From Promethearchaeota archaeon (GTDB lineage: Archaea; Asgardarchaeota; Thorarchaeia; Thorarchaeales; Thorarchaeaceae), in assembly GCA_027031765.1 (NCBI GenBank), contig JALVPN010000041.1, positions 15,129 to 47,128 of the forward strand: DNA of 32,000 bases. The letters are read 5' to 3'. Numbering within the stretch: position 1 is the stretch's first letter; each line of letters starts with the position of its first letter. A model generated the notes under the pieces. It did no database searches and was not told the origin of the DNA. It was given only the letters and a program-made list of their open reading frames with translations. The position numbers and the translations under genes are program-made. Below are positions 1 through 32,000 of the stretch, in pieces.

Positions 1-377
1 CATGGATTGTCTCGCTGTCCAGTTTTGACCCGACCTGTGCACCAGAGGGAAAGGAGCTCGTAGGAGTCGCGACAGTACTGTTGGAGGGGGACAGGCCGGA
101 CAGCGTCCTCAAACAGGTCAAAGAGAACGTGCTCGCCAGATACTTCCCGGGCCTGCTCAGGCACACTGTGATGGAACACGTGCAGGTGTCATATGCCACA
201 CGGGCCGCGCTGGTGCCCGGTCAGACAGCACTTGACCGTCCCGGCCCCCGCACACCAGCCCGCGGACTATATATCGTGGGCACGGACACTGCTGGTGAAG
301 GGGTGGGACTGCAGCAGGCAGCCAACTCCGCAACTGGTGTCGTGCGCGCTCTGCTTGACGACATCGAGTACCTGTAG
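1..377 (+). CDS. Phytoene desaturase-like FAD/NAD(P)-dependent oxidoreductase, C-terminal part (5' truncated by window)
   Basis: Frame is open from nt 3 (WIVSLSSFDPTCAPEGKELVGV...). SxxDPxxAPEG and the C-terminal TPxxGLYIVG...GVG motif are typical of this family. Confidence 0.75.
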   Translation, partial: WIVSLSSFDPTCAPEGKELVGVATVLLEGDRPDSVLKQVKENVLARYFPGLLRHTVMEHVQVSYATRAALVPGQTALDRPGPRTPARGLYIVGTDTAGEGVGLQQAANSATGVVRALLDDIEYL

Positions 378-385
378 CCAGTCCC

Positions 386-856
386 TCACCGCTGGTCTAG
401 GCCGGACATGGTGTCTAGGAGCCTGCGTATCAGGTGTACAAGACGGTCTGCACAGGCCTCGTAGGCCGCCACCGGTCTGCCCCAGCAGTCCTCAATCTCA
501 CCCTCTTCCCCAACATACTCGGTCAGTAAGTGGACCCTGCCCTCACCACTGGCCTCCCCTGCTGTCATGTCCAGTACGGCCCTCTTCTGAGCCCCGGTCA
601 TTGTGAGTACTACGTCTGCCCACTCCATGCACCCACGCGTGAGCTGCCTTGACAGGTGTGACGACATATCCACTCCCCGTGCCTTGAGCACAGTGACTGC
701 AGCATGTTCGGGCCCTTCTCCATCAACTGCTGAGACCCCAGCTGAGCGGGCCTCCACGAGGTCGTCAAGTCCACGTATTCCCGCCTCGTGTCTGAATATC
801 GCCTCTGCCATTGCGCTCCGGCCTGTGTTGCCAGTACACACAAACAGTACTCGCAT
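386..856 (-). CDS. Low-molecular-weight protein phosphatase, YwlE/PtpB-like
   Basis: MRVLFVCTGNTGRSAMAE P-loop (CX5R), RSAG, SHLSRQL, ADVVLTMT and an acidic D-loop (IEDCWG). Start placed at the ATG at 856. Confidence 0.88.
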   Translation of the reverse strand: MRVLFVCTGNTGRSAMAEAIFRHEAGIRGLDDLVEARSAGVSAVDGEGPEHAAVTVLKARGVDMSSHLSRQLTRGCMEWADVVLTMTGAQKRAVLDMTAGEASGEGRVHLLTEYVGEEGEIEDCWGRPVAAYEACADRLVHLIRRLLDTMSGLDQR

Positions 857-1089
857 GTGTGGTCGCGCCTCCATGTGCGGCCCACCTTTTCCGTGCTGCC
901 AGCTCCCCGGATGTGCAGTAGTACACTGGCTGGAGTCATCTTGCACTCAAGGGAGTGTCCACAACGTGTGCAGGCCACCCGGTCACGGTCGGCTGGCATG
1001 ACCTCGTGTCCTCTTGGTCTCAGCGAAAGAATTTTGTTGTTGCGATGTGGCCTGCACTCTGACTTCAGTGTGACGAAGGAGTCTTTTTC

Positions 1090-1647
1090 ATGCTGGTAGA
1101 AATCCGGTGGCACGGAAGAGGCGGACAGGGTGGCGTCACATCCGCCGAGCTATTGGCAAAAGCAGCATATCTTGACGGCTACAAGGGTGTCCAGGCGTTC
1201 CCGTTCTTTGGCGCTGAACGGCGTGGTGCTCCTGTCAAGGCCTTCACGCGGATATCGGACCGCGAGATCAATGTCCGCTGTCAGATCTACGAGCCAGACA
1301 TCGTGGCCGTGCTCGACCCCGATATCATAGACCTCATAGATGTCTGTGAGGGGCTGAAGGATGACGGTATAGTCATTGTCAACACCCCAAAGGCGCCGAG
1401 CGAGCTCGACCTGCGGGGTCATGTCTACACTTTCGACGGGACGGGCATCGCGCTCCGTCACGGCCTCCTCGTTGCAGGGCTCCCAGTGGTCAACACTACC
1501 ATGCTGGGTGCTTTTGCAAGGGCCACAGGGCTGGTGAAACTGGAGACCGTGCAGCGTGTGATCATGGAGAAGTGGCCTGGCAAGGTCGGCGAGAGGAATG
1601 CCGAGGGTGCCAAAGAGGCCTACGACTCCTGCACCGACCAGGGCTAG
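1090..1647 (+). CDS. porG: Pyruvate/2-oxoacid:ferredoxin oxidoreductase gamma subunit
   Basis: EIRWHGRGGQGGVT, FPFFGAERRGAPV, IYEPD and VNTTMLGA motifs. Confidence 0.93.
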   Translation: MLVEIRWHGRGGQGGVTSAELLAKAAYLDGYKGVQAFPFFGAERRGAPVKAFTRISDREINVRCQIYEPDIVAVLDPDIIDLIDVCEGLKDDGIVIVNTPKAPSELDLRGHVYTFDGTGIALRHGLLVAGLPVVNTTMLGAFARATGLVKLETVQRVIMEKWPGKVGERNAEGAKEAYDSCTDQG

Positions 1648-1827
1648 CGCCGCCCCAATCTGTTGCTGCTACGTGGTGACCGACTGGGGTACACCAGGTC
1701 CCGCCAACACTGGCACCACCGTGTGTCAGCGGCCGTCCTCATACGTGGCTGCAGGACTGCCCCTGCATGTCTTCCGTGCCGTGAGGCTGCCGACCGCGCC
1801 TCATAAGGGGTCTGGAAACTGCCCATG

Positions 1828-2607
1828 CTATGCATATATCCTCTCGTAGCCTGGCCGTGCCACCTCTGGCCTGTGTCTACGGAGGCCCTCGACCTGCTGT
1901 GCCATCTCCTCCATCTTCCTCTTTATGAGCTCAGCACTCTCTTTGAGCTCGGTCGTGTCGACGCCGACGCTGTACAACCTGTTGAGTGCTTCTAGCAGGA
2001 GGACTGCAGCTTCAGGGTCTGGTACGACGGCTATTGCGGGTGTCAGGAGGGCAAACCCGACCATGTCGCGACACAGGGTCTCGGAGAGGATGGAGCCCGC
2101 AATGCCTGTGATTATGCCCTTCTTTAGGATTTCCATCTCGGGGCCCTTTGAGAGCTCGTCAATCTTCTCCTCCTCCGCAACAAAGAGCACTTTCCTGTTC
2201 GTGGGAATCCCCTGGGATGGTATACCGTCGAGCACGACGGTCTCACGCACCCCGACGCCAGCGGCCCAGTCTAGGAGTGCCGAGCTGACAGCATACATCC
2301 CCTCGTCAGCCACTGGCAGCTCCGTTGTCACTACGAGGAGGTTCCTCTTCTCGTGGCCATAGACCCTGAACGGGTGTCGGAGCCGCCCCTCAAGGAACAC
2401 CGCCGCAGATGGGATGTACTTTGACCGCACATGGGCTATCTCTCTCATGTCAAACTGCTCGATTATTGTGTTGGCTGCAATGGTCCCCACAACGCCCGCT
2501 GACGGAAAACAGCACACGAGCAGTGGCTGGTCCAGCTCCAGCGTAACGGTCTGGACGACCTCTGCATCTGGAGCACCAAGTATCTTGGACGCACACTCTT
2601 CCGCCAT
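1828..2607 (-). CDS. PAC2-family proteasome assembly chaperone (PbaA/PbaB-like)
   Basis: CCFPSAGVVGTIAA, P-x-RVY, GITGIAGSIL and PDPEAA motifs. Start at ATG 2607, with CTTAATAT about 40 nt upstream. Confidence 0.88.
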   Translation of the reverse strand: MAEECASKILGAPDAEVVQTVTLELDQPLLVCCFPSAGVVGTIAANTIIEQFDMREIAHVRSKYIPSAAVFLEGRLRHPFRVYGHEKRNLLVVTTELPVADEGMYAVSSALLDWAAGVGVRETVVLDGIPSQGIPTNRKVLFVAEEEKIDELSKGPEMEILKKGIITGIAGSILSETLCRDMVGFALLTPAIAVVPDPEAAVLLLEALNRLYSVGVDTTELKESAELIKRKMEEMAQQVEGLRRHRPEVARPGYERIYA

Positions 2608-2644
2608 GACTTGCAAACCCACTGAAAGGGTGTTCAGTCGTTGA

Positions 2645-2652
2645 ATATTAAG
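2645..2652 (-). promoter_or_regulatory. TATA-like box upstream of the PAC2 gene
   Basis: CAAA-CTTAATAT on the minus strand, an AT-rich island in GC-rich DNA. Confidence 0.5.
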
Positions 2653-2974
2653 TTTGAGTGACCGAACGGGGTGTTGTCCCGGGCAGTGTAACACTCCTTG
2701 TGGTACGACAACAACGTAGTCCTGGTGCCCGGTCCTGACCCGTGTCGTGTGACCCATGAACAGGCCTCGGACTGAGTGGACGCTAAGACCATGTCGTGTA
2801 CAGTATGCTAGGTTGTGTACCCGGCCGGACGCGACCTGATGCAGATGTCACGCGCCGGTAGTATCCCTCGCCTCTCCCCAGTCCCTCGACCCGGGCCCAT
2901 ATGTTGCCGGTGCCTACATGACCGTCCCCGGGTGCCAGCACCACGGTGGTCTGCTCGACAACCTGTGCGGACCC

Positions 2975-2982
2975 CTTAATAG
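2975..2982 (+). promoter_or_regulatory. TATA-like box upstream of the aminotransferase gene
   Basis: CTTAATAG about 47 nt before ATG 3029. Confidence 0.45.
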
Positions 2983-3028
2983 CCGCTTTTTCCTACCTGT
3001 AGGTGCGGTTCTCTTCCGGCCGTGAACA

Positions 3029-4207
3029 ATGGAGTACGGAATGACGATGAAGTTCAGGACAGCATCCATTGTGCCTCCCCCGATTGTCGAACTGTCACTT
3101 GCTGCCCGTCGCTTTGCATCCAGACCGGACTACCTGGATCTGGGGCAGGGGGTACCGGGCTTCATCCCGCCAAGGGCTGCGCTGGCCGTCCTGAGTGACA
3201 GGATCCACCACCCCTCCGCACACAGGTATACTCCCGACGAGGGCCACATCGAGCTGCGTGAGGAGCTGGCAGTGTATCTGCGACGCATGTCTGGCGTGCT
3301 CGTGGACCCGGAACGTGAGGTGGTGATAACTGCGGGCGCGAACCAGGCCTTTGCTGGAGTTGTCCTGACGGTTGTGAGTCCCGGAGACCGTGTCATCATG
3401 CCTGCCCCCTACTACTTCAACTCGTACATGGCAGTCCAGATTGCCGGGGGCATACCGGTGCCGGCACCTGTGGACCACGAGTTCCAGCCCGTCCCGGAGG
3501 TGATTGAGGGGCTTGTTGACAGCCGCACGCGCGTGGTGCTCCTCGTATCGCCAAACAACCCTACTGGGGCTGTGTACGAGCGCTCACGTATCGACCAGAT
3601 TGTGGACATCTGTCTGGAACACGACCTCCTCCTTGTTTCGGACGAGACGTATGCGCGTCTGGTCTTTGATGACGCACGGCACTACAGTGCAAGGTCGCGC
3701 CGCGATGCCTGCGAGAATGTCGTAATGATTGGCAGCTTCTCAAAGGACTTTGGGATGAGTGGCTGGCGTGTGGGCTACATTGTGGCGCCCGAACACTTTG
3801 TCAGGGAGTACCTGAAGGTCCACGACACCGTGACGATATGTGCACCGACGGCAGGCCAGCTATTGGCACTGGAAGTCCTCAGGTATGGACTTGATACCCT
3901 CGACGATGAGATCCGGCGCATGGCGGCACTCCGTGACCTGGCGTACCGGCGTGCCTTCGAGATAGATGCCCTCGAAGTGGTGCGCACTGCTGGGACCTTC
4001 TATATGTTCCCGCGTGTGCGGTCATCGCTCTCGACGCGCGGACTTGCTCTCGACATCCTTGAGAAGAAGCACATCTTCCTGCTCCCCGGGAGCCTCTTCG
4101 GGGAGGTGGGCGAGGGCCACCTCAGACTATCCCTCGGCCCCTTGACCGCAGATGCTGTGGACGAGGCGTTCGACCGTTTGGCCTCGTATTTCGCGTCGCG
4201 TCCCTGA
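3029..4207 (+). CDS. PLP-dependent aminotransferase class I/II
   Basis: GANQA, PYYFN, SPNNPTG, DETY and SFSKDFGMSGWRVG (PLP lysine) motifs. Confidence 0.93.
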   Translation: MEYGMTMKFRTASIVPPPIVELSLAARRFASRPDYLDLGQGVPGFIPPRAALAVLSDRIHHPSAHRYTPDEGHIELREELAVYLRRMSGVLVDPEREVVITAGANQAFAGVVLTVVSPGDRVIMPAPYYFNSYMAVQIAGGIPVPAPVDHEFQPVPEVIEGLVDSRTRVVLLVSPNNPTGAVYERSRIDQIVDICLEHDLLLVSDETYARLVFDDARHYSARSRRDACENVVMIGSFSKDFGMSGWRVGYIVAPEHFVREYLKVHDTVTICAPTAGQLLALEVLRYGLDTLDDEIRRMAALRDLAYRRAFEIDALEVVRTAGTFYMFPRVRSSLSTRGLALDILEKKHIFLLPGSLFGEVGEGHLRLSLGPLTADAVDEAFDRLASYFASRP

Positions 4208-4221
4208 AACATCACCGCGCC

Positions 4222-5526
4222 TCAGAGGTCCTCGTAGGCCTCCCACTCCCAGTCAGTGACGGCGTACTTGATGTAGCGTTCCCATTCCTCGGTCTTGAGT
4301 TCAAGGAACGCCTCTACTATGTCCCGGCCAAGGGCCTTGCGGATGACGGTGTCACGGCGGAGGGCGTCAAGGGCCGCTATCAGGCTCTCCGGCAGGACCT
4401 TAATCCCGAGCTTCTCGCGCTCTCTTTCGTCCATCTCGAATATGTTCTCCTTCCGTGGTTCGGGTGGTGTTAGACCTCTCTCTATACCGTCGAGGCCTGA
4501 TGCGAGGAGCGCTGTGAACAGCATGTACGGGTTCGCTGTCGCATCGGACGCCCTGTACTCAAGGGCTGCCTTCTTGGCCCCCTCGAAGAGCGGCACACGC
4601 ACAAGAGCGGTCCTATTGAGGGCGCCCCACGTAATGTATACTGGGGCCTCATAGTGCGGGACGAGCCTCTTGTAGGAGTTTATTGTTGGGTTTGCTATAG
4701 CGGTTATTGCCGGGGCGTGTTCGAGGAGTCCAGCAACGAACATCCTAGCGGTCTCTGAGAGCTCTCTGCCTCCTGCCCCGAAAAGGTTTTTGTCCTCCTC
4801 CCACAGCTGGAGGTGACAGTGCAGGCCGCTACCCGCCTCTTGCGGGAACGGCTTGGGCATGAACGTGACCCCGATGCCGTGTTTCCTTGCAAGTGCGTGT
4901 GCAGCATTCTTGAAGGTCAGGAATGCATCAGCCATCCTCCTGGCCTCCGCATGCTGTATCTCAATCTCCTGCTGCCCATGTCCCACCTCGTGGTGTATGA
5001 CATGTGGCTCAAGGCCCATGCCCCTTATGACATGTGCGAGTTCGAGGAGCAGTTCGGCGTTCGAGCTCACAGGGTGGGCATCGGCATACTGTGCATCATC
5101 AAGTGGTCGCCTGCTGTCAGCAACAAAATAGAACTCGGGTTCAATTTTAACCCTCAGTTCTCTCTCTTCACCGAGCTGTCTCTCACAGAACCCGTGGAGC
5201 ACTCCACGACAGTCGCGTGAGTAGTACTTGCGGTTGCTCTCAATGTCGCGAACCTTCCGGTCGACAAAACACATCACTGCCGCCCGTCTCGGCACCGTGT
5301 ATGGCAGTTCGACGAGCGAGTCCGGGTCTGCTATCAGTCTGAGGTCTGAGGCCTCCACACTTGAGAGGCCAGCTATCGAGCTGCCGTCAAGCGAGGTACC
5401 GCGCTCTAGTGCGGGGTCTTTGCGCACCTCGCCCAGGGTGGCGACCGGCCTGCACGGGACGGTCATTGCTTTGAGCCTTCCTAGGATGTCTGCAAACCTG
5501 AACTCAATGAACTCTATCTTGTCCAT
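4222..5526 (-). CDS. glnA: Glutamine synthetase type I
   Basis: DGSSI, EPEFY, HHEVGHGQQEI, FMPKP, GSGLHCH, NSYKRLVP-YEAP, NRTALVRVP and EYR...ANPY motifs. Confidence 0.95.
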   Translation of the reverse strand: MDKIEFIEFRFADILGRLKAMTVPCRPVATLGEVRKDPALERGTSLDGSSIAGLSSVEASDLRLIADPDSLVELPYTVPRRAAVMCFVDRKVRDIESNRKYYSRDCRGVLHGFCERQLGEERELRVKIEPEFYFVADSRRPLDDAQYADAHPVSSNAELLLELAHVIRGMGLEPHVIHHEVGHGQQEIEIQHAEARRMADAFLTFKNAAHALARKHGIGVTFMPKPFPQEAGSGLHCHLQLWEEDKNLFGAGGRELSETARMFVAGLLEHAPAITAIANPTINSYKRLVPHYEAPVYITWGALNRTALVRVPLFEGAKKAALEYRASDATANPYMLFTALLASGLDGIERGLTPPEPRKENIFEMDEREREKLGIKVLPESLIAALDALRRDTVIRKALGRDIVEAFLELKTEEWERYIKYAVTDWEWEAYEDL

Positions 5527-5572
5527 AGGCGAGTGCTCCTAGGGAGTTGGTGGCCTGCTCTGCTCCGAGCCT

Positions 5573-5580
5573 GTATATAA
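5573..5580 (-). promoter_or_regulatory. TATA box upstream of glnA
   Basis: TTATATAC on the minus strand about 47 nt before the glnA ATG. Confidence 0.55.
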
Positions 5581-5631
5581 TCCCTATTGATGCGCTGCTG
5601 TCATGGTCCTGCTTTGAGCTGGCCTCCTGTG

Positions 5632-5940
5632 TCAGCTCCACAGCTCATTGTACCACTCCTGCGCGTCCCTGCCCACTTCAAGCCTTATTGACCCACTGAG
5701 GACGCTCACCTCATCGCCTTCCCTGACCTCGAAGTTCATGGCTGATATCCTGATGGCCTTCTTCTCAAGGTGGACGTTGTTGATGTTCCGGGCATGGAGT
5801 CGTGCAACTCTCTTTCCACCGTCCATCACGAGCATCAGGTCCTCATAGGTCACGTCGCACTTCATCTTGAACTTCCGGTCACGTAGCGGGCCCATGTGCA
5901 CCTCAAGGTTTGAGAACTCGGCCTTGACTCCCTTCGCCAT
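5632..5940 (-). CDS. Small hypothetical protein (102 aa), possible PH-like fold
   Basis: MAKGVKAEF...RDAQEWYNELWS reads as alternating beta strands with a terminal helix. CTTAAATA lies upstream at 6000-6007. Confidence 0.7.
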   Translation of the reverse strand: MAKGVKAEFSNLEVHMGPLRDRKFKMKCDVTYEDLMLVMDGGKRVARLHARNINNVHLEKKAIRISAMNFEVREGDEVSVLSGSIRLEVGRDAQEWYNELWS

Positions 5941-5999
5941 CACTGTGTTCACAGCCGTATGCTTACCTGTTTGGACCGCCCCCTCAGAGTACGCGTGCA

Positions 6000-6007
6000 T
6001 ATTTAAG
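6000..6007 (-). promoter_or_regulatory. TATA-like box
   Basis: CTTAAATA on the minus strand about 60 nt before ATG 5940. Confidence 0.45.
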
Positions 6008-6112
6008 TGCAAGGGGCCATGAGGACTCCTGAGTTGTCCGGGGCCCCTCACGGCCATCTCCCCGGGTCCGGGACGTGGGCCTGTGGTCAGTGGGCCCCTA
6101 TGGGTGGCGGTC

Positions 6113-6955
6113 ATGAGGAGCGGACTGTTCATTGGCACCAGTGGATGGTCATATCGTGAGGACTGGCGTGGCATCTTCTACGATCCAGGTGCTCCCATGC
6201 TGGCCCAGTACTTCCTGTACTTCGACACCGTGGAGATCAACTCCACTTTCTACGGGCAGCCACGCAGGCAGTTCATCGACCACCTGACACACTCTGTAGG
6301 GCCGGACAAGTTCTTCACGGTCAAGATGCCACGCATGGTCACGCACGAGGGACGGCTCGATGTCCATGGTGATGCCAGTCGACACCTTGAAGAGTTCCTG
6401 GCACTCCTCCACCCACTTGCCCCCAAGGTTGAGGCCGTGCTCATACAGTTACCCCCATGGGACATCGACCAGATGGCCGACCTTGAGGCGTTCCTCTCAG
6501 GTCTTGACAGGACGTTCCGTTATGCCATCGAGTTCCGTCACGAGAGCTGGCTGGTCCCGAAGACCTGGCGCCTGCTCGAAGACTATGACATCGCCTATGT
6601 GGTGGTCGACCAGCCACTGCTCCCCGTGGATTTGCGGGTGACAACGGACTTCTCCTATGTGCGATGGCACGGGCACGGCGCCAGGCCATGGTATGATTAC
6701 CGCTATTCACTTGAAGAGCTCAGTGCGTGGGTGCCACGGCTCCGCCAGCTGCAAGATGAGGTGCCCCTCCTGCTCGGCTACTTCAACAACCATTTTCGAG
6801 GCAATGCACCACTGAATGCGCTCCAGATGCTTAATCTCCTCTCGTCCCTTGAGGGACGACATGCAGCCAAACTACAACGGATGATACGGGCTGCCTCTGT
6901 GGTCCAGATGTCCCTCTCCGACTTCGAGAGGGATGCTGAAGAGTCACAGTACTGA
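6113..6955 (+). CDS. DUF72 (YecE-like) TIM-barrel protein
   Basis: IGTSGWSY, VEINSTFY, FTVKMPR-VTH, LIQLPP, AIEFRHESW, YVRWHG and YFNNH motifs. Confidence 0.92.
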   Translation: MRSGLFIGTSGWSYREDWRGIFYDPGAPMLAQYFLYFDTVEINSTFYGQPRRQFIDHLTHSVGPDKFFTVKMPRMVTHEGRLDVHGDASRHLEEFLALLHPLAPKVEAVLIQLPPWDIDQMADLEAFLSGLDRTFRYAIEFRHESWLVPKTWRLLEDYDIAYVVVDQPLLPVDLRVTTDFSYVRWHGHGARPWYDYRYSLEELSAWVPRLRQLQDEVPLLLGYFNNHFRGNAPLNALQMLNLLSSLEGRHAAKLQRMIRAASVVQMSLSDFERDAEESQY

Positions 6956-7241
6956 GCTGCACTGTACTTGCTGATGAGCTAGCGTAGTGATGTCGGGCAG
7001 TATGCGTCCACTCAGGGAGTGCAGCAATGTTTGGGTTCACAGATGGTGTCAGCTGCTACTACATGCGAATGGAGGTCTTGTTTGGGCTGAACACCGTCCC
7101 TGCATGACCGACCGGTGGTGGTGGCACGCCGTCCATACCGTGACTACCCCCTACAGTGTGTGCAGTCGGTTCAGTACTGTGACCGGGTGGTCCTCTAGGC
7201 CGCCCGCCTCTTCTTGTCACAGGCCTCCTGTTCTCGTCAGT

Positions 7242-7261
7242 ACCACAACACATGTTGTGGT
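7242..7261. repeat. Perfect 9-bp inverted repeat, ACCACAACA-CA-TGTTGTGGT
   Basis: Read directly from the sequence. Confidence 0.85.
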
Positions 7262-7512
7262 CTTCCAGTCTTCCTCCTCACGGCTCCTGCTGGCCGCTGG
7301 ACGCAGCTACGTCCGTGGAGTGTTGGGGATCTGTGATGCTGGGTGAGCACGCTATGGACTCCTCCCGACCAATCTCTGGTCCTACCCGACTGTGAGAGTG
7401 GTCTACGTGCAGCGGGTCGTGGCTTGCCGTGGAGCGATAGTGCCGGCCCCATGACGTCGGACTCGTGATGTGATGTAGTCCGTCCCGACGGTGGCACTTG
7501 CCGCTCGGAAAG

Positions 7513-7520
7513 CCTAATAA
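7513..7520 (+). promoter_or_regulatory. BRE/TATA-like element upstream of rpl13e
   Basis: GGAAAG-CCTAATAA about 41 nt before ATG 7561. Confidence 0.5.
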
Positions 7521-7560
7521 GCAGTCCTCCTGTCCTCGCCCAATGACAGGTGAACCGGTA

Positions 7561-8004
7561 ATGAGCTCAGAGGTTGTTGCTGAGGCCATGATACGGTCTC
7601 CACGTGATGGTCGTCCGCGCAGGGGTCGTGGGTTCAGCCGTGAAGAGATAAGGCGGGCAGGGCTCACGGTACACGAGGCACGTCGCATTGGTCTGATGGT
7701 GGATGTACGACGGAAGACCGTGTATGACGAGAACGTGGAGGCGGTCAGGCAGCTGCTCGCTGACCTGGAGACCATGGGGCCGGGGGTCACTGCTCCAGCG
7801 TCAGACAAGGGCCGTGACGCTGCAGTCCGTGCTCTCTCGTTCCTGAAGGAGGTGACAGAGGCCGACGCCGAAGCGCTCGTTGCCGCCGGAGTCCGTTCTC
7901 TTGAAGACCTTGCCTACTGCGATATCTCTGCTGTCGTGTCCAAGACGGGTATCGACCAGGACCGTCTCACATCGATGGTAAAGGCTGCACTGAAGAAGGT
8001 GTGA
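7561..8004 (+). CDS. rpl13e: Ribosomal protein eL13 fused to a C-terminal helix-hairpin-helix (NusA-AR/RadA-N-like) domain
   Basis: RGRGFSREEIRRAGLTVHEARRIGLMVDVRRKTVYDENVEA is the archaeal eL13 signature. The C-terminal LVAAGVRSLEDLA...TGID segment is HhH-like. Confidence 0.88.
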   Translation: MSSEVVAEAMIRSPRDGRPRRGRGFSREEIRRAGLTVHEARRIGLMVDVRRKTVYDENVEAVRQLLADLETMGPGVTAPASDKGRDAAVRALSFLKEVTEADAEALVAAGVRSLEDLAYCDISAVVSKTGIDQDRLTSMVKAALKKV

Positions 8005-8025
8005 TGCACAGGGACATCCCAACTA

Positions 8026-8067
8026 CGTAGAGTATCCCCTGCTGTTCGTAGAGTATTCCCTGCTGTT
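8026..8067 (+). repeat. Tandem 21-bp direct repeat, 2 copies, 1 mismatch
   Basis: cgtagagtatcccctgctgtt followed by cgtagagtattccctgctgtt. Confidence 0.85.
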
Positions 8068-8401
8068 GCACGGTGTGCGTGGCAATGGGCACTGTTCCGA
8101 CCGGCCCGACACGCCATTCCAGCACAGCAGGTCAGTGTGGTCACTGTAGTGCCGACCGGCCCACTCATTGTCCCGCCTAGCGAGCTGGCACGACCAGCTG
8201 AAGATGTGGTGCCCTGCTGAACAGGTGACTGGTGGGGGCTGTCAGTGTTGTCCATTCACCTGTTTCCACCGCTCCACCGGCAACATGTGCCCTTGCCAGT
8301 CACATCCCCTTGAGCGCTCGGAGAGTTGTGCGGGAAGCTACTTGAGCCACCGAACACCACTTGTTTGCCATTCACCACTGGTACCCGTGGGACTGCTGGT
8401 G

Positions 8402-9309
8402 GTGCCGGTTGGGCCTAGAGCATGTGCTGACCAAACTCAGGTCTGACGAGTCCGTACGGGGGTATGCACTACTGACCAGTTCCGGCCGGCCAGTCCTCTC
8501 ATTCAGGCTGCCCGAGGAGGTCATGTCAAGGACACATGGCACCCTGCAGGTATTGGCGGCCTCGCTCAGGCCCGTGAATGTCATTGCTGACGAGGGGACT
8601 GCTGTTCTCGCACATCTGAACTCTGACTAGGTACTCACTGTCACATTTGATTCCAAGTTGAACCTTGGCGAGGCCCTCGAGAGAACCCCGGTTGTTGTGA
8701 CCCTCCTCAGGCGGGCAGACCTCCCCGAACCCCCAGACTCAGAGGTCTCTGTGCCCACTGTTGAGATTCGGGTGGTCCACACTGCCGCCACTGTGGGCCC
8801 AACATGGTCCGCTTAGGGGCCCCTTTTGCCACGCCCCGCGTTCCAGATACGCCACGGCTGTGTGATGTCACCGGACAGACGCTACGATGAGGCAATCCGC
8901 ATCGGTTACGACCTGGATGTCCAGATACGGTCATGGTTCTCAAACATGGGCCTTGACATGCTGATGTATGTTGACAGCAACAACACCCTCACATCGAGAT
9001 TGCCGAAAACTTGCGCAGGATGTCGAGAGGGTGATCAATGTCCTGCAGTGGTGCTATGATAACTGGGTTGTCGGTGCTGAATGTCCTGAAGAGCAGGCGC
9101 CAGCAAAGAGGGAAATCCTTGAGATGCCCACGTACGAAGGGCACCTTGAGGACGCCAAGAAATAGCACCGGAGAGTCCTTGAACTGTGCTACGGTACGAG
9201 GACGGTCCAGGAGGTTGCCGACCATCTGGGCCTCCTCTACTTGGATGTGTTGAAGGCCATACTCCCCTATCGGGACAAGACTCTGAGAATGGTGCGTCGT
9301 ACAAGATGA
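8402..9309 (+). pseudogene. Disrupted paralog of the Roadblock + tandem winged-helix gene at 11389-12357
   Basis: Manual translation aligns with the paralog end to end (LEHVLTKLRSDESVRGYALLTSSGRP vs LERALSKLRFDDQVIGYSLMTKAGRP; GLDMLMYVD vs GFDVLMLVD; LCYGTRTVQEVA vs MCDGTRTPEEIA). Lesions: +1 at about 8411-8414, TAG 8628, TAG 8814, two -1 shifts at about 8991-9009, TAG 9163. Confidence 0.85.
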
Positions 9310-9325
9310 CTGTGGAGGTCAAGTC

Positions 9326-9829
9326 GTGGGTGTGAAGGGAAAGTTGGCATGGGCACTGAAGACTGACAGGGTATCGGAGCCGTCATTCCAGGCCATCTAC
9401 CGCGAGTTCGTGAACCTGCTACTTGAGACATGCGAGAGCGTTGACGAGATCAACCGCCGACTGAAAGAGGTCGGCTTTCATGTTGGGGGGCGTATCCTCC
9501 CTTAGTATGCCGACAAGATACGGGAGCACGCAAAGGAGTTCCATGAGTCTGCGTCAACCTTGCAGCTGGCGTACAAGGTGAACCTTGGACAGGAGTTCAC
9601 GACCGTGTGGATTAGAAACGACCGAAAGACCATCAAGTTCAGCGATGAACGGTGTGTCATCTGCGAGGGAGTTGAGATTGCGGACATGCCGGGACTGCAG
9701 TACTGCAACCTTTTGAGTGGCGTGTTCCAGGCTGTCCTGGGCCTCCGGGGCTTCAAGGGCACGACGTATCAGGAGACCTGTCGGGCACTCGGCGACCCGG
9801 AGTGCATGTGGACAACCAAGTCCGAATAG
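9326..9829 (+). pseudogene. Bet3/TRAPPC3-like V4R protein interrupted by one in-frame TAG (9503-9505)
   Basis: One frame reads DRVSEPSFQAIYREFVNLLLETCESVDEINRRLKEVGFHVGGRILP*YADKIRE...LQYCNLLSGVFQAVL...TCRALGDPEC. GGAGGT at 9314-9319 precedes GTG 9326. Confidence 0.85.
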
Positions 9830-10008
9830 ACCGCGCACCACCCACACCCGGTGCACTTGGTATGTATGTTGGACACTGGAGTGGTCAGCCCATCCTGACC
9901 GGCCGGTCTCCGCAAAGGTAAAGAGTGGTAGTAGTCTTACCAGGCCTGCATGTGTCGGCTGTCACCTGCACAACAATGGTCGCCGTGTGCACGCGAGAGG
10001 AGATAGAC

Positions 10009-10509
10009 ATGGGTCAAATTACCGGTGCCTTCCTTGGATTCATCACTGCATTCATTGCCTGCTTCCTGATACTGCTCTTCGGGACGTTCGTCCCAGAGGA
10101 TGTCGTGGCGTCCAGCATAGTGGACGACTTCGTCGGGCACCCCGACTTGGAACTGAAGCTTGCCATTGTTGGGACCGTCCTGTACCCACCCCACCTGGGC
10201 CAGATGTTACCGTACGGTGCGCAGCAGAGCACCGTGCTCATGGCCCTAGTGTGGGGCCTCGGGGGCCTGCTCGCCGGCCTCGTTTCTCGTGACATCGTGA
10301 AAGGGGTCTTTGCAGCAATCTTTGCCGTGGTCATCGGTGCTGTGCTGACATGGCTGATGGTCTTCATTGTCCAGACTGCCGACATCGCCGCAATCTTTGG
10401 GTCGTTGTCACTCCTGATCTTACAAGTCACTTTTGAGGGGACATTATACCCGCTAATAGCTGCAGTGATTGGTGGTCTCCTCGGGAGTGCTATCACGCGC
10501 GAGCGGTAG
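10009..10509 (+). CDS. Hypothetical multi-pass membrane protein (about 4-5 TM)
   Basis: Several hydrophobic stretches; GAGGAG precedes ATG 10009. Confidence 0.8.
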   Translation: MGQITGAFLGFITAFIACFLILLFGTFVPEDVVASSIVDDFVGHPDLELKLAIVGTVLYPPHLGQMLPYGAQQSTVLMALVWGLGGLLAGLVSRDIVKGVFAAIFAVVIGAVLTWLMVFIVQTADIAAIFGSLSLLILQVTFEGTLYPLIAAVIGGLLGSAITRER

Positions 10510-11232
10510 TCAGTCCTGATGACCTGCACCGACAGCCCCCACACATTCCTCCCACTCGTCCTCAGCGGCTCCCATCTCCAGCTGTCGTCCGCAATATGCA
10601 CAGACGAGTGGGTTCGACTTGAAGACCGCGCCGCATGTGCACACCGTTTCGATTTTCAGTGGTGGTGGTACCTGCTGTCTGCGGGTGATGGCCGTCTTCA
10701 GGGTGGCCGTCGTCATCCACCCGGGCACGGAGAGGCCAGACGCCAACATCGCAGCAACGAAGTGCAGGAACAGTGCCCAGTTCCGGGCATCTCTGTCGCC
10801 AGTCCAAAGTGTGGGGTCAAGTAGGAGGGCTGATGTCAGCGAACCAAGGAGCACAAGCCCTCCCATCCAGACGGATGTGCGCATACAGTTGCTGCGTGAT
10901 GTGGCGGGGATCCCCGCAACAGCACCCATCAGGGCCCACACAAGGGCGTACTGAATCCATGCACCAGCACTGGCTGATGTCATGCTGACCGGGTGGAGGT
11001 GCTGAGTGCCTGTCAGGAACACCCACAAGGGCCAGGACAAGCGCACTGGATACCCGGGCTCCTGGAGGTCTTTCAAGACGACCACTGCAACTGCTCCCAG
11101 TGAAACGCCAACCATGGCGCCGAGAAAGTCTCTCAAGGCCTGCCGTCTCCGCGCTTGGGCACAGTTGTAGCCCGGGGGAGTGCTCCCGGCCATCGCCGGA
11201 CGTCCATCCATCAGACGGACCCGTGCCCGCAT
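10510..11232 (-). CDS. Multi-pass membrane protein with C-terminal zinc ribbon (CxC...CxxC); start uncertain
   Basis: About four hydrophobic segments, then ETVCTCGAVFKSNPLVCAYCG. Confidence 0.75.
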   Translation of the reverse strand: MRARVRLMDGRPAMAGSTPPGYNCAQARRRQALRDFLGAMVGVSLGAVAVVVLKDLQEPGYPVRLSWPLWVFLTGTQHLHPVSMTSASAGAWIQYALVWALMGAVAGIPATSRSNCMRTSVWMGGLVLLGSLTSALLLDPTLWTGDRDARNWALFLHFVAAMLASGLSVPGWMTTATLKTAITRRQQVPPPLKIETVCTCGAVFKSNPLVCAYCGRQLEMGAAEDEWEECVGAVGAGHQD

Positions 11233-11388
11233 GTGTGTGTCCTCTCGCTGATGCGGAACACTTAATGGTTTCTAAGGCGCCTTACAAGAATGGCTGAGTA
11301 TGGAACCACAATGCTTTTCAGACCTCTAGACGACATACGAGCTTGTCCTGCAGGTCTGGACTAACAAGAGGCTGTGAGGTGGACCAGG

Positions 11389-12357
11389 GTGCCGGGTGAC
11401 CTTGAAAGAGCGCTTTCGAAGTTGAGGTTTGATGACCAAGTGATTGGCTATTCGTTGATGACCAAAGCGGGGCGCCCGTTCGTGAGCTTCTCTTTCCCGG
11501 ATGACCTGTTCCCCCGTGTCAAAGAGAGCATCAGCCTCTACAAGGCAGACCTGCGTCTCATGACCATTGACACGGACAAGGGCCTCGTTGTCCTGTCACC
11601 CGTGGACAACAACTGGATCCTGACCGTGCTGTATGTGCCAGAGCTCCAGCTTGGGCTTGCCATCGCGAAGACCAAGAACGTGCTCCGTCAGCTTGAGGGT
11701 GCCGAGCTGCCACCGCCGCCAGAAGACTTCGAGGACTCGGCCGAGGAGAACCTCCAGGTGTTGGAGCGTGTCGCAATCCAGGCTGCGTCGACATCCACAG
11801 TCACGAGCACAGTCGCGCCCCCAGCCGCCCCTGTAGAAGAGGCGGTGCCGGCAGAGAAGTCCCCTGAGGACTTTGTGGTGACTCCGAGCACGGTCCCAAA
11901 GAAGGGCCCCCAGTACTCTCTGGCCCTCTCCCTAGACTCGCCCCTCTACAATGACATGCGTGAGCGCTACCGCAACTTTGGTTTCGACGTCCTCATGCTT
12001 GTCGACGGCACGATGACCGCTGGTCAGATTGCCGAGGCGATGTTCCAGCCCAACGACCGCATCATCGAGCTACTGAAGTGGGCTGCGTCAAAGGACATCG
12101 TTGAGGTGCCGGAGGCGGAGGCCGCAGGCCAGGCAGTTTCGGAGCCCACAGCGATAGGACGCTTCGTCAAGTGTCCAAAGTTCGAGGGCGACATCTCAAA
12201 GGTGCGGGCTGAGGACCGGCAGATAATCAGCATGTGCGACGGCACCAGGACTCCTGAGGAGATTGCAGAGGCGCTTGGAATCCCCCACGCAAAGGTAGTC
12301 CAGGCCCTTGGCCGGAACCGTCGTTATGGCCTGAAGATGATTGGCCGGGCCAAGTAA
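11389..12357 (+). CDS. Roadblock/LAMTOR-like domain + Pro/acidic linker + two winged-helix domains
   Basis: The N-terminal ~100 aa follow the roadblock secondary-structure pattern, ending in WILTVLY...QLGLA. Two repeats of xxLxxxDGxxTxxxIA. GAGGTG precedes GTG 11389; the alternative start is 11374. Confidence 0.8.
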   Translation: MPGDLERALSKLRFDDQVIGYSLMTKAGRPFVSFSFPDDLFPRVKESISLYKADLRLMTIDTDKGLVVLSPVDNNWILTVLYVPELQLGLAIAKTKNVLRQLEGAELPPPPEDFEDSAEENLQVLERVAIQAASTSTVTSTVAPPAAPVEEAVPAEKSPEDFVVTPSTVPKKGPQYSLALSLDSPLYNDMRERYRNFGFDVLMLVDGTMTAGQIAEAMFQPNDRIIELLKWAASKDIVEVPEAEAAGQAVSEPTAIGRFVKCPKFEGDISKVRAEDRQIISMCDGTRTPEEIAEALGIPHAKVVQALGRNRRYGLKMIGRAK

Positions 12358-12396
12358 GGACGGCCAGTTCCAACTGTTCCCAGAGGTGCACCAGTC

Positions 12397-12870
12397 ATGG
12401 CAAAGGCACAGAACCCACTTTTCCTGAGTCTGTACTCGTTCAACGTCGACAGAATCCTTGAGGAGTCCAGCAACGTCGAGGAGGCCAATGAACGGCTCCG
12501 TACCCTCGGGAGGGAGCTGGCCCAGCAGCTCTACTTCTCTACAGACATTGAGGAGCGGAGCAAGGAGACCATACTTACACGTGAGGATGTCGCAAAGCTC
12601 GTGGAGGTGGTCTTCAGGGCACTCTTTGACAAGAAGCCCACCGAGATTGACCTGGAGTCGGCGCGCGGGTCAATCAGGGTGTCCGACCGTGACTGCATAT
12701 TCTGTCAGGACATTCACCTTGAGGGGGTGCGCGGGGTCGGGTACTGCGAGGTCTTCAGTGGCATCCTTGAGTCCATTCTTGAGTTCAAGGGTGTTGACTC
12801 GAAGGTCTTTGAGGAGCTCTGCAAGGCCACAGGGGCCGACTTCTGTGTGTGGAACATCCGTTTGATCTGA
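12397..12870 (+). CDS. Bet3/TRAPPC3-like V4R-fold protein
   Basis: LFLSLYSFNV...NVEEANERLRTLG, CIFC, YCEVFSGILESIL and LCKATGADFC. Confidence 0.85.
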   Translation: MAKAQNPLFLSLYSFNVDRILEESSNVEEANERLRTLGRELAQQLYFSTDIEERSKETILTREDVAKLVEVVFRALFDKKPTEIDLESARGSIRVSDRDCIFCQDIHLEGVRGVGYCEVFSGILESILEFKGVDSKVFEELCKATGADFCVWNIRLI

Positions 12871-12948
12871 CCGGCACCCGGAGCGACACATGTTGCAGTC
12901 GCTATGAGATGGTCCGTTGTCATGTAGGCCATAGGTCAGCACAAAGCA

Positions 12949-12956
12949 CTTAACTC
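12949..12956 (+). promoter_or_regulatory. BRE/TATA-like element upstream of the third V4R gene
   Basis: CAAAGCA-CTTAACTC about 37 nt before ATG 12993. Confidence 0.45.
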
Positions 12957-12992
12957 ACTATTCTGCCACAGGTGTAAACGGGAGAGTCCGCG

Positions 12993-13547
12993 ATGTCGAA
13001 GCAAGAAACCCTACATTGGTGGACTGGCAAGCTGAAAGAACGTGACCTGATGCGTGCGTTCTTTTCCAAGACGTGGAACAAGATTGGCAGTCGGATTGCT
13101 GTGATGTTTCCCGACCGTGTCCGTGACCTCTACTACAGTGCAGGACGCCTTGCGGGCCTCGAGGCCCAGCGGGAGTACTTCAAGGTCGGGAAGCAGAAGC
13201 CCCCCGGCGACTTCAAGGGCATCGTTGAGTTCATCAAGATGGCCCTTGAGACCCTCATAATCCCGTTCGGTGATGTCAAGATCACAAAGCTGTACAAGCT
13301 GTGGCTTGACGAGGAGGCAATAATCGAGATCAAGGACAACCCATACGCATCGGGATACCAGGCCGATGAGCCGTCGTGCTTCTTCCTGAAGGGCTTCATC
13401 GAGGCGGTTATGGAGTACCTGGCAGACTTCAACAGGCTCGAGTACGAGAAGATGTTGATTGTCGAGGAGACCTGCATGTCTGCAGGGGCGCCGTCTTGCA
13501 CTTTCAAAATCACACTCTCGCACCCTGCACGCGGCCAGGAGCGGTAG
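12993..13547 (+). CDS. V4R-domain protein
   Basis: LYYSAGRLAG, NPYA...PSCFFLKGFIEAV and EETCMSAGAPSCTF are classic V4R motifs. Confidence 0.88.
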   Translation: MSKQETLHWWTGKLKERDLMRAFFSKTWNKIGSRIAVMFPDRVRDLYYSAGRLAGLEAQREYFKVGKQKPPGDFKGIVEFIKMALETLIIPFGDVKITKLYKLWLDEEAIIEIKDNPYASGYQADEPSCFFLKGFIEAVMEYLADFNRLEYEKMLIVEETCMSAGAPSCTFKITLSHPARGQER

Positions 13548-13580
13548 TACAGACGTTACCCAAACACATTCCTTAAGTGG

Positions 13581-14369
13581 GTGGACACGAGTGTCGCACT
13601 GGTCATGACTATGGGCCGAGTCAAGGTGAAGACCGCTGTCACTGTGGGCACTGCACTGATAGTGACTTCTGTATTGTTCGGGGTGCTGCTCGTACTCCCC
13701 ACTGCTGTAGACAACAACGGTGCTCCCCACTCATACCATGCTATGGGGCCTGCCCACCATGCCCTTGCTGCACTCGACCTCACAGTATCTCTCCCGTGTA
13801 CCAGTGCAGGCACCTCGGTGGTGCTCCCGGGCCAGTCCCTCCCAGCACTCGCGACCTCCACATCGTTTGCCCTGCTCACCGGGACCGTGGTCATTGAACG
13901 GAAGGGCACCAAGTGTCGTTCGGACCTCAGGATACGGGTTGTGGACATCATCGCCTCTGAGCCCGGTATCCACTTGCGAGGAATACGCAGGGCCCTTGGC
14001 TGTGCCATGGGAGCCCTCCAGTACCACATTGCCCAGCTTGAGTCTGACGGGGAAGTCGTGTCGGTCCGGACTGGCAACGCGCGCCACTTCTTCGTGTCCA
14101 CTTTTTCGGATGACGCACGCGTCCTGCATCTTGCATCCGTACTGCGGAACCCCACGGTCAGCGCAATCGTGCGGGCCTGTATGGATGCCAGTCCGGTCAC
14201 GCAGGCGCAGATTGGCCGGGCCCTCAGCATTGACAAGAGCCTTGTGGCACACTATGTCCGGTCACTGCTCGACGCCGATGTGCTGCGTATAGTGCCCACC
14301 TTTGGCCGTGAGCGTCCGCTCGCCCTGACCGACTGGGCAATGACAGCGCTGACAGACCTGCTCACGTGA
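13581..14369 (+). CDS. Tandem winged-HTH transcriptional regulator with N-terminal membrane segment; start uncertain (13581/13605/13611)
   Basis: IIASEPGIHLRGIRRALG...GALQYHI and a second HTH (VTQAQIGRAL...LVAHYVRSL). The N-terminus is hydrophobic. Confidence 0.8.
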   Translation: MDTSVALVMTMGRVKVKTAVTVGTALIVTSVLFGVLLVLPTAVDNNGAPHSYHAMGPAHHALAALDLTVSLPCTSAGTSVVLPGQSLPALATSTSFALLTGTVVIERKGTKCRSDLRIRVVDIIASEPGIHLRGIRRALGCAMGALQYHIAQLESDGEVVSVRTGNARHFFVSTFSDDARVLHLASVLRNPTVSAIVRACMDASPVTQAQIGRALSIDKSLVAHYVRSLLDADVLRIVPTFGRERPLALTDWAMTALTDLLT

Positions 14370-14450
14370 CTGGTCTCGTCCTCACCCCTCGTGACGACCC
14401 GGTCAGTCCGGGTAGGACACACAGACACAGACTGGAGGCCTCTCCACTTG

Positions 14451-15197
14451 ATGGACAACACCGACGATACGACTGAGCCCCTCACAATTGAGGAGACCGT
14501 GGCCCCCGAGAGGGAGGTCGAGTTTGCCGTAAGGCTAACGGATGTGACACGTACCTATGTACTGGGAAAGCGCGAGATACATGCGCTCCAGGGCGTCAGC
14601 TTCGAAGTGCGTCCCGGTGAGTATGTGGTCGTCCGGGGCCCCTCTGGTTCCGGCAAGACCACACTGCTGAACATCATCGGCTGCATCGACCTCGCCACAA
14701 GTGGCCGTGTGGTGGTCATGGACGTCCCGATTGCCGAGTACGATGAGGTGTTCAGGGCCACTTTCCGCCTCACGTACACCGGGTTCATCTTCCAGAGCTA
14801 CAACCTGATCTCGACGCTCACGGCCATGGAGAACATCATGTTCCCGATGCAGCTCTCGGAGCAGCCGGAGAGTGAGGTGCGTGAGAGAGCTGCCATGCTG
14901 CTCGAGCGCGTGGGGCTTGCCGACCGGGCAGACCATCTCCCATGGCAGTTGAGCTCGGGTGAGCAACAGCGTGTGGCCATTGCACGGGCCATGGCGAACG
15001 ACCCGCCAATCATCCTCGCAGACGAGCCCACTGCGAACCTCGACCAGGAGAGTGCCGGGATGATCCGCGAGTTACTGCGGGAACTGAACGGGGATGGCAA
15101 GACCGTGATTGTCATGACCCACGACGACGAGATAGTCTCGACGCCGGGTGCTCGCCGGTTTGTAATGGACGGGGGTGTGCTGCTCCAAGATGACTGA
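14451..15197 (+). CDS. ABC transporter ATP-binding protein, LolD/MacB-type
   Basis: GPSGSGKT, LSSGEQQRVAIARA, ILADEPTANLD and MTHD motifs. Confidence 0.95.
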   Translation: MDNTDDTTEPLTIEETVAPEREVEFAVRLTDVTRTYVLGKREIHALQGVSFEVRPGEYVVVRGPSGSGKTTLLNIIGCIDLATSGRVVVMDVPIAEYDEVFRATFRLTYTGFIFQSYNLISTLTAMENIMFPMQLSEQPESEVRERAAMLLERVGLADRADHLPWQLSSGEQQRVAIARAMANDPPIILADEPTANLDQESAGMIRELLRELNGDGKTVIVMTHDDEIVSTPGARRFVMDGGVLLQDD

Positions 15198-17040
15198 ACT
15201 CGACTTCGCCTCCCGCGACCTGAAGCGCCGCCCGTTCCGCACGGCCCTCGTCCTGCTGTCGATGGTCACAGTTGTCACGGCGACTACATTCCTGTACCTC
15301 TTTGCAAATGTCCTCTTGGACATCAGCCTGTTCGTTGTGTCCGAGGGGCCAATGGCGTCGCTCAGTGTGCTCTTTGAGACCTTCGTCTGGGCTGTGCTCC
15401 TCCTTGTCCTGATCCTCGGTGTGGTGGTCGTTGCAAGCACAGTGTCACTTGAAATGGCCAGCCGGTACAGGGACATCGGCCTGATGAAGGCAGTCGGTAC
15501 CACTGTCGATGTGCTCTTCGACCACTTCACAGCCCAGTCGGTGTTGCTCCTGGTCTCCAGTGTCGTCTTGGGTGTGGCCTCCGGTACGGCCATCTATCTC
15601 GCCTCGTTGTTGTGGCTTGCATGGGTGTTACCGGGCGTCCACTTCGTCTTCCAGTTCCCGTACCTACAGGTCGGGCTCCTGGCTGTGGTGTACTTGCTCA
15701 CTGGCTACTTTGCAGCCCAGAAGGCGATATACGATGCTGTGCAGGAGCCCCCTGTCCATACACTGAACCCGGATGTGGGGACCCGTGTTCAGAGGGCTGG
15801 CTTCCTTGATGGTCTGGGCCTCTCCTTCAGGATTGCAGCCAAGGCCACTGGACGCAGGTTCCATGGCACACGCAGGGTGATACTCTCCCTGTCCCTCGGC
15901 ATCATGCTCGCCTCTGTCCTCTGGGTCGGTGGCGGCGTCGTCGAGGCCACCACCCACTCGTACGTCGAACGCGCTATGGGTAGGAACATCGTGGCTGTTG
16001 GTCACCCGGCCCTCCTTGACAGGTACTATGAGGCATACTCTCTCTATGGACGTCCCCTCAACGAGTCGTGCTCGTTCATAGACGACTCCTACATGGTGCC
16101 GGACAGCCTGGTCAGTGCCCTCGCTACTACAGACGGTGTCCTGCAGGTCGACGCACGCCTGATAGACTTCACGACGGTGGAGGAAAAGCGTGGTGTGGTC
16201 TGGAACCCCACGCTGGAACAGTACGAGCTCATCGGTCAGGAGCGTACCGGCCAGGCACTGGTCGTTGGTGTGGACTGGGGGTCTACGGTTTCGGACTGGT
16301 ACTATGAGGGTGAGCCAATCAACGCGACTGGACAGGTATGGGTGGGTGGCCGGCTTGCGACCACGATGTTTGACGACCCCTTGGTACAGAGCATGGGCGT
16401 CCATGGCCGTGCCCTCAAGGTGCGTGCCATCATGTTCGACATCGTGAACAACGGGATGGTGGCGGTGACGACGCGGGACTTCCTCCAAGAGGCACTGGGC
16501 ACTGATGGCGTGAACCTCGTCCTCGTCCAGCTGGAAAGCTATGATGGTGTGCTCCTCTCACGGATTGAGGACATGGCTGCGGAGTACGGCCTTGGCATCT
16601 ATCTGCAGGAGGAGGTCCTCAGTCAGAACCACAGGGTGATCTCCACCCTCTGGTCCCTCATATCGCCGCTGTCCCTGATGGCCTTCGCAAGCGCTTTCTT
16701 CAGCCTGACAGACTACCTGCTGGTGGCAGTATTCTCCAGGCTCCGAGACTATGTCATCATGCGTTCCATCGGTGCAAAGCCACTGTTCATAGCAAAGTGC
16801 ATTGTTGCCGAGGGCCTCGACATGGGCCTGCGCGCTGCCGTCCCGGGCATTCTGGTCGGCGTCGTGCTGAGCGTACTCTTCCTGGTGCCGGAGGCGGTCA
16901 TCCCGACTGTGTGGTACCTCCCGGTTTCCATCGGCCTGATGCTCCTTGCCATAGTGGTCGTGGTCGTGCTTGCCGCAGCCCCAGTCTATGTCCTGTTCTC
17001 GACGAGGAGCGACCTCCGTGTCTCAGAGTTCCAGGTCTAG
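15190..17040 (+). CDS. ABC transporter permease with two FtsX-like domains (MacB/LolE-type)
   Basis: RYRDIGLMKAVG and RLRDYVIMRSIGA FtsX motifs, multiple TMs and a large extracytoplasmic domain; overlaps the ATPase stop. Confidence 0.9.
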   Translation: MTELDFASRDLKRRPFRTALVLLSMVTVVTATTFLYLFANVLLDISLFVVSEGPMASLSVLFETFVWAVLLLVLILGVVVVASTVSLEMASRYRDIGLMKAVGTTVDVLFDHFTAQSVLLLVSSVVLGVASGTAIYLASLLWLAWVLPGVHFVFQFPYLQVGLLAVVYLLTGYFAAQKAIYDAVQEPPVHTLNPDVGTRVQRAGFLDGLGLSFRIAAKATGRRFHGTRRVILSLSLGIMLASVLWVGGGVVEATTHSYVERAMGRNIVAVGHPALLDRYYEAYSLYGRPLNESCSFIDDSYMVPDSLVSALATTDGVLQVDARLIDFTTVEEKRGVVWNPTLEQYELIGQERTGQALVVGVDWGSTVSDWYYEGEPINATGQVWVGGRLATTMFDDPLVQSMGVHGRALKVRAIMFDIVNNGMVAVTTRDFLQEALGTDGVNLVLVQLESYDGVLLSRIEDMAAEYGLGIYLQEEVLSQNHRVISTLWSLISPLSLMAFASAFFSLTDYLLVAVFSRLRDYVIMRSIGAKPLFIAKCIVAEGLDMGLRAAVPGILVGVVLSVLFLVPEAVIPTVWYLPVSIGLMLLAIVVVVVLAAAPVYVLFSTRSDLRVSEFQV

Positions 17041-17092
17041 TGACTGGGCAAGCTTCATTAGAGGACGGCCTCTGTGAGCAGCGGGATTACAG

Positions 17093-18757
17093 ATGTCTGA
17101 CGAGCCCCGAGAAGAGTTCTCAATACACTGGATCCGCGACATTGTTGACAGAGTAGCGGCACGTGACGTTGACAGCCACCTCATCTCGACGGGCAAGAGT
17201 CCAAGTGGGGTCATCCACATCGGCTTCATGCGTGAGATCATAATCGCGGACATCATCAAACGGGAACTCGTCAGAATGGGGCACACTGCACGCACCATGT
17301 TCGTCGTTGATGACTATGACCCGCTGCGTGCGTTTCCACCTGGCATCACCCTGTCACCTGAGGACTGGCTTGGCGTCCCCTATTCGGACATACCTGATGA
17401 GTTCGGCTGCTGTGAGAGCTTTGGTGCACACTGGGCGAACCAGCTCATAGAGTCGTTCCCCGAGTTCGGCGTGGAGCCCGAGGTGGTCTGGACCAGCAAG
17501 CTCTATGAGACCCCTGAGATGCGCCAGGCCGTCCGCGTGTGCCTCAAGAACACCCCTGTGCTGCGCGACATCATGGTGAAGTACGTGGCCCGGGACTTCA
17601 GTGAAGAACAACGTGCCCAGTACGTCCAGGCGATGAAGACATGGTACCCTGCCTCGGTCGTGTGTCCGGAGTGTGGCCGCCTCCAAGCTGGAGGGAAGGG
17701 GGCCATCCGTCCAAACCGTGTCCTGGACTACGACCCGGACTCTGATGAGATATCCTTCAGGTGTGAGCACTGTGGCACTTCCATGAAACTCCCCTTCGAA
17801 GAGGCACGGCTCAAGCTGACCTGGCGTGTGGACTGGCCCACAAAGTGGTACGTCTTGGGTGTGACCTGCGAGCCGGCCGGCAAGGACCATGCCGTCAAGG
17901 GTGGCTCCTATGACACGGGCCTTGAGATCTCGCGCAGGGTCTTCGGGTGGCCAGGGCCCGTCAAGGTGCCCTATGAGTGGGTCCGGATTGGGGGCCGGGA
18001 CATGAGCACTTCCAGTGGCATCGTGTTCACCCCGAGGTCATGGTCGCACATTGCACCACCAGAGCTGTTCAGGTACCTGATGCTCACGACTGACATCGAG
18101 CGTGCGGTCAACATCCGGCCCGAGAACATCCCCGATGCGGTCGACCAGTATGACCGGTTCGAGCGTGTGTACTACGGTGTCGATGGTGCGGATGAACAGC
18201 GGGTACGCCTGGCACGGCTCCTGTACCCTCTCATGACCCGCGGCCCGCCGCGGCCCGACTACCTGCCCAAACTCCCCTTCAAGTACGCAGTTGTGATGGC
18301 CCAGTTGCGGCCCGTGCTGGGGGACGGCACCGTGATGGAACGTTGCAGGGCCGCGCTCATGAAACAGTACTCCCTAGAGGCCATCACCGACGAGATGGAG
18401 GAACACATGGAGGTACGTCTGGCGCGTGCACTTGCTTGGGTCAGGGAATTTGGTACTGAACGCGACCGCATTGAGATTGCAGATGTCGTCCCGGAGGACA
18501 TCACTGCGACCTTTACGGACGACGACCGCGAGTTCCTTGCACGGGTCGCAGAGTTCCTCCGTCAGGGCCAGCCGAGTGACGAGGAGGTCCAGACAGCAGT
18601 CTTTGAGCTTGCCCGTTCCATCGGTATCCGCCCCAAGCGGGCATTCATGGTCCTCTACAGGCTCATCCTGTCGCGGAAGTCGGGCCCGCGTCTGGGCCCC
18701 CTGGTCGTTGCGCTCGGCCCTCGCTGGGTCGCTGACAGGATATCCTCAGTGCTGTGA
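17093..18757 (+). CDS. lysS: Lysyl-tRNA synthetase class I
   Basis: GKSPSGVIHIG, DDYDPLR, CPECG/CEHCG, WRVDWP, EPAGKDH and C-terminal GPRLG motifs. Confidence 0.96.
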   Translation: MSDEPREEFSIHWIRDIVDRVAARDVDSHLISTGKSPSGVIHIGFMREIIIADIIKRELVRMGHTARTMFVVDDYDPLRAFPPGITLSPEDWLGVPYSDIPDEFGCCESFGAHWANQLIESFPEFGVEPEVVWTSKLYETPEMRQAVRVCLKNTPVLRDIMVKYVARDFSEEQRAQYVQAMKTWYPASVVCPECGRLQAGGKGAIRPNRVLDYDPDSDEISFRCEHCGTSMKLPFEEARLKLTWRVDWPTKWYVLGVTCEPAGKDHAVKGGSYDTGLEISRRVFGWPGPVKVPYEWVRIGGRDMSTSSGIVFTPRSWSHIAPPELFRYLMLTTDIERAVNIRPENIPDAVDQYDRFERVYYGVDGADEQRVRLARLLYPLMTRGPPRPDYLPKLPFKYAVVMAQLRPVLGDGTVMERCRAALMKQYSLEAITDEMEEHMEVRLARALAWVREFGTERDRIEIADVVPEDITATFTDDDREFLARVAEFLRQGQPSDEEVQTAVFELARSIGIRPKRAFMVLYRLILSRKSGPRLGPLVVALGPRWVADRISSVL

Positions 18758-18859
18758 CCCGGGGACGCGTGGCCCCCTGAGTGCTCACGTGTCCGTGGCC
18801 GCCAGTCCAGTCCGGGATGCGTCAGTGGCCTTCCGGTCGCAGTCTATGTCCCCAGCACC

Positions 18860-18867
18860 TTTATTAA
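18860..18867 (+). promoter_or_regulatory. TATA box upstream of the CDP-alcohol phosphatidyltransferase gene
   Basis: TTTATTAA about 46 nt before ATG 18913. Confidence 0.55.
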
Positions 18868-18912
18868 CCGACCAACGCCCGCGAGGGCAACGGTCCTTAG
18901 CGAGGCGGTCGC

Positions 18913-19599
18913 ATGCTAGGAAGACTCCGTGAACGCTACCAACGTGCAATGATGCCTGTAGGGCGGGCACTGGCGCGCACCGGTGTGACGCCCAACATGA
19001 TTACGTGTATGACCCTTGTGGTGGCAATGTTGAGCGCCCTCGCGTTCTATCTTGGCGACCTGCTCCTCGGCCTCGCCATCATGGTCTTCACAGTGGTGCT
19101 TGATATGATGGACGGTGCGGTTGCCCGGGCTGCCGACATGGCATCGCCCTTCGGTGCCACCCTTGACCACACCCTGGACCGCTATGCGGAGTTCCTATTC
19201 ATGTTTGGACTGATGCTCGGGCCGGCCGGTTCTCCGCAGAAGTTCGTGCCATGGCAATGGGGCTACTTCGCACTCTTCGGTATGATAATGGCCAGCTTCG
19301 TACGTGCAAAGGCCGAGTCTGTAGGTGGGATGGAGAGCTGTACGGTAGGCGTTGCCGAGCGACAGGAGAAGTTGATACTCATGATGGCTGGCATCCTCAT
19401 CGTCGCCCTCTTCCCAGACTCATGGGCACAGGCCCTGTCGTTTGCACCCGCCGGACTGTCCTCCCTCCTACAGTCCCTTGAGGTTGTGAATGTCCTCACC
19501 CTGTTCGTGATCGTGGCGGGTGTGTTGTCACATATCACAGTCGTACAACGGCTCATGTATGCACGGAAGGTGATACTCGGGACGCCAACAGGTGATTGA
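18913..19599 (+). CDS. CDP-alcohol phosphatidyltransferase (archaetidylinositol-phosphate synthase-like)
   Basis: TPNMIT, DMMDGAVAR...GATLDHTLDR, SFVRAKAES and GVAERQE motifs. Confidence 0.92.
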   Translation: MLGRLRERYQRAMMPVGRALARTGVTPNMITCMTLVVAMLSALAFYLGDLLLGLAIMVFTVVLDMMDGAVARAADMASPFGATLDHTLDRYAEFLFMFGLMLGPAGSPQKFVPWQWGYFALFGMIMASFVRAKAESVGGMESCTVGVAERQEKLILMMAGILIVALFPDSWAQALSFAPAGLSSLLQSLEVVNVLTLFVIVAGVLSHITVVQRLMYARKVILGTPTGD

Positions 19600-19658
19600 T
19601 GACCTGTCCCAATCAGACTAGAACCGGGGTTGAAGCGTGACAGCACTCCGAGCAAGGG

Positions 19659-20015
19659 CTAGTCCGTTAGGTCGAACACGCGTTCCATCGTCACTGTGAG
19701 GAAGTACTTTGCCTCACGCATGGCCTGTTGCCCCCTCTTTGTTATACCGTAGTATTTCCGTGGCGAGTCGTCACCGTGCTGTTCCTCAATCAGGCCGTCC
19801 TTCATCAGGCGGTATATTATCGCGTACCCGCTGACGGTGGCTGGTGAGAACCCGAACCGCTCGTTGATGAGCTCCTTTATCTCATAGCCGTAGTGTGGCC
19901 GCTCCTGCAGGAGACGCAGGATGTAAATCCACAGCATCTCCTTTGTCAACTTCTTGACCAGTCTTGTCACGGCCTTTGGCTTCTTCTCATGCCCCTGTCC
20001 TTCGGCCTCCGTCAT
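19659..20015 (-). CDS. PadR-family transcriptional regulator
   Basis: ILRLLQERPHYGYEI...YAIIYRLMKDGLI...RKYYGITKRG. Confidence 0.92.
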   Translation of the reverse strand: MTEAEGQGHEKKPKAVTRLVKKLTKEMLWIYILRLLQERPHYGYEIKELINERFGFSPATVSGYAIIYRLMKDGLIEEQHGDDSPRKYYGITKRGQQAMREAKYFLTVTMERVFDLTD

Positions 20016-20599
20016 GTGTGGACCATCCTCTCAAAGTATGATATCACTGCTGCAATGCAGTGACTGCTCAGGTAGCTGACCGGACCCAGCCTTACCCGGG
20101 GCAGGTCGTACTCCACAATGACCTCTTCGGTCTGGGAATCGAAGCCCCGATGGTCTCCGAGCATAAAACTGTTCTGCGCACTGGTCCGCAGGGCCCCAAC
20201 ACGGTCTATTGGGGTGCCACTCTCATCAAGGACCCATACGTGGTCGCCACGTTGCTGCAGCCTCGAAACAAGTCCGGCCACAGACTCGTCACGGACTGAG
20301 ACATATCCTACACTCTCTCCCCTGAGTGCATCCCGTATGAGCTCTGCCCACTCCACTTCACACTCTGGCACAATGTCCGGCCCCCTGAACGTGAGCGTCT
20401 TCTGGTGCGCTACCGACACTACAAGTCGGAGCTGTGACCTGGGCCAGCATGATGGCCCCCAACCAAAACACGCAGCAAGACACCTGCACACAATATCAAC
20501 ACGACGGCCCGTACCCGGGAGATCCTTGTAGCTGAAGTCCCCGCGGACTGACATCCCGGGCATTACGAGGATGAACGTGAGCTGTGTGCCGGGTGCCAT
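20012..20599 (-). CDS. trmY: tRNA (pseudouridine-54-N1)-methyltransferase, SPOUT class
   Basis: DFSYKDLPGTGRRVDIVCRC, FMLGDHRGF and RLGPVSYLSSHCI motifs. Confidence 0.88.
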   Translation of the reverse strand: MAPGTQLTFILVMPGMSVRGDFSYKDLPGTGRRVDIVCRCLAACFGWGPSCWPRSQLRLVVSVAHQKTLTFRGPDIVPECEVEWAELIRDALRGESVGYVSVRDESVAGLVSRLQQRGDHVWVLDESGTPIDRVGALRTSAQNSFMLGDHRGFDSQTEEVIVEYDLPRVRLGPVSYLSSHCIAAVISYFERMVHT

Positions 20600-20684
20600 C
20601 TGGCATACCAGCTACCGGTGAGTGTGTTGTCCACCCATTGTACCCGTAGTGCACCCGGCTGACATCGTGAAGTGCAGGTGACAT

Positions 20685-20969
20685 TCAGCGGCGTGGCTGC
20701 GGACGCCTCTCGCTGGCGCTGCGGATCTGGACGCGCCCGGCATGCACTGCACAGCTCACGCAGTAGTACTGTGTCACAAGCCTGGTCTGGATGAAGCTCC
20801 CCTGCTTTCTCAGCTCCCTTGCGAGCTGCGGGTCGACTGCTGAGACCCTGCGGGTAAACTTCTTCGCCTTGTCCGCAGGCACGAGCCTGCCGCACATGGA
20901 GCACTGGACAGTACCGGTCTTGCCAGCCTTGCCCTTGCTCCGTCCTCTGGACTTTCTCTTCTTTGCCAT
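20685..20969 (-). CDS. rps26e: Ribosomal protein eS26
   Basis: KKRKSRGRSKG...VQCSMCGRLVPADKA...YYCVSCAVH. Confidence 0.95.
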   Translation of the reverse strand: MAKKRKSRGRSKGKAGKTGTVQCSMCGRLVPADKAKKFTRRVSAVDPQLARELRKQGSFIQTRLVTQYYCVSCAVHAGRVQIRSASERRPQPRR

Positions 20970-21133
20970 GACTCACACCAGTAGCTGGCTCTGCCAACCG
21001 CTCGCCCGGTGGCCTTAAAACATTGTCCATGCTGCCCCCTGACCGGACCTCTTTTTTTTCCCCCCACAGCCTGGCCGCGCCAGTACTGTCTGGCCGTATG
21101 GAGGACATGCCCCTCCTGTTTGTCTGGCCGTCC

Positions 21134-22210
21134 TCAGAGGTACGGTGATATGGTGTCCAGTACTTGCTCTATGACCTCGCGGTTGCCCCTGACAATCAAC
21201 TCGTGAACAGTCCTCTTGAACCCCTGGTCAGACAGCTGCGGACAGGGCCGGCCCATCAGCCCCGCAAGACTCGCCTCAATACATGGCCCCATCACAAAGG
21301 GGTTATAGCCCCCTTCAAGCACCCAGAAGGAGCCATGTACCGGTGTGGACTCCGTGAGCCTGTGGACAAGGGCACCAAACTTCCAGAAGGTGGAGCTGTC
21401 CACACTCATGTTCCCTACAGGGTCGGCGTAGTGTGGGTCGTAGCCGGCGGACACGGCAATGATGTCCGGCTCGAAGTGCTCGACTGCGGGTGCAATGATG
21501 GAGTCCATTGCGTCGCCGTACGACTCGTCAGGCGACCCCATCAGGAGCGGGACGTTGATGTTCGTACCCACCGCCTCCCCATGCCCTAGTTCTTCGAAGT
21601 GGCCCATCCCACACCTGTCGTAGTCGTACTCGTGGAGAGAGATGTACTGGACGTTTGGGTCTGCATAGAATATCTCGGCGGTGCCGTTCCCGTGGTGGTC
21701 GTCAAAGTCGACTATTGAGGCGCGCTCCACTCCCATGGTCTGCATGACGTGACGCAGGGCAATTGCCACGTTGTTGAAGTAACACAGCCCCATCGCATTC
21801 GATGTGCTGGCATGGTGTCCCGGTGGACGTACGAGGGCGAAACTGTGGTCGACATCCCCGCTCATGACCATCCTGGCAGCATGCATTGCACCACCCACTG
21901 CTGCCAGGGCTGAACGCGCAAGCTCAGGGCTCGCATAGGCCGACTCCCCGAGGTCACCAGTCCCGAGTGCCGACATGATCAGCACGGCATCCACAATGTA
22001 TGGGGAGTGTACCTTGAGGACATCTTCGACAGTCGCCTTTGTTGACGACTCGAAGGCCACCTCTCCCGCGATGGCGCAGTCCCTGAGGTGGCGGAGTGCC
22101 ATCTGTACGCGCAGGGGGTCATCAAAGGCCTCCAGGTTCGGGCGTGGGAACGGCTGTCGGTGACGACCGGCCTTGCGCGCCGTCACAAGGGCCACCGTGT
22201 GTTCTGTCAT
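21134..22210 (-). CDS. Histone deacetylase / acetoin utilization AcuC family protein
   Basis: RPPGHHA, GLCYFNNVA, DFDDHHGNGT, SAGYD...DP and LEGGY motifs. Confidence 0.93.
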   Translation of the reverse strand: MTEHTVALVTARKAGRHRQPFPRPNLEAFDDPLRVQMALRHLRDCAIAGEVAFESSTKATVEDVLKVHSPYIVDAVLIMSALGTGDLGESAYASPELARSALAAVGGAMHAARMVMSGDVDHSFALVRPPGHHASTSNAMGLCYFNNVAIALRHVMQTMGVERASIVDFDDHHGNGTAEIFYADPNVQYISLHEYDYDRCGMGHFEELGHGEAVGTNINVPLLMGSPDESYGDAMDSIIAPAVEHFEPDIIAVSAGYDPHYADPVGNMSVDSSTFWKFGALVHRLTESTPVHGSFWVLEGGYNPFVMGPCIEASLAGLMGRPCPQLSDQGFKRTVHELIVRGNREVIEQVLDTISPYL

Positions 22211-22248
22211 GGTGTGGTCACGCAGCTCTCGTGGCGCCCGGCCTTAAA

Positions 22249-23709
22249 TCATCGCATTTCACCCGGCGGCAGTACCGGTGGCCTCGGGGTCACCGGGTAG
22301 ACGAACCTGTAGAGCACATTCAGCACCCTTGCTGATGCAGCCCCTGCTCTTGGTGACAGGCGGAGTCCCCGGACGGGGTCTGCTGCAATCACAGCGTCAA
22401 TGAGGTCGGCCGCACGCGTGAACTCGCGCCGCTCCCAGGCATAGAGGTGGCCGTCCTTCTCAACACAGTCGGGGTGGCGCCGTGAGAACTCTTCCACTGC
22501 CGCTTCCAGGTGCAGGGGTGGCCCCTTCCTGAGGTAGGTCGCCCCTATGGTCGGGTGTTCCACTATGACGCCAAGCGCGAGGGTCTCGCCATCAATCAGG
22601 ACTTCGGTCAGCGACCTACCGAACCTGGGCTCGCCTGTCCTCTCCCGCAGCAGTGCCTTCTCAAGTCTCCTGCTGACCCGGTATAGCTTGTCTCGGAGTG
22701 TGGTGTAGTGTACGTCTCCGGTCATGACGAACTCGCGGGCGAAGGCGTGTGGGGCAAGCCACTCGGGCAGCGGGTCGGTGGGGATGGGCCTCTCAATGAA
22801 CATCTGCTCCGCCTCCCTCGTGCTACTGGAGCTGAGCAGGTGCTCAAGGTGTGCGACCCGGTGGACGAGCCACCTGTGACCCCGGGGGTCGAAACTTGAT
22901 GCGACGTTCCGTCGTGGGTCTGTGGGGTCCACTATGAACAGCCGGTCATCCCTGAACGTCGGTACCTCTCTCAACTCAGCAAGGCCCCTACCAAGCGGGT
23001 CGACGGGCTCCTCTGACAGGCGGGCCAGCGCCCGCATTGCGCCTGTCAGGCCGCGTCTTGCTATCACCAGCACCTCAATGGCGTACCCGGTGAAGCCCAT
23101 CCGCCCCACTGCGCACATGTCCCCATAGGCATGAGAGGCACGCACAAATGACTTGAGCAGTCGTACGTCGTCCCGTAGCCTCTCGTCAAGGTGCTCGACA
23201 ACGTACCGGGTGTGGTGTATGGTCCTGTCGACGGCGGTGACTGGTCCGAGGCGGGCAAGTTGTCCGGCCGGGATGTCGAAGCAGCCGACGATGTCCACAT
23301 CGAACCCCTCGTAGAGTAGCGACAGGTACGGGTGCTGCGAGTAGGTCTTCTGGATGTTGGAGGCGCCCAGTGCGCGTGCAGCCCCTGTGAACCACGTGCC
23401 CACAAGGCGGTCAAAGAGGGCGCTGAGTTGCTGCTGGCACTGGGCCCGGGGCAGTGAGAGTATGTCCTCATAGTCCTCGGGTCTGAGGGCCACGAACATG
23501 TCTATGTCAGACGCATCCCGCAGCTGGGTCTGTTTCCGCCCGGTGGAGCCCTGTGCCTCAATGAAAGAGTATGAGATGCCGTGTTCCTCAGCCCATGTCC
23601 TGAGGGCCCCCTCTATGTTGTGGATTGCTATCTGTTGCTCCACGAGCTCGTCCTGTGTGGGCGTTATCTTTGCAAGCACGTGCTCTCTCAGTTGCTCCGG
23701 GACTTCCAT
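22249..23709 (-). CDS. cca: CCA-adding enzyme (archaeal class I tRNA nucleotidyltransferase)
   Basis: QGS...TQL...SDIDMFV, YSQHPYL, DVDIVGC, VDRTIHHT, DVRLLKSF, GFTGYAIEVL and DPTDPRRNVA. Start at ATG 23709. Confidence 0.9.
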   Translation of the reverse strand: MEVPEQLREHVLAKITPTQDELVEQQIAIHNIEGALRTWAEEHGISYSFIEAQGSTGRKQTQLRDASDIDMFVALRPEDYEDILSLPRAQCQQQLSALFDRLVGTWFTGAARALGASNIQKTYSQHPYLSLLYEGFDVDIVGCFDIPAGQLARLGPVTAVDRTIHHTRYVVEHLDERLRDDVRLLKSFVRASHAYGDMCAVGRMGFTGYAIEVLVIARRGLTGAMRALARLSEEPVDPLGRGLAELREVPTFRDDRLFIVDPTDPRRNVASSFDPRGHRWLVHRVAHLEHLLSSSSTREAEQMFIERPIPTDPLPEWLAPHAFAREFVMTGDVHYTTLRDKLYRVSRRLEKALLRERTGEPRFGRSLTEVLIDGETLALGVIVEHPTIGATYLRKGPPLHLEAAVEEFSRRHPDCVEKDGHLYAWERREFTRAADLIDAVIAADPVRGLRLSPRAGAASARVLNVLYRFVYPVTPRPPVLPPGEMR

Positions 23710-23782
23710 GTCCACCACGGCCTGCACCGCAGGGCACGACCACTGCGGGGCCCCTGAACCCTGCTGCACCCATCACAGCTCA

Positions 23783-23791
23783 CTTTTAAAG
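23783..23791. promoter_or_regulatory. Near-palindromic TATA element between divergent cca and NUDIX genes
   Basis: CTTTTAAAG is the only AT-rich tract in the ~110-nt divergent gap. Confidence 0.55.
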
Positions 23792-23819
23792 CGTCCTGCT
23801 GTGCGCCACAGACAGCGAC

Positions 23820-24329
23820 ATGTCGGACGGGCACACCATGACGGAAACGCTCCCAATTGCAATCACAGTCCTCCGGTGCGGCAGCGGGTTCGTGTTCCTG
23901 AGGCGGCGGAACCCACCGTATGAACACCTGTGGAGCCTTGTTGGTGGCAAGGTCAATGTGGGGGAGCATATCAGGAGTGCCGCCATACGCGAGGTCATGG
24001 AAGAGACCGGTGCCGATACCGTCCGCGACTACACGCTGAGGGGTGTCGTCTCAGAGCGCCTGCTTGACCACGACGGCTCCCTCCTCGCACACTTCCTGAT
24101 CTTCGTGGGACACGCCGAGATAGACTCGTTCGTGCCCTCGGGTCGGGAGGGCGAGCTCGCGCTCTTCACTCCGGCAGAGGTCGAGGCGCGCCGGGACGAG
24201 TTCCTGCCCTCTGACCTCGAAATGTTCAGGACAATGAGCACCCCCGGCTCCGGGACAGTCTTGTACGAGGCGGAGCTGGTACGGCTCGACAGGTATGTCC
24301 TCAGGTACTACAGGATGGCTGGGAATTGA
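23820..24329 (+). CDS. NUDIX hydrolase
   Basis: Nudix box GGKVNVGEHIRSAAIREVMEETG. Confidence 0.92.
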   Translation: MSDGHTMTETLPIAITVLRCGSGFVFLRRRNPPYEHLWSLVGGKVNVGEHIRSAAIREVMEETGADTVRDYTLRGVVSERLLDHDGSLLAHFLIFVGHAEIDSFVPSGREGELALFTPAEVEARRDEFLPSDLEMFRTMSTPGSGTVLYEAELVRLDRYVLRYYRMAGN

Positions 24330-25366
24330 GGACTGGAGATATCGAAGTGCGTCCCCTTGCTGGGGAGAGCATGGGTGTGCGGTCAATGTGCACAGAGGTC
24401 ATCACACCTGACCTCCGCATTGTACTCGACCCATCGGCAGCGCTCTCCCGCAGGTCGGGCCTTGACCCACACCCCACGGAGTACCGTCGTCTGCTCGCCA
24501 CACTGGAGCAGGTCTTCAGGGCCGCAAGACGCGCTGATGTCCTGTTCATCTCCCACTACCACTATGACCACGTCCGCCCCGGCTTCACGGACTACCAGTA
24601 CAACATGAGTTGCCGCGAGGAGCTCCTCCGCATGTTCGAGGGCAAGCATGTGCTGGCCAAGGACAACCGGTCAAAGATCAACCCCTCCCAGCGCAGACGG
24701 GGGTACTACTTTGAGAAGGACGTTGGACCAGTAGCCGTCGTACTCGAGTGGTGTGACGGCCGTACGTTCGAGTTCGGTGGCACACGCATAACGGTCTCAC
24801 CTCCACTCCCACACGGCCCCGAGGGGACACGCCTCGGCTACGTTGTTGCAGCAACGGTCTCGCATGGCGACTCCGCCGTGGTATATGCCCCTGATGTCCA
24901 GGGGCCGGTCTCGTCCAGTTCCCTGCTGTACCTTGAGCGTCAGAAACCTGACCTGTGCATCGTGGGTGGCCCGCCGGTCTACCTGTCCCGGTTCACCGAA
25001 GAGAGCCGCAGCGCCGCGCGCGAGTCGCTCATCAGGCTCGCAACGGTCGTCCCGGTGCTTGTGGTCGACCACCACCTGTTGCGCTCTGCGGACTGGGAGA
25101 CGTGGCTGAGGCCGGTAGTCTATGCGGCCTCTCAGTACGGCCATCATGTCTACACTCTCGCCCACCTGGCAGGCCAGCCGCCAGACTGCCTCGAGAGCCG
25201 CCGTGCAGACCTGTACGCCGCATCCCCGCCGCCGCCAGAGTTCACTGGATGGACCGCACTGCCCCGGGACGCGAAGTCCAAGACGATGCCCCCAGTGGGC
25301 TCTCCGCCGCCAGCATGGTATTACGATAGAGACGACAAACCCTCTAATAGTATTGAGGAGGACTAG
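24326..25366 (+). CDS. Metallo-beta-lactamase-fold hydrolase, UPF0282-like
   Basis: LAGESMGVRSM, SHYHYDH, PLPHG...LGYV, DVQGP and VDHHLLR motifs. The TTG start overlaps the NUDIX stop. Confidence 0.88.
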   Translation: MRTGDIEVRPLAGESMGVRSMCTEVITPDLRIVLDPSAALSRRSGLDPHPTEYRRLLATLEQVFRAARRADVLFISHYHYDHVRPGFTDYQYNMSCREELLRMFEGKHVLAKDNRSKINPSQRRRGYYFEKDVGPVAVVLEWCDGRTFEFGGTRITVSPPLPHGPEGTRLGYVVAATVSHGDSAVVYAPDVQGPVSSSSLLYLERQKPDLCIVGGPPVYLSRFTEESRSAARESLIRLATVVPVLVVDHHLLRSADWETWLRPVVYAASQYGHHVYTLAHLAGQPPDCLESRRADLYAASPPPPEFTGWTALPRDAKSKTMPPVGSPPPAWYYDRDDKPSNSIEED

Positions 25367-25424
25367 ACATGATGCCCCCAGCACCTGTTTCTGCTGCAGG
25401 ACGTACCCTAGTAGGTGGGACTCG

Positions 25425-26012
25425 ATGGTGACGCCAGCGGTCGACTCAGATGATACCCGGAGCACCATGAGCTCCGATGTCTCCTCAACACGCGAGCTGC
25501 TACAACGCTTCAAGTCGGCAGTGAAGGAGGCCCACGGCCTACTTCAGGGCGAGGAGTACCAGCGGGCCATGGCACTGTACTTTGATGCCAGCCAGTCGGC
25601 AGACGAGATGTGCGAACGGTTCTTCACACTGCTCATGCGCACGGCCCCCAGCGATGCGCACCGCGTCCTACTTGTGGAGCTCCTCAGCTGGCGTCTCCGA
25701 TACCTCACTGCACAGCACCAGTACCACCTGGCAGTGGCAAAGACCCTGACCGGCCTGCCAAGAGAAGAGTGGATTGCACGGGTCGAGACAATAGTCATCC
25801 TCTCCCAGAGCCTCGTGGCAAAACTCCTCCCCGCACTGGAACTCGTCGGCTCGTCCTCACTCGGTCACAGGATCCGCTCGCTCCTCGCTGACTGGACGGA
25901 GTCTGTCCGTGACCTTGTCACAAACCTCAGGAACTGGGGCCTCGCCAGCGCCCAGGCTGCACGTGTCCTGGAGTGGGCTATCGATAACAGACTTGTTGGT
26001 GACCGCACATAG
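25425..26012 (+). CDS. Hypothetical all-alpha protein (start 25425 or 25467)
   Basis: Long amphipathic-helix-like ORF with AGGTGG upstream. Confidence 0.7.
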   Translation: MVTPAVDSDDTRSTMSSDVSSTRELLQRFKSAVKEAHGLLQGEEYQRAMALYFDASQSADEMCERFFTLLMRTAPSDAHRVLLVELLSWRLRYLTAQHQYHLAVAKTLTGLPREEWIARVETIVILSQSLVAKLLPALELVGSSSLGHRIRSLLADWTESVRDLVTNLRNWGLASAQAARVLEWAIDNRLVGDRT

Positions 26013-26098
26013 TGACTCAGCCCCTACTCGTGTGCTGTCCCATGTCCAAGAGCACCTGCATGGACAGTCCAGACCAGACTACACCAGACCAGACCGAC

Positions 26099-26317
26099 TC
26101 ACTCGGACTTGGACTTCCCCTCAACGCACGCAGTCGCGACCTCTGTATCGGCAATCTGATAGTGGCTGTCAATATACACTATAAGGTAGTGGTCCTGATG
26201 TTTCACCACAATTGGTGCCGGGAACCGTTTCACGTCCTCCATGGCATTGTCAGGGATATTCCAGTAGATAGTCTCCTTGCACACGGGGCATTGGAGCCAC
26301 TTCAGGCTTTCAGTCAT
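26099..26317 (-). CDS. Small hypothetical CxxC protein
   Basis: MTESLKWLQCPVCK...RFPAPIVVKHQDHYLIVYID; AT-rich TATA-like tract near 26368-26375. Confidence 0.7.
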   Translation of the reverse strand: MTESLKWLQCPVCKETIYWNIPDNAMEDVKRFPAPIVVKHQDHYLIVYIDSHYQIADTEVATACVEGKSKSE

Positions 26318-27063
26318 CAGAACCACCTGTGTATGCCGACCGGCAGCGTGTGAATCAACAATCGTAGTAAATAATGTTTTCTTGAACTATGTCTGGGCCG
26401 TCTTCTTGAATATGGCTGGTCAGTTCTGGGCACTGAAGAAGAGTGCGAGAAGTGGTATCCGGAGCAGGCTACAGAGTGCAGCAACGGGAACAGAGCTGCC
26501 ATGCGGGAGAGGAATCCTGGTACCTGCTGATAGCGTCATCATCTCGGATGGTATGAAGACTCTGACTTTCCCAAGATCACTCTTTGCAAATCCCTCCCGT
26601 GGACTCTTCTACCACTATCTCCGGAAAGACATCTCAGGTCCAAGATCCGAAGGGCTCTGGTCGACCTACCATGTTCTGAACAACCGGACTTCACACCAGA
26701 AGCCATCCATCTTGCTGCAGGTACTGATGCTGGATCAATGCTATTGCAGGACAGCTCACAACCACCGCTGGATGTCCATACTTGATAGGACCGTAGTTGG
26801 ACGTTCTCGATTCCCAAGTAGGAAGAGCAATGCACGGAGCATAGGTCAGTCCTTGGGCCCTCATCTTGTGGGTACTAGTGTCCGAACGCCTTGGATGATG
26901 TCCCGAGTATTGCAGAGTATCGTAGTTGGATTCGGTTTGTTCCCATATGGTCATTCAACTCTCCCTGACAACTCACACAGATAGTTGCATAGCTGCGGGA
27001 TACGCACGGATGCCTTGTGGGGGATAGTATAGGGGCAGCACTGATTGCTAGTATCACAGTCGT

Positions 27064-27729
27064 CTATTCTGCTCCAGGTGAAACACGCCTCTGATAGTCA
27101 CCAAGTATGGATTTTAGATGCAACATACCGCGCTCAGTAATCGTATCCCCACAGATGTAGTATGATGTCCTGCGTACTAGGAACGACATGCCAATGGCTA
27201 GTACTAGGAGAATGGCCCCACTACCAAGGACCGCATTGCCCAGTAGCAGGTATGCATTAGACGTGCCAAGGTAGAGCGGCACGGTGGTGTCATCGCCACG
27301 TCCAATCGCAATGTCCACAAGGCCAGAGATGATGAGGACGAGCGAGATGGACACACTCATGGGATGAGCAGCGACCGCAGCCATCCGCGATGCACAATAG
27401 CCCTCCGCAAGTATCCAGCGTCTTGCCTCTTCCAGGGCCTCATCACTTGGCCCGGGTCCGACTGCCTGTGCAATCTTTGAGAACTTAAACGTGTCATAAG
27501 ATGTGATGACCATAGACTCTGTAGTCTTCCAGAGATGGAACAGCGCTGCAAGACCCGCAAGATACGTGCCAAAGAGGAGCCAGTCCAAGTCCCCTGTGAT
27601 ATCCCAGTACCAGAGCCGCAGCTGTGTGAGGACTGCACTCACTGTAAACATGCCCACGACGACCCAGTACCACCTTGCAGACCTATCAATCTCTCGTTCA
27701 ATATGGGGGTTGAACCGCTTCACAGACAC
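27064..27729 (-). CDS. Hypothetical membrane protein (about 4 TM)
   Basis: Four hydrophobic stretches; CTTATATG lies just upstream. No family recognised. Confidence 0.65.
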   Translation of the reverse strand: MSVKRFNPHIEREIDRSARWYWVVVGMFTVSAVLTQLRLWYWDITGDLDWLLFGTYLAGLAALFHLWKTTESMVITSYDTFKFSKIAQAVGPGPSDEALEEARRWILAEGYCASRMAAVAAHPMSVSISLVLIISGLVDIAIGRGDDTTVPLYLGTSNAYLLLGNAVLGSGAILLVLAIGMSFLVRRTSYYICGDTITERGMLHLKSILGDYQRRVSPGAE

Positions 27730-28072
27730 CTCATTGGTCGCCTTACATATAAGTACCTCGCATCACAAATGCAAGATAGACCACTGATATGGCACAAGAC
27801 GCCACAGGCCGAATAGATTGATGATGTCGAACAAGTTGGGATGTGACCATTGCTGCCAGCACAGCCGCGAGTGTGCCTCTTGTTGTCCATCCCTTGGCGC
27901 AGACCCCGATTGTTCCGTGAACAGTGCGTTCTGGAACACACTCTAGTCCTGTGCAGCTCCTGCGTGGCTGTTTGCCGCCTCTGTAGACGGTCTCTCCATG
28001 CCGTACACGTAATCCAAGCGAGTTGGGGCCTGGAACACTGGAATCGCCGTTTCGAGCCACAGGAGTCAATTA

Positions 28073-28105
28073 GTATACTCCAGAGTAAATTACTCGTGAG
28101 TATAC
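28073..28105. repeat. 33-bp imperfect palindrome (14 of 16 bp matched per arm)
   Basis: GTATACTC-CA-GAGTAA-A-TTACTC-GT-GAGTATAC. Confidence 0.9.
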
Positions 28106-28106
28106 A

Positions 28107-28220
28107 ATGTTCATAGACCGGGAGGCCGACATTGGTCTCCTCGAAGAAAGACTAGGGCTCAACAAGGCTGAGTTCATAGTCCTTCATGGGAGGCGAAGAA
28201 TAGGGAAGACCCCGCTATAG
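28107..28220 (+). pseudogene. Remnant of an archaeal ATPase (ATPase_2-like P-loop NTPase), N-terminus only
   Basis: MFIDREADIGLLEERLGLNKAEFIVLHGRRRIGKTPL then TAG; FxDRE and the Walker A GRRRIGKT are present. Confidence 0.8.
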
Positions 28221-28317
28221 GTGGGAATTGCAGGTAGTATCTGCAGCGGGGGCTGAAACATTCATGCCTGATACTGTCGAGTTGACCCCTATTCTGTCGA
28301 CACTTGACACCTACCAG

Positions 28318-28676
28318 TCCGACTTGTTCATCACGAAGAACCGGCGCATTGCCCTGACCCATTGTGGCAATGTGTGGCTGGAAATGGACTCGCTCCTCTC
28401 ACACCGAGAAGCGAGCCAGCGAGGGCGAGGGTCTAAGCATGATTGCCAGACGAATGGGTAATCCCGCCACCTGCCCGCCCCTCCTCCGTCAGGAGGCTGA
28501 TGGCATTGCATGCTCCGCGGGACCTGAAGGCACCCACTCTGAAGGCCCTTGTATTTGAAGAACACCGTACACCCAGCCATCCAGTCGATTGTGCGAGAGG
28601 CTGTGACGGGTGTGCGATGAGCAACACCTCTCAGCCTGTCGGCCGTAGCCCTGATGTCGTCTATGGTCACAGCCAA
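28318..28676 (-). pseudogene. Decayed threonine ammonia-lyase / serine racemase (fold type II PLP enzyme)
   Basis: VTIDDIRATADRLRGVAHRTPV...VFFK, frameshift, GAFRSRGACNAI...HSSGNHA*TLALAG, then a large deletion and an HIATMGQG fragment. Confidence 0.85.
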
Positions 28677-28698
28677 TCTGTGCACCCCTCGGGGGAGA

Positions 28699-29205
28699 CT
28701 ATCCTCCGTACCGCTCGTACGATACGATCTTCTCAAGTGGCTCTCTTGAGCTCTCTGCGGTCTCCGCCGGATATCCTACCGGGAACGCACAGACCACGCG
28801 TAGACCCCTCGGAACCCCCAGTATCTCTCTGAACCTGTTCTCCATTGGTGTGTTACGCACACCGACCCAGCATGTACCGAGGCCGAGGGCATATGCAGCC
28901 AAGAGCATGTTCTGCATTGCGTTGTGGGGGTCACAGAGATGGTACTTCTGATGTCTTGCCGGTATGGCTAGGACGACTATGACCACCGGTGACTCTGCCA
29001 TGAACCTCCCATAGGGATGCGCCTCCGCCAGACGCCTCCGGGTCTCTGCATCTCTGATGACGATGAAGTGCCACGGTTGCCTGTTCGATGCCGATGGGGC
29101 CCACCGGCCCGCCTCGAGGATGGCCTGTATCTTCTCGTCCTCAACGGGGGTGTCCAGATACTTGCGGATGCTCCTCCGCTCGCGGATTGCCTGCAATACG
29201 TCCAT
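28699..29205 (-). CDS. Nitroreductase family protein
   Basis: RRSIRKY, AGRWAPSASNRQPWHF and MLLAAYALGLGTCWVG motifs. Confidence 0.94.
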   Translation of the reverse strand: MDVLQAIRERRSIRKYLDTPVEDEKIQAILEAGRWAPSASNRQPWHFIVIRDAETRRRLAEAHPYGRFMAESPVVIVVLAIPARHQKYHLCDPHNAMQNMLLAAYALGLGTCWVGVRNTPMENRFREILGVPRGLRVVCAFPVGYPAETAESSREPLEKIVSYERYGG

Positions 29206-29660
29206 TGCTATCGTCCCCCACGACAGTATCCGACAGAATCAATCCTCCGTTCAGGGCCACGCACCACGGCACGTAGTCCACCCTGTCCAGTACCCATAAG
29301 GCCACCACTCCCGACAACGTCATCTTCAGATGGCACAGACCGATGGACAGAGCTCCTCCTCACAACAAGCACATATGAGTTGGAGTGATATGATTGTCAG
29401 ACCGCTGGGTGTGGCAGGCTGTTTCGAATACTGCTGCCTTGGGCCGGTATACCGCTAACAAGACTTCCCGCCAAGATTGACCTGAGCATATGATGTCTTC
29501 CTCGCGCTGTTACACCTCTTGAGGACTCGCATCACAGTTCGGCATTCGGTTTGAAGAGGAGGGAGCGTATAGATGTGTACTGAACATGTCCGGATGGGAT
29601 TTCACCGATACCGAGCATCTATGCATGGGCGTGGGTATGACGCGACGCCATCTTCCGTGT

Positions 29661-30686
29661 CTAGGTCGTCTGCCTGAACGGATCCAGCTGTTCGCCTAGG
29701 GGGCCAAAGGCGGCCTCTGCAGTATCCTCCATACTCCGCGGGATGACCAGGGTCTCGTGGAGCGTGTACCCCCTTGAGGTGACGAGGTTCTTCTGAGTCC
29801 GGACTGTCCCGGGGTACTCAGCCAAGAGGAACGCGCGGACAGGGCACGGCGCCTCGTCACGGATTAGGTCGACGACTGCCTGGAGCGTGGAGCGGTTCAT
29901 CTCCTTGATGGTCGGTGAGGCGAGGCGTGTGTCAACCTCTTGCTTGGTCTCGGGCGCCTTCAGTCTTCGTAGACCATAGACCAGCAGCGACACCCCGGTG
30001 GCCACTGCTAGAAAGAGACCCACCATGAGCCACACGTAGAATTCACTGGGCAGCGAATAGGTGGTGATGATGAGGGGGAGCAGCCTCGCTACTTCAGCGA
30101 CCACCGCTGTGATCAACAGCAGGGCCACACCGGCCACCATGTGCCCTGCACCCTTTATCCCTGACATGCTTGACTTGATTGCCGAGTACCACTGTTCTCC
30201 TCGTTCCGGGAGCAACCGCCTGATGTATGAGGCGATGGTGTCAAAACCAGTACCCGTCTGGGTCTCCGGGGGTTGGTGGCCCTCAATCCTCCCTAGTTGA
30301 GAAATGCAGTTAGTGAGCATGTCCAAGAGCTGCAGTACTGCCGACAGGCTGAGCCTGTGGATGCCTCTCACGCCCATCGACCGCGCCATCCGTCTGCCCC
30401 GATATGCGCTCCTCACAGCAGTAGTGATGGCCACAACCCATGGGGCGAGGAACACTGCCCACGACACGAGCGGCGTCGTATCTCTCACGTCCGTCATCGA
30501 GAGGACGAGGAGGGCAAGAATGCTGACTGGAAAGGCTGCCAGCACAATGCAAAGGATTCTATGAGTCGGGGCGGTCTCATCGTAGATCCATGCCCGCTCC
30601 CCACGCAGATACGCACGCAGGTTTTCCTCGCATTGTTCCATCGGTCTCAAACCCGGGTCCTCCCAGCGGACAGAGCTGTCATCCAC
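29661..30686 (-). CDS. Hypothetical membrane protein (two TM hairpins)
   Basis: 341-aa ORF with two pairs of hydrophobic helices separated by a soluble region. Confidence 0.7.
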   Translation of the reverse strand: MDDSSVRWEDPGLRPMEQCEENLRAYLRGERAWIYDETAPTHRILCIVLAAFPVSILALLVLSMTDVRDTTPLVSWAVFLAPWVVAITTAVRSAYRGRRMARSMGVRGIHRLSLSAVLQLLDMLTNCISQLGRIEGHQPPETQTGTGFDTIASYIRRLLPERGEQWYSAIKSSMSGIKGAGHMVAGVALLLITAVVAEVARLLPLIITTYSLPSEFYVWLMVGLFLAVATGVSLLVYGLRRLKAPETKQEVDTRLASPTIKEMNRSTLQAVVDLIRDEAPCPVRAFLLAEYPGTVRTQKNLVTSRGYTLHETLVIPRSMEDTAEAAFGPLGEQLDPFRQTT

Positions 30687-31420
30687 TCGTCCCTGTCACC
30701 GTCAAGGGGATTACTCGGATGCCCGGACTCAGATGCAGGCACTAATAAACGGCTCTGCGCAGCTGGGGCAGCACATTGCCCCGCTGAAACGGGCTTGTTG
30801 AGATGCGTGGGGACCACTCTGAGGACAACGATTCGTAGAGGCCAGCTCGCGCTGGTCGCCATCGGCCCGCGGATGAGTCGGTCTGGAATCTGCTATGACC
30901 ACACACCTGCATAGTGACGCGACTGCAGAGACTGGTCGTCACTATTGACAGGGACTTGCTCGTCGATAGTGGCTCCCTGAACATCACTGCCCGCAAGATT
31001 ATCACCAGTCCACTGGTGGTCTTGCTGCCGTCTGTACCGCCTGCGGCCCCAACAGGCGGAGCCGGGGCCACACACTGGCACAGTACCTTGCGGCCTGACT
31101 GTGGGTGGTACCGCCGCCTGAAATGGCAGCTCTCATCGCCATGGTCTCTGCCACCCGCAAGAAAAGAGCAGGCGCGGGTGACGAGCCACCTCCGTGGGCC
31201 CCCTCCCACTCTTCCCTCTCTCCTCTTCCTCTCTTCTCTCATTGAATCTGTTGATATGCGGTCTCCTGGGCGCTAGCGGAGTCCGACAGACTTTTCTGTG
31301 TCGTCGTCGTTCCCGAGTCCGAGAAGCCGCAGTTGGGGGCAAGACGCGTCGCCAATGCCTGGGCAGTACTATATAGGGGCCGAAGAGTCAGCGCCTCTGT
31401 TCGGCTTGGACTTAGCGGAG

Positions 31421-32000
31421 ATGAGTCTCATTGTTGGAGTGGCCTGGGGTCTCCTATGGATATATGTCGCAGACCTCATCAGTCCGTTGGTGTGGCTCAT
31501 CCTTGGTCTGCTTGTCGCTGTGCTGTTCAGTCTGCTAGTCCAGCGACTCATCAGGGCGCGGTTCCGACATCCTCTCGACAATGCTGAGGTGACAGGGATT
31601 GTTCACCGTGCGGCTCAGAAGTTGGGGATTAGTGATCAGGTGGAGGTCTGGTCACGTACGTCAGACCGCCTGATCTGCATGGCCACGCGGAACTTGGTGT
31701 TTACCGCCATCCTGCTGTCTGACACCGCAGTGCAAGATATGATCCGGGACCCAGAGAATGCTGAGGTCGTGGTGGCGTACAAGCTGGCGAGTGCCTATCA
31801 CTCCAGCCCGGTCAGAAGAGTTGTAGTATCGGTGGGGGCATTCTTTGTGGGCCTCCTCTTCGAGTCCCACTTCCTTTCGGGTGTCATCTCAGACATATTG
31901 TCAATGCTTGGACTCGTTTCCATAGCAGTGTTGCTGGTTGCAACTCTGCTGCTCGTTGCTCTCATACTCATCCTATCTGCTCGACGGAGCTACCGTGACA
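31421..32000 (+). CDS. Membrane protein resembling M48/M56 (HtpX-like) peptidases without HExxH; 3' truncated, start 31355 or 31421
   Basis: Absent from the ORF track because it has no stop in the window. Manual translation is open to the end: TM-TM, VHRAAQKLGI, AILLSD, AEVVVAYKLAS, then further TMs. Confidence 0.7.
   Translation, partial: MSLIVGVAWGLLWIYVADLISPLVWLILGLLVAVLFSLLVQRLIRARFRHPLDNAEVTGIVHRAAQKLGISDQVEVWSRTSDRLICMATRNLVFTAILLSDTAVQDMIRDPENAEVVVAYKLASAYHSSPVRRVVVSVGAFFVGLLFESHFLSGVISDILSMLGLVSIAVLLVATLLLVALILILSARRSYRD

Follow-up and report, generated by a model that had tools for sequence, protein, structure and literature searches.

In the window, that is the 32,000-nucleotide stretch of Thorarchaeota DNA analysed here, a gene for a Roadblock protein with two winged helices (wH1 and wH2) stands twice beside a gene for a Bet3/TRAPPC3-fold protein. 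Such Roadblock-wH/Bet3 pairing is far beyond chance and is kept across at least 11 Asgard families. A tight pairing of Roadblock/longin-wH proteins with Bet3 appears not to have been described previously. The host locus is best explained as two ancient paralogous two-gene units, A and B. The B unit is intact and encodes the Thor-TRAPPC3 ortholog, and the A unit has become a pseudogene pair. We tentatively propose, at a little less than an even chance, that the two proteins act together as a hetero-oligomer on a small GTPase.

Gene units of the locus and decay of the A unit

The seven genes that an earlier note had read from this DNA were all found, at the positions and in the order it gave (Table 1). 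In each unit, the first gene encodes a cytosolic Roadblock-wH protein of about 300-330 amino acids, in which the Roadblock domain stands at the N-terminus and is joined to the two winged helices by a linker rich in proline and acidic residues; the second gene encodes a Bet3/TRAPPC3-fold zinc protein of about 160 amino acids.

Table 1. Features of the locus, in positions of the window
Feature	Positions	Strand	Remarks
Degenerate promoter-like box remnant GAAGCTACTTGAG	8334-8346	+	Remnant of AAGYTACTTAA
RbA pseudogene	about 8409-9309	+	Roadblock, linker, two winged helices (NPRL2-like architecture)
Bet3A pseudogene	9326-9829	+	TRAPPC3/Bet3-like, pan-Asgard type
TM protein, intact, multi-pass	9925-10509	+	From hydropathy scan
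TM + C-terminal Cys4 ribbon protein, intact	10510-11232	-	Divergent from RbB
Promoter-like box CCACAATGCTTTTCAG	11306-11321	+	About 55-75 nt upstream of RbB
RbB, intact	11389-12357	+	Roadblock, winged helix 1, winged helix 2
Bet3B, intact	12397-12870	+	Thor-TRAPPC3 ortholog
Promoter-like box CACAAAGCACTTAAC	12940-12954	+	About 40 nt upstream of V4R gene
V4R protein	12993-13547	+	Pfam PF02830

RbA, already described as broken, carries four lesions, namely three in-frame TAG codons and one +1 frameshift near 8980-9000; its terminal TGA is at 9307. The TAG at 8628 is aligned with a conserved Trp of the intact orthologs, that at 8814 falls in the linker and that at 9163 is aligned with Gln/Glu. 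The pseudogene is collinear with intact orthologs, which measure 300-336 amino acids in 19 relatives. As the earlier note had it, Bet3A contains a lone in-frame TAG, at 9503. With this stop read through, its product reaches 37.3 bits with Pfam TRAPP, above the cut-off. Exactly these lesions recur in contigs assembled separately from a hydrothermal-vent metagenome (depth about 11.6), but that sequencing run probably represents the MAG's own sample, so that the check is not an independent one. The A unit, of a type common to other Asgard classes, was thus inactivated recently in the host genome, where both its genes are pseudogenes. Two genera besides the host's have likewise lost the A pair or carry it in broken form, and this repeated loss shows that it is dispensable. 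The PfkB-like kinase gene is missing upstream of RbA in the host; in relatives, its 3′ end holds the promoter-like box AAGYTACTTAA, about 60-70 nt upstream of RbA.

The RbB reading frame opens at 11374, and the GTG at 11389 is favoured as its start because of the GAGGTG at 11376. Bet3B follows after 39 nt with its own SD sequence, so that the two genes are probably co-transcribed. Over its full length, Bet3B matches crystallised Thor-TRAPPC3 from Thor AB25 (PDB 7YH2, E 3e-69) and from SMTZ1-45 (7YH3, E 1e-67; Tran et al. 2024, Commun Biol, PMC10933270) and is its direct ortholog. All four zinc-binding cysteines, C100, C103, C117 and C150, are conserved. This places the Bet3-like proteins among TRAPPC3 relatives, as had been claimed, Bet3A by its Pfam TRAPP score and Bet3B by orthology. 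The crystallised protein is a TRAPPC3/C6-like homodimer; as far as we could see, the paper treats it alone, and an adjacent Roadblock-wH gene, an A paralog or a V4R neighbour are not described there. As compared to that protein, the host adds an A paralog, as a pseudogene.

The V4R gene is the most conserved at the locus (67-84% identity), and its product is a bona fide V4R protein (39.3 bits with PF02830, whose cut-off is 31). It lies 3′ of the B pair in the host family and in the only further family of its order that was sampled. The gene is likely promoted separately from the B unit, to judge from its promoter-like box CACAAAGCACTTAAC, which is kept in the relatives examined. The earlier inclusion of this gene in the module stands as to its presence after the B pair, but the protein is a classical V4R with a promoter-like box of its own. 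The box CCACAATGCTTTTCAG was found in the window and at all 20 loci of family f1 (21/21), and occurs only once in the host genome. Overall, the upstream boxes resemble BRE/TATA-type promoter elements, have a form common to three units and show no dyad symmetry.

Gene neighbourhood within and beyond the host family

The whole gene order with both pairs was observed in 19 of 20 host-family genomes, spanning 16 genera. Since the entire region is syntenic there, including the unrelated genes for L13e, a kinase and an ABC transporter, the two genes might be neighbours through inherited synteny in one family, with no functional link. Such a reading is very unlikely. A gene ending in wH2 adjoins a Bet3-like gene at 23 of the 39 loci sampled in 10 further Asgard families, where the flanks are otherwise unrelated. 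In these families, it mostly lies directly 5′ of Bet3 on the same strand, with spacings from an overlap to a gap of about 150 nt. The genome-wide best wH2 match adjoins a Bet3-like gene in 5/5 other Asgard genomes tested. Finally, a fused form exists: in one lineage (L039), a longin is joined to Bet3 and the winged helix has been dropped. A fusion of longin-Bet3 type is also mentioned for a Heimdall genome (Tran et al. 2024, PMC10933270). The pairing noticed earlier in the window is therefore conserved. Across Asgard archaea, the N-terminal domain of the partner varies between Roadblock and longin, and wH2 is the constant element.

The membrane genes behave differently. The multi-pass TM protein, with a likely start at the ATG at 10009, has several overlapping hydrophobic stretches in a hydropathy scan, a weak DUF5518 match and a glycine-zipper-like C-terminus. 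The Cys4-ribbon protein evolves fast (26-41% identity within the host family), with three hydrophobic stretches flagged and a zinc-ribbon-like C-terminal motif. Both are conserved inside the host family only, alongside unrelated housekeeping neighbours, and both genes have stayed intact in G013, from which the A pair is deleted, and in the host genome, where that pair is dead. The membrane partners of the earlier note are therefore not supported.

The same observations bear on a GTPase-free scaffold for lipids or other hydrophobic ligands, in which Bet3/V4R dimers would carry a lipid-like molecule and the Roadblock-wH protein would dock them to proteins or the membrane, for instance to the adjacent membrane proteins or to the exporter. 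We consider this improbable. Thor-TRAPPC3 does have cavities, mouse TRAPPC3 binds palmitate, and 'ligand transport' is suggested by the authors of the structural study (PMC10933270). The two membrane proteins and a MacB-like ABC exporter, found 3′ of the locus with an HVO_0163-type HTH gene, are syntenic in the host family, and in another class (G036) the pair also adjoins membrane proteins and an ABC-2 transporter. However, ABC transporters are common, so that their adjacency is weak evidence, and the membrane genes neither extend beyond the host family nor follow the fate of the A pair. Moreover, the hydropathy scan showed no TM segments in RbB and Bet3B, and neither protein revealed an amphipathic or membrane-binding element.

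Fold of RbB and its winged helices

In RbB, the Roadblock domain covers residues 8-107 of the model, counted from 11374, and is followed by a conserved ELPPPP motif, an acidic disordered linker, wH1 and wH2. In the AF2 model (pLDDT 87), this N-terminal domain runs alpha-beta-beta-alpha-beta-beta-beta-alpha, a Roadblock and not a longin topology, and superimposes on LAMTOR2, MglB and Asgard Roadblocks with Z scores of 12-13. The best Foldseek matches of the full-length model are NPRL2/Npr2. When only the C-terminal half is used, NPRL2/3 chains take the first eight places, and NPR2 is the first named family in a search of the ESM Atlas by shape. Superposed on residues 163-236 of NPRL2, wH1 reaches Z 10.3 with an rmsd of 2.3 A across 74 residues, as compared to Z about 6 for generic winged helices. 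NPRL2 was not retrieved by Pfam NPR2 (PF06218) or by sequence profiles against the PDB; the likeness predicted from the model is structural only. The GATOR-like character proposed for the Roadblock-2xwH protein is thereby borne out in its architecture and first winged helix.

NPRL2/NPRL3 (Npr2/Npr3) of GATOR1/SEACIT form a GAP for RagA/Gtr1. They have in common with RbB the order of modules: a domain of the Roadblock/longin superfamily comes first, then a linker, then two winged helices in tandem. RbB differs by its Roadblock topology and by the lack of a PF06218 match and of a conserved arginine finger: no conserved arginine resembling a GAP finger was found, the Arg of the GRPF loop in B being missing from A. 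An NPRL2-like family is reported 'in most Thor MAGs' (Liu et al. 2020, bioRxiv 10.1101/2020.10.19.343400); going by its description, we take this to be the RbA/RbB family.

The winged helices of RbA and RbB could equally be DNA binders. The pair would then be a two-component transcription regulator: a small hydrophobic molecule would be bound by the protein with the Bet3/V4R fold, which would pass the signal on in trans to the Roadblock-wH protein, and the latter would bind DNA through its basic wH2. Its targets would be the neighbouring promoters, namely its own and those of the membrane proteins and of the downstream HTH and ABC exporter genes. This we hold to be less likely, but a serious rival. 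In its favour, V4R domains, which are homologous to the Bet3 fold (Podar et al. 2008, PMC2253512), classically sense ligands on behalf of transcription regulators and typically act, in cis or in trans, on effectors of transcription or signalling (PMC2253512); for the internal cavities of Thor-TRAPPC3, ligand binding is proposed by the authors (PMC10933270). In addition, wH2, the constant part of the partner, is small and basic (pI 9.7 in RbB), and its helix 3 keeps K/R, Q and Y-R-K/R in the orthologs. It weakly matches TrmB, MarR, sigma-70 r4 and AsnC-type HTH domains, and LuxR-type DNA-binding domains with Z 5.5-5.7. The HTH and exporter genes downstream in the host family would fit as well. 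In contrast, wH1 is acidic and specifically resembles NPRL2, which is no DNA binder, and helix 3 of the A-type wH2 is hydrophobic and aromatic (YF.ALQ..PY), not basic. The wH1 and the partner wH region weakly match peptide-binding RRE/PqqD domains. The upstream elements, BRE/TATA-like, common to three units and devoid of dyad symmetry, also argue against such a regulator, as do the lineage joining longin directly to Bet3 without winged helix and the GTPase genes adjoining the module in three families.

A candidate GTPase-regulating platform

Both Roadblock and Bet3 folds dimerise, and RbB-type and Bet3-type products may form a hetero-oligomer. Such an assembly would be a platform that regulates, as GEF, GAP or scaffold, a small GTPase whose gene lies elsewhere, and it may receive a ligand in the hydrophobic cavity that the Bet3/V4R fold provides. 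We infer all three elements: the binding of the products to each other, the GTPase as their target and the ligand. Points for the platform are orthology, fold, the NPRL2 resemblance, adjacency within and outside the family, the fusion, the TRAPP-longin link and the nearby GTPase genes. Points against it are the lack of a local GTPase, of an NPRL2 sequence match and of a GAP arginine, the HTH likeness of wH2, the sensor role of V4R, the weak TRAPP-longin matches, the modest GTPase adjacency and the dispensability of A.

No small GTPase gene was found on the host contig or at the locus in the 20 host-family genomes examined. Elsewhere, three tandem Ras-like genes are followed on one strand by longin-wH and then Bet3 (G063), three of the genome's 12-15 GTPase genes lie within 3 kb of Bet3 (family f7), and a GTPase gene of SRPRB/Arf/MglA-like kind is divergent from the Rb-wH gene (G025). 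A GTPase thus stands beside the module in 3 of about 14 families as compared to about 0.4 expected from a rough chance estimate, only a modest excess.

The eukaryotic TRAPP core (Bet3/TRAPPC3, Trs31, Trs33 and the longins Bet5/TRAPPC1 and Trs23/TRAPPC4) is a Rab GEF and likewise couples a Bet3-fold protein to a protein of the Roadblock/longin superfamily. The Thorarchaeota partner has a Roadblock topology and winged helices, whereas TRAPP subunits have no winged helices. With a profile of longin-type partners against the PDB, Bet5 (E 0.008), Trs23 and TRAPPC1 come first, and 4/7 members match Pfam Sybindin; these profile matches (E 0.008-0.6) are weak, lying above normal significance thresholds. 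The TRAPP-longin link of the earlier note is therefore seen, weakly, in the longin partners of other lineages, but the Thorarchaeota partner is a Roadblock. Compared with GATOR1, the host module has a Bet3-fold protein as partner. We know of no combination of Roadblock-wH and Bet3-fold proteins in eukaryotes. Among V4R sensors (PF02830; the sensor domains of PoxR, DmpR and XylR, and MJ1460, 2OSO), PoxR binds zinc by cysteines, as does the Bet3-fold site. Unlike these sensors, the host V4R protein has no fused AAA+ or HTH domain, and its candidate effector would be the separate Roadblock-wH protein.

Actinobacterial conservons encode CvnB (Roadblock), CvnC (DUF742, winged-helix-like) and CvnD (GTPase). 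The host module can be likened to these and to MglB/MglA as gene neighbourhoods of a Roadblock protein, a small winged-helix protein and a small GTPase. It differs in that Roadblock and winged helix are fused, a Bet3-fold protein is added, and the host family has neither a sensor kinase nor a GTPase at the locus. Two partner proteins match DUF742 weakly (E 7e-4 and 0.04).

The two gene pairs and their surroundings

The window belongs to contig C41 of a 2.95-Mb Asgard metagenome-assembled genome (MAG) that is 95% complete. The gene order proposed in the earlier note, with two Roadblock-winged-helix/Bet3-like pairs flanking two membrane-protein genes and followed by a V4R gene, was borne out by the ORF map. 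The first pair (A, RbA-Bet3A) is broken here and the second (B, RbB-Bet3B) is intact. RbB and Bet3B are separated by 39 nt, and a GAGGTG-type Shine-Dalgarno sequence precedes each of them. A ribosomal protein L13e gene lies upstream of the module, and the remainder of the window carries housekeeping genes (glutamine synthetase, LysRS, CCA-adding enzyme, PAC2, others).

Features of the module and its promoter-like boxes (window coordinates)
Feature	Position	Strand	Description	Source
RbA	about 8409-9309		Roadblock-winged-helix gene of the A pair	ORF map
Bet3A	9326-9829		Bet3-like gene of the A pair	ORF map
TM	9925-10509		multi-pass membrane protein	ORF map
TM-Zn	10510-11232	minus	divergent membrane protein with Cys4 ribbon	ORF map
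RbB	11389-12357		Roadblock-winged-helix gene of the B pair	ORF map
Bet3B	12397-12870		Bet3-like gene of the B pair	ORF map
V4R	12993-13547		V4R protein	ORF map
RbA-Bet3A box	8334-8346		mutated copy; AAGYTACTTAA in relatives	
RbB-Bet3B box	11306-11321		CCACAATGCTTTTCAG; 16 nt	
V4R box	12940-12954		CACAAAGCACTTAAC	

The order L13e, kinase, RbA, Bet3A, TM, TM-Zn (reverse strand), RbB, Bet3B, V4R, HTH, ABC was found in 19 of 20 genomes of the window's own family, representing 16 genera. The earlier note had also counted the membrane proteins as partners of the pairs, a claim that the analysis did not support. Both membrane genes are kept only within the family, alongside unrelated neighbours, and neither is damaged in genomes that have lost the A pair or carry it as a dead copy. 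We did not include them in the module.

A search for operators between the divergently transcribed genes singled out the RbB box, which is kept in 21/21 sequences (the window and 20 relatives) and is unique in this genome. All three boxes are conserved family-wide and share the form AA(A/T)G-N-(C/A)(T/C)TT(T/A)A. No dyad symmetry was detected in any of them. They were not taken as proof of a regulator site and were read as promoter boxes, which probably represent the BRE/TATA consensus of Thorarchaeaceae promoters. Their positions suggest separate transcription units for RbA-Bet3A, RbB-Bet3B and V4R.

Some features of the neighbouring genes were also recorded. In the product of the L13e gene (7498-8004, +), the L13e core (Pfam 4.9e-10) continues at its C-terminus into a fused helix-hairpin-helix domain (HHH_5, 4e-5), and this long form, of 148-168 aa, is also present in family relatives. 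Downstream, the stretch 13581-17040 encodes first a protein that is anchored in the membrane and has two HTH regions (HVO_0163 N-terminal HTH and MarR-like), and then a MacB/FtsX-type ABC exporter, an arrangement syntenic with the module across the whole family. In G036, a genome of another class, a different putative HTH regulator, PadR-like by eye, an ABC-type ATPase and a multi-pass membrane protein adjoin the Roadblock-winged-helix/Bet3 pair (L042:9500-12150).

Pairing with winged-helix partners across Asgard archaea

Bet3B is the ortholog, as judged by sequence, of the crystallised Thorarchaeota protein Thor-TRAPPC3, which it matches over the full length (E 3.4e-69 to 7YH2_A, 1.1e-67 to 7YH3_A). 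Tran et al. 2024 describe 7YH2/7YH3 as a Zn-bound homodimer, TRAPPC3/C6-like (PMC10933270). In 47 sequences, C100, C103 and C150 of the Zn-binding Cys4 site are invariant and C117 is nearly so, and 7YH2 has Cys at each of the four aligned positions. The window's Bet3-like protein shares 60-68% identity with Thorarchaeota proteins, and the Atlas clusters carry the name Candidatus Thorarchaeota. Against a cut-off of 27 bits for Pfam PF04051 (TRAPP), Bet3A reached 37.3 bits with translation continued past its TAG, and Bet3B fell just below (protein scan, 26.3 bits; genome scan, 25.7 bits). The product of gene 12993 matches PF02830 (V4R) at 39.3 bits (E 6.9e-10; cut-off 31 bits). In the Bet3 tree, Thorarchaeal Bet3A clusters, with support 97/83, with its Bet3-like counterparts in other Asgard classes, and Bet3B forms a separate branch together with the single copy of G025, the only genome sampled from the sister family f2. 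This placement indicates that the A/B duplication is old.

The synteny check showed that the pairing is kept far outside the family. Of 301 genomes sampled from the phylum, 186 carry Bet3-like genes. In other families, 23 of 39 loci include a neighbouring gene in which roughly the last 50 aa match the second winged helix (wH2) of the Roadblock-winged-helix proteins. These loci span 10 families (f2, f4, f12, f13, f15, f16, f17, f19, f20, f28), and the partner gene mostly lies directly upstream of the Bet3-like gene on the same strand. The best genome-wide wH2 match adjoins Bet3 in 5/5 genomes tested, and RbA and RbB are the only clear wH2 matches in the window's genome. Exceptions are f7, with tandem Bet3 genes that have no winged-helix partner, and f9, f24 and f30, with weak V4R-like matches only.

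The N-terminal domain of the partner varies, being Roadblock-like, longin-like or, in f12, small and beta-rich. With a profile of the longin-type partners, Bet5 (E 0.008), Trs23 and TRAPPC1 were among the top PDB matches, and four of seven such partners match Pfam Sybindin. At the sequence level, the matches to TRAPP longins are thus weak but consistent. In one genome, a longin domain lacking the winged helix is fused to Bet3 (G033, locus L039:3318-4208). No further Bet3 fusion was found among proteins longer than the Bet3A query; a search for relatives of the L039 fusion returned only L039 itself, two other matches being longin plus coiled-coil proteins. Complex prediction with full-length RbB (42-row alignment) and Bet3B (47 rows) gave a score of 0.02, and the method returned "no answer", an outcome that speaks neither for nor against the complex. 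Two genes downstream of another Bet3-like gene, a 320-aa protein (L036:5550-6512, G035) carries the motif IVWVWMGHG, which we take to recall gelsolin-type domains.

TRAPPC3-like, Roadblock/longin and NPRL2-like proteins belong to the eukaryotic signature proteins known from Asgard archaea. To our knowledge, they have so far been studied as isolated folds. No description of the conserved Roadblock-winged-helix/Bet3 pairing was found in the searchable literature. Its parts are already known, the TRAPPC3-like protein having been crystallised and the NPRL2-like family noted, and the pairing itself appears undescribed. The deep adjacency and the one fusion name a concrete pair to co-express, one partner of which has already been purified, from Thor SMTZ1-45 and AB25, and crystallised, so that the question whether there was a pre-eukaryotic TRAPP-/GATOR-like regulator becomes directly testable.

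Fold of the Roadblock-winged-helix protein and possible roles

The AF2 model of RbB (pLDDT 87) shows a domain of Roadblock topology, an acidic disordered linker after a conserved ELPPPP motif, and two winged helices (wH1, wH2). The N-terminal domain follows the order alpha-beta-beta-alpha-beta-beta-beta-alpha, and its best Z scores (12-13) are to LAMTOR2, MglB and Asgard Roadblocks: 12.9 to 9JUE, 12.7 to p14 (1SKO) and 11.9 to MglB, over 101-112 residues at 2.2-3.1 Å. RbB gave no match to Pfam Robl_LC7 (PF03259) at E<=1, and profile A1 reaches Thor-RB 7F8M at E 0.077 only. In the beta1-beta2 loop, G-x-P is conserved (G33 invariant, P35 nearly so); the Arg of the GRPF loop is B-specific, A proteins having G[SAQT]PF. 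A D-G-x-P loop is common among Roadblock proteins in general, and the G-x-P loop was considered too unspecific to be assigned to the "GP motif" of GAP longins. ELPPPP, directly after the Roadblock domain (window 11707-11724; residues 112-117, numbered from 11374), is nearly invariant in the A and B families, possibly providing a docking surface to some partner that binds proline.

The closest structural likeness of the full-length protein is to GATOR1 subunits, its top Foldseek matches being NPRL2/Npr2. When the C-terminal half was folded alone (pLDDT 87), NPRL2/NPRL3 chains filled the top eight places, at E values no better than 2e-3 to 7e-2. wH1 superimposes on NPRL2 163-236 with Z 10.3 (rmsd 2.3 Å, 74 residues) and on Npr2 233-306 with Z 9.8-9.9, as compared to about 6 for generic winged helices, and the NPRL3 match covers both winged helices. 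In the ESM Atlas shape search, the first named family was eukaryotic NPR2 (cluster TM 0.40). In contrast to RbB, NPRL2 and NPRL3 begin with a longin domain (beta-beta-alpha-beta-beta-beta-alpha-alpha), which belongs to a related fold superfamily. Sequence comparisons gave no match of RbB to Pfam NPR2 (PF06218) at E<=1 and no NPRL2/3 chains at E<=10 with profiles A1 and A3 against the PDB; one distant partner matches NPR2, at E 0.099 only. In line with the structural likeness, Liu et al. 2020 mention an NPRL2-like family "in most Thor MAGs", in a text that contains neither "TRAPP" nor "V4R". Matched by description alone, it is probably the RbA/RbB family.

No small GTPase gene was found in the window, nor beside the module in the family. 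Such genes adjoin the module in three other families. In G063 (f16; L087:3244-6864), three tandem Ras/Rab-like genes, a Sybindin-like longin-winged-helix gene and a Bet3-like gene lie on one strand, which makes this set the best natural candidate for a GTPase assay. In f7, the genome has 12-15 GTPase genes, and three of these lie, along with a Roadblock gene, no more than 3 kb from Bet3, and in G025 a GTPase gene is divergent from the Roadblock-winged-helix gene. By a rough estimate, about 0.4 of 14 families would have a GTPase beside the module by chance, so that the adjacency in three is suggestive, not decisive. According to Tran et al. 2024, genome layout helps little in pairing small GTPases with regulators (PMC10933270). 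A link between a G025-type GTPase and the module was rejected for the window's genome, where the ortholog is on contig C31, at 45311-46006, with a TPR neighbour. This genome encodes 25 Ras-family GTPases. In G063, the Bet3-like gene is followed by an ATPase-like gene with the P-loop motif GPPGTSKST.

We tentatively favour, with slightly less than an even chance, a hetero-oligomeric Roadblock-winged-helix/Bet3 platform that would regulate a small GTPase. In its favour are the far-reaching conservation of the gene pairing, the fusion protein, what the two folds do in eukaryotes and the GTPase genes next to the module in other families. Gene adjacency and the one fusion are the support for a putative association of Bet3 with longin subunits such as that of a Rab-GEF complex. 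The main rival, which we consider rather unlikely, is a trans-acting V4R-type ligand sensor paired with a DNA-binding winged-helix protein. It has two points in its favour: the part of the partner that stays constant is a small and basic winged helix that weakly matches HTH families, and V4R domains are classically used in regulators (PMC2253512). Ligand or lipid handling independent of any GTPase seems quite improbable. The platform reading may be taken further. The Asgard-wide (longin/Roadblock)-winged-helix + Bet3 unit would then be a real complex and a prokaryotic forerunner of the TRAPP core, in which a Bet5-type longin is bound to Bet3. With the NPRL2-type winged helix in Thorarchaeota, TRAPP-type and GATOR1-type regulators would derive from one archaeal Bet3-longin-winged-helix platform already acting on Rab/Rag-like GTPases. 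We regard this extended proposal as unlikely.

Decay and repeated loss of the A pair

Lesions were mapped by aligning the window to intact orthologs. RbA carries TAG codons at 8628 (position of a conserved Trp), 8814 (linker) and 9163 (position of Gln/Glu), as well as a +1 frameshift near 8980-9000. Bet3A carries a single TAG, at 9503. A separate contig assembly of run X1, a DNA run of a hydrothermal-vent metagenome that contains the window sequence and is probably the MAG's own sample, matches 8300-9364 and 9440-9900 with no difference at a depth of about 11.6, showing that the lesions are present in the data.

Recoding of TAG, as for pyrrolysine, was rejected as unlikely. TAG is the usual stop of several intact window genes and also ends Bet3A, and no PylS was found above cut-off in this genome. 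Moreover, with the codon usage found here, TAG arises from 72% of the single substitutions that create a nonsense codon, so that four TAG out of four has P about 0.27. The frameshift in RbA also counts against recoding.

The A unit is damaged elsewhere in the family. The pair is absent in G013; in another genus, Bet3A has an in-frame TAA in G003 (L019:10001-10495), and only 32 aa of it are left in G185 (L086:10202-10297), with a nearly full-length tblastn match to the adjacent RbA in each. In G185 and G003, the A unit has thus decayed independently. By contrast, 20/20 relatives examined have an intact B pair. Loss or damage of A in several genera with B intact shows that A is dispensable and that B works without it. 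Repeated loss in Thorarchaeaceae also shows that neither paralogous unit is an obligate partner of the other. The window itself contributes the recent pseudogenisation of its A pair and evidence for this repeated loss.

In relatives, L13e and RbA are separated by a gene for a PfkB-like kinase about 366 aa long (L017:4327-5427; L020:4158-5282). This gene is absent from window 8005-8408, and tblastn finds none anywhere in the 95%-complete assembly; the mutated A-unit box is the sole remnant upstream. Loss of the kinase gene coincides with decay of the A pair.
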